Assembly: GCA_964016885.1 (NCBI GenBank)
Contig: OZ024749.1
Location: forward strand, 45,508,001-45,572,000
DNA: 64,000 nucleotides
Source of the DNA: Eledone cirrhosa
Taxonomy: Eukaryota
Reading direction: 5' to 3'
In this document: positions 1-64,000 of the stretch, piece after piece
Layout of the letters: each line of letters begins with the position of its first letter
Position numbering within the stretch: position 1 is the stretch's first letter
The notes under the pieces: model-generated
The model's database searches: none
The model's input: only the letters and a program-made list of their open reading frames with translations
Told to the model about the DNA's origin: nothing
Position numbers and translations under genes: made by a program

Positions 1-428
<428 letters not shown>

Positions 429-836
429 GCTGATTTGATTTTTTCAATTACAGTAAACCAATTTAGATGTTATATTTTTAGGGAGTATCCGTAATATATG
501 AAACATCTGTCACCATTATCTGCCAATATATCTCCAATTGATGCAAATCATTCGAACGTATAGCTCTACGCCGGAATATAACGTTTTCGACATTCATGCG
601 CATAAACACTGGCAGGTGAAACATTCTCAGTCATCTACTCGAACTATCTCTCGTATATTTGTTTCTTGTACCCTCTTACTGTGTGTGTATGTGTGTGTTT
701 ATGTGTGCGTGCGTGTGTGTGTGTGTGTGTGAGTGTGTGTGTGAGAGACAGCGAGAGCGAGAGAAAGAAAGAGAGAGAGAGTGTGTTTGTATATATGTGT
801 AAGAACATATGTATGAGCGTGTATGATTTTATATTC

Positions 837-908
<72 letters not shown>

Positions 909-919
909 GTATATATATG

Positions 920-990
<71 letters not shown>

Positions 991-1012
991 GTATATATAT
1001 AGTTAGATAGGC

Positions 1013-1044
<32 letters not shown>

Positions 1045-1398
1045 CTTTCAAGCCATATTTCCATCTTTCGTTTTATCAATAAACATGTCTACCATTATTT
1101 GTTTGTCAACTTTTCTTTCATTTCATATGTCCAATTGTATTTCGTTTTGAGCATATACAGAAACGTATACAAATATCCACATATATACATATACTCGCAA
1201 AAACACATATGCCTACAATATCTATATATATATTGTGTTGTCAAGTATGAAATTTGTAGAAATCTCTTTTTTCTCTGAATTTTTAAATATGTCATACTTG
1301 ACGGCTCAATATATATATATATGTGTGTGTGTGTGTTGTGTGTGTGACTGTGTGTGTCTGTGTTTGAGAGAGATAGAGAGTGTGAGAGGGATGGAGAT

Positions 1399-1473
<75 letters not shown>

Positions 1474-2164
1474 GTGTGTGTGTGTTTTATAATTTGTGAA
1501 TTAAATTCCTAATGTATATACACAATTCTCTATCAGTTTAAACTATTTCTTCTTTCACTACTTTGTCTGATACACAATTCCAGCAAAGTCCATATTTTAG
1601 TACTGGACTATCTTGGCGCAACATGAGTTACATTTGGGTGACATTTATTATATCACGTTTGAATGCACCTGAAATATTTTTTTCATTTCAGTGTTTCGAA
1701 TTTTGACACGAAAATCAATTTTTTTAATATTATTTTTTTATTCTTGGATGAATAAGTTATGGATTATTAATTTTGATTAATTGAATAGGTTGTATTGAAT
1801 GGAAAAGTAAATCGTGTGACCAATGAAGTATACCAAAACGAGTACAGACTATTGTTAACTTGATTGAATGTTAAATGGCTTATGCTATTTAAATATAACA
1901 CTATTTAAATATATTAGATTAGTGAAAATTAAGTTTGTAGAACTCTTTAGCATAAATATGTACGAATGATTTATATAGGGTTTACAATATTTGATTTCAT
2001 CATATCTGGTATCATGTATAATCAGAGAGTAGCAGAATCACTAAAGGTAGTTTCTTTTACCACAATTCCATCAAAAACATGATTTTCATCAATGATTTTC
2101 TACCAGGCTACTCATGACTGAGTGGGTATATATTTATACACACACACACACACACACACAGACA

Positions 2165-2232
<68 letters not shown>

Positions 2233-2386
2233 TATAATAATAATAATAAATGTGAAGACTAAAATCCGAAGAAGGATCGATAAGGATAAATATGTATCAA
2301 ATATATAAAAATCATAGACCAAATATTCATTAAAATAACAGATTAGATTTGAAGCAGCGATTCTTTGCTTAAACTTTAATCTGTTA

Positions 2387-2430
<44 letters not shown>

Positions 2431-2438
2431 TACATATA

Positions 2439-2503
<65 letters not shown>

Positions 2504-3496
2504 TCACACATATACATATGCCTTAATGCTACATATACATTTGTAAAAACTATAGAACTAATATAGAAGAGAGAAAGCGCAAATAAAATGTCAATCAGGA
2601 AAAATAAACAAGACAAAACGATGCATTCATTAATTTTGTTCGCTATTTGAAACTCTTAATTTCAAGTCATCATTCGGGCAAGCTTTGATTTTCGCGTAAC
2701 GTTGGTCGATACTTTAATTAACATTATTATATTGAGAACTCATTTGTCGAACTTTAGGCGACCTTTGCTTACAATTTAATCTTATACCTAAAGGGAAAAC
2801 AGCAGATACGGGAATTTACGTATTTATTTATCATAAATTTATGTTTGATATACCCTCGAAATTGAAAGGAATGCTATCGGCTTCTTCCTTAAAATTATGA
2901 ATCATTTATTATTATTATTTTTTCCTTTATTTTATAATGTTGAACACACACGAGAAATATTTCTTAATTAATATTAAAAAAAACATCGAACAATAGATTT
3001 TAAATTAAATTGAACATTTTACATATTTTATTTTTATTGAAGTCTTGACCGTTAAAAGCCGCAGGAAGCCTCTTGGATCTAATTGAAGCATTGTTTTAAA
3101 CTGAAAAAAAAGTTTTCCCCGAATATGAAGGAATTTTAAATTTTTAGAGATATCTTTGAATTTAATGTCATTCGGTACTTCGGAGATGTGAATATTTAAA
3201 ATAAATGTGAATTCATATTTTTGATACTTATATAAACAAATGTACATATAACCAAATTAAGAAGAAGTTTATCATGTGGTAGAATAAATTTTTGTGTAGT
3301 TTTTCGGAAAGGATAATTCATAATTTGAATATACGAACAGAGAAAAATATAAGTAAATTAATACTTACAGGATTTTGAATAAAACACCGTTAATTTATTT
3401 GAGGAATCTATTTAAGAATTCAGGATTAGGTACAACATTTGAAAATGTGGACATACGTATATGTACGCAAATATTTGTATGTATATACATATATAT

Positions 3497-3955
3497 GGTA
3501 GACCAGTCAAGAATGAATCGCACTCCAAATATCTTGGTGTAACATTGGATCGCATCCTGACCTAACGAGAGCAGCTAAAGAGGGTTGCCGGAAAACTTAA
3601 GACCAGGATTATTTTGAGCCGCATGTTGGCAGGAAACAGCAGGGGGCCACGTGTGGCATAAGTAGATGATCGGTGAGGCAGCAACTCTTACCAAGTCCAG
3701 GAGCGACTTTCCAAATATGTTGAGCTAGAAAACCTTCCCGAAATTGCGTTTGAAATGAGGCAAATAATTGGGGAATCAATGAATACCTTCAGCACAATGA
3801 CATTGATCTGAAGAAATATTTGTGTTGATCAGGGAAACAATCCAGAGTTGCAGTCCAAGACCTCTTCCAGGACCCGATATCTCAATCAGCGGTCTTTGTC
3901 CTTCCTAGAAAGTAATGGATGTCCCTTAATCACATCCGCACATCACGTGCCAGGA
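3497..3955 (+). pseudogene. Decayed non-LTR retrotransposon RT/thumb fragment (I-group, Ingi/Vingi-like)
   Basis: Translation from 3521 gives HSKYLGVTLDRILT*REQLKRVAGKLKTRIILSRMLAGNSRG, matching the LINE motif YLGVTLDRxLxxxxHL...LAGxxWG, with an in-frame stop. The clade is recognised from memory only. Confidence 0.75.
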
Positions 3956-4075
3956 AACAAAGACACACAAAAACATAAACACATACACACACACCTATTT
4001 ATATATCTATATCTATATCTATCTATCTATCTCTTTTAGTCTTTCTCTCTCTCCCCCCCCCCCCCGCTATCTCCC

Positions 4076-4180
<105 letters not shown>

Positions 4181-4191
4181 TACATACATAA

Positions 4192-4259
<68 letters not shown>

Positions 4260-4261
4260 CC

Positions 4262-4430
4262 GCAATTTGATTACGCTTCTTTAAATTCTGATTTCAAACC
4301 TGTCCGAAGTCAGCTTTGACTTCCATTTTCCAGATTATATGAAGAGAATTATCAATCACACAATGAGATCGAAATAATAGACATTTCCCATTTATTATAT
4401 AATTGCTAGCCTTGTGCATGAATATTAAAA
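4262..4430 (+). mobile_element. Old degenerate SINE family 1 copy
   Basis: ctgatttcaaacctgtccgaagtcagctttgacttccat...aattgctagccttgtgc resembles the family B-box, core and tail. Confidence 0.5.
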
Positions 4431-4720
4431 TATACTATACAAGTAGTAGTATTAGTAGTAAATTTCATAACAGAGAATCTTGAAGTAGTGAAAGTAGCAG
4501 CAGCAGCGACTGATGCAGCATGCAGAGTGTGTGATAATTATTTCTGAAAGTTCAGCATATTTGAAAACATAAAAATAACGCGCCCCATAGAATAATGGAT
4601 TTAATTAAAGGCCGCGTGTTTAAATCATGAAAATACACTAAAAGAGAACTAAAAGGGAAAAATCAAAAACAATATACACACATATATACACATATAAACA
4701 TATACACATATATGTATATT

Positions 4721-4908
<188 letters not shown>

Positions 4909-5353
4909 ATCTACATATACACATATGCATACATATATACATATGCATAGATATATACATATGTACATGCACACATATATATATATGTACACGTGTATGT
5001 GTATATGTGTGTGTGTATTTATATATACATTTGGTGTAATAACACAATAATTGGGAAGCACCTCTAAGAAAAGTTTTTGCGACAGCATTTGATAGAATAA
5101 TCACTGAAAGAGTGGAGGAATGTTCTCAGTGAAAGTTTTAAAGAGACGCTTACAAAGAAAGAGAGAGTGTTAGACATGGTGAGCAAAATATATTTGACTA
5201 AAACGGACGCCGAAAATATTGGTTTAACCGTAGAATAAAAAAAATAATAATTTCTGACAAAATGTATAATTAATGTTCCGAATACGACTAAGGACATTGA
5301 AATCACGTCACATCACTAATATTTCTATCGATATTATTATTATTATTATTATT

Positions 5354-5426
5354 TGTACCGTTCTGTATTGTCCTGTACTGTCCTTAATGTCTACTTTATG
5401 TAAACCCTTGTGGTTAATAAAGAAAG

Positions 5427-5427
<1 letters not shown>
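5354..5427 (+). mobile_element. LINE 3' end (Tx1/L1-like) between two (ATT)n tracts
   Basis: T-rich UTR-like sequence ending tgtaaacccttgtggttAATAAAgaaagc, flanked by (ATT)n at 5333-5353 and 5428-5457. Confidence 0.55.
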
Positions 5428-5457
<30 letters not shown>

Positions 5458-5658
5458 TGCGACCTACGTAGTAAATCGTATCATCGTGAGCTCCGCAAAG
5501 GTTTGTTATTTTTAGTTGTTTAAAATTGCCATTTATGAAAAATGTATATAAGTGCACATGCATTGATTTCTGAAAAAGACACTCAAAAATATTGTGGCCT
5601 TGAGCCCAAAATTTAAACTTTTTATAATTATCAAACAAACATTTTTCTTTGAAAAATC

Positions 5659-6929
5659 ATGGATGACTCAGAGTCACTCCTTCCTCACAATATAACACCT
5701 CACACCGACACCACCATTGTAAATATTGCTACGTTTGCCAACACTGGAAATGTAAGCAGTAGCAATATTTTAAATTTGTCTCATGCAGACCTTCATTTCC
5801 CGCCATTACCAATGACTGCAGGTGTTAAAGCCGCCACCACCACCACCACAGCGACAACAGAAACAAAAGAAAAAAATAAATTAACTCGTGATATCGAAAT
5901 GAATTCAACCAAAATGAACTCTTCCACACCGAACACCACTGACGCCACCACAACCACAACTGAAACTAAAATTAACAATTACAAAAATAACGATAACAAC
6001 AACAGCAACAATGAAATTAAGAAAACTACCCTGAGTTTTGCCAGAGTAGCAAAAACGTGCGAAGCGATCCAGGTAACTCAGGAGGAATTAGAAGAAGCCA
6101 AAGGAATGGTAAATAAAGATGGGTACAGGGTCAGCCCCCCCCCCACCTAATAAAATGGACCATCGTCGCCTATGCACCGTGTCTAATCGGACAATTAACA
6201 TAAAATCGCGCCGAGGGGAACGGGCATCCGAGTCCCAAATCCAAAAAGCTTTGGGACATGTGTGGGCAAAAAAAACCCACATCAGACGTGGGCAGAAATA
6301 TGGAACCGTGGACGTGTTGTTTGAAACACCACAGGAGGCCAGAGAACACTCCATGGCTCCATTAAGAAGTGACGACTTCACACTCGTCCCAAGATATTGT
6401 GGCCAGAGACTTGTGAAGATCAGGGTGACCAACGTTCCACCGGCCATCGAAATTCCCTGGCTAATGGCTGCCGTCCTCGCCGACATCGAGGCCAACACCA
6501 AGATAATTGAAATAGCGAAGGAAAAGCAGGAGAACTGGTCCGGATCTGGGAGGGTGCTCCTGAACCAAGAGGACCATAAAAGCATTGAGGAGATCCCAGA
6601 GGTAATATACCTCACTGACGGCAGCCACCTCACCGTAATCGTCGAGGGCAGAAGGCCTAGGTGTGTCGTTTGTGGTGAAGGAACCCACCTAAGGGCTTTC
6701 TGCCCTCAGGCTAAAAGGTTGAGGCCACCTCTCTTACCCACCCCAGTGATTCAACCATCAACAGCACCAGCAGCAGAAATGGCAGCAACAACTGTAGCAG
6801 CAACAGCAGAAGCAACTGTAACAGCAACAACCCCAGCAACAGTAGCAAAACCAATACCACCACCACCCATCGCGCCAGAAATAGCACCAGCGCCTACACC
6901 ATCCACCACGCCACAACTAAAACAAACGC
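5659..6929 (+). pseudogene. Non-LTR retrotransposon ORF1 (gag-like, CCHC zinc knuckle), frameshifted and 3'-truncated
   Basis: ORFs 5659-6150 and 6119-7021 join if the C10 run at 6135-6144 loses one C. The protein has a low-complexity N-terminus, an SFARVAK motif, an RRM-like segment, CVVCGEGTHLRAFC (Cx2Cx4Hx4C) and an A/T/P-rich tail. No ORF2 follows. Confidence 0.8.
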
Positions 6930-7214
6930 CTGTATTATTATTAATATTAGTTCTGTTGTTTTTGTTCTTGTTGTTACTAACCATATTGTTATTAATATTA
7001 TGTTATGTTCATATCGATTAAGGTGTTGAACATGGTGTTTAGTATATTAATAATTCCAAATAATCAAAAATTCATTATCAACATTGGCACACACGCTAAA
7101 TCAGAAAATTTTAGGCATAACTACATAAACATTTAAATAAGGTTAGTAAAAACTGATAAAAATAACACACCAGAAAATGAAATATATGCTACACAAGAGA
7201 CAGTATAATATTGG

Positions 7215-7420
7215 TTTGAAATTCAGAAACAAGGCCGGATAATTTAGGGTAAAAACAACGTTGATTACAAAGATTTAAATACATGATTGGTAGTATATTT
7301 TATCGAATCGGATGAGTGAATGTTCAAGTTGATCATGCAAGGGTTTCCCCTTAAAAGGCCAGACTATATACCGCTATGGCATTATATGCGACCCACTACA
7401 AATTCTCCCAGTCCAGCGCC
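7215..7420 (-). mobile_element. Old degenerate SINE family 1 copy
   Basis: acaaggcc...ttttatcga...gcgacccactacaaattctcccagtccagcgcc parallels the minus-strand consensus. Confidence 0.55.
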
Positions 7421-7624
7421 TAATATTAAAACTGAACTTAATGCAAGAGATATGATAGTAACAATAAATCTGGAAATAATATCAGTTTAAATATCACGTT
7501 TAAATAACATGAGCAATACAAAAATCTCAATAAATACATATAAAGAGTGGACTATATAAAACATTCTATACAGAGCAGGTTATGTGAGATAAATGATACC
7601 AAAATGGGTTTGAAAAGCGCATCT

Positions 7625-7703
<79 letters not shown>

Positions 7704-7879
7704 ATGTATATACGATGTACAGAAATTAATGTTTAGCATAGTCTGGTTTCTCCGTATGGGATATCAAAACATTTGCTACTACTTTAAATTAATTTTCCTC
7801 ATTAAACTACTGCATGATGATTCTCGAGCTTATTGGGTAGGGATGCTTCTCTCCTTGCTTAACTAAGGGTTACAAGTGT

Positions 7880-7971
<92 letters not shown>

Positions 7972-7973
<2 letters not shown>

Positions 7974-8298
7974 AATTACACAATTATCAAAGTTATGTTC
8001 AAATCATTTAATCGCTGACAATTGTTTCTTCCACACTTTAGTTTGGTGTCATCGGAGTATTATCAATGTGTGTACATATAATTACCCTCCTATTCAACTG
8101 AACAATTATATAGATACATATATATTGATGTTGTGAACAGCAGTTTAGTATATACGGGGTGTAATGGGTGCGACATATATTATACGTTCTTACATTGAAC
8201 CATTTCTCTTTCTGGTAATAAGGTAGTAATAAATTACTGACCTTTCCTGTTTATAGTTTTTTATAGTATAGTATATACATAACTATAAATAGTATCTT

Positions 8299-8302
<4 letters not shown>
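7972..8302 (-). mobile_element. PLE-like short element, family A, with HHR-like motif at about 8013-8059 (-)
   Basis: Minus strand reads CCGATGA-cacca..tgga-a-GAAA-C-AATT-GTC-agcg-ATTAAA. Both ends align with 38761-39700. Flanked by (TA)n(GA)n and (TA)n. Confidence 0.7.
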
Positions 8303-8344
<42 letters not shown>

Positions 8345-8431
8345 TTATATTTGTATACATATATATAGATATACTTACATATAGTACATTAATATATACA
8401 CAGACTCACACCTGCACTCACTCCAGCACAT

Positions 8432-8666
<235 letters not shown>

Positions 8667-8835
8667 ATAGTATGCATACATACATATGTTGGCAGTGTGT
8701 ATATACGGCCTACGTATGTAGGTTAACATCTCAATTAGTAATTGGTGATTTTTAATTACTGGTTGTCATATGAAATTTAAATATATATTTTATCCATCAT
8801 GCAGTTATGCGTATACATAATTTAACACATAGTTA

Positions 8836-8870
<35 letters not shown>

Positions 8871-9088
8871 GGGGGGGGTGCGTGTGTGTGCGTATGTGTG
8901 TGTGTGTGTTTATGTTTGTGTGTATGTATATATTTATATATACACCTATACATTCAAATAGAGGTATTCATACATATTTAAATATATATATATACATATA
9001 TATATGCATACACAAACACATTAATACATACATATATATACACACACACATATAGATATGTATATGTATATATATATCTTTCTTTCTA

Positions 9089-9126
<38 letters not shown>

Positions 9127-10089
9127 GAGGAATGTATATATATATATATATATATATACATTCCTCTATCCCTATCGTTATGGATAGTAACAAAAATACA
9201 TTTCTACAAGCATGTTTACAATCATATCTACATTTAGAAGTGTTTACTATGTCATCTAAAGGAAATTATCTCTTTCAATATTACCTAAAGGAACACACGA
9301 GTTTTTGATATGTTTCATGTTCTCTACTCATATTATTTCTTCTGAAATTACTTTGTACTTATCTCAAATATGTGTAATCAATTTTACTTTAAGCAATATT
9401 CACGTGTCTTTGTACTTTCCTTTAATTTTATATATATTCACGATGAACTGATTACGTAATCAACAGTTACTAATGTTATTCAGTGTATAATTAGCTAAGA
9501 TACAAGTAATACATCATAGATATTTCAAAGATATATATGCTTTGTGATTATATACATGTGCTTATGTAGAAGTTAGTTTTTCAATATTGGGCTATCGCCA
9601 TTTATAATGATTTTCGTATTTTCTTCTGTATTTGATTTAGGAAGCTTATGTGTTTGTAAAACTAACTAGTCAATACAAATATAATTACCAAAAATTAAGA
9701 CATCCTAGTGGATATTAATTTATGTTACGTCCCGTAAAAAATATATGTAAGACAACGCTATTTGAAATTACATCGTGTGACTTTAAAGTTTACCCGATGA
9801 GCTAAACAATTATATTCATTTCTGGTAGTATTTTAACCCATCAACCCTTTTAAAATCATCTCTCAAAATCACGTGAGTTAATCTTATTTGCAAGCATTTG
9901 GACGCAGATTGCGTCCTGGGTATATATTGACATTCTGAGTAGCTTCCTCTTAAAAGTACATTCCTCTCACACACTGTTGATAATCAGCAAAAGTCCAAGC
10001 TATTAATAAATGTACCTGTCTAATCGAAATCGTTATTGCCGCATACGCAACAGCCTTAATTATTTCTACTCATATACTTATATAATATA

Positions 10090-10212
10090 GCAGTTGAAAA
10101 GCCGGGAGCTCAGCTGTCGGTGTCCTGACTTTCTTATAACAATACTGTACTACCCCACGTAATGTGTACTCTGGAGAGTAATGGTCTAACCAGTTTCTTA
10201 CTGTATCCTTCT

Positions 10213-10215
<3 letters not shown>
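10090..10215 (+). mobile_element. Diverged copy of PLE-like family E
   Basis: ttgaaaagccgggagctcagctgtcggtgtcct...atggtctaaccagtttcttac parallels 24611-24755 and ends at (TA)n. Confidence 0.65.
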
Positions 10216-10247
<32 letters not shown>

Positions 10248-10251
<4 letters not shown>

Positions 10252-10468
10252 AGATGTCAACATGAATAGACCTGTTATTTTTATCTAAAGACATTTTTCC
10301 AATTCCAACTCCACCTGTTCCCTCAATCTATCTTATTTCTCATATTTTCTTCAGGTGAAGGACTAGCGTCCGAAACGTTAAGACCCTCTTCCTGCTATAC
10401 CAAGCGTTAATCTAATATATCCCTTCCATATACTGTACTGATTGTGTTGTTATTTCTGTTTACCTTTT
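10248..10468 (+). mobile_element. PLE-like family B with mutated HHR (10348-10383)
   Basis: Homologous to 25977-26200: tctt-caggtga-a-ggac tagc gtcc-GAAA-C-GTT-aaga. (TA)n on both sides. Confidence 0.75.
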
Positions 10469-11769
10469 ATATATATATATATAATATTTATATATATATA
10501 TATATAAAGATACAGAACTTAGCGTTGTTTTGAAAATTGGGTTTGTTTACAAATAGTGGAGAATTTCACAATTAGATAGAGAAATAGAGCTTCCACCGTA
10601 TTTTTGACTAAGTAAATTAGTCTAATATTTAGTGTTATAAAAACTCCCAGATTGGAAAAAGGATGTGCATTGACGTACATCTTTGGCTATCATGACCACT
10701 GGCTCAACATTACACCAATACGTCATTTCCCAAATTGCCTTTCCTATTTAAAAGCTATATATTGGGATCCGTGTGAATATGGCTGGTATCCTTAGCATGT
10801 ACTAGCTAGCAATTTCATCCATCACATACCTAATTCTTTGAAGGAAATGAGAAATAAATATGTGGTCGATGATATCAAAAGTGAAAGAAAAGGAGAAGAA
10901 TATAAAGAATTACAAAAAAAAAACAGAAATAAACATATAAAAGTAGATAAATGAATAAATAGAGAAAGCAAAAAAGAAAGAACGAAAGAAAGACAGAAAG
11001 AAAGAGATAAAGAAACACAGAAAGAAAGACAGAAGAAAAGAAAGAAAGACAGAAAGAAAGAGAGAAAGAAAGACAGAAGAAAAGAAAGAAAGACTGAATC
11101 GTGGACATCTTGCAATCGGACGAAATCATTCTTTATATCCTAGGCAACATTATCCAGGCTATCTTATATCTAGTGTAGTTGTGTGTTTGTTATTTTTTTT
11201 CTTCTAAGTAGGTGAAGATGATTTATGCTGTCCAGCTTGATCCTTAATTACCGGTATGGTCAAAATTAGGATTCTGCGGTTGCAAAATCAATAAATGCGC
11301 GTGGTTTTTACTGATCCGACGCAAATATTAGCTCTACTGACTGAGAGCTGCTGAATATAATGTTGAAGGTTTAAGCCAAACCACATTCTCTTAAGAGGGG
11401 ATTTCTCAGATCTAACGGCAAATCCTATTTTTTCCGTGTTCGACGATGAGAAGAAGCATACATCAAAGACACAGAGAAGACACGAACACAATCTCAAGAT
11501 AAACATACAACATGCAAATACACACATATATATATAGACACACACACTGATATATAATTTTATATGTGGGTGTGTATTCGTATGTGTGTGTGTATGTGCA
11601 GCTGTGTGTATGTGAGTGAACGTGTGTCTGTTTATGTGTATGTGTATGTGTGTAAGTCTGTTTATGTGTGTGTTTGTGAGCGTGTGCTTGCCATATGTAT
11701 CTTATTTGTTTGTAATCACATGCTGCAAATATTGTCTGCATATTTAATTATAATTAAACATATATGCAC

Positions 11770-11850
<81 letters not shown>

Positions 11851-11858
11851 ATATATAT

Positions 11859-11979
<121 letters not shown>

Positions 11980-11992
11980 TATATATATATAT

Positions 11993-12041
11993 GCTTCCTG
12001 AAGATTTCATCTGAATGAAACAGTACTAGTCCTGTAAAAGC
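11993..12041 (+). ncRNA. Type I hammerhead ribozyme (family C)
   Basis: gcttc-CTGAAGA-t-ttc atct gaa-t-GAAA-cag tactagtc ct-GTA-aaagc. Helix III is ACAG/CTGT; helix I is gcttc/gaagc in the family consensus. Confidence 0.75.
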
Positions 12042-12131
12042 TCCTTCTATAAAATAAAAAAAATTTACTCTGCCTTGCTTGTATTGAGTACCTTACTTAC
12101 TGTGGTTATCCCCGACTCAACCCGGGATCTA
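11993..12131 (+). mobile_element. PLE-like family C, starting exactly at HHR helix I
   Basis: Homologous to 36424-36693, 40040-40262 and 40366-40536; flanked by (TA)n and (CA)n. Confidence 0.8.
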
Positions 12132-12136
12132 CGTAT

Positions 12137-12211
<75 letters not shown>

Positions 12212-12835
12212 CATATATAAACACATATTTCTACGTATATAAACACACATATAGTTATACGTATATAATACGAGGGTCGAATGAAATGTTCCTTGGCTGA
12301 CCAGGACACTCTCTTGGAGTAACCTAATGAGGCCTTCTTTTTTCAACATATAGAATGGAAAGAAACAATGTAGTCATTAATGAGAATAGTTGAAATTTAT
12401 GCATGTATGATTTAACAGCGTGCATCCATCCTTCATAGTCTGACTATAAACTTTTCAACCAAATAACGTATACATTTTGTGTAAAAGTGTATATAAACGT
12501 TTCACTTCAGTGAAGTGTTGGTAATTTTCACGTTCTAAATTCATCGATACTCATTCTTCGTTGAATGGGGCCCATAGTCATATGAGAAATATAGGAAGAA
12601 AAGAAAATATAAAGATTTTGATTGTAGCCTTGCAACGTGTCTGTTCTGTATTGATAACAGGTACATCACACGCGAGAGGTTCGGAAAATGTTTATCAATT
12701 GTTTGCCGTAAAACAGACACATGGAGTTTAGATTCGTTAGGTATATAAAATAATTTTATGTGTAATGATATCATGATATCATATTGGTATCTTCCACAAT
12801 GAGAAAACAAGTAAATATTGAAGGAACTGAAATAT

Positions 12836-13014
12836 ATAATTGTTTCTACATTAGGCACAAGGCCAGCAATTACTCAGTGCATTACTGGTACTTTATTTTA
12901 TCGACCCCGTAAGGATGAAAGGCAAAGTCAACCTCGGCGGGATTTGAACTCAGATCGTAAAGGGACGTAACTATGCTGGAAAGCATGGCGTACGACCCTC
13001 TACCGATATTGCCA
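12836..13014 (-). mobile_element. tRNA-derived SINE family 1
   Basis: Near-identical to 47863-48052; B-box GAGTTCAAATCC; the 5' end runs into (TA)n. Confidence 0.92.
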
Positions 13015-13030
13015 TATATATATATGTATA

Positions 13031-13069
<39 letters not shown>

Positions 13070-13122
13070 TTAAAATACTTGAGTGCTTGTTCTGGCCGTT
13101 AATGCTTCTCGTCTCTTTACTT

Positions 13123-13163
13123 GCTCTGATGAGTCCCTATTGATGGGACGAAACACTGTCAGC
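13123..13163 (+). ncRNA. Minimal type I hammerhead ribozyme with canonical core, in TA-flanked element 13066-13210
   Basis: gct-CTGATGA-gtccc tattgat gggac-GAAA-C act GTC-agc, then AATAAA at 13165-13170. Confidence 0.88.
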
Positions 13164-13211
13164 TAATAAAGACTTTTGATGTATTGAAGGCTTCTTTGTT
13201 TATTTTTCATA

Positions 13212-13281
<70 letters not shown>

Positions 13282-13318
13282 GTATATATTTATATATATA
13301 TATGTACATATATACCCC

Positions 13319-13369
<51 letters not shown>

Positions 13370-13890
13370 GCGTGTGTGTAGGTGTGTATGTGTGTATGCG
13401 TAGATATGTATATATATATATATTGATATATCGATAGCTAAACATGCATGTAATCATATTTGAGTATTTGCCTGTAACTATGTTCACGGTCGAACACTGA
13501 AAAATGAAGGCACAAGAGCATATGCACACACATACGCATGTTTTTAAATGATATCGTTTGTAAATCGATAGTTACTCACAACAACAGAAACTGATACTCA
13601 CACATGTATATGTGTATTTTTGTATCTGTTTATAAAGATACGCACGCATCATATAGATGAAATGAAAGAGGGTTTCCCAATATTTAATCTTTCTCTATGT
13701 TTATTTATGGTTTAGCTCTCACACGCAGGCCTTTCTCCTTCCACGAGATCTTACTCCACATTGCATTGTAAGTACACAAACCACTGCCACATATTCTCAT
13801 ACTACATATATAAAGATTCACCGCACAGACACACACAAACACACACGAACACACACACACGCACACACACACACACATACATACACACAC

Positions 13891-13929
<39 letters not shown>

Positions 13930-14013
13930 CACATATATATATATATATAAATATATATATATAAATATATATATATATTTATATATATATATAAATAAAT
14001 ATACATACGCAGG

Positions 14014-14068
<55 letters not shown>

Positions 14069-14257
14069 ATGTATATATGTATGTATGTATATATATATAT
14101 ATACATATACATGAATATATATATATATATATATATATACGTGTTTGTGTGTGTGTTTGTCTTTCTGTGTGTGTGCATCTGTGCTATTGCACTCGTGAAT
14201 ATATATATATATATGTGTGTGTTTGTGTGTGAGTGTATGTGTGTGTGTGTGTGGGGG

Positions 14258-14303
<46 letters not shown>

Positions 14304-14672
14304 GTGTATGCGTGTGTGTGTGTGTATCCTTTTATGAAACATTGATGGGCAGAGAAGATAAACAAAGATATAGCATAAAGTCAGGCCCACCTAAACATAG
14401 ACGAACGTACATACTAGCTATACAGAGCCTTAAACGCTTACACACATACATCAAGGTATATGCAATACACACTTATACATGTACGTGTCTACGCATAAAT
14501 TATATATGCACGCTTTATTGGAGACACTTGTGGAATTGGTTTGGCTCCCACACTGCTCTTTTTACCCGATCTTGACGGCCTGGAAGGAATATATAGATAG
14601 GAAATCTACAGTAATCAAACAAAAATGAGCACGAAAAAATAATAAAAATCAGTTCAGATATGTTAGATCACG

Positions 14673-14734
<62 letters not shown>

Positions 14735-14838
14735 GGGTAAATTCTGGCAAACAGACATGCACACGCACACAGAGACAAGCAAATAGACACACACACACAC
14801 ATACACACACACATACACACACACAAACACACACGCAG

Positions 14839-14887
<49 letters not shown>

Positions 14888-16186
14888 GGTTGAACAATGA
14901 AATCAATAAATATGTGTTTTAATGCTTTTATAATTCATTGTTCTACGTTCGTTTCAAAACGATGAATGAACCATATATTGACTAATCGGTAGCGTTTATG
15001 CCTCTCCTTACTAGTACCATCGATAAATTAGAACCATCTGTTTTCCTCGTTTGTATATCAATAACAATTAAATACCATTTACCCCCAGGTAATTATCTCA
15101 ATGTCCGTGCTATGCTCAACAAACACGACATTTGCATATCTTTTTTTATCGTTATCTTGACTAAACATCCAACCATATTGCTTGATAATACACCCAAATA
15201 TTCAATAATAGCTGGTATTATCCCTAACTCTCTGATAATCAGACTGCAAATCAGTTTGCCCCCTTAGATTTTCTCCCACCCCCTCGTCTAGTCTGGTGTC
15301 AAATGGGCTGGTAACATCTTTATTTCAGTCTTGTTGAACTAAACACATCTAACGAAGAATGTGTCCATTACAGCTTTTTTAACATCGTCCGCTAGTCCAT
15401 GGTGTCATTTAGCTGAGTTTATCTGTTGCAAGCTGTCCATTTATGATAATTTCATATTTTCTTCTTTCATAGGGTAGGGAGACTTTTCACAGTGTAATGT
15501 ACCCTGGTGCTGCCTCTCAGATAGACAGTAAAAAAAGCACACTGTCTTGGAAAATCTGAAAATATGTCAATCACTTTCGATAATTTATCAAACCAATGCT
15601 TCCTGTATAAATTCTAATGAACAACATTTTGTTTTCGGGGTAAGGAATCCATCAAATTCATTATGAGACAAATTAAAAATATTTTAAAAACAGAAAACTA
15701 GAGAAAAAGTAAATACATGTTGACATATCTACGTTTGTAGGTAGACAGAGACATATACACACGTATATGAAGCTATTCTAATTGAGTCGCTAAATCGTGT
15801 CATGGACTGTTTTTCACTTGAACTTGTCACTGCACTACGATGACCGTGTATTTCACCCACTCTTGCCATGTCTCTATCTATCACAATATCTATTTCTTTC
15901 TTTCTCCAATCTTCTCATTCTCAGTCGTTCATTTTCTCTCGTCTCATTATCACTCCCACTCTCCCACTCTCATATACGCTTGTACTGACACACACATTTA
16001 CCTTTCTATAATTGGGAGAATCAGCTACAAATGGTGCCAAGTTAAAGTATGTCTAAATAAATGTAAAGTTAAACAGAAAAAAAATTAAAGAATGTGACAT
16101 TCACACACAAACACGCACACACACACACATATGTATTCAATCACACACACACAAACACGCACGCACACACACACGTATGTATTCAG

Positions 16187-16244
<58 letters not shown>

Positions 16245-16296
16245 GCATTTAAACATAATAATAAGAAGCAGGAACGAAGTATCACTGTAACATCAT

Positions 16297-16476
16297 TTGG
16301 CAGTATCGGTAGAGGGTCGGACGCTATGCTTTCCAGCATAGTTACGTCCCTTTACGATCTGAGTTCAAATCCCTCCAGGGTTGTCTTTGCCTTTCATCCT
16401 TACGGGGTCGATAACATAAAGTACCAGTAATGCACTGGGTAACTGCTGGCCTTGTGCCTAAAGTAGAAACAATTAT
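16297..16476 (+). mobile_element. SINE family 1
   Basis: A-box TGGCAGTATCGG, B-box GAGTTCAAATCC, core ctttgcctttcatccttacggggtcgataa, tail gtagaaacaattat. Confidence 0.92.
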
Positions 16477-17834
16477 GTGTATTCATATAAAACGCACGTT
16501 TCGCGATCCATCACCTCAAGGTAGATTGGTATTTCTCGTTGCAAACCCATGGTCATTTGTGTTATTTATTCTCAGGTATACGCATTTCATCGCGTGTATT
16601 AGATATGTAAGTTTCAGATCATTCGCTTAAAGCTCCCATGGTAATGATAAGCGTATATATCTTCTGTTCATAAACATATGTATTAATGTATATATAACGT
16701 TCAGAGAAACAGAAGAGCCATAAACTATACTCCTACAGAGCAGGTCGATGCATTTTAATACTAGACGGTCCATTCTTGTATATCTAGAAATAAACATTGT
16801 GAAAACAAGCTTAAAACATGAAGACCAGCATGAACTTCATATTGTAACAACAGATAAAGAAAATAAAACGAGCAATGCAAAACCAAAACGGTAATCCCTC
16901 ATACGTGTGTCTCAATTCGCTATCATTCCTGTTATATCAACCTATTAATTTCAGCAACATAGAAACTACTTTCATAGTATACAAACAGAGCCATCACGAT
17001 AGTCATAGTGATCATCAGTATATTCGATATCATCTACATAACCAATGTTATCCAACGTACTACATTTTCCAAATAGAATTACCTACATTCACCTACTCAT
17101 CATGATAACCATCATAACCAATATCAGTATGTTCATTACCAACAAAAACAAGGATATCAGCACCACATTATCCAATACAATTACCAATCACCACTACCAA
17201 CGCCACTACCACCAGCACCACAACGTTCACCAGCTCAATAACTGAAACAACAACTAATACCTACGCCATCTCCTAGCCCAGCCAGCATCGATTCAATCAA
17301 TGTTGTCAGAATCATCAGCCCAGCAACCACACCAGACAAAATCTCCAACAACCCTACAGTATATACCACCAATCCGTCTTCCGATAAGACATTAATCCAG
17401 CGATTTACACTGGAAATCCTACATACTATATACAATGAGACAATATTTGGTGTAGTAATAATAACAGCGCTCACCAAGATATATTGGTGGTGTCGGTGAA
17501 AGTTGTCAGCCCTGCTTACTGGCGCTTCTACTACTGACGCTGGTGTTGGTGGTATATGTTGGTATTAGAGACGACGTTCATATCGACAGTTGTACTGGTG
17601 GAAAGATAGATGTGAATAAGTGTGGGGTTGGACAGTTGGTGGGTTGATTTGTTAGTTGGCAGCGATGTGCATCTGCTTTACGTATTCCTGTCAGCATATC
17701 ACATCATCATCCATGTGATAATCCGCTTAAGGTAGCTAATCCCCTTCGCCGGAATATATGTAATATAATCCGCTTGTTGAATTGTTTTCAATATCAATAT
17801 GATTCGATCTTTTGTTACTGTTGTACATACATGG

Positions 17835-17878
<44 letters not shown>

Positions 17879-17912
17879 ATACATAAGCTTATCTCCTACG
17901 CTACACTAGTGG

Positions 17913-18021
<109 letters not shown>

Positions 18022-18024
18022 ATG

Positions 18025-18093
<69 letters not shown>

Positions 18094-18174
18094 GTATATA
18101 TATGTATATATATATCAATTTATATGTATATATATATGTATATATATACATTTATATATATTTATATATCTATG

Positions 18175-18365
<191 letters not shown>

Positions 18366-18390
18366 GTCTCGCTCTATCTCCCTCTCTGTC

Positions 18391-18472
<82 letters not shown>

Positions 18473-18489
18473 TATATGTCTCTCTCTCT

Positions 18490-18558
<69 letters not shown>

Positions 18559-19055
18559 CATTTAGGTATATATATAAATACATATATATATATGTATACA
18601 TATATCATACATATATCATACATATATACATATAGATATACATATATATTTACTGGTGTGTCTAATATGCATTAAAGTTGTCTTTAATAAAGACAGCTAA
18701 TGATTTGTGAAGTATAATTTGCGGTTAGTTTTTCTTTTAATTTTGATTGCATATTTTCGGGTTCGAAATAATGATATAATGAAATGCTAATAATTATGGT
18801 TATAATTTTTCACGAAATATCTCAAACAGTGGATATTATCAACATTTTTAGGAAAAAATAAAACCACAATCTCGAGAAAAAATATCAGATAATGAGTAAA
18901 ATATACACGCCGCAAAAATTTATTTGAACGAAACTTTTTTCGTGTTTGAAAATGTATGAGTATATTATTAATTTGCAACCCATCTTTTTTATGATGTATT
19001 CCACTATTTTACTACTGCTCTCTCTATCTCCTCCCTTTCTCTCTCCTCTTTTCTG

Positions 19056-19086
<31 letters not shown>

Positions 19087-19127
19087 CTATCTATATATTT
19101 ATATATCTATCTATCTATATATATATA

Positions 19128-19163
<36 letters not shown>

Positions 19164-19778
19164 ATATGTATGATTCTATCTATCAATCTATCCCTTACCC
19201 TCTTTCATACACATTCACTCTCTCTCGCCCACTTTCACTCCCTCTCTCCCTCCCTATCTTTCCCTGTTTCTCACCCCCTCCCTCTCTACATGTCTATTAA
19301 TATATTTATCTATCTCTATCTCGCCCTCTTTCACACACATTCTCTATTTCTCTCTCTCTCTCTCTCACTCTATATATGTATCAATCTATCTATCTATCTA
19401 TAAATCTATCTATCTATCTCTATCTCACCCTCTTTCACACACATTCTGTATCTTTTTCTCTCCCATTCTACACAGAAACAATAACTTAACACCACCACCA
19501 ACAACCACAAAAACAAATCCAAAATGACCGCATAGAACATAACACACAATTTCATTTATTTTGTCTTTTACAGTAATAAGATGCATCCTGAGTGATTTCA
19601 AGAGAGTAAGTAATCTAGAATTAACGTTTATTGGCAGCCATGTTTTGTTTTCGCCTCTTATTGTGTTTGTTTTGTTTTTTTAAATACATTTTTTTTAGAG
19701 AATTCTTTAATTCTATATCTTCTTTTTTCTATTTTATTTCGTGTATTCTAGTATTTCTAAGAAATACCCTTTCTGCTT

Positions 19779-19814
<36 letters not shown>

Positions 19815-20637
19815 AAGCAGAAATATATGTATATGTATATATATCTATATTTATAATCATTATTATTATTGTTACTATGATTATTATTCGCAGCGTAGAA
19901 ATAGCCTCGTCAACAGACATTTTAAGTAAATCCTTAAAACAAATGGCAATTAGCATCTATTCATAACAGGAGGAAAAAAATAATAAAACGAAACAAAATG
20001 AGAAGAGCCTTAAGGCATTTCCATCTTTAAATCAGTTTTCGAAGCTGAGATACGTTTGCCACAGCGCTTCTGATGTAAGTGCCTTTTCTTAATTACAAGA
20101 AGACTACATATATATATTTGTCCGCCAGGCTAGTGGAGCTGATGAATTCAATAATTACAAAGCATGTAAGTTTTTCTGTGGTTTTGCCTAATAACTCATT
20201 TACCAAACTAGCTATCTGCATTCCAACATCACACGACTAAACCAAAATCAGACCGCAGACTAAAACCAATTCCATCCTCCCTCATTAATATTTGCGTTAT
20301 ATTGTTAGTCATATTTTTTTTTTCGATTACGTTTCTGTTTTCTCTTGTTTTTACATGGGTATATTTTTTCTCGCTACAATTTTGCGGCGTAGCTAATATA
20401 TTAAGATGTTTTTTTTTTGTTATATATGTTTTCATCCATGATACAATTTTATGTGTACATGCGTTTGACATCATATATTTCCTCATTTCTCTTTCTCCTT
20501 TTCTTACATCGGAAAAAGAAGAGAGTACATCCATTTTAATTTGTGTGATCAAATCTGATTGATGAAGGTTAAATTAATGTCATATGATAAGATTAAATAC
20601 TTATAAACGAAATTACGGTTATTACACATACACACAG

Positions 20638-20731
<94 letters not shown>

Positions 20732-20767
20732 CTTATATATATGTGTATATATATATACATATGTACT

Positions 20768-20911
<144 letters not shown>

Positions 20912-21558
20912 CTATTTAACAAAATATAAGGAGGGAAAACGCGTGCCTCATCGGAAATGTGATAATATTGACAATAAGAAAATAGAAATAATAAACTCCA
21001 TGCTCCTCGGTCGTGGATATGGACACAACTCGTACCGTTTTTCTTGATCTTCGTTTGTTAAGTTGCTTATTCTATCGAGTCAAATCTCCTTTCCCTTCAC
21101 GTAACTAGGTCGATTACGTATTTTTCTTTGTGTACTGTATAACATAAATATCGTACGTCTATTTCTGCGTACGTTAGTTACTTTAATTTTGTATTACCAC
21201 TGTTGTTTTACCAGGTTATAAAGTTTTTGACGTCGTCATCCATGCTGACATTATTGTTAAAGTAATAGAACACAGTCACCTTATGATTCTGGTGAAAGTT
21301 TTATGCTACTGAAAATGTTTAACCTCTTGTACATGTAGTTGAAATCAGTAATGTCAAACGGCGAGTGGCTAGTGACATATAGTCGTATTTCGTTGAGTTA
21401 TATATCTTCATAGGAGGGCGTATTGTTGTGTATTTACTACAGCAATATGTTACAAGTAAAGACGGCCATTATTTTGGTGCAAATAAATAGAAAACATTGT
21501 TATACGAATAATTATTTTTGTTTTATTGTATTTCCTTTCGTATAATATAGAGAGTGAG

Positions 21559-21679
<121 letters not shown>

Positions 21680-22168
21680 GTGAAAAAAAAATCAATATAT
21701 TTATACAAATTAACCACTATTATGACAAACAATTAAGAGTGGCAATATTGAGAAGGGTTGCGGTTGGTATCATATTTTACGCTCACCATGTCAGAGAAGT
21801 TACTTCTGTTAAAATATTTACTTTTATTATAATTTCTAATTTTGCTTCTAGGAGATCCTTCTGATACCGGCTAAATATTCTTGAACCATTTATATATAGG
21901 ATCGAAAGAATTCTTGGCATTTTAAATTATAAGACTGAATCATATATATATATATATATACAAATATGTATATAACCATTTGTGCCTTTTTGTATGCGTA
22001 TTTATAAGCACACGCACATATATAAGCACATACATATAGCTATGTAACTTTATTAAGCCCACGGATGTAGGTTCTATGTAATATATGAATAATATATCAC
22101 ACATAGCTATATACCTAAATCTTGGGATATTGTTTTGTAAATGATCTATGTTACCCCTAATGATTCAT

Positions 22169-22390
22169 GGAAGCACGTGGCCTAGTGGTAAGGGTGTTGG
22201 ACCTATGACCATAAAGTTGTGGGTTCAAATCCTGAACTGGGTTGTGTGTTGGGTTTTCGAGCAAAACACTTCATTTCATGTTGCTCCAGTGTACTCAACT
22301 GAAAATGAGTTCCAGAAATAGCTGGGAGTTTACCCTGTCTATCGTCCAGTCCATGGGAGCATTGCATTCTCAGTCGCTTAATGCCATGGA
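22169..22390 (+). mobile_element. tRNA-derived SINE family 2
   Basis: A-box TGGCCTAGTGG, B-box GGTTCAAATCC, central gagcaaaacacttcatttcatgttgctccag; related to the copy at 56575-56701. Confidence 0.8.
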
Positions 22391-24000
22391 AATACTTTAG
22401 AATTTAGACTTTAGATCCCTATTGCTACCAACACACCGATGAATCAACAAATTTTACAGTAGAATTTTGTTTCTTATAAAGTGCTCATATTTATCTGAAA
22501 ACCATCTTTGTTATAAATGTAAGAATATACTATAACAATAAAACAAATGACATAGTTATAATAATAAAACACTCAACATTTCAGTATACGAATATATATG
22601 TGAAGCAAGTTTGAAGTACATCTCATTAGAAATATGTTAGCAACAGTGATGTGTACAAGAAGTGAGGCATATATTTAAACCACACCTGTGACTATATCTC
22701 TGTAAACCTTTAAGTAACTAATTAAATACGTGAAGCTATGGCATAGCTAATAGGTTAACATAGATAGTAAGTGATTTATACTGCCAGGAAAATGGCTGGG
22801 AGCAATTTATTTCATCTAGCAACTAGACACATACGTACTCATAATATACAAAATCGTGGGAATAATTTTAATCTAAAAAAAAAAAAAAGGCGCAGCACAT
22901 TTCGGATATTCATAGTGTCGTTATATGAGTTAAAAATAGCAAATACCTCTCTGACTTTTACCCTACTATTCCTTTATAAATATATATACATATACATAGG
23001 ATGTAAGACATAACAACACGCTTCCGTCCTAATATATATATAGTGTGTCGTTATCCCTTACTCTTTTTTCAGACAGTGTTTCCTACAAATACATAAAATG
23101 TTTACCTCCCCCAGAGTAGAAGTAATCGTTGTTGCCTTGTCGAGTAACTGGCTTACTGACACCGGATGTCCAACGGGGTTCTGTCTTAGCCAGAGGCCTG
23201 TCACATGAGCTATAACACATTTGTCTTCTACTTCATCACACTGGATTTAGCACTTTGAATAATATAATTTTCTCTGTCCGACTGGAAGTATAGAGGTAAA
23301 CTTACCCTACCTTCTTCCAAGATTATAATTTTCTTTCCTTATCTCTCTCTATGTATCTCTCCAACTTCAGCTTCCTCCCTCTTTTTATTCGTGCTGCGGT
23401 CACGAACTTATAATCTAACTGGCGTACTTTATTTCATTCGCTTCTCTTCTTGTTTTGTATTACTTTTTTCTGACTGGCTCATCTTCCCCGTCTTTTACCT
23501 GTTATTTTGGTATCTACCAATTAATATTCAAATACACTAAATTGGGATAATTTAAAATTCACAAAATAAATACAATCTTACTACCTGTGTAAGAGGGTAT
23601 AGTTAACCTAATCTTCCTATGTATTTGACGAGTATTTCTCCGCCGTATATTGATGTAAGCTAAATATGCTCTCTGCGAGATTTAATCTCTATGTAAAGGG
23701 TCATAACGTAGAAACGGAAGTTATTTTGAATAAAATATAATTCTATCTATTCTGCTTATTCACCGTCTTTTTTTTTTCAGATAATCAGAAAGAGTGAATA
23801 GCGAGAATAATACAAGTACATTGAACATATTTCTAAATAAAACAAATATACAAACCAGATGATATTGTTAAAGTGTGTGTATGTTGACATTTTACATGAA
23901 CATTGAGCGTCCACCCATAAAGATTTAAAACATATTTACATTCCGCATATTGAAATATGCTTTATCATCTGTTATTTTTTTAACGCACGAAAACAAACAA

Positions 24001-24035
<35 letters not shown>

Positions 24036-24092
24036 AATGTGCCTGCGTATTTGCTATAATTATATATATATATATATATATATAATGTAGGA

Positions 24093-24093
<1 letters not shown>

Positions 24094-24163
<70 letters not shown>

Positions 24164-24170
24164 TTACTAG
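24094..24170. repeat. (TAC)n microsatellite
   Basis: Direct. Confidence 0.97.
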
Positions 24171-24610
24171 AGATCTTTTACAATAAAGTAAACTGACCAC
24201 CAACACAAATAACCAACAGAACGAACATCTAACATTCTTGTCACCATCACTTCAACTATTGTATATATGTCAGTCAGATATTAGGAATTCTAACTACAAG
24301 GTCGTAAGATTCACGATATATTACAGCGTGTTAAATTGAGTCGTGTCATGCACTTCTACAGATAAAAATCTGGAAAAAAGGACAGTCAATTATGCAAAAA
24401 ATAATATATATAGTCACATATATAGAAGGATGGGTGTCATACGCTCAATCTTGACCTCAATACATACGGATATAAATACACAGCCAAACACACACACACT
24501 CACACACACACATATATATATATAAATATATACATTTGTGTGGGTGTGTATATATATAAATACATATACATATATACATTTGTGTGTGTGTGTTTATATA
24601 TATATATATA

Positions 24611-24753
24611 TAGTCCAGAATTAGCCGTCGAAACGCCTTGAGCTCAGCCGTCGGGGTCCTACTCGTTCCTATTACCCACTCCACTCTACTACCCTAAGTA
24701 TTGAGTACTTTGGTGCGTTATGGTCCATCTGGTTCCTTACCACATTTCCTTCG

Positions 24754-24755
<2 letters not shown>
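24611..24755 (+). mobile_element. PLE-like family E carrying the 3' half of an HHR
   Basis: tagccgtc-GAAA-cgcct tgagctc agcc-GTC-ggggtcc; 5'-truncated within helix II; (TA)n on both sides. Confidence 0.8.
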
Positions 24756-24824
<69 letters not shown>

Positions 24825-24975
24825 AGTGTATACTCTACTAACACAAGTATCGAGTAATCTGTTTAGTAATGGTCTAATTATTTTCAAACTAGTTCAAACC
24901 TGAGTTATGTATATATATTTTTAAACACACGCACACACACACACACACACACTCACCCACACATACACCCCCCCC

Positions 24976-25028
<53 letters not shown>

Positions 25029-25927
25029 TCAAACCTATAATTAGACACTTCTTTATTTCCAGCCACGTTATGAGCTAACTGAATGAACTTGACAAGTCCA
25101 CTTTTAAATTAGAATTCATTTGCGTATATGCTGCCCCAGTCAAACTCATTTATTCTTTTTACCAGTATTTCATATTTCGTCTGTATGTCATCAGACGTCC
25201 AGAGACTCCCGACCTTCATTGTAAATAACGCGTTCTTACGTATGTTGTAATTCCTTATTGAAATATGCATCAATAATATTTACGAAGCCAGAGGATCGGT
25301 GTTGCTATATTTGAATCCATTTTCTATGCTCCTTTTCAAATTGCATGTAGCCTACCATTTATGTGGGTTTGGCTGCTAATGTTTCAATTCAAGCGAACTC
25401 GTAACGCTTCCATCGATGTATATTATTTTCATTTGCTGTTCCCTACCACCGAAATATGGTATTTATGTCTCTCTGAAAATTTGAGTAGTGAATATCATTG
25501 GCACTGATCTAATTGCTGTGAGTGGATGATACACATAGTCGCTAACGCTGTTTGCTTAAAGTCTGTCTTCCATTCGGGTTTTAGGACATATAATCAAATT
25601 TATTGATATATTATAATATGATTTAATGTTTTATTTGAAATGAATCACCATGGAGCTTCATTAAAATCATTTATGTTAATTCAATTCAGAAATACAAATG
25701 GATTTCTTTCTTACTCTTCCATTAGTGATTTCGTCGTCTACATTTATCTATACTTTAGATTTGATTCATTACGGACATAATCTAATTCACAATTTTGTAT
25801 CGAATAAAGAAAATATTGTCTATTAAACAAAATATTCGAGTAGTATTAGTAATCAGCTCAAATCAAGTGCACGTGTAGTAGGATATATATTTGTCCAGCA
25901 GGTCATTGTGAAATACTTTAAGCCGTG

Positions 25928-25976
<49 letters not shown>

Positions 25977-25979
<3 letters not shown>

Positions 25980-26200
25980 CGACAGTTTTCCAACATGAAT
26001 GGACCTGTTACTTTTATCTAAAGACATTTTTTCCAAATCCATCCCGTCCGTCTCCTCAATCTATCTTATTTCTCATTTCTTCTGATGAAGTACTAGCGTC
26101 CGAAACGTCAAGACCCTCTTCCTGCTATTTCAAGCGTTCACCTAATATATTCCTTCCATATACTGTACCGATTGTGTAGTTATCTATGTTTACCTTTTAC
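25977..26200 (+). mobile_element. PLE-like family B
   Basis: Homologous to 10248-10468; flanked by (TA)n. Confidence 0.8.
26078..26113 (+). ncRNA. Minimal type I hammerhead ribozyme (family B)
   Basis: tctt-CTGATGA-a-gtac tagc gtcc-GAAA-C-GTC-aaga; one helix II mismatch that is intact in the 10348 copy. Confidence 0.82.
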
Positions 26201-26201
26201 A

Positions 26202-26289
<88 letters not shown>

Positions 26290-26871
26290 TATATAGATAT
26301 AGATATTTATATATAGGCAAGGTGGTTTTCCTCAAATTGTCTCTGTCGCTATGGTCGCTATTTATAGTGAAATATTTCTATTTACTAATCGACCTACCAA
26401 TAGGGCAAACAATCACAAGACATGTACATGTGTAAAAACAATACAAAACGTATGTAAAGAGGAAAAAATGTAACATACATAGAAATAAAATAAACTTAAA
26501 AGACAAGGCAAATGGACTTTTCGTTCTACATCCATCATGCCCACTGGGAGTTCTGTGATATTTTAAGACATATCTGCCTGTCTCTTCGTATTGTCACCTG
26601 TCTGTTGGTTTATTTAATCGTTAAAAAAAAACACAAACCTTAAGTTAGCTGGCCTGTGACATAAGATCACTGTTAACTGAGCGTACTTGTTCACCGAGCC
26701 AATTCTGCCCAGTAGCAGGGACATAAACTCCGAATTTAGGAGACACACATATTAAGACTAAAATAAAGATAGACACGAGAAGAAAAGTATGCAAGAATAC
26801 ACTTCTCTACTTACTTAACAGTTTGTGTGTTTGCTTGTTTATGCGTGTCTACATGCACTGAAAATATGTGG

Positions 26872-26917
<46 letters not shown>

Positions 26918-26931
26918 ATGTGTATATATAT

Positions 26932-27011
<80 letters not shown>

Positions 27012-27059
27012 GCACTCGCATATGTATCTACAAATATATATATATGTATATATGTATAC

Positions 27060-27107
<48 letters not shown>

Positions 27108-27108
<1 letters not shown>

Positions 27109-27313
27109 TTTCGTTTCTGAATTTGTTTAGCAAGGTTCTTTATCTGAAAACGTGTGTTGAAACCGATATTGTTATGCTTTGGGAGGGTCATGTTGCCAAT
27201 AAGAAACACACGCACCAATTGCTTTCACTTAAATTAAATTTATAATAAATTGTAGTGAAAGCAACGGGTGCGTGTGTTTCCTATTGGCAACATGACCCCC
27301 ACCCCCAAAGCAT

Positions 27314-27321
<8 letters not shown>
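27108..27321. mobile_element. Fold-back element, family D (arms 27166-27229 / 27254-27321)
   Basis: Imperfect inverted repeat; GAAAccgatattgtta resembles an HHR 3' half; related pieces at 44518-44582 and 63120-63256. Confidence 0.7.
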
Positions 27322-27363
<42 letters not shown>

Positions 27364-27955
27364 TCGCATATATATCTACAAATACACATACATGGTCCAA
27401 CTTCTGTTGTACTGAAGAGAGTTATTCTTTGTGAATGTTTTAATGTAGAGCTGAAAGACTTGCATGGAATATATACATATGTGTGTGTGTGTGGAGGGAG
27501 GGGGGTTATGAATTGGAAGTCGAGGAACTTGTCCAACTATGCTCACGTTATTATATCGAAACATATGGTAAGAGGTTATCTTACGAATTTAAGTTATATA
27601 AACATCAACGGATAGACCGTTCATTGTAAGGAGCACAGGGTGCAGTGAGGACTTTAACATGTATGAAAAAGTAATAATTTAAATATACTCCATCGTTTAA
27701 AATATGGGTGTAAAATGAACATTTTAGTGCATGAGAACGTAAATAATTTGTCCAAAATTACAAACAGGATTGGAAAAGAAAATAATATGCGTTACTAGAA
27801 ATAACGTTAAATGGATTTCGTTGTCACTTGAAGCTTCCATAATTTCCCTGGCTGACGACCCAAATGTTTATTGAAAACTCTTAATGTTATGAACATTTAA
27901 TCGTAAAATTTCAAGTTAGCCAGCAGAAAAAAAATACCTACTAACCACTATATGC

Positions 27956-27989
<34 letters not shown>

Positions 27990-28070
27990 CTGTATGTGTG
28001 TGTGTGTGTGTATGTGTGTGTGTGTGTGTATAGTTATATGTATATATATATATATATGTATATATATATG

Positions 28071-28139
<69 letters not shown>

Positions 28140-28143
<4 letters not shown>

Positions 28144-28203
28144 AGACCCATGCTAGCGTGGAAAATGGACGTTAAACAATGATGATGATGATGATGATGA
28201 TGA
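28140..28203 (+). mobile_element. 3'-terminal stub of an RTE-type LINE/SINE with (TGA)n tail
   Basis: gtccagacccatgctagcgtggaaaatggacgttaaacaa followed by (tga)n, inside (TA)n; recognised from memory as an RTE-type 3' end. Confidence 0.6.
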
Positions 28204-28224
28204 TATATATATATATATATATAT

Positions 28225-28411
28225 ATAGGAACCAGTAAGACCCCGACAGCTGAGCTCAAGCCGTTTCGACGGCTAATTCTGAATTAGCCGTCGAAACGGC
28301 TTGAGCTCAGCTGTCGGGGTCTTACTGGTTCCTATTACCCACTCTACTACCTCAAGTATTGAGTACTTTGGTGCGTTATGGTCCACCTGGTTCCTTACCA
28401 CATTTCCTTCG

Positions 28412-28413
<2 letters not shown>
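28225..28413. mobile_element. PLE-like family E fold-back insertion
   Basis: Perfect 55-bp arms 28225-28279 / 28281-28335 with a 1-nt spacer; the plus arm continues to the family 3' end. Confidence 0.88.
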
Positions 28414-28472
<59 letters not shown>

Positions 28473-29024
28473 TATATATATATATTTAGACACACATATA
28501 TATTTATATATATGTAGAGGCATGCATAATATACATGGTAATATACGAGTAATGGAATATATTTCCCTAAAACGAAAAACACCACAGAATATATCTTTGG
28601 TCTTGTGGCAGTTGATATTTTTCCAAGTTGAAAATAAATATATATATATATGAACTTATGTTTAATTCATACCTCTACTAACATTATACTGTCATCGATT
28701 CTTGGCTCTGTATTCTAAAAGTCGTGTTAAATGGTTACTGTCAGCCACATATTAAGACCGTCTTCTGGCCAAATTTCAAACAGTCTACTAGAAAAACAAA
28801 ACGACAAAACAAAAACAAAATATTAAGTTTCATTTAATAACGCATTAGTGGAAAATAAAATAGGTTTAGCGAGAATCCGTGGTGACAGTATATTCCAATG
28901 ACAAAATATTTTTTGTTGTTATTGTTGCTCATGTTGCTATTACCGTTGTATTTTTGTTCTATTGTTTTTGTTTTTGTCTTTTTGAATCAATGTAAGAACT
29001 TAATCTGAGTTTTTCGAATATTAA

Positions 29025-29211
29025 ACAATTCTTTCTATTTTTGGCACAAGGCCAGCAATTACCCAGTGCATTACTAGTACTTTATTTTATCGACCGGTAA
29101 GGATGAAAGGCAAAGTTTACCTCGGCGGAATTTGAACTGAGAATGGCAAAGGCCGTAACTCTATGCGTCAAATCATGGCGTCCGACCCTCTACCGATACT
29201 GCCAAACCACC
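29025..29211 (-). mobile_element. SINE family 1
   Basis: Matches consensus; subfamily variant gaatggcaaaggccgtaactctatgcgtcaa is shared with 60688. Confidence 0.92.
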
Positions 29212-30264
29212 ATTCGATTTCTTTGTAATTATGCAAACAGCTTCGTTTAAGCCATGTCAGTAGAATGGGCCCCTCTTTCTTGCTCTTGTGTCGGCTTGTA
29301 AGTTATATAAGAAGTGATTTAATACAACATATTATCAAACTCTTCCAAGCATTATATCCCCATATTTATTCCAGATGATATATCTAGGACTGTGACATTC
29401 AGAAGTTTCCTTACCCTATATTTTCAAACAGTGGTCTTCAATTTGATGTGGATTTAACTGGTATTAGTTTGGATTTACATAGCTGCTCTTGATAACTGGT
29501 GAGAGTGTCGACCTATTTTTGTTGTTCCGGGATATGTCGAGATGGTATATTTTGAAGTGATAGACATTCAGGTTATCAGCCGACATTGGTCTTAAATTTT
29601 CAGGTGTTGTAGTTATTTCCTACTTGTGGTATAGGATTTCGGTTACCTTCTTGATAATTATCCTGTTGTTGTTGATAATAATTACCCCTGGGTAATAAGG
29701 TAATTGGGATTTTTTTTCCATTCTAAAACTATTAGTGTGTGATTTTGGGAATGTTCGGCTGATGAATATGCTGTTGGGGAGAAATGCTTTTATCCCTGAC
29801 GTTTTAGTATGTGGTCTAGTTGATTTTAATATATATGCCTCGGACTTATATCGATATTTTTTGTGCTTTTGATGTTAATATAATATATTTAACAACAAAA
29901 ATGTAATATCAAGTTTTGACAGGCTTCATTGAATTTATTATATATATTTTTTTCCATTTGTATGCGCAGAAGATTAATGTACTCGCTAATATATCTTAAA
30001 TAAATATTGTTCGGTTTTCGGTTTTCGTTCAGCAGTGTAGTATAATATAATGCAGTTAATTTAGGTGTAGTGTACATTTGCTCTTTGTTATAACCTTGTC
30101 ATAGTATAGCGATATATATCTTAATGTTGTTGTCAAGTTTCCTTTTAGTTTGGTGGAATTGTTATCTATAGAGTTGTTGATATTGTATGAATATATGTCT
30201 AATATGTAATTCTATGAGCGACACTTTTCCCATTCAAATTTTCAATATTTTATTTATATATATA

Positions 30265-30296
<32 letters not shown>

Positions 30297-30297
30297 C

Positions 30298-30569
30298 GAA
30301 ATAACAGGAGGCTGGACTGGTGTAAATCCTTGAAAGGTTTATTATACTATGATCATTTCAATGACCGGGTTCCATATGAATCCGGTGATATCATTAGATA
30401 TTGGAATATAACAAAGGAATATGTAAAAAGCCATGGGTCCGAAAAACGATGGGTCCGAGAAACCAGAGACAGAGAGGGCCACCGGATTCATATGGAACCC
30501 GGTCATTGAAATGATCATAGTATAATAAACCTTTCAAGGATTTACACCAGTCCAGCCTCCTGTTATTTC
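30298..30569. mobile_element. PLE-like fold-back (90-bp arms 30298-30387 / 30480-30569) with HHR-like motif at 30348-30400 (-)
   Basis: Minus strand reads tat-ctaatga-t-atcaccgg..ccggtcat-t-GAAA-tg-ATC-ata-gtatAATAAA. Confidence 0.8.
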
Positions 30570-30690
30570 ATTTATAATTAACTCCGTATTCGCACCACCA
30601 ACTACACAAACGAAGATGGGTGAACTGCACTGCTTTGAGTACTCTTCACAATATTACACTAGGATTGACCATACGGAATGACCATACGGA

Positions 30691-30831
30691 ATCGAGTGGG
30701 TTAATCGGCCGGGTGCACCGAAAACGATAAACGGAAAAAATTAAACGAAATTTCATTTCCCACTCTTAGTACGGCTGTACTAAGAGTGGGAAATGAAATT
30801 TCGGTGCACCCGGCCTATTAACCCACTCGAT
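30691..30831. repeat. Long hairpin/palindrome
   Basis: Outer arms 30691-30723 / 30799-30831; inner arms 30746-30772 / 30777-30803; 4-nt loop ggct. Confidence 0.9.
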
Positions 30832-30906
30832 ATGCAAATGGGGCTACTCAGCCGTTAATATGCATAAGGTAAATATATACGTTCAACAATGTGGCAGGAA
30901 GGTATA

Positions 30907-30947
30907 CGTTGCTGACGCTAGCTAATAAGCTTGAAACTAGTACAGCG
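30907..30947 (+). ncRNA. Minimal type I hammerhead ribozyme (A9C variant)
   Basis: cgttg-CTGACGc-t-agct aata agct-t-GAAA-C-TA-GTA-cagcg; palindromic ACTAGT helix III. Confidence 0.72.
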
Positions 30948-31152
30948 TTCCTTTGACAGTGTTGAACAAACGAGCAACGATGGTTGCTAGACACTACGGC
31001 TTAATACGGGATGTTTGTTTACAAACACACTGAGCATTATAATAAATGTTCGGTGAATCCATACGTACATGTATATATGTGTGCATGTATGTATATATAT
31101 ATACATACTACTGTACGTCTGTATGTGTACATACTTATATATATATATATAT

Positions 31153-31198
<46 letters not shown>

Positions 31199-31201
<3 letters not shown>

Positions 31202-31765
31202 GATAAATCTACCAAGAGTTTACGGTAGTGTCCAATCCGTATGAAGAACTCAATGTAATCCGGATATCATGGAAAGAAGAGATGCAATGAAAAATCACTT
31301 TCGGTGAAAGATAAACGGAATACAGAGTCAAGATAAAATATTAAAAAAATAATGAATAAAACAATGAAACAGTTCCTTATATTAAACAAAAAAAGTTCAT
31401 TATTTAACGATCGTTTCTAGGATATATATGTGTTAGAATTGGCATGCATATTCAACAGATCTATGTACAAAATTATACAAAATTATACAAACTATCAAAA
31501 TTAAATATACATACCAAACACATATATATGCCGTCTTCAGAAATAATGATTATTTCAGGATTATTTCTGAAGACGGCATATATATGTGTTTGGTATGTAT
31601 ATTTAATTTTGATAGTTTGTATAATTTTGTATAATTTTGTACATAGATCTGTTGAATATGCATGCCAATTCTAATACATATATATCCTAGAAACGATCGT
31701 TAAATAATGAACTTTTTTTGTTTAATATAAGGAACTGTTTCATTGTTTTATTCATTATTTTTTTA

Positions 31766-31774
<9 letters not shown>
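31199..31774. mobile_element. PLE-like fold-back with 215-bp arms (31333-31547 / 31560-31774)
   Basis: One mismatch seen between the arms; 12-nt spacer; (TA)n on both sides. Confidence 0.9.
31560..31708 (+). ncRNA. Hammerhead ribozyme with extended helix II (mirror copy at 31399-31547, minus strand)
   Basis: attattt-CTGAAGA-[about 115 nt hairpin domain]-GAAA-C-GATC-GTT-aaataat; 7-bp helix I. Confidence 0.78.
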
Positions 31775-31836
<62 letters not shown>

Positions 31837-32315
31837 CAAAATATTAATAAATGAAAAATATTCTCATAATAAATATTCTCATATATATATATATACTAAG
31901 CAAAATTGTGTCAAATAATCACACAACCACAAAGACATATATATGGGCACATATATATGCACACACACACACATATATATACATTCAACTAATCACACAC
32001 ATATATATGCTTGTGTGTATGTGTGCGTGTGTGATTATTTGTATGAATATATTTATATAAACGTGTATCTATATGTATGAGTCCATATATATATGTCTGT
32101 GTGCGTGTGTGATTATTTGTCGCAATTATATGTCGCACTATATATAATATGCGTACATAGGTATATATTTATATGTATAGAAATTCGTTGATACTTAGAG
32201 ACCAACCCACACATACGATGGTAAATATGTTTGTGCTTCAAACGTTTATTTTGAAATGGAAAGTTTCACAAGACATCTGAAATGTTGTTTTCAAAATACA
32301 CATTCACTTTCAAGC

Positions 32316-32335
32316 TGTAGTTGTTGTTGTTGTTG

Positions 32336-32416
<81 letters not shown>

Positions 32417-32480
32417 TTATTATTATTATTATTGTTGTTGTTGTTGTTGTTATTATTATTATCATTATCATTATCGTTAT
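32316..32480. repeat. Compound (GTT)n/(ATT)n microsatellite
   Basis: Direct. Confidence 0.97.
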
Positions 32481-32899
32481 TTTAAAAGACATATTAATTC
32501 ACATGTGGCGGTACAGACAAATTACACGAAGCTGCTAGATGTGAGATTCTCTTCTAAGAAATTTATACGAAGCGAAGAATACAACATTGGCATTTATTTT
32601 AAATATAGATGTTACTTAATACGCAAATATATCCGATAATATAGAGGATGTGGTTAACAGAAGTACATATTTGTCTCCCAGTTTCCTACATTTCCTTCAT
32701 GTATGTTTCTTAAGATGATGACATCATCTTATCTGTATTTTCTTTATATCTCATATTTTATATATTCGTATTTTTATTGATATTGCAACAGTATTTTCTT
32801 TCGTTCATTCTTTCCGACATTTCTTCTGCGCTTTATTATTGATCCAAGTGAAGGAGTGAATCTTCTTTAGAGATATGATTGGTAAATTATAGAGAAATG

Positions 32900-32955
<56 letters not shown>

Positions 32956-34427
32956 TATATATATATATAATTTGCCAGTACATAATTTGTATATGAGACA
33001 TGCGAAATATGCTGTATCTTTGAACACGAAATCATAAATGTAAGTGAAATATAACTAAAGAAATCTGATATTTGAAACACCTAATCAGTGGATCGATGCA
33101 CCAAACAATTAGGCCTATATTTAAGCCTACATTTATTTACACACCTAGAAAATCATACGTCTGTACGTCAGTTTGCTTTTAGTTATCTTTGTGTACAATA
33201 TCACGTGTGTGACTCTGTATGTATATATTTGATTCCTGAGATGAAATAGCATATCTATAATCTGCCGCTCATTCTATGCCATACAAAATGATTTGTATAT
33301 ATCTGAGCGCAGTCGCGTGAACGTTACAAGAAAACAGCCGTCCGTGTACTTTTATTTATATGAATAAGTTGATATGTGTCTTTCTATTTACAATGGAACG
33401 ATTATCTGATGTAGATCTATTTACTTGTAATAAAGTTGAGGTAACATGTAAGTCTTTACTGATTATGTGAAACATTTTGCGAGATGTAACAACCAAATAT
33501 ATTAGTTTAGCACTAAACTGTTGTTTGCTTTAATGAAATCGGTAGAATAGTGAATAGCTTAACAAAAAAATGGTAATAATAACGAAGGCAAGTTATTCAC
33601 ATATTCATTTCATTGCTTTACGATCGTTTCGGAGGGTTGATCATATTGATATAATGACTAATCTATAGCAGCTATAGAACTGTATACTATCAGATATAAT
33701 ATATATGTTCGATCATACAGTCTTCCTCGGAAAAAAATTACATCCCCGTCCCTCTTAAAACCTAGGCTGAAAGATAGGTCTCTGTGGGTAATGCATATCT
33801 ATGTACCCAAGAAAGAGTCTAAATACTGACACTTCCTTGATGAAGTCATTGCAGCGTTAGATGTAGTTAAGTGTCATATAGCGCCTCTTACGAAAGAAAA
33901 TATACGTCAATTGATCTTAGTGTTCACTGTACTATGCTATAATATTTGATAGAACAGAAGCTTCAGAAGCGGTTTGGAATCTGATATTCGATTACTTCGG
34001 TCTCCTAGCTGCTTCCCCAGAATCGGAGAAGAGAAATTAATTCATAAAGAGCTGAATTGATATCAGGATAGTTTTAGCAGCAAATTATGCAGACAGGTCT
34101 TGTGAAGCAGCTATTTATATATTCCATCAATGTTGTTGCTTTCCTCGTTTCTTTCTTTCTATTCAACCTCTTTGATATGCATTTTCTTTAATTAGGTATT
34201 CTTATTCATGTACCAACATAGCAGGAAATATAAGTAGACCAGTTTATTGCTCATATAAGTTCTGTAATTCTAATGAAGCGAATTAACTGAATCGAATTTT
34301 ATTGATGATAATATAGAGCATCAAAATTCGGACTTACATTACTGACATAGAAAAATCCGCGCATATAGAAATATATTGTGGTTATGAAGAAATTACCGAA
34401 GAAGTTTATATATATATATATATATAT

Positions 34428-34633
34428 AACGAAGGAAATGTGGTAAGGAACCAGGTGGACCATAACGCACCAAAGTACTCAATACTTAGGGTAGTAGAGT
34501 GGGTAATAGGAACGAGTAGGACTCGACGGCTGAGCTCAAGCCGTTTCGACGGCTAATTCTGGACTCAGAATTGGTCCAGAATTAGCCGTCGGAACGGCTT
34601 GAGCTCAGCCGTCGGGGTCCTACTCGTTCCTAT
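34428..34633. mobile_element. PLE-like family E fold-back insertion
   Basis: Minus copy 34428-34565, spacer cagaattg, plus short arm 34574-34633; (TA)n on both sides. Confidence 0.88.
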
Positions 34634-34934
34634 ATATATATACTCGTATACACACATTCACACACGCACAAACATTGTAATTCTTCTTAAATATATATAA
34701 TCTGGATTTTTCACTACCTATAGATGATATGAGATTTAACAGATGCCATACCGTGATGTATCGTTACACCTACTCAGGCACTCACACACTCAGCTAAAAT
34801 CACTCTCTCCAACATATCCCAATATATATATAGAGAGAGAGGTGTGTGTTTTATGTGCGTGTATGTGTGTTAACTATTTCTGTAGAAATGGTAAAGGAAA
34901 TAAGAGTGCTCTACGTATAGTACAGAGCTATATG

Positions 34935-35123
34935 ATTACATAAAAAACAACACAATATATTTATTCCATTACCAAATATTTCATGAAACTAGACGACCCT
35001 TACAGAAACGTTATCTAATAGATAACCATTTCATCTGATGAACGGGCCGGACGTCTCTGTAAGGATCGTCTAGTTTCTTGAAACCTTTGGTAATGGGATA
35101 ATGATATCGTGTTGTTTATTATG

Positions 35124-35127
<4 letters not shown>
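34935..35127. mobile_element. Older PLE-like fold-back (arms 34935-35011 / 35051-35127)
   Basis: Imperfect inverted repeat ending at (TA)n. Confidence 0.8.
35032..35095 (+). ncRNA. Type I hammerhead ribozyme
   Basis: cat-CTGATGA-[imperfect helix II with ggacg/cgtct]-GAAA-CC ttt G-GTA-atg. Confidence 0.72.
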
Positions 35128-35163
<36 letters not shown>

Positions 35164-35851
35164 CGTGTGTATATATGTACATCCTCTCAATTCGATCTTG
35201 GTATTGGATGTATTATCGAAAGTGTTATAATTTACATTGATTGTGATTGAAGGCAGAGAGGGTAACGAGATAAAGAGAATTTTACACGGCGTTTAATTCT
35301 TCGTTCGTCCGAATAACTGAACCTGTGTTGGTTTTAAGATTAAATGCAATGGGGTGCTAATTACTTAATATAGATATCTGCCTGTCATAGAACATGGCAT
35401 GACCAGCTATAAATTTAACTTTCACCTTTTTTCGTGTAATAAATGTGAAGTTAATCCCCATGACATAGGGATCCTCGAGATTCGATTAAAACATTTGCTT
35501 AGTTTCATTTATTTTTCATATTCACCAAGAAACTGTGTAGATATCCTTTCTTGAAGGAAGTTCATCCTCTGATATATATTCTCCCCATCTCTTGCCCTGA
35601 ACGCCCACACTCATCTCTATATAAGTCGCTTAATATAGAATAAATAATAATCTAAGAAAGAAAATGAAAATTAGTATCCAATAGCAACAATATAGGATTG
35701 ATGGGAGCACAGGAAATGCACTTTGGTAGCAACAGGTGACGTCCTGATTATTGCACAGCATGTACAAATATTCAAACCATCATAATGTTACCTGATATTT
35801 CCCCCACGTATTATCTCTATGGCAACCAAGTTTATCAATCTAGTCATCTAG

Positions 35852-35931
<80 letters not shown>

Positions 35932-36134
35932 ATCTATCTATCTATCTATCTATCTATTTATCTATCTATATATTTATCTATCAATCTACCTGACTGACTG
36001 TCTATTTATCTATCTGTCTCTGTATCTATATATTCATCTATCGATACATTGATGTAACAATATCTCTATCACACGCATACAGACGCAAAATCAAATGTAC
36101 AAGCACATGGACATGCACATATATATATATATAT

Positions 36135-36179
<45 letters not shown>

Positions 36180-36358
36180 TAAAAGGAAAATAAAATGCTG
36201 ACAAATTTTTCCCAGTGAAAAATAGTTTAATTAGGAATAAGTATAAACTAGTAATAAGTATTGGTTAGTATTCAGTTTTAGTTTTAGGTTTTTACCGGTT
36301 GCGGATTTCTAATGCTTTTCAAAAATAAATTTGAGATAGAGCGCCCGTGATGTTTGCT

Positions 36359-36423
<65 letters not shown>

Positions 36424-36424
<1 letters not shown>

Positions 36425-36689
36425 AGTTATTCCGGGTTGAATCGGAGGTAACCACAGTAAGTAAGGTACTCAATACATACCAGAGTATAAACGTTTAATA
36501 TAGAAGAGCTTCTACAGGACTAGAACTGTTTCATTCGTGAGCCAATTATCTCCACCCATCCGAATCCCCACCCTCTCCTACCACCAGAAAAAAAGAAAAT
36601 ATATAAATACCACTACTTACTTGGACAGCCAGATCCCTGATAATTTCTCACGAATGAAACAGTTCTAGTCCTATAGAAGCTCTTCTATA

Positions 36690-36693
<4 letters not shown>
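36424..36693. mobile_element. PLE-like family C inverted insertion; mutated HHR at 36632-36680
   Basis: Arms 36495-36541 / 36647-36693 with 1 mismatch; TATATAAATA about 30 nt upstream of the HHR core. Confidence 0.85.
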
Positions 36694-36759
<66 letters not shown>

Positions 36760-36989
36760 GAGATTTTGTTGAAGGAAACACACAATTAAAGCAAATGTTC
36801 AGTATTTTTGTACTTATATTATCGAGCATGCAATCTAAAGTAGACAACGATGATAACTCTAAACCTAAAGGTGGCTAAGATTATGAAAATATTTAGCTAG
36901 TCCTCGGCTGTTTCTGCAAATCGAACCCCAACATGGATTAATTATAATTGTTTTTGATTTAGCTACACTAATCCTAAACATAACCCTAA

Positions 36990-37078
36990 TTCTAGGGAAG
37001 GAATGTCGTTGAAATTGATCCCAGTGCGTTACTGGTACTTTATTCTATCGACCACGTAATGATGAAAGGCAAAGCTAA
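36990..37078 (-). mobile_element. Partial SINE family 1
   Basis: cccagtgcgttactggtactttattctatcgaccacgtaatgatgaaaggcaaag. Confidence 0.75.
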
Positions 37079-38659
37079 TTGAATAATAATAATAAGTAAT
37101 ACCATATAGCTAGAGGTCTAAGGATTCCAAAGGACTGAATTGTTTGAGAAATTACATAGATTATCTAACTTCGTGCCTGTTTATTCAGACCGAAATTAGC
37201 CTTTTAGAAGGAGACTCATGATCCAGCATACACATTTCTACCTTTTGTGTTTATATTTTTACATAATATATCTAACACTATAATATCGTATATGTCCTGT
37301 TTGTGTTTAGACAACACGGTGTGAACTGGGATAGATCACACATTCCGATATTTCTAGCTGATATAAACTTCCAAATTATTTTCTGTTGAAGGTTGTAAGA
37401 CATATAACAGCGGTAATCTATCTGACTGAAGGACAATGGCAGGTTTGTAATGACAATCGCCAATTGTCATGTGAGCATGGGCATATAAATGAAGTTCATG
37501 GTTCGGAACATGTGGTTCGAGGGAAGTGTCACCTCATTTCGTGCTGGGTGATCTACCAGTTACATAATTCTGCAGCGATTCAAACTCTGAATATTCAAAA
37601 AATAGACCCGATAAAATGAACAAAAACGAGTAACAAAGTGAAGAAGAGATAAGAGAAGTTATACATTCCTGTTAGAGTAAGCGTATAAACCAGATCCATG
37701 TCCTTCAGAAGAGAGTTATACATTTTCCCCTATCTCAGTTTTGTCATATTCTGTAACGTATTTAATCAGCATGCTCCACTAAATTGGATTCAGTTAATGA
37801 TGCCAGTGTGACACTAAATCATTTTTTCTATGTGCATCATTGCCAGCTATATGTAAGATATTAAGAAAATGTAGTAACACATGTAGATTTCTTCCTTCGG
37901 GAGAATTAACAAAAAAGATGTTTCGCATGGACACAAGTAAAGAAATAAATTATTGAAGCTCCAATGAAGAGAGTAATTTTAAGGAAATGAACAACGATAT
38001 TTTGTTACGTAAAATGTATCAGGATTGGCGAAAGTATGGTTACAAATACCCTGTAAGATATTAAGTTAGGACAGAAGTAAATTGATCATAACAAAGAAAA
38101 ATATGGAATACCGTAAGGATTATTATAATTATACAAGATTAATGTTTAGAGTGATATAAATTATAAACTTCTTTATTGTAATTTAGCCGCAGGTCGACAT
38201 TTCTATTAGCTACATTTCATAAAAAGCTTTCAGTCATCAACATGCCTTCCTTGTTGGAATAAACAATAGTACGTTAACTAGTATGACTTATGTCTATCTA
38301 TGAGGTTAGTGTCGGATTTAAAGAGAGTTACTTGCACTTTCTATCATATTATGTGATCAGTGGTGTGTCGGACACTAGCTTGTAAATTCTAAATATCTCT
38401 ATTCTTAAAATTCATTCTACATGAGCATCAAAATAGCGACAGTGTATAATTCCGACACATTTGCTCCTTGCTGATATGTACGATATGATTATAAATATGC
38501 ATTTATACACATAGTTCTCTGGATACTATTTTACATACTTAGTAATATATTACATCATAATACGATCTGTATTAAGAGTTGAGCATTCTATACTCCTACA
38601 CAATTAAAATATATTGCGAGATATATTTGGATATAAGAGAATATACAAGTGTACGGATG

Positions 38660-39754
<1,095 letters not shown>

Positions 39755-40039
39755 TATAGGGGAAGCACCCCAACACATGATTCTGCCTTTGTCACACTTC
39801 TTTCAGTCTTAAAGTATTAGCTCCTAAAGAATTTACTTTTTTTTTAAACCAATGAACCCACCCATCCGGTAGAAACCTGTCTTACAGGCATTGTTAGTTT
39901 AAGAGGTAAACAAGGATTGGTATTCCAAATATGAATTTGTTTACAGTATTCTTTCTGCTTTTGTTAATATTATAGCTTTAAAGAATTAGCTTTTAATATA
40001 ACTCCCTTTTCTTTTTCTTTAAATCCATCTACCAATGAC

Positions 40040-40262
40040 CTCCACACATCCCAATACACACCCTCTCCTGCCACCAGAACAGAAAATATATAAATACTAC
40101 CACTTACTTGGACAGCCAGCTTCCTAAAGATTTCTCTCGAATGAAATAGTTCTAGTCCTGTAGAATCACCTCTATATTAAAACATTTATATTAAAACATT
40201 TATCTGTTATGTATTGAGTACCTTGCTTACTGTGGTTACCTCCGATTCACCCCGGAATAACC
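40040..40262 (+). mobile_element. PLE-like family C; mutated HHR at 40119-40167
   Basis: gcttc-ctaaaga-tttc tctc gaat-GAAA-tag ttctagtc ct-GTA-gaatc; may extend upstream to about 39755. Confidence 0.8.
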
Positions 40263-40263
40263 T

Positions 40264-40910
<647 letters not shown>

Positions 40911-41402
40911 ATGGTGGTTAAAATTCACTAGATCCATGGACGAGTTCTCTCCAGCAGCATCATCTGTCTTTCATCATAGCTGCCTTGTCCTGCGTCTCCA
41001 AGAGACCAGTGTCTGTCCTTAGGGCATCAACATATGTCAAACTCGCTCTTCCTCTTCCAGTGTGTCCATGAAGGGGCTCCCACAGGAGCACTGGGTGTAG
41101 TGCCAACTCTGGATGTCGGTGAGCATGTCCAGCTAACCTCAGTCTCCTCTGTTGTATATTCGACCTGACTTTTGGGAGGCTCCCGTAGAGCTCTGTATTT
41201 TTCATCCTCAGTTCTGATGGGTTTGGAAGTCAGACCTTCGTAAAGACCAGAAGATCATTGTCTTCATTGTTGTAGTGGAGTCTGTGCTGCTGTACGGGAC
41301 TGAAACTTGGACACTGACAAAGAAACTCACTCAGATGGTGGATGGGTGGTACACGACAATGCTGAGGATGGCTCTGAAGATTAATCAGAATACACTGAGG
41401 AT
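40911..41402 (-). pseudogene. RTE-clade LINE 3' fragment with 5' inversion
   Basis: Minus 41212-40911 reads NTELYGSLP..RRLRLAGHAHRHPE..LLWEPLHG..RGR..TYVDAL..DTG. Plus 41213-41402 reads WKSDL..VESVLLYGTETWTLT..DGWYTTMLRMAL. These are adjacent RTE C-terminal motifs in opposite orientations. Confidence 0.88.
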
Positions 41403-41703
41403 TTATATATATATAGTTTTAAGTACTAATTTACTAATATATATATATATGTATTGCAAACATCATTAATTTTTCTCCTGGAGGCATCTTCCGACCTCAG
41501 TAATATGTTTTACAATAAATCTACTTTATGAATATTTTTTATAATTGAAAATATATGTTTATTGTATTATTATTGTTCCTGTCAATAGTAATATAGTATT
41601 TGTGAGAGTTTCCGCATCTTTCAGTATAATAGGATAACTATGTAATTTGAACGTATATAAGATATACAATTTATATATATATATATAAATATATATATAT
41701 ATA

Positions 41704-41769
<66 letters not shown>

Positions 41770-41918
41770 TATATATATATATATTCATATATATATATAT
41801 TTATGTATATATATATATATATATATTCATATATATATATATATATTCATATATATATTTATAAATATATATATACATATATATATATATATTCATATAT
41901 ATATATATTTATGTATAT

Positions 41919-41975
<57 letters not shown>

Positions 41976-42322
41976 GTGTGTGTTTATACACATGTATATT
42001 ACCGTAATTGTGTGCAAATTTATGCATGCCTATATTTCTAATGATGTATAAATATGATTGCGTATGTCTCACAATACTGCGTTCAAATACGTCTGTGAGT
42101 GTATTATAGATATGTATTACAATATATGAATTTATCCAGCCGTTATTCCTTCTGTCAATCCAGCCGTAAAGTTTACAATCTCTATTTTTATCTCTTACTA
42201 ACTCGATCAGTTTTTGCGTACATACCTGCACACACGCACACACACACCTATGAGTATATGTGTTCGTGTGTGTGTATATATGCATCATGCACACAGACCC
42301 ATAAATATATATCATATTGTAT

Positions 42323-42365
<43 letters not shown>

Positions 42366-42369
42366 GTAA

Positions 42370-42412
<43 letters not shown>

Positions 42413-42473
42413 TATACATATATACACACATATATATGTATATATATATATATATATATTTACATATATACAT

Positions 42474-42554
<81 letters not shown>

Positions 42555-42845
42555 AGTATATATACATATATACGCATGCATATTTACATACAGATATTTT
42601 TTCTTACGTACGTATTGTTGTATATTTTCGTTCCTTATTCATGTAATTTTCTATTGCTAATTCTTCTTGTTCCTTTTCATCTTTCATCTCTTTCATATTC
42701 ATATTCATATACTCCATTCTCCATCACCTTTTCCCAATCACCACGCCAACCCCTCTTCTGATTCCTTTGACTCCCGTCTTACAAGCCTTTCTATATGTCT
42801 TTTTTTAATATATACATACACCACCACACACCTACATTTATATTT

Positions 42846-42910
<65 letters not shown>

Positions 42911-43002
42911 AATATATATATATATATATATATATGCGTATATATATATATGCTTACATACTTTAATACATAGAAACATACACACTGATATATATAAATA
43001 AA

Positions 43003-43090
<88 letters not shown>

Positions 43091-43743
43091 TTTGTTCCAG
43101 AACCATTCTCCTGCCTAGTCTTCCGTGCTGCCGGTTATTTCATTTCGTGTCTGCCTCGCTGGGTTTTTCTCAAAGTTAAAAGACTTAAGGCCTTAAGGGT
43201 TTCGTGTTCTTCTTAGAAAATATTCAGGTCTGCAACAGGAAAAAATGAAATGAAAAACAGAAGAGAAATTTACAGCAAAATTATATAGAAAATTAAAGAA
43301 AGAATATACGAACAGTATTAATAATAACCAAAATGAAAATAAATGAAAATAAAATAACAAAATATACATCTTTAACAACCATGATAATACTAATATTAAT
43401 ATTAATAATAATATTGAAAATGTTGATTATTAAAATAATAATACTAATAATTCTTGCAATAATTTTGAAAGATATGGAAATATTAAAAGTTATATGCAAC
43501 AACAAAAAAAATGATTAAAACAAGAAAGCTTTCCCATATTTGTGAGTATATACATTTGAATTCCCTCACAAACGCATACTCATTCAAGTTTGCATATCTA
43601 TATACATATATACTTATGGATACATGTTACAAGAAAGGATATCATGAATACAAACATACACACACACACATATATATATATATATATGTGTGTGTATGTA
43701 TATATATATGTATATGTGTGTGCATGCATATATATATATATAC

Positions 43744-43819
<76 letters not shown>

Positions 43820-44062
43820 AGAAAGCATCTATAGATTTCATTATCCTTCATCGCTTGATATGTTTTTCAGCCATGTACCATCTTTTGTCGGCTGTTCCCT
43901 TTTGCCTTTTGCCATCATATGTTGTCTCATTCATATATTAGGCATTATCATTAGTCTGTTAAATGAACCTAATAATTCTCAGTGTTGCTTTTTATCCCTC
44001 TGATTTCTGTAAAGTTATATTCCTTCAACTATTTTCATCCTTATTATTAACTCTTTCCATAA

Positions 44063-44228
44063 GGCGGTGGATTGGCAGAATTGGTAGAGTGTTGGACATG
44101 TTTTACGATCTGAGTTCAAATCCCGCGGAGGTTAACTTTGCCTTTCATCCTTACGATGCCGATAAAATAAAGTACCAGTAATTTACTGGTTAATTGCTGG
44201 CCTTGTGCCAAAAGTAGAAACAATTATT
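44063..44228 (+). mobile_element. SINE family 1 with internal deletion and TSD
   Basis: TSD attattaactctttcca (44043-44059) / attattaactatttcca (44223-44239). Confidence 0.9.
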
Positions 44229-44517
44229 AACTATTTCCAACCTCCGAAATTTTAGGACTTTTAATGGTAATATTCTTTGATATTATTCATAATTAATTTA
44301 CTATAATATATATTGTATCTGGTCTAACATATCTGTTCAATGTCCAGCAGCCAGACGCGTTCTCTTCTTTCTACAACTGTTCTAGAGCCAATAGCTTTCA
44401 GAGAAATTACAAAACCTTCATCACTTCAATAAAATATATTTCTATCCGTAAAACCCTCGCACATGACCCATATGAATCATCACTTTAGAATATGAATATA
44501 CACATTCTTATATATAT

Positions 44518-44582
44518 ATATTGTTATACTTGGGGAGGGTCATATTTGTGTCATATTGCCAGAATTAATAATTCATCGCCGC
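44518..44582 (+). mobile_element. Family D fragment in (TA)n
   Basis: atattgttatacttggggagggtcat...attgccag matches 27166-27200 and the reverse complement of 63205-63256. Confidence 0.65.
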
Positions 44583-45632
44583 TATATATATATATATATA
44601 CTTACATGTTTACGTTTATAATTTGCTTGTTTATATATATATAAGGACAGCTATACTTATGCTATTTTCCTTACACGAAATAATACAGTGTCATCAACGT
44701 TCAGGGGATATGCTGAACATAATAAGCCGTGAACATGTCACAACAAAGTTTGCCCATGGTACAATGTATCTAATTTCAAACGATAATTAAAAAAATTATC
44801 TTATTTTAAAGATAAACGAAAATATAAAATAAGTTATATATAAAGTAAAGCTGGCAAAAGTTTTAATGACACCCTAAAATAAATTAAAACCTGGTTTATA
44901 GAATTAGGAATACATATACACATAAGAAGATTAACGAAAAACATATGCGCAGTCACCGCACACACACGTATACATGAAAAGCCGTCGATATCACATACAC
45001 ATGTCAACAAAAACACACACACAAATATATATAAATAAATATATATATATTTGTATATATATATACTTAGAAACTTACGTGCAGGCTAAACTATCTTTGC
45101 TACAGGGGTTGACAGAGATTCATCTTTCGTTAAATCTGGCATTTTGTATAAGATTAAGATACTAAGCTGATCTTTTTAACCTTAAATAACGTAGTTTACA
45201 CTTATCACCTGTTCTGCAATTTAGACCATGTTTCTCTGATACCCATTTCTGCTTCATGTCAATTACTGCCCTTGCAAATGCTTTTGTCTACACTGATATT
45301 TGCTGATATTTTTAGAGTATTCCTCATTGTGTACATCGCATATACATTTATAATTTCTTGCTCTCTCGTTCTATTTCTGTTTCAATTCTTTAGTTTCAAG
45401 TTCATTATTACAATAGTTTATTTACTTATATAATATACTGTGATAATTATATGAATCATAACCTGTTAACATTTATTCAGTTTGGTTTCTCCACTTTGGA
45501 TATTTTTTGTTATGAATCTTCCTCCAATCGCTATCTGTATCGTTAAGTAAATTATTATTTCTATATACCCTCTTCATCTCATAGGAACAATAGCAAGGAC
45601 AGCAGCATAATACTACAATGCACACACACGGA

Positions 45633-45749
45633 TACATACATACATACATACATACATACATACATACATACATACATACATACATACATACATACATACA
45701 TACATACATACATACATACATACATACATACATGCATACATACATACAT
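45633..45749. repeat. (TACA)n microsatellite
   Basis: Direct. Confidence 0.97.
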
Positions 45750-46285
45750 ATATATATAAATATTTATTATCCAATACATTTATAGTAATGAATTATGTTA
45801 TATAAGTCTACATACATGCATAAACAGATAGATTAGATTCAGAGTTGATCTTGAGTGGCAGATGTAATCCCTCATCTAAACACCAACCATTTGGCCACAT
45901 TAGCGGACTTCAGTCTATCATATTTATTCAACGCTTGATTGTGGATTCTATTTTCTTTAACACCAGTCGCAGTGGACTCAAACATGGGCTTAAATATCGC
46001 TAGAGAAAGTACATTCTTAATACACATGTCTTCTGATGACGCAAGACGTTGTGAACGGAAATGAAGTCGCAAGAAAAAAGCAGTCAGAATTTTGGCGAAG
46101 AACTTCTCATTGGAGGAGTGCCATATTCCAAATGAATACTCTAGATAATACGTAGTTAAATTAATCTTACAATTAAAAGTTTAAGTCAGCTATTACCTGA
46201 CAAATCTTAACATGTACAAAATGACGTTAAGATCAATAAAATTGTATTAGGCATACGTAAAAGAATCACCATGACTTATTGAATG

Positions 46286-46353
<68 letters not shown>

Positions 46354-46890
46354 CATATGTATATTATATACATATATATATATATGTATATATGTATATA
46401 AATATATATATGTGTGTATATTCTATTACGCTGCAATTTCCTGGCATAGTCAAATCTTCTTAAATGATATACCATTATCTGATGACGAATATATATCAAC
46501 ATGCTTGGCGTCATCTTTGATTGGAACATATGTTCTTCGGCGAGTTGTTGATGTGGATGATAAAGATGATGAGGATGATTACAAAGATATTTGAGCCGAT
46601 GTTAGTTACCATGATGACGATAACATAAATGATGTTGTTAGCAGCCATGACAAACATTACTTAATATTAAAATGATGTTCATAAATTGATTAATAGTGAT
46701 TTATGACGTTAGTAATGATTATACTTTTGATGGATGTTTAGGATTACGTTCCGAGATATAAGATAGCTTATACTACTTTCAATTAAAAAATTTGGATGTA
46801 ATTGAATGATTGATAAAAAATGTTCTATTGCATGTAGTGCATTAGAACTCTACTATCATTTTACCAGTGATTTAAATATACATATATATA

Positions 46891-46989
46891 TATCGACCCC
46901 GTAAGGATGAAAGGCAAAGTTATGATCGGCAGGATTTGAACTCAGACCTTAAAGGGAAGTAACTCTATGCTGCAATGCATGGTGTCCGA

Positions 46990-46995
<6 letters not shown>
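46891..46995 (-). mobile_element. Inverted partial duplicate of the SINE copy at 47203-47420
   Basis: About 105 bp with 2 mismatches; shares variants not seen in the other SINE copies here. Confidence 0.85.
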
Positions 46996-47023
<28 letters not shown>

Positions 47024-47194
47024 CTAAGGCGGGTAAAATTTCCGAGATCCATGGACAAGTTCTCTCCAGCGGTCTCTGTCCCTCATTATCGCTGCCATAT
47101 CCTGCATCTCCAACAGACCAGTGTCCGTCCTTAGGGCTTCAACATATGTTAACCTTGGTCTTCCTCTTCTAGTGTGTCCATGTAGGGGCTCCCA
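47024..47194 (-). pseudogene. RTE LINE extreme 3' fragment
   Basis: Minus strand reads WEPLHGHTRRGRPRLTYVEALRTDTG...DRDRWRELVHGSRKFYPP*, then (TA)n; homologous to 40911-41085. Confidence 0.85.
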
Positions 47195-47202
47195 ATATAT
47201 AA

Positions 47203-47420
47203 GGGTGGTGGATTGGCAGTATCGGTAGAGAGTCGGACACCATGCATTGCAGCATAGAGTTACTTCCCTTTAAGGTCTGAGTTCAAATCCTGCCGAGCAT
47301 AACTTTGCCTTTCATCCTTACGCGGTCGATAAAATAGAGTACCAGTAACGTACTGAGATCTATTTAATCGACTTTCCCCTCCCACAAAATTACTGGTCTT
47401 GTGCCTATAGTAGAAATTAT
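47203..47420 (+). mobile_element. SINE family 1, long-tail subfamily
   Basis: A and B boxes plus an extra tttaatcgactttcccctccc segment, as in 56007-56220. Confidence 0.9.
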
Positions 47421-47628
47421 ATTACTGGTGATGTCTGTCATTGATATCATCTAACAGTATTTCCCTCTCCCATCAACAGTTCTTTGTTAAATAGTCTTTT
47501 CAACACCATAGGATCTTGTCACATATCCATACATTCACAGATTATTTATTCTTTTCCCTGGTGAGAAACTAATAAAGAAACCAATGTGATGCTAGTCATG
47601 TTTCCGTGCTGCTCATGTTCGATGTGAT

Positions 47629-47856
47629 TTAACCCTTTACCGTTTACATTACTCTATATTTACTATTGTATTTTCATGGTAAAGCCTTACCTCACATAAT
47701 TATCTCACATAATATTGAATATATGAGATTTTGATTTCATTTATTTTGAGAACAATACATTAATGTCGGTATGAGAAGTCGGTTACAGCCGGTTTCAGTA
47801 GACAGCGGTGAAAAAGTTATGGCCGGATAAGGCCGGTTTAAGTGTTAAAGAGTTAA
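47629..47856. mobile_element. Non-autonomous DNA transposon (MITE) with TTAA ends, piggyBac-like
   Basis: TTAA-cccttta...taaagag-TTAA; no coding capacity. Confidence 0.65.
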
Positions 47857-47862
47857 GTATAC

Positions 47863-48052
47863 AATAATTGTTTCTACTTTTGGCACAAGGCCAGCAATTA
47901 CCCAGTGCATTACTGGTACTTTATTTTATCGACCCCGTAAGGATGAAAGGCAAAGTCAACCTCGGCGGGATTTGAACTCAGATCGTAAAGGGACGTAACT
48001 ATGCTGGAAAGCATGGCGTCCGACCCTCTACCGATACTGCCAATCCACCGCC
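47863..48052 (-). mobile_element. Full-length young SINE family 1
   Basis: Perfect 17-bp TSD ttaagtatacaataatt (47853-47869 / 48054-48070). Confidence 0.95.
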
Positions 48053-48100
48053 ATTAAGTATACAATAATTAAGATTCTACCGCATTATTTCATTTCCATT

Positions 48101-48290
48101 AGGACGAATTGGCAGTATCGGTGGAGGGTCAGTCACCATGCTTTCCAGCATAGTTACGTCCCTTTACGGTCTGAGCTCAAATCCCGTTGACGTTAACTTT
48201 GCCTTTCATCCTTACGGGGTCGATAAAATAAAGTACCAGCAGTGCATTGGGATAATTGCTGGCCTTGAATCAAAAGTAGAAACAATTATT
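48101..48290 (+). mobile_element. SINE family 1
   Basis: 17-bp TSD with 1 mismatch (48084-48100 / 48285-48301). Confidence 0.92.
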
Positions 48291-48979
48291 TCATTTTCAT
48301 TGTCTATATATCTGTATCCAAGCAAAGAATGTCAATGCTTGCATGCTTATGACAAAATTGAACCCAAGGGTGTATGCTCTTGATAGTCACAATGATATGT
48401 GTCCCTATTGGCCTGTCTGTTGTTAATTTAGTCAATTTCTGCACAGTTCCTGTATGCATTTTCTTTAATACTAATTCCCCCTGTTGCCTTATCTATCTAT
48501 CTATGTTCTGTCTTTGTGTTGCGATATTAGCGAGAAATAAAATATACGGGATATTCTTAATTCATTTAAATTATAAATGTGATATTTCAATATGACCACT
48601 ACCATTTAGTTTGGTTTCGACGATTTTCAAACATGATCTGCTTGAGGTCAACGTTAAACAAACATAGGGGAGGTGCCCACCTTGAAGTACTCATTCAATT
48701 TCACAGACCCCCCACCCTGTTTATGCCTATTACGCACATTAAAGTGGTTACCTTAGCTTAAAGCTGTTTTATAGCAGGATTCTAATTTGAATAAATATTG
48801 GGTTATGATCACTCATAATCGTTTATAACGATATATGTACTATCCTAATTACGCGGACATTATTATGAGAATTAGAACTATCAACATGTGTTTTTTGGTT
48901 AGTTGTTACCTAGGAAGATTACCTGGTGATTACCATAAAAATATCTCTTGTCTCTGCTCATGAAATTCGAAGACCACAA

Positions 48980-49092
<113 letters not shown>

Positions 49093-49469
49093 ATATAGAA
49101 AAAATATGTATAAATATATATATAAATACATATATCTGTATCTATCTATCAATCTCTCTATATATATTCTTTCATTCTTTGTGAAACGCAAGTTTCAACT
49201 TGCGTTATGTTTTGCCGTACAGCGTCTCACATGTCCCATAAGCAACTATAAGAGAGTAACATATAAATCTGTGAAAATAAGAGATGTAATCGTGTTTAAG
49301 TTTTGTTTGTAAGACATAAACTTCATTGCCCGTATGATAGTTGATGTAAAGTACGTTTCACTAGTTGAAGCAATCGTTGTTTAATCGAGTATGAGTGAAG
49401 AAAATATTTATTAGGATACATATCATTAATCAAAGTAACATTTTGAAGGACACAAAGACACATTGGCTC

Positions 49470-49534
<65 letters not shown>

Positions 49535-49571
49535 TATATATATGATCAAATGTATACCTACAAAAATACGC

Positions 49572-49624
<53 letters not shown>

Positions 49625-50026
49625 ATGTATGTGTGTGTGAGTGTGAGAGAGAGTGTATTTCATTATATACACACGCTTCGACACGCTCTCAGAAATTAAG
49701 AAAATGAAAGCAAAAAGAAAGTAAAAATCTGATACCATATATGAACCAATGAATTTCCTTTTGATTTCATAGCAAAATAGACATTGAAAAGATGTATTGA
49801 TGAGTCACATAGGTCTGTTTATCTTAATATTAAGAAATGTCCCCTGATATATCAACCAAAGAGAACACGATCAGAGCATAATGGTCACATAATGTAAACC
49901 ACAAATGACGTTCGGAAATGAAAAAAAAAAAAAAATGTAGTATCTAGAAAATGGAAACATTATGAAAAGTAATAACAAATAGAATATCAAAGATTAATTG
50001 GTCCACTCTCGCTTAAGATGTCGATC

Positions 50027-50135
<109 letters not shown>

Positions 50136-50242
50136 ATACGTATGTATATATATATATATACATATATATATATGTAATATATGTATATCTGTGTCCATTC
50201 CTCGTTCGTATATAAATGTATATGTATATATATAAATATATA

Positions 50243-50285
<43 letters not shown>

Positions 50286-50519
50286 TTATATATAAGTGAG
50301 GAATGGACACAGATGTACATATATCATTTTAGTTATATATATATATATATATTATACTCATACATCCATGTACGTATGCATATATAAATATATATATATA
50401 TATATATACATACATGTGTATCTGTGTATGTGAGTGTGTGTGTATGCCTATGTATTGACACATTCTCGTTTTTATACTGGCACACATATATATTAATCTC
50501 CATATCACGAGCAGACACT

Positions 50520-50630
<111 letters not shown>

Positions 50631-50689
50631 GTGTGTGTGTGTATATATACATACATATATATATACACACATATATATATATATATACA

Positions 50690-50734
<45 letters not shown>

Positions 50735-51479
50735 CAACAACGGAGGGCCCAGCTCCATCTTCCAAATATGATACAAGACAAGACGATCTCATCAGGCAAC
50801 CTCCACAGAATAACATAATAGGGTCACGTTGAATCAAACATATAATGGAATATAGATAAAGGGAATATAAAATTTGTTTCGGGGACTTCTTGTAATCAAA
50901 CTGTTGTATTAGTATGTCATTTGAGGTAACCATGGCTGCAATTTCGAGCAGCTGATTTTAACCAGGTAGTGACTCCTTGATATAGATAGTGAAAATCACG
51001 GTGATAATAACGATAGTGCTTAAGTTTATAGGCCATCATTGATGGTAGATGTGTGGGTGCTAATTAAATTGATAATGATAATTATATATGTGGTGACTCT
51101 TATCTTATCCAACAGGATTAGAAAGAATAATTTGAATGGAATCGTGATGAGGATGTTTATGATGATGTCTATGATGGTGATGACGACGGTGATCACATGA
51201 TTAGTGATACACACATGCGGCTGCTGATGATGCGAAAGATGATGATGTTCATACTGATGATGGTGCTGAGAAAGGGGATGACGATGGTTGGGTTTAATAG
51301 AGATTGATATATTGCTGTATTTTTAGTGATAACATGATAATGTTGAACACGATAATGACAGTCAATATTCTTTTCCCCATCACCATCAATTATAATTATG
51401 CAAATCATCATCATCATCATTATCTTCAGTAGAAATACCAGCTTGTTCCTCGCTAGAAATATCACCATGATTCTATAGT

Positions 51480-51528
51480 CATGATCATAATAATTTTCCC
51501 CATTAATATTCTCACCATCGTCATCAAC

Positions 51529-51581
<53 letters not shown>

Positions 51582-51650
51582 TATCATCATCATGATTATT
51601 CTTAGCATCATCATCATCATCATCATCATCGTCTTTATCATCTTCACCAC

Positions 51651-51698
<48 letters not shown>

Positions 51699-51807
51699 AA
51701 TCCTCTTCCCCATCAGCAACATTTTTCCACACCCTTATCATGGACGTCATCATCACCTCCACCAACACCAACACCAACATCATCAACATCATCATCATCA
51801 CTACCAC

Positions 51808-51846
<39 letters not shown>

Positions 51847-51860
51847 AGCCGTAATCATCA
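51480..51860. repeat. (ATC)n compound microsatellite
   Basis: Direct; source of the poly-M/D/I/H ORFs. Confidence 0.97.
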
Positions 51861-52109
51861 ATATAATGAAAGTTTACGTTGCTGCTTAATGAAAATAGGA
51901 ATGATATAAAACAACGAACTTTCACGAGGAACTACGAAATCACAACCACAACCACAACCACAATCACAATCACAATCACGATCACGATCACTATAATCTT
52001 CCAATTGCTAGATAATCAGAAACTTCATATCTGACACGTGACTCATTTTTAACATCCTAATATAGCAGTAGCATAGCAGCCAATTCCCAAGGTTTAACAT
52101 TGTATTATA

Positions 52110-52172
<63 letters not shown>

Positions 52173-52521
52173 ATTATTTTTTTATTTTTACCATCGCAAG
52201 ACGCCATAGCAAAATAGTAATTAGATCCATTGAAATAGCGCTACAGGGCTCTCTAGATGCTGCCCAAGAAGCAATCAACTATTAACTAAGTGCTAACATT
52301 TACGTATCTGTATTAAACAGCATGACTGAGAGGTCCTTTGACGAGGGGGGAATCTATATTAGTGAAGTTGACGTTTTGTACTATTCATGTACATCTGTCT
52401 ATGTGTGTATGTCTGTCTCTGTGTGTGTGTGTGTCTGCGTGTGTCTGTGTGTGTCTGTGTGTATGCACATACCAATATCATGAGGATGCACACACAGATA
52501 CACATATATACACATATATAC

Positions 52522-52557
<36 letters not shown>

Positions 52558-52589
52558 TATATCATATATATATATATTGACTATATGAT

Positions 52590-52778
52590 ATAATTGTTTC
52601 TACTTTTGACACAAGGCCAGCAATTACTGTGTACATTACTGGTACTTTATTTTATCGACCTCGTAAGGATGAAAGGCTAAGTTAACCTTGGCGGGATTTG
52701 AACTCAGATCGTAAAAGGACGTAACTATGGTGGAAAGAATGGCGTCTGACCCTCCCCCGATAGTGCCAATTCACCGAC
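52590..52778 (-). mobile_element. SINE family 1
   Basis: 14-bp TSD ctatatgatataat (52581-52594 / 52779-52792). Confidence 0.93.
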
Positions 52779-52979
52779 CTATATGATATAATGATATATA
52801 CTGCTGCATATAGCTATATATTTAACAATTCCTCACCCTCCAAATTTGAGTACGTACACACACACACTCACACACACATATATATATATATACACACACA
52901 TATATGTATATATATATATATATATACATACTCACACACACACACACACAGATATATATATATATATACACATGTATAC

Positions 52980-53042
<63 letters not shown>

Positions 53043-53083
53043 CTCACGCACACGCACACACATACACTCACACACATACACAC

Positions 53084-53116
<33 letters not shown>

Positions 53117-53629
53117 CACACATATATATATACATATATAAAGACACATATATATAGACTCCGCTAAATAACTATTACAAATATATCGTAATTAAATATA
53201 ACCACCCGATTATCCAGCAATATATTACATTCACTAATCGTCACTTCTATCTCAAGCTATATTATCGCACACACGATCACGAATATTACTTAAGGGGAAA
53301 CACTCTCCATACTATATACGATTCTTACTCTAGTAAGCCGAATACAATTACGATTATCGAAGCAGTTCGTAAACAAAACCCACTGTTGAGAGTGTTTGTA
53401 ATCCACAAAAGCTAAAGAGATGGGCAGATAACTCTTACATTAGCATTTAAATGGAATCGTTTGACAATATTCTAAAGTTGGAGACTAAAATAGCATGAAA
53501 GCCAACTGGAGAAATGGTACATAAGTGCTGGTATGATGATGGAATAATACACTTAGTTTCGTTGGCAAAACTATGAATAAGCTATACATGCACACATATA
53601 TATACACACATGTATACTTCTATACTTCT

Positions 53630-53662
<33 letters not shown>

Positions 53663-53666
53663 GGCA

Positions 53667-53730
<64 letters not shown>

Positions 53731-53731
53731 G

Positions 53732-53783
<52 letters not shown>

Positions 53784-54095
53784 TCACATACATATATTCA
53801 CATAGACATATGTATATATATGTGTGTGTGTGTGTTCATGTGCGTTTGTGAATGTGTGTGCGTGATTATATAGAGGTAATGCGCTCACGCTGAGTATGTT
53901 TATCAACAATATGCCAGAAGGAAAATACCTCAAAGGACTGTTCTGCTTACTAAATAGAAACACAGTTTTACTATTCAAGACGCTCCCCCTCAGCTATTTT
54001 CCTTCACTGATCTTGTTGCTATTCATAGTCAGACTTACTATATTCCCCACATTTTTGTATACGTAAATAACTACAAGACTGAACATTTTTCAATA

Positions 54096-54192
54096 TTAAC
54101 TTTGCCTTTCATCTTTACGAGATGGATATAATGAAGCACCAGTAATGCACTGAGATAATTGCTGGCCTTGTGCCAAATGTAGAAACACTTAT
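54096..54192 (+). mobile_element. 5'-truncated SINE family 1
   Basis: Core and tail match the consensus. Confidence 0.8.
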
Positions 54193-54500
54193 TTTCATGC
54201 GTTACATTAAATTCCAAATACATTTCAAACTATATTGTCTGTTTTATCCAAACTCATCGGACTTCTGATATTACTTTGAGTATCAGTAATGCCTATAATA
54301 TTCAGACGTTTGTCAACTAATTGATTTGATCTTCATTTTATCGAATTATATTAAATACAGCTATATCAATCATATAAATTGGGGCCGTTTAGTTAACTAG
54401 TTAGATCTGTCAGACAGCCATTATCTAGTGGATATCATGTACGATTCTTCATAGCGATCGCTGGCCATAGTGATTTGACTATAAGTTGTGTTTACCTAAT

Positions 54501-54684
54501 ATTGTTTCTACTTTTGGTACAAGGCCAGCAATTACTCAGTGCATTACTGGTACATTATTTAATCGACCCCGTAAGGATAAAAGGCAATATTAACCTCGGC
54601 CGGATTTGAACTCAGAATGGCAAGGGCCATAATGTGAAGCTGCAAAGCATGGCGTCCGACCCTCTACTGATACTGCCAATCCAC
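54501..54684 (-). mobile_element. SINE family 1
   Basis: Matches the consensus; possible TSD taatatt. Confidence 0.9.
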
Positions 54685-55506
54685 ATAATATTATAAGCTA
54701 GTTAGAACTGTACATACAATTATTTTTCGCGTCTTATTTCATGATTTGTTATGGAGCTTGTATTGTTAATTACAAAGTTCATAATAAATTCAATAATAAT
54801 AGATATGACTATTTATGTAATCGGCAGAAAGCTAACAGATATTTGAGGTTGGGCACAGCAGTAGATTATATCAAAACAGCTCTCACTCTATGATACATTT
54901 AGAATTATAAAAGGCAAAGTGTATATGAGATGAATACGAGTTCACGTACCATGTTGTCTGTTACTTCTTTGCCATTCCCAATGAAACATAAGTTGTATTC
55001 CAAAGTTCGCTTTAAGTAATGTACTGAAGGAACCCAGCATAATTAGAGGATTGCATAGAAGATTATTCACCTGCAACTAATGCAGTTTTGCAAATCAGGC
55101 AGATATGGTTTCAGTTATCTCTAGTCGAGTACCATGTTGGAACATAGAAAGAATGATCACGAATACTCTGTAAGAAACCGTGACACAATCCAACAGGATA
55201 TGTAAGCGGAAACAAAAAATGTCGTGAGTCTGCTTGCAACAGAGAGCATTTTGTGAAAGTACCGAAATAAACAGCTGCTGTGTTCAAAGGCATGTCGTAT
55301 TAATACTCACAGTTGTAAATAAAGATTCTAATTTCTGCAGAACAGCACATTTCGAGTTATGATTTTGTTTACATGAATCGGCGACAATCTATATTCTGTG
55401 CAACTATTCATGGATACCAAGGCTCTAGACTTACAACATTTAATGTGTAACAAGGCATTTTAAGCTTGAAATTTTGTAATGGTATCAGAGGAATATGAAG
55501 AGAACT

Positions 55507-55590
<84 letters not shown>

Positions 55591-56006
55591 TATGTGTGTA
55601 CGTGTAACTATATGAGTGTCAGTATAAGTTAGAGAAAGCGAGGAGAGAGTTAACAAAGTAATAAAGTCTAAATGTGGAAGGAATTATAGTAGATATGTTA
55701 TTGATACAAAGGAAGTGAGATCGTTAGAGATAAATATGTAAGACAGGAATATATTAAAACCCTTGCAACGAGAGTGAGGGAGGGAAGGAGTCTGTGTAAG
55801 AATCAGTGTAAAAGAAACTGAGAAAGCGAGGTAGTGGAAGAGAGTGAGGGTGAAGGAAATATTGTAGTTGCGATATATAACTATGAATATGTACGAGAAT
55901 AAATTAAATTGAATTTAATACGACGGAAGCGGAAATGTTTTCTACATTTGGATGGTTTCACGGTCGTATGAAACCCTCAAAATGTTGGAACCTTTTTCTA
56001 TAATAA

Positions 56007-56220
56007 GGATTTCTAGTATAGGCACAAGGCCAGTAATTTGGGGGAGGGGAAAGTCGATTAAATCAACCTCAGTACGTTAGTGGTGCTTTATTTTATCGAA
56101 CCTGTAAGGATGAAAGGCAAAGATAACCTCGGCGGGATTTGAACTCAGATCGTAAAGGGACGTAACTATGCTGGAAAGGATGGCGTCAGACCCTCTACCG
56201 ATACTGCCAATCCACCCCCA
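56007..56220 (-). mobile_element. SINE family 1, long-tail subfamily
   Basis: TSD aaccttt(t)tctataataa (55989-56006 / 56232-56248). Confidence 0.92.
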
Positions 56221-56574
56221 ACTTATAATAAAACCTTTTCTATAATAATGAGCATGGTTTTAACGAATATGAACTATGTAGAAATGAAGAAAATGAATGT
56301 GAATATATATGAGGATCCCTGCCTATAATTTACATGACGATGATATGACACTTATGATTTGTTTTTATATATTGGAAAAGAAACACAGATATTATATCGA
56401 TGTATTTACATGAATTACACTTATACTATTGTCTGAATTGTTTATAACAACTGTGGACATGAAACGGTAAATGAAATAATGCACAAAAAAAAGAACAATC
56501 GACTTTCGTGAAATCGAACCGAGAAATCAATGTTTCCGTTGGTCTTTCCTATTGTTAATACTATCTATCGATCG

Positions 56575-56701
56575 CAACTGCAGGTAGAAGGAGCAACGTG
56601 AAATAAATTTCCTGCTCAAGGACATAACACATCGCCCGGTCCGGCAATCGAACTCACCACCTCACGATTGCGATTCTGTAAGCACTCAGCCACACAACTC
56701 C
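56575..56701 (-). mobile_element. SINE family 2
   Basis: Minus strand reads tggctgagtg..gagttcgattgcc..gtccttgagcaggaaatttatttcacgttgctcc. Confidence 0.7.
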
Positions 56702-56816
56702 ACTTATAATGCACATATAACTCCCATATATGATTGCAATTCTGAATTATTGCCATAGTTTAAATAAATCTACACATGCCTATATCATTTCATTATCCAT
56801 TTCATATCAAAATAAG

Positions 56817-57150
56817 ATAATAATTGTTTCTACATTTGGCACAAGGCCAACAATTATACCAGTGCATCACTGGTACTTTATTTAAAATAAAATAATAATA
56901 AAAAAGGTAACATCTATTTTGTTTTAGCAGTATCATTGTCATTATCATTAGGTCGGTGGATTGGCATTATCGGTAGAGGTTCGGACACCTTGCTTTGTGA
57001 AATAGATTTAAGGCCTTTTACGTTCTGGGTCCAAATCCGGCCGAGCTTAGCTTTGCATTTCATCTTCACTGGGATCGATTTAATCGAAAGTTGCCACGCC
57101 CCAAAATTGCTGGCCTTGTGCCTAAATCAGAAACTATTATTATTATTATT
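56817..57150. mobile_element. SINE family 1 tail (56817-56883, minus) plus an older plus-strand copy (56951-57150) running into (ATT)n(GTC)n(GTA)n
   Basis: Consensus matches; the microsatellite extends to about 57300. Confidence 0.75.
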
Positions 57151-57169
57151 AGTAGTAGTCGTCGTCGTT

Positions 57170-57267
<98 letters not shown>

Positions 57268-57720
57268 TGTAGTTATTGTAGTAGTAGTAGTAATAGTAGA
57301 ACTACCGTTACAAAAGCATTTAACATACGAATTATGAAAGTGTACCAGAAAAGTCCTAGCCTCACACCAATTAGTTCAGAAAACTAGAATATGAGAGTAA
57401 ACCTCAAGAATATTCCAGAGTGAAGCAACAAATGACATCTGCTGTAACAGAAGTGAACCACAAGCTGATAGATTAATTAATGTCTAGCTGAAAATATGAC
57501 TAATCCCTTTTCTCGTTTATATGTATCATACAATGGTTATCAGTACTATCAGATGTTATTTCAATAGAATCCGATCTATAGCATTTGATCCATAATATCA
57601 TCGTTGGTTACATATAATCCATAATTGGGTTCACAATATGGATTTAGATTGCGTTGCTATATCACAGGTGTTTGTGCTCCAATATGAGATCACACACACC
57701 CACACAAATGGGTGTGTGTG

Positions 57721-57803
<83 letters not shown>

Positions 57804-58128
57804 ATTTAGCATCCACCTCGTTTTTAGACAGAACGGAACTCCTGTTGATGAAGTGAATCCTCTGTTCTATCATGGAATACCACGAGCGTCCTTGTTACGT
57901 AAGTCGGACATTTGATTTCGGTTTCACAGAAACACTTTAACCGCATATCGTTTAATTTGTCCAGGTGTATCTTTTTTTAACCTGTTTGTTTTTTCGTTAC
58001 TTTGGTATTGTGTGTTGGGTTTTGCCTACCACAATGTTCAATTTGTCAAGCTATTTAAACGTATGTTATTACTCTAAGGACCTACCCTTATTGAGTGCTT
58101 TGCTAAGCTTCCACATGTATTATAAAAT

Positions 58129-58186
<58 letters not shown>

Positions 58187-58224
58187 TATATATATTCTTT
58201 CGTTTCTATTTATTTAAAACGGAA

Positions 58225-58268
<44 letters not shown>

Positions 58269-59159
58269 GCCACAATACGTTACTTCTATGCGTTAAATCT
58301 CTGATCCTCATCAGAGAAGTGTATGTGTTTATAATAAACACGCCCAAAGTTTGGGTCTTAAATATGATTATTTTTTTCTAAGATAAATTCAGGAACGTTA
58401 TTTTCCACCAGGGATATTATTTCCATTTGTTTATCGACATACATTCTTTGTTGGAATGTTGTCTATACACATACATATATGTAAGTTTTAATAAAACCTA
58501 TGTGTAGCAGACTTTTCTAGACTCGCCATTTCTACGTTGGTTTTTCAATACTTTTAATAAGGTGGACGAATACTTGAGATTCTCTAGACTTTAGATTCTT
58601 CGCAGAACTAAGTCTCCTGGAAATGAAGCAATCCGAAATGTAATGCCTTTAAAGATGGGAAAAAAGCCTCAGAAATAATATGATTCTGAACCGTATCCTT
58701 ATGATCGTGAGCCAAGGATTAAAAACATTAATCATCCATAATTGGGTTAAAACATGAAATATTGTGTAGGTAGAGATACAGTATCCACTCACTATATCAA
58801 TGTGTCTAATAGCATTTGTACATATGAAGAATATAGAGGTTGATCTCATAACACGTCTAATACACGAATGATCTTAACGAAGACAGTGTATATTAGGACG
58901 TGTTGAATAATATATACAACAGGTGAACATATATAAAATTCGATAATTAATTTATATAGAAGAATCTTCTACTGGAAACACTTAAATATCGAAGATATAT
59001 TTTTGGTTGAGCGTTAGGGTTAGCTTTTTGCCTATATTTGTATGTGTACATATGCATATGTTTTACGGTATTTCTATTGTGTTATTGTCTCCTTAGAAGT
59101 TTTCCATATATTCGATACACACACATATATATATATATATGTATATGTATATAGGTATG

Positions 59160-59234
<75 letters not shown>

Positions 59235-59240
<6 letters not shown>

Positions 59241-59639
59241 GGATTTAAATGGATACAGTTTAGTTAAAAGGAATTTATTGACACGTGTTTCAATAACAGT
59301 TACATAACCTGAAAACAGCTGCTATCTACAAAATTCTACAAGATTCTGATTCTGCAAATGCTAATTCTACAAGATTCTGATGAAATGACAGTTGATAATA
59401 ACATTGAAATATTGAATGTCTGCATAACTAATACTTTGTAGATAGCAGCTGTTTTCAGGTTATGTAACTGTTATTGAAACACGTGTCAATAAATTCCTTT
59501 TAACTAAACTGTATCCATTTAAATCCTTCTATTTTTCTCCGGATTACTTTTGGAACTACAACTGGAACCGTCGAGCAAACTCTACGTGAGCTGTCCATCT
59601 ACCGTATGTAATATTTATATTACAACACTACGGAACATA

Positions 59640-59642
<3 letters not shown>
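59235..59642. mobile_element. PLE-like fold-back (98-bp arms 59235-59332 / 59435-59532)
   Basis: Arms appear identical; (TA)n on both sides. Confidence 0.88.
59374..59490 (+). ncRNA. Hammerhead ribozyme with 72-nt loop II and intact core
   Basis: att-CTGATGA-aatgacagtt-[72 nt]-aactgttatt-GAAA-C-ACGT-GTC-aat(aaa). Confidence 0.83.
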
Positions 59643-59724
<82 letters not shown>

Positions 59725-59725
59725 C

Positions 59726-59814
<89 letters not shown>

Positions 59815-59818
59815 AATA

Positions 59819-59854
<36 letters not shown>

Positions 59855-60687
59855 CATTTTATATATATATATTTAATGTAGAAGGATCATACCCAATATA
59901 CTACTCAATGAAGATTCCATCTTGAAATTTATGACCTAAATGTATTGAGATACGACATTAATGATTCCTAAAACTATACTTACATCTCAACAAAAGCACT
60001 TCAAACATTATTTTGGTTTCAATAAACGATATTCAACTTAAATCAAACTTTCGATGTGTCGATATAGTAAATTTACTAATTTATTACTCCTACAAATTCT
60101 TTATAGATATAAATGGGGAAGGCCAAAGAAATCTGTAGCCAGATTTAATACCAGAAACACCGCCGACGTGTACTTAGCTATTACTGATATGCATTTACTT
60201 TGGCGCCTTAGAATCATAAGAATGATATAAGTACTGTTATTTGGTTGTACGGAAATGATGGGGAATATTTCAACCACTAATTTTGTTGAGATCGTACGAT
60301 TTTGAACTGAAATGAACCTTTTATCATTTCCTAAATATCTGTTAAGACATCCACTTAGATTTATCTTCCGGCTGAAACAGCACGTTTCCAAGAGTAGCTT
60401 GGTACGAAAATATTGGTTAATGTTGACAAGATGGAATGCAATATAGTTTCAGGACAGCATTTTATTACCAAATGCATTTCATTTACAGACAGGATTACTT
60501 AGGTCATTCTATCGTAATGATACACCTTTTTACAAAATTTGAAACCAGAAGACGATTTTAACTTACTTTCAGTTTGTGAATTAGGAATAACTTCGTATTT
60601 CGACGACATATGATATTCTTGATATTTGAAAGCAAGTAAAATATTGAAAACTCAGACCCAAAATACACGTGATATCTTAGCTTTAAC

Positions 60688-60878
60688 ATAATTGTTTCTA
60701 GTTTTGGCACAAGGCCAGCAATTACCCAGTGCATTACTGGTACTTTATTTTATCGACCCCGTAAGGATGAAAGGCAAAGTTAACCTCGGCGGGATTTGAA
60801 CTCAGAATGGCAAGGGCCGTAACTCTATGCGTCAAAGCATGGCGTCCGACCCTCTATCGATACTGCCAATCCACCGCC
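60688..60878 (-). mobile_element. Full-length SINE family 1
   Basis: 17-bp TSD cttagctttaac(a/g)taat (60676-60692 / 60882-60898). Confidence 0.95.
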
Positions 60879-60940
60879 ATACTTAGCTTTAACGTAATGT
60901 TATTTTTTTTTCTAAGGGAATATCCCATTCATGTATCTAG

Positions 60941-61156
60941 GGCACTAGATTGGCCGAATCGTTAGAGCATTGAGGAAAATTATTTTTATGATTGTGTCCT
61001 TCTTTTTAATACTGAGTGTAAATCCCGCCGAGGTTGAACTTGCGTTTTGTCCTTTAAGGGTTGATAAAATAAAGCATCATTCTCGTAAAGGATTCGACGT
61101 AATAGCAGTTCCTCTCTCTCTAAGTTCTTCGTCTTGTGCCTAAATCAGAAATTATC
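60941..61156 (+). mobile_element. Old SINE family 1 copy
   Basis: tggccgaatcgttagagc...aaatcccgccgaggttg...gataaaataaag...cttgtgcctaaatcagaaattat. Confidence 0.75.
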
Positions 61157-61230
61157 ATATATTTAAAGAGTGTTGTGCGACACAATGGTTAACACCGAAG
61201 ATATATACTGTTATTATTATTTTTAATATC

Positions 61231-61360
61231 GGCCCTTGCCATTATGAGTTCAAATCCCACCGAGTTTAACTTTGCCTTTCATGCTTATGGGGTCGATAAA
61301 ATAAAGTACCAGTAATACACTGGGTTATTGCTGGCCTGTGCCAAAAGTAGAAACAATTAT
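61231..61360 (+). mobile_element. 5'-truncated SINE family 1
   Basis: Perfect 18-bp TSD attattatttttaatatc (61213-61230 / 61356-61373). Confidence 0.93.
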
Positions 61361-61667
61361 TATTTTTAATATCCTGTCTTTCCCTTCATATTTCTGATGA
61401 AGTTAAAATGAAATAAGGGTCAAATAATGTAGTCAATATAATCAGTGTAGAGACTCACTTAAAATATGATTCACTTAAAATATGATTATGTGTCTAAGCT
61501 CCCAATGATTTTATTTTAATATAACTCATCGTACAATGTTATACGAAGATTAGTATTGATTTCTAAGTTTAAGACATTAAAGCCAGGTTTACTCAATGAC
61601 ACGTCAGTTGTCTCCAGAAAACCTGATATTGATTTTACTGTGTGAGCATATATATAAATATATATAT

Positions 61668-61730
<63 letters not shown>

Positions 61731-62864
61731 CATACGTACATAATATATATATATATATATATATATATTCATATATACAAACATATATCATATATATATA
61801 TATATGTACACACAAACACATATATATATATATACAACATATATATATATATATTGTATCTGTGTATATAAGTGTGATGGCATATACATATAAATGTGAA
61901 ACACTATATGTATATGTATTCATTTGGGTGTATATGTGTGTCACTAAACGATTTAAAAGAAAATACGAAATAAACATTTCGCTTGACTTGACACAGGACA
62001 TCGATTGTCTGACGTTAACTCGGTGATTCAGTTAGATGTAATCAAGGAGAAATTTAAAGACAAAATTTCTCACACCTATTAGCATAAAAGTATCCAAGAG
62101 ACTCTATTGTAAAGAAACCGTGTATTACATGTGTCGAGAGGAAATATAAAAAAAAATTAACGTACACGATTTTCAGAATTACCAAGTGCATGGAGCCAAA
62201 AGGTAAAGGAAATACGTACATTTCAATAAGCAAAATGTTTATACATTCTGCTATATTTATATAAATGCTGTTATATCCAGACACACAGGCACGGACATAC
62301 ACACATACAAATCACTTATATTCATATATACGTTTATTGGAAAAATGAAAACATGGTGTGCCCAGAATATTTTGTATCCCCAATAAAGAATTTGTTTTTA
62401 TATAGGATATCAATTTGAAAATTGGTTAATCTGTGGGTGAGTAGTTCGAAGGTTCCGAGTAGATACCCAGATTCAAATCACAGTTTAGCTTGAATCTTAC
62501 ACATATGTTTATAAACAAACTATGTTATGAACGCCAAAATGTACGTTGACAAAACACTTCCCAATTTTCAGTTGTTAAAACTAGTACCATAGTATTGTGT
62601 TTATTGGGGGCACACGTATAATCATAAATATATGCTTTTACGTTCTTAATACTAAGGAAAGTTTGGTAAATATTTCAAACAGTAAACATTTCATCAATGC
62701 AGCCACCGTTTACAATACTACATTAGAATTTATACCAACTTTTATTAGTCGCAATTACAGACATGTTAATAAAAAGGTATTTAAAATGTGTTAAAAGTGG
62801 GCACTGTACATAGTCATGTTTTCAAAATAATATTGGAAAAATACTGTTCCTAATATACATATAG

Positions 62865-63044
62865 TAAAAGAGTGAAGAATAGCGTGGTCGGTAGTACAAT
62901 AGGGTTTATTTAAAGTATTAATAATTGTTTCATTAGTCCAGTGCGTCTAAAAACGACTGATCGTTAGAAATCAGGTCACTCGATTTTAATTACAGTTGAC
63001 AACCGACCTCGACTTGGATTACCTTAAACGATATCTTGTTATTT

Positions 63045-63046
<2 letters not shown>
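62865..63046 (-). mobile_element. PLE-like element with decayed HHR (62918-62970, minus strand)
   Basis: Minus strand reads ctaacga-tcagtc..gactaa-t-GAAA-C-AATT-att...AATAAA. Confidence 0.6.
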
Positions 63047-63117
<71 letters not shown>

Positions 63118-63119
63118 AT

Positions 63120-63253
63120 TAGTTTTGCGAGGTTTTGAAATGAAATCGCGTGTCGAAACAAATGTTGGTATACTTGAAATAATAACAGAACCCACTCGCT
63201 GTGTATTCTGTTATTATTTCTGGCAATATTATTACAACAATATGACCCTCCCC

Positions 63254-63256
<3 letters not shown>
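63120..63256. mobile_element. Family D rearranged copy
   Basis: gtcGAAAcaaatgttGGTAtact, a 15-bp hairpin at 63176-63220, then an inverted family D segment ending at (TA)n. Confidence 0.6.
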
Positions 63257-63320
<64 letters not shown>

Positions 63321-64000
63321 TTTCTACACTATTCCTATTCCAACTATCTTAAAATGTTGTATCTTGTAACATGCTTATAACTTACGAGAGCACCAGTTTA
63401 AACTTCCGCAAGTTGCGACATTACTCACCATACAAAATATATGATGGACAATGTTATTCCAATTCTCAGACTTTTCTAATTTGTAATATGATTTATGAGG
63501 CTCCGAATTTCACTGTGTTTTCGTTTTCCTATGGGATAATAGGAATTATTATTAAAAGCCATGTGAATAATTGATCAACATATAAATCCTATAATATAGA
63601 GGGCATTCAAATCCACAATTAAGAACATTGAAATACTATAAGCTTTTGTATGTTAATATCCTGTCTTTTAGGATTCATCTTTCGTTTATTTTCCTATTTT
63701 CTTCTCACGAATGTCCAATGAACCTCCGAGAGACCTTGTATTAAAAATAACAATATATTCAATAAGAGGTGTTTTAACAACATGATAAACCTAACAACAT
63801 TATGTATAAATAATCAGTTATTACTAAATTAGTAATCGGTTCTAATTTTCTATTCAGTATACAATTCAGCCAATTATTTAATTGTTAAGTACTAAAGATA
63901 CACAAACAAATGTCTGTGAACACGAATGAACATAGCAGCTCTGAAAGTTAATAATCATACATCTAGTGATAGTAGCTTTATAAGGCACAGCATCTCTGCT

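Follow-up and report, generated by a model that had tools for sequence, protein, structure and literature searches.

How does a short dispersed element come to be inserted as two opposed arms, of which one carries the complete 3' end and the other stops at an internal base beside a (TA)n tract? Two copies of a repeat that we call family E raise this question in a 64,000-nucleotide stretch of the Eledone cirrhosa genome (GenBank assembly GCA_964016885.1, contig OZ024749.1, positions 45,508,001 to 45,572,000), hereafter the window. A preliminary description of the window had proposed that both (TA)n ends of the cut target prime synthesis, one at the 3' end and one internally, in a twin-priming variant that duplicates sequence. 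We considered what the arms, their flanks and their neighbours say about this proposal.

Two family E fold-backs share an outer end

The first insertion lies between (TA)n target tracts at 28203-28227, on the short-arm side, and 28413-28462, at the 3' end of the element. Its minus-strand short arm (28225-28279) lacks a tail and shares 3 nt (TAT) with the tract at its outer end. A single-nucleotide apex (28280) separates it from the plus-strand long arm, in which the portion common to both arms (28281-28335, 55/55 identical) continues into a 77-nt tail found on this arm only (28336-28412, plus strand). The second insertion begins with a minus-strand long arm (34429-34564), whose 77-nt tail occupies 34429-34505 and whose 3' end abuts the tract at 34407-34428; a 9-nt spacer (34565-34573) that repeats 7 nt of the arm start leads to a plus-strand short arm (34574-34633), which matches the long arm in 57 of 60 columns and has the same outer end as the arm at 28225. 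Both short arms stop at ...GTTCCTAT against the (TA)n tract, where the long arm runs on with TACC. The stop lies 77 nt before the 3' end of the element, and the identical 77-nt tail is missing from both. The preliminary description had these coordinates and the shared end right: it is the same base, with 3 nt of TA overlap, in each case. The chance of two E arms sharing an end is 0.007 if ends fall at random and 0.33 if only the arm's three TAT sites are usable, so that the shared end is weak evidence when taken alone.

Fold-backs account for two of the four family E copies in the window. The others are plus-strand single-arm copies, one with a tail (24613-24754), whose 5' end falls where the 34-kb arms have their inner end, and one diverged (10088-10217, ~74% identical). 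All four terminate in a (TA)n tract, and all six arms, single-arm copies included, have their 5' ends 8-26 nt before a GAAA. All copies in the 64-kb window are terminal fragments, and those of family E are too short for an ORF.

Arm-to-arm identity gives a mixed picture. The 28-kb arms are identical at 55 of 55 positions, and each of the three other young arms differs from them by 4 substitutions in 55, with an added indel in one of the three comparisons. This agrees with the earlier suggestion that the 28-kb arms share private variants, except that one of these, CTGTC, is not strictly private and recurs in the diverged copy at 10088. The 34-kb arms, however, differ from one another by 2 substitutions and 1 indel and have no private variant in common, and the short arm has fewer differences from the single copy at 24613 (2 substitutions) than from the long arm of its own insertion. 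Arm-to-arm identity thus exceeds copy-to-copy identity in one of the two insertions, and the comparison does not settle whether both target ends primed, because the excess is confined to the 28-kb copy and would equally be predicted by cDNA snap-back or by homogenisation of the arms. Aligned as whole insertions, the two fold-backs are separated by a single central 18-nt gap and point changes. The inner spacers are therefore not identical, as a pre-formed palindromic master copy had been expected to leave them, but they differ by this one central gap only, and the palindromic master survives the comparison.

Fold-backs recur across the window

Because an inverted-repeat finder was swamped by TA tracts, we used masked BLAST to locate further fold-backs. 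One of them belongs to family F, a sister of E, and has staggered arms (36423-36693): the minus-strand long arm (36423-36541) has a 72-nt tail, and the plus-strand short arm (36543-36693) extends ~100 nt further 5' than the long arm. Each arm holds sequence absent from the other, neither being contained in its partner, and the spacer aligns on the plus strand with a single copy near 40032 (84% over 96 nt, E=2e-27). An older family F fold-back (40365-40537), with a hammerhead core in its spacer, shows the same non-containment on a 10-nt scale; its short arm ends at a (CT)n tract, ~7 nt from the end used at 36693. The fold-back at 31200-31774 has a complete hammerhead in both arms, which are identical at 214 of 215 positions, together with a 133-nt tail and a 12-nt spacer. 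That at 34870-35127 has a complete hammerhead in its short arm, and its long arm is missing 26 nt beside the apex; since this deletion accounts for the short-arm polarity of the spacer, we have withdrawn that polarity as support for priming from both ends. At 59235-59642 the arms are identical (98/98), the 102-nt spacer has the polarity of the long arm and the tail is 110 nt. Two further cases are a fold-back not named in the preliminary description (30291-30690; 92-nt spacer, tail motif, hammerhead-like 3' half) and one of family H (27110-27321; 4-nt overlap, 56-nt tail, hammerhead none shown). A single-arm relative near 44522 stops at the internal site where the 27321 short arm does.

These insertions, 150-600 nt in size, have a common layout. 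Wherever polarity is readable the arms are head to head (8/8), both arms duplicate the same stretch (9/9), and the tail, 56-133 nt long in nine fold-backs, is on one end only. Spacers measure 1, 9, 9, 12 and 12 nt in five of nine, a further junction, at 35127, can be reduced to a palindrome of 13 nt, and none of the nine retains a (TA)n remnant. Short direct repeats occur at four of nine apex junctions; 20% of random windows have one, and we did not count them as evidence. At least eight unrelated families have a fold-back within the 64 kb, so new formation is frequent, and at least seven of the ten (TA)n-flanked fold-backs lie in hammerhead or tail-motif elements, in a window with more than 200 TA runs. 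A SINE-like repeat also forms a fold-back (46891-46995 / 47227-47331): its arms are identical at 103 of 105 positions and at most ~87% identical to other copies, its short arm overlaps a microsatellite at both ends, and its spacer is unrelated DNA. A MITE or other DNA transposon was excluded as the source of the fold-backs by the unequal arms and by the one end that is always internal. A whole-window Rfam scan returned mostly miRNA models on microsatellites, with nothing useful among the 150 of 316 matches listed, and protein searches with a gag-like ORF (6113-7018) gave no match.

Across nine TA-flanked fold-backs the short arm overlaps the tract by 1-4 nt (2, 4, 3, 1, 3, 3, 2, 1 and 3), which is above chance (P about 0.002-0.007). 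Their sum is 22, where 8.5 is the average under the null model (P=0.002; P=0.007 with family E counted once), and the three fold-backs new to this analysis give P=0.08 by themselves. We excluded 30691/30746 and 63176, which are not TA-flanked, 40537, with its (CT)n flank, and the SINE-like 46891. The AT microhomology seen earlier at other short arms was confirmed, at 3 nt for 31774 and 59235, 2 nt for 35127 and merely 1 nt for 36693, as was the suspected TA bias of the tabulated ends. Microhomology is not the sole determinant of the short-arm end, however, because longer TA runs inside the arm were left unused at 31774 and 59235.

The elements look like Penelope-like elements

Family E carries the 3' half of a type I hammerhead (28293-28315, plus strand), made up of GAAA, a 6-bp stem III with a palindromic loop and a GUC site. 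A half of this kind arises in 0.8% of 5000 arm shuffles, in a post hoc comparison. Its cleavage site is 97 nt away from the 3' end. The remainder of the ribozyme, with the 5' core, is absent from all E copies in the window, and the single E copy, when folded, was no more stable than expected (z=0.37). Complete hammerheads do occur in sister elements (13126, 26082, 31540/31567, 35035 and 59377): the full type I descriptor, relaxed after an initial stricter version gave no matches, finds 6 core loci in 5 elements, compared with a mean of 0.7 and a maximum of 3 in 40 shuffles. Rfam Hammerhead_HH9 was matched at E=0.001, below its gathering score, in one of three regions scanned; the scan of 25977-26204 and 34429-35125 gave no hammerhead match.

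The tail holds a second landmark, the motif TGAGTAC (28360-28366, plus strand), 46 nt from the 3' end. E, F, 30291, 31774, 35127 and 59235 have a similar motif at 36-49 nt from the 3' end, under a pattern that was defined post hoc and is expected in ~1.4% of cases per 15-nt zone. All seven short-arm ends tested fall between the cleavage site and this motif (P 0.005-0.019, post hoc), which we regard as a candidate cis signal for a distal start site.

Taken together, these features make family E and its neighbours look like end fragments of Penelope-like elements (PLEs) that carry hammerheads and insert into (TA)n, nearest to the Hydra clade; E itself would be the 3'-terminal 130-150 nt (pseudo-LTR end plus tail) of such an element. 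As described by Craig et al. (2021; PMC8557442), Hydra-clade PLEs likewise target (TA)n, preferred by 26 of the 27 entries listed, and have, ~100-200 nt before the 3' end, a type I hammerhead that is cleaved at GUC, GUA or GUU; the position of the E site, 97 nt from the end, agrees with File S2 of that work, although E keeps only the 3' half of the ribozyme. By eye, the tail motif can be seen in the 3' ends of four of six Hydra consensi in File S7, where Hydra-2_Ajap has a 12-nt exact match to the 35127 tail, although the motif is 16-27 nt from the end in the consensi compared and 36-49 nt in the window. Hydra-1_Obim and Hydra-1_Ajap are tail-less in the same source and end at an AT run 36-46 nt past the cleavage site, and the annotation of one Hydra entry records an inverted, 5'-truncated copy at the 5' end. 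By eye, Hydra-1_Obim had no counterpart among the window families, and a 12-nt E probe had no match in the parts of the supplement searched (PMC8557442). The (TA)n preference is not diagnostic, because Naiad and Neptune share it; Naiad lacks a canonical hammerhead, in contrast to the complete hammerheads of the sister elements here and the well-formed 3' half in E.

Several observations weigh against a PLE assignment. Unlike Hydra-clade PLEs, family E has no ORF here, and we found no Pfam match to an RT or GIY-YIG domain in 150 of the 254 ORFs of at least 45 aa or in two read-through regions; a protein search with a read-through of 58266-59123 gave no match. The hammerhead 5' half is missing from every E copy, and tails of 56-133 nt exceed the 30-40 nt of published PLEs (PMC8557442; PMC3846280). 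Non-LTR retrozymes (PMC7229834; bioRxiv 10.64898/2026.07.22.740005) are similarly short, non-coding and PLE-related with a type I hammerhead, but are defined by units in tandem, head to tail, every one of which has a whole hammerhead. Family E is solitary or head to head with an incomplete ribozyme, and no tandem E units occur in the window.

Comparison with known insertion systems

The fold-back architecture is already known for PLEs. Published accounts describe an inverted, 5'-truncated copy lying head to head by the 5' end, with a palindrome or overlap at the junction and a one-ended tail (Craig et al., 2021, PMC8557442; Arkhipova, 2013, PMC3846280). As far as these papers treat its origin, they propose self-priming (PMC3846280) or endonuclease resolution, proposed for the tail (PMC8557442), and not priming from two ends; Craig et al. 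(2021; PMC8557442) name the formation of the inverted shape as unresolved. What had been called a twin-priming variant is thus not a new L1-type variant, and corresponds instead to the standard published insertion shape of PLEs.

In L1 twin priming, reportedly introduced by Ostertag and Kazazian in 2001, the second target end primes internally on the RNA through short microhomology. For the most part the two cDNAs are copied from separate stretches of the RNA, which yields an inversion, usually with a deletion. The inverted segment there comes from RNA upstream of the non-inverted one, whereas here the two arms hold the same stretch, and priming from both ends would consequently need either two RNA molecules or a first cDNA that is displaced.

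Two other systems offer parallels. PAc, a Poseidon element of Anolis, cuts and extends both target strands in vitro and uses two internal start sites that bracket a 'tail', their spacing being the tail (Frangieh et al., 2024; PMC11167929). It resembles the E case in its AT-rich target, and a dimer is predicted; it belongs to a different clade, however, and initiates without target homology, whereas the window fold-backs have a small overlap bias. Inverted insertions are not discussed in this report, the sole in vitro study found, where the word 'inverted' is applied to a blocking group only. For R2, cDNA snap-back has been documented, in which upstream target and the 5' end are separated by an antisense copy of the insert; the short arm there always lies within the cDNA, and a fixed outer end or tail is not reported in the sections of that work on these junctions (PMC11371274).

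Models for the origin of the fold-backs

The observed arm geometry, overlap bias and positions of the hammerhead and motif lead us to prefer, tentatively, priming from both target ends on element RNA as the best reading of the E fold-backs. The element endonuclease would cut both strands of the (TA)n tract. One 3' end would prime reverse transcription at a distal start site, ~46 nt past the conserved tail motif, to give the tailed long arm, and the other would prime at a proximal site, which lies 18-73 nt beyond the point of hammerhead cleavage (20 nt in E), to give the tail-less short arm, with 1-4 nt of TA pairing setting the register. Both cDNAs would usually stall in or just before the hammerhead, and their 3' ends would be joined head to head, so that each cDNA templates the second strand of its partner. 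That both strands are cut and extended, and that there are two start sites, is carried over from the literature on a different PLE clade in vitro; the identity of the element, priming on RNA from both ends and the joining of the cDNAs are what we infer. The uniform head-to-head orientation, the confinement of all seven ends between cleavage site and motif, and the tail-less single-arm copy near 44522 argue for this reading. The earlier proposal that both (TA)n ends prime, one of them internally, fits both PAc biochemistry (PMC11167929) and the staggered arms at 36423-36693, which plain snap-back could produce only with a later deletion, but it is not established. A bias towards target overlap is not what PAc would predict, and the similar fold-back in the SINE-like repeat at 46891 also speaks against priming from both ends.

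Most junctions also fit another route, which we consider somewhat unlikely overall, where the same PLE primes once and the 3' end of its cDNA folds back, copies toward the tail and joins the other target end at an AT-rich site, by microhomology capture or by an endonuclease cut of the intermediate at such a site. Snap-back predicts the spacers of at most 12 nt in five of nine and the 35127 palindrome, agrees with arms 98-100% identical at 28225, 30291, 31774 and 59235, and has the R2 and PLE precedents cited above; the direct repeats at apex junctions would suggest iterative synthesis were they not so common by chance. Small spacers do not require it, however, because the 5' ends of single-arm E copies also fall just before GAAA. 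It would need ~100 nt to have been deleted afterwards at 36423-36693, and fewer at 40365-40537, and near-perfect palindromes nonetheless persist at 28225 and 31774; the long-arm deletion at 35127 indicates that such events occur and could explain 36693 as well. By itself, snap-back predicts neither tail-less single-arm copies nor the confinement of ends. The 34-kb arms resemble each other no more than separate copies do, and removal of 18 central nt from the 34-kb insertion would, apart from point changes, give the 28-kb one. Both facts point away from priming at both ends, and the second points toward descent of the E pair from one palindromic master, a transcribed and retroposed fold-back or a duplication. 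The 28-kb copy would then have lost 18 apex nt and had its arms homogenised, and single-arm copies would be truncations at the hairpin, as might be suggested by the 24613 copy, which starts precisely where the 34-kb arms end inwardly, and by the lack of the hammerhead 5' half in all E copies. We consider this improbable: it covers the E pair and not the origin of the shape, which recurs in at least eight unrelated families, and the two family F fold-backs differ in apex and have ends ~7 nt apart. Least probable is host repair, in which a break in fragile (TA)n is healed by a local inverted template switch to neighbouring DNA at TA microhomology, independently of reverse transcription. The SINE-like fold-back, with its microsatellite overlaps and unrelated spacer, has the form expected of it; the constant head-to-head orientation, the spacers free of (TA)n and the concentration of fold-backs in hammerhead or tail-motif elements despite the abundance of TA runs do not.

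Implications

With slightly less confidence, the reading of the E fold-backs by priming at both ends may be extended to PLEs at large, which could integrate by double target-primed reverse transcription: a dimer would start cDNA at both cut ends, from distal and proximal start sites placed by the conserved tail motif and the hammerhead, and the cDNAs would meet head to head, each completing the second strand of the other. Such a model was not found in the literature searched, which left out most older PLE reviews. If true, it would account at once for the inverted repeats, the tail on one side and the synthesis of the second strand.

Fold-backs of this kind are easily mis-annotated as MITEs or, since Rfam matches are mostly to miRNA models, as microRNA hairpins. 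Since 64 kb contain about ten short fold-backs, thousands probably exist in the host genome, and counts of spacer polarity among them would suffice to tell priming from both ends from snap-back. Priming from both ends, if true, would constitute a second-strand route for retrotransposons that is distinct from those of L1 and R2, and would be relevant to RNA-templated gene insertion.

Probable terminal fragments of Penelope-like elements

The repeats at issue are very probably Hydra-like terminal fragments of Penelope-like elements (PLEs) in a head-to-head insertion shape that has already been published, set in an AT-rich, mostly non-coding window with more than 200 (TA)n runs. Because a Pfam search of 150 of the 254 window ORFs of at least 45 aa and of two read-through regions found no PLE protein domain, the assignment of family E and its sister elements to PLEs, which we regard as highly probable, depends on RNA motifs, target and architecture. 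Six core loci in five elements fitted a type I hammerhead descriptor, against 0.7 in shuffles. One of these, a TA-flanked single-arm element with a near-canonical hammerhead (13066-13211), gave a weak Rfam match to Hammerhead_HH9 (E=0.001, below the gathering score); an Rfam scan of 25977-26204 and 34429-35125 gave no hammerhead match. The family E hammerhead is a 3' half only, made up of GAAA, a stem III of 6 bp whose loop is palindromic, and a GUC site; the like was found post hoc in 0.8% of arm shuffles. PMC4209133 describes PLE hammerheads in which helix III is palindromic, and Hydra elements favour (TA)n and carry the hammerhead close to the 3' end (Craig 2021, PMC8557442).

A tail motif, [TA]GAG[CT][AT][CG], lies 36-49 nt from the 3' end in family E, its sister family F, and the elements at 30291, 31774 (31200-31774), 35127 (34870-35127) and 59235 (59235-59642), and may serve as the signal that sets the distal start site. 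By eye, four of six Hydra-clade consensi (Craig 2021, PMC8557442) carry it like the window families, and the other two are tail-less and stop at an AT run, 36-46 nt past the cleavage site. In family F, TATA-like boxes (36605-36615 and 40085-40100) about 25-30 nt before the hammerhead may mark transcription start, since several 5' ends fall just downstream.

Several other features were observed. Two single-arm copies of another family (10250-10467 and 25977-26204), whose 3' ends lie about 7 nt apart, have a minimal hammerhead and no tail motif. A minus-strand island of 860 nt (58265-59124) ends at a TA tract, contains a decayed hammerhead-like core at 58314 and is possibly a longer decayed PLE; Pfam and protein searches of it gave no match. 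Directly after the 30291 tail lies a nested fold-back (30691-30831; 33-nt arms, 58-nt inner palindrome) that lacks a TA flank. A 180-nt tRNA-like SINE, presumably an octopus SINE, has about 17 copies (12836-13014, 16297-16476, 29024-29211, 47863-48290, 52590-52776, 54096-54684, 56009-57143 and 60688-61366), several in nearby inverted pairs of 72-93% identity. Two long ORFs (5653-7021), the second with a CCHC-like knuckle, resemble a LINE gag-like ORF and had no match in Pfam or database searches.

Short-arm ends

Family E has four copies in the window, all with a (TA)n tract at the 3' side: a diverged copy (10088-10217), a single-arm copy (24613-24754) and the 28-kb (28225-28412) and 34-kb (34429-34633) fold-backs. 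A diverged, tail-only related piece (24830-24885) directly follows the TA tract of the 24613 copy. As the preliminary description had stated, both short arms share an outer breakpoint: each stops at one common base, at a TAT of the element, and neither has the 77-nt tail. PLE insertions often carry a tail of 30-40 nt at one end only, which has been ascribed to endonuclease resolution (Craig 2021, PMC8557442). A Poseidon-clade PLE in vitro cuts and extends both strands, initiating without homology to the target at two internal start sites whose spacing equals the tail (Frangieh 2024, PMC11167929). In light of the published one-end tail and two start sites, the shared outer end most plausibly marks where the tail begins.

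A masked self-comparison gave ten fold-backs in which the short arm stops at a (TA)n tract. With a SINE-like one (46891) left out, short arm and tract overlap by 2, 4, 3, 1, 3, 3, 2, 1 and 3 nt, a sum of 22 nt against 8.5 expected (P=0.002; P=0.007 with family E entered once; P=0.08 in the three fold-backs that the preliminary description did not name). The TA microhomology proposed there is a genuine though modest bias, amounting to only 1 nt at 36693 (36423-36693). Under a pure microhomology rule the three TAT sites in the family E arm would give a shared end by chance one time in three. Longer TA runs in the arms at 31774 and 59235 were left unused, so position counts besides pairing.

Origin of the fold-backs

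We considered whether both ends of the cut target start reverse transcription, one copy distally and one internally, a reading that we hold tentatively. Orientation is head-to-head in all eight fold-backs with readable polarity, and short-arm ends lie between cleavage site and tail motif in 7/7 tested (P 0.005-0.019, post hoc). The 36423-36693 fold-back carries a 72-nt tail on its long arm and, on its short arm, about 100 nt more at the 5' side, an extension that aligns with a same-strand single copy (84%, E=2e-27); each arm holds sequence that the other lacks, so that neither is a copy of the other, barring later deletion. The older fold-back at 40365-40537 repeats this stagger on a scale of 10 nt; although its target is (CT)n, the end of its short arm lies about 7 nt away from that at 36693. 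For two-end priming the window offers a good case and a weak one. The internal site at which the short arm of the family H fold-back (27110-27321) stops is also the end of a short, diverged single-arm copy near 44522.

Alternatively, and with less probability, the cDNA 3' end may have folded back and copied its own strand, or endonuclease resolution may have made the fold-backs. Snap-back is documented for R2 insertions (PMC11371274), PLE junction palindromes have been taken as self-priming (Arkhipova 2013, PMC3846280), and 5/9 spacers have the length that snap-back predicts, at most 12 nt; yet 5' ends gather at the hammerhead in single-arm copies as well, so a small spacer is no sure sign of snap-back. 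The 59235 spacer, in long-arm polarity, is compatible with either route, and both predict outer-junction microhomology and arm identity equally. A 26-nt deletion beside the 35127 apex mimics short-arm polarity, and 36693 could therefore be a perfect fold-back plus a deletion.

For the family E pair, a palindromic master, though improbable, would fit, since the 28-kb insertion corresponds to the 34-kb one with 18 nt missing from its centre, and the start of the 24613 copy coincides with the 34-kb apex; the inner spacers are not identical, yet differ by that one central gap. The private variants reported for the 28-kb arms stood in part: these arms match throughout their 55 nt and show four differences from each of the other young arms, but one variant recurs in the 10088 copy. 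Arm-to-arm identity exceeded copy-to-copy identity in one of two fold-backs, because the 34-kb short arm, two substitutions and one indel from its long arm, is closer to the 24613 copy. Host repair, very unlikely as a general origin, is suggested in at least one case by the SINE-like fold-back with microsatellite overlap at both ends (46891-46995 / 47227-47331). This young, inverted, head-to-head partial duplicate (103/105 identical) has ATA at one end, next to a TA run, and AGAGAG at the other, next to a (CT)n run, and its spacer contains a piece of another repeat.

A 5'-truncated copy in inverted orientation is often present at the 5' end of PLE insertions, and the formation of inverted and tailed structures is named as unresolved (Craig 2021, PMC8557442). 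Inverted insertions are not treated in the available text of Frangieh 2024 (PMC11167929), and that of an Octopus vulgaris repeat paper (PMC13282606) lists PLE families with nothing on this subject. Priming from both cut ends, as the preliminary description proposed, is a reasonable answer to how PLE inversions form.
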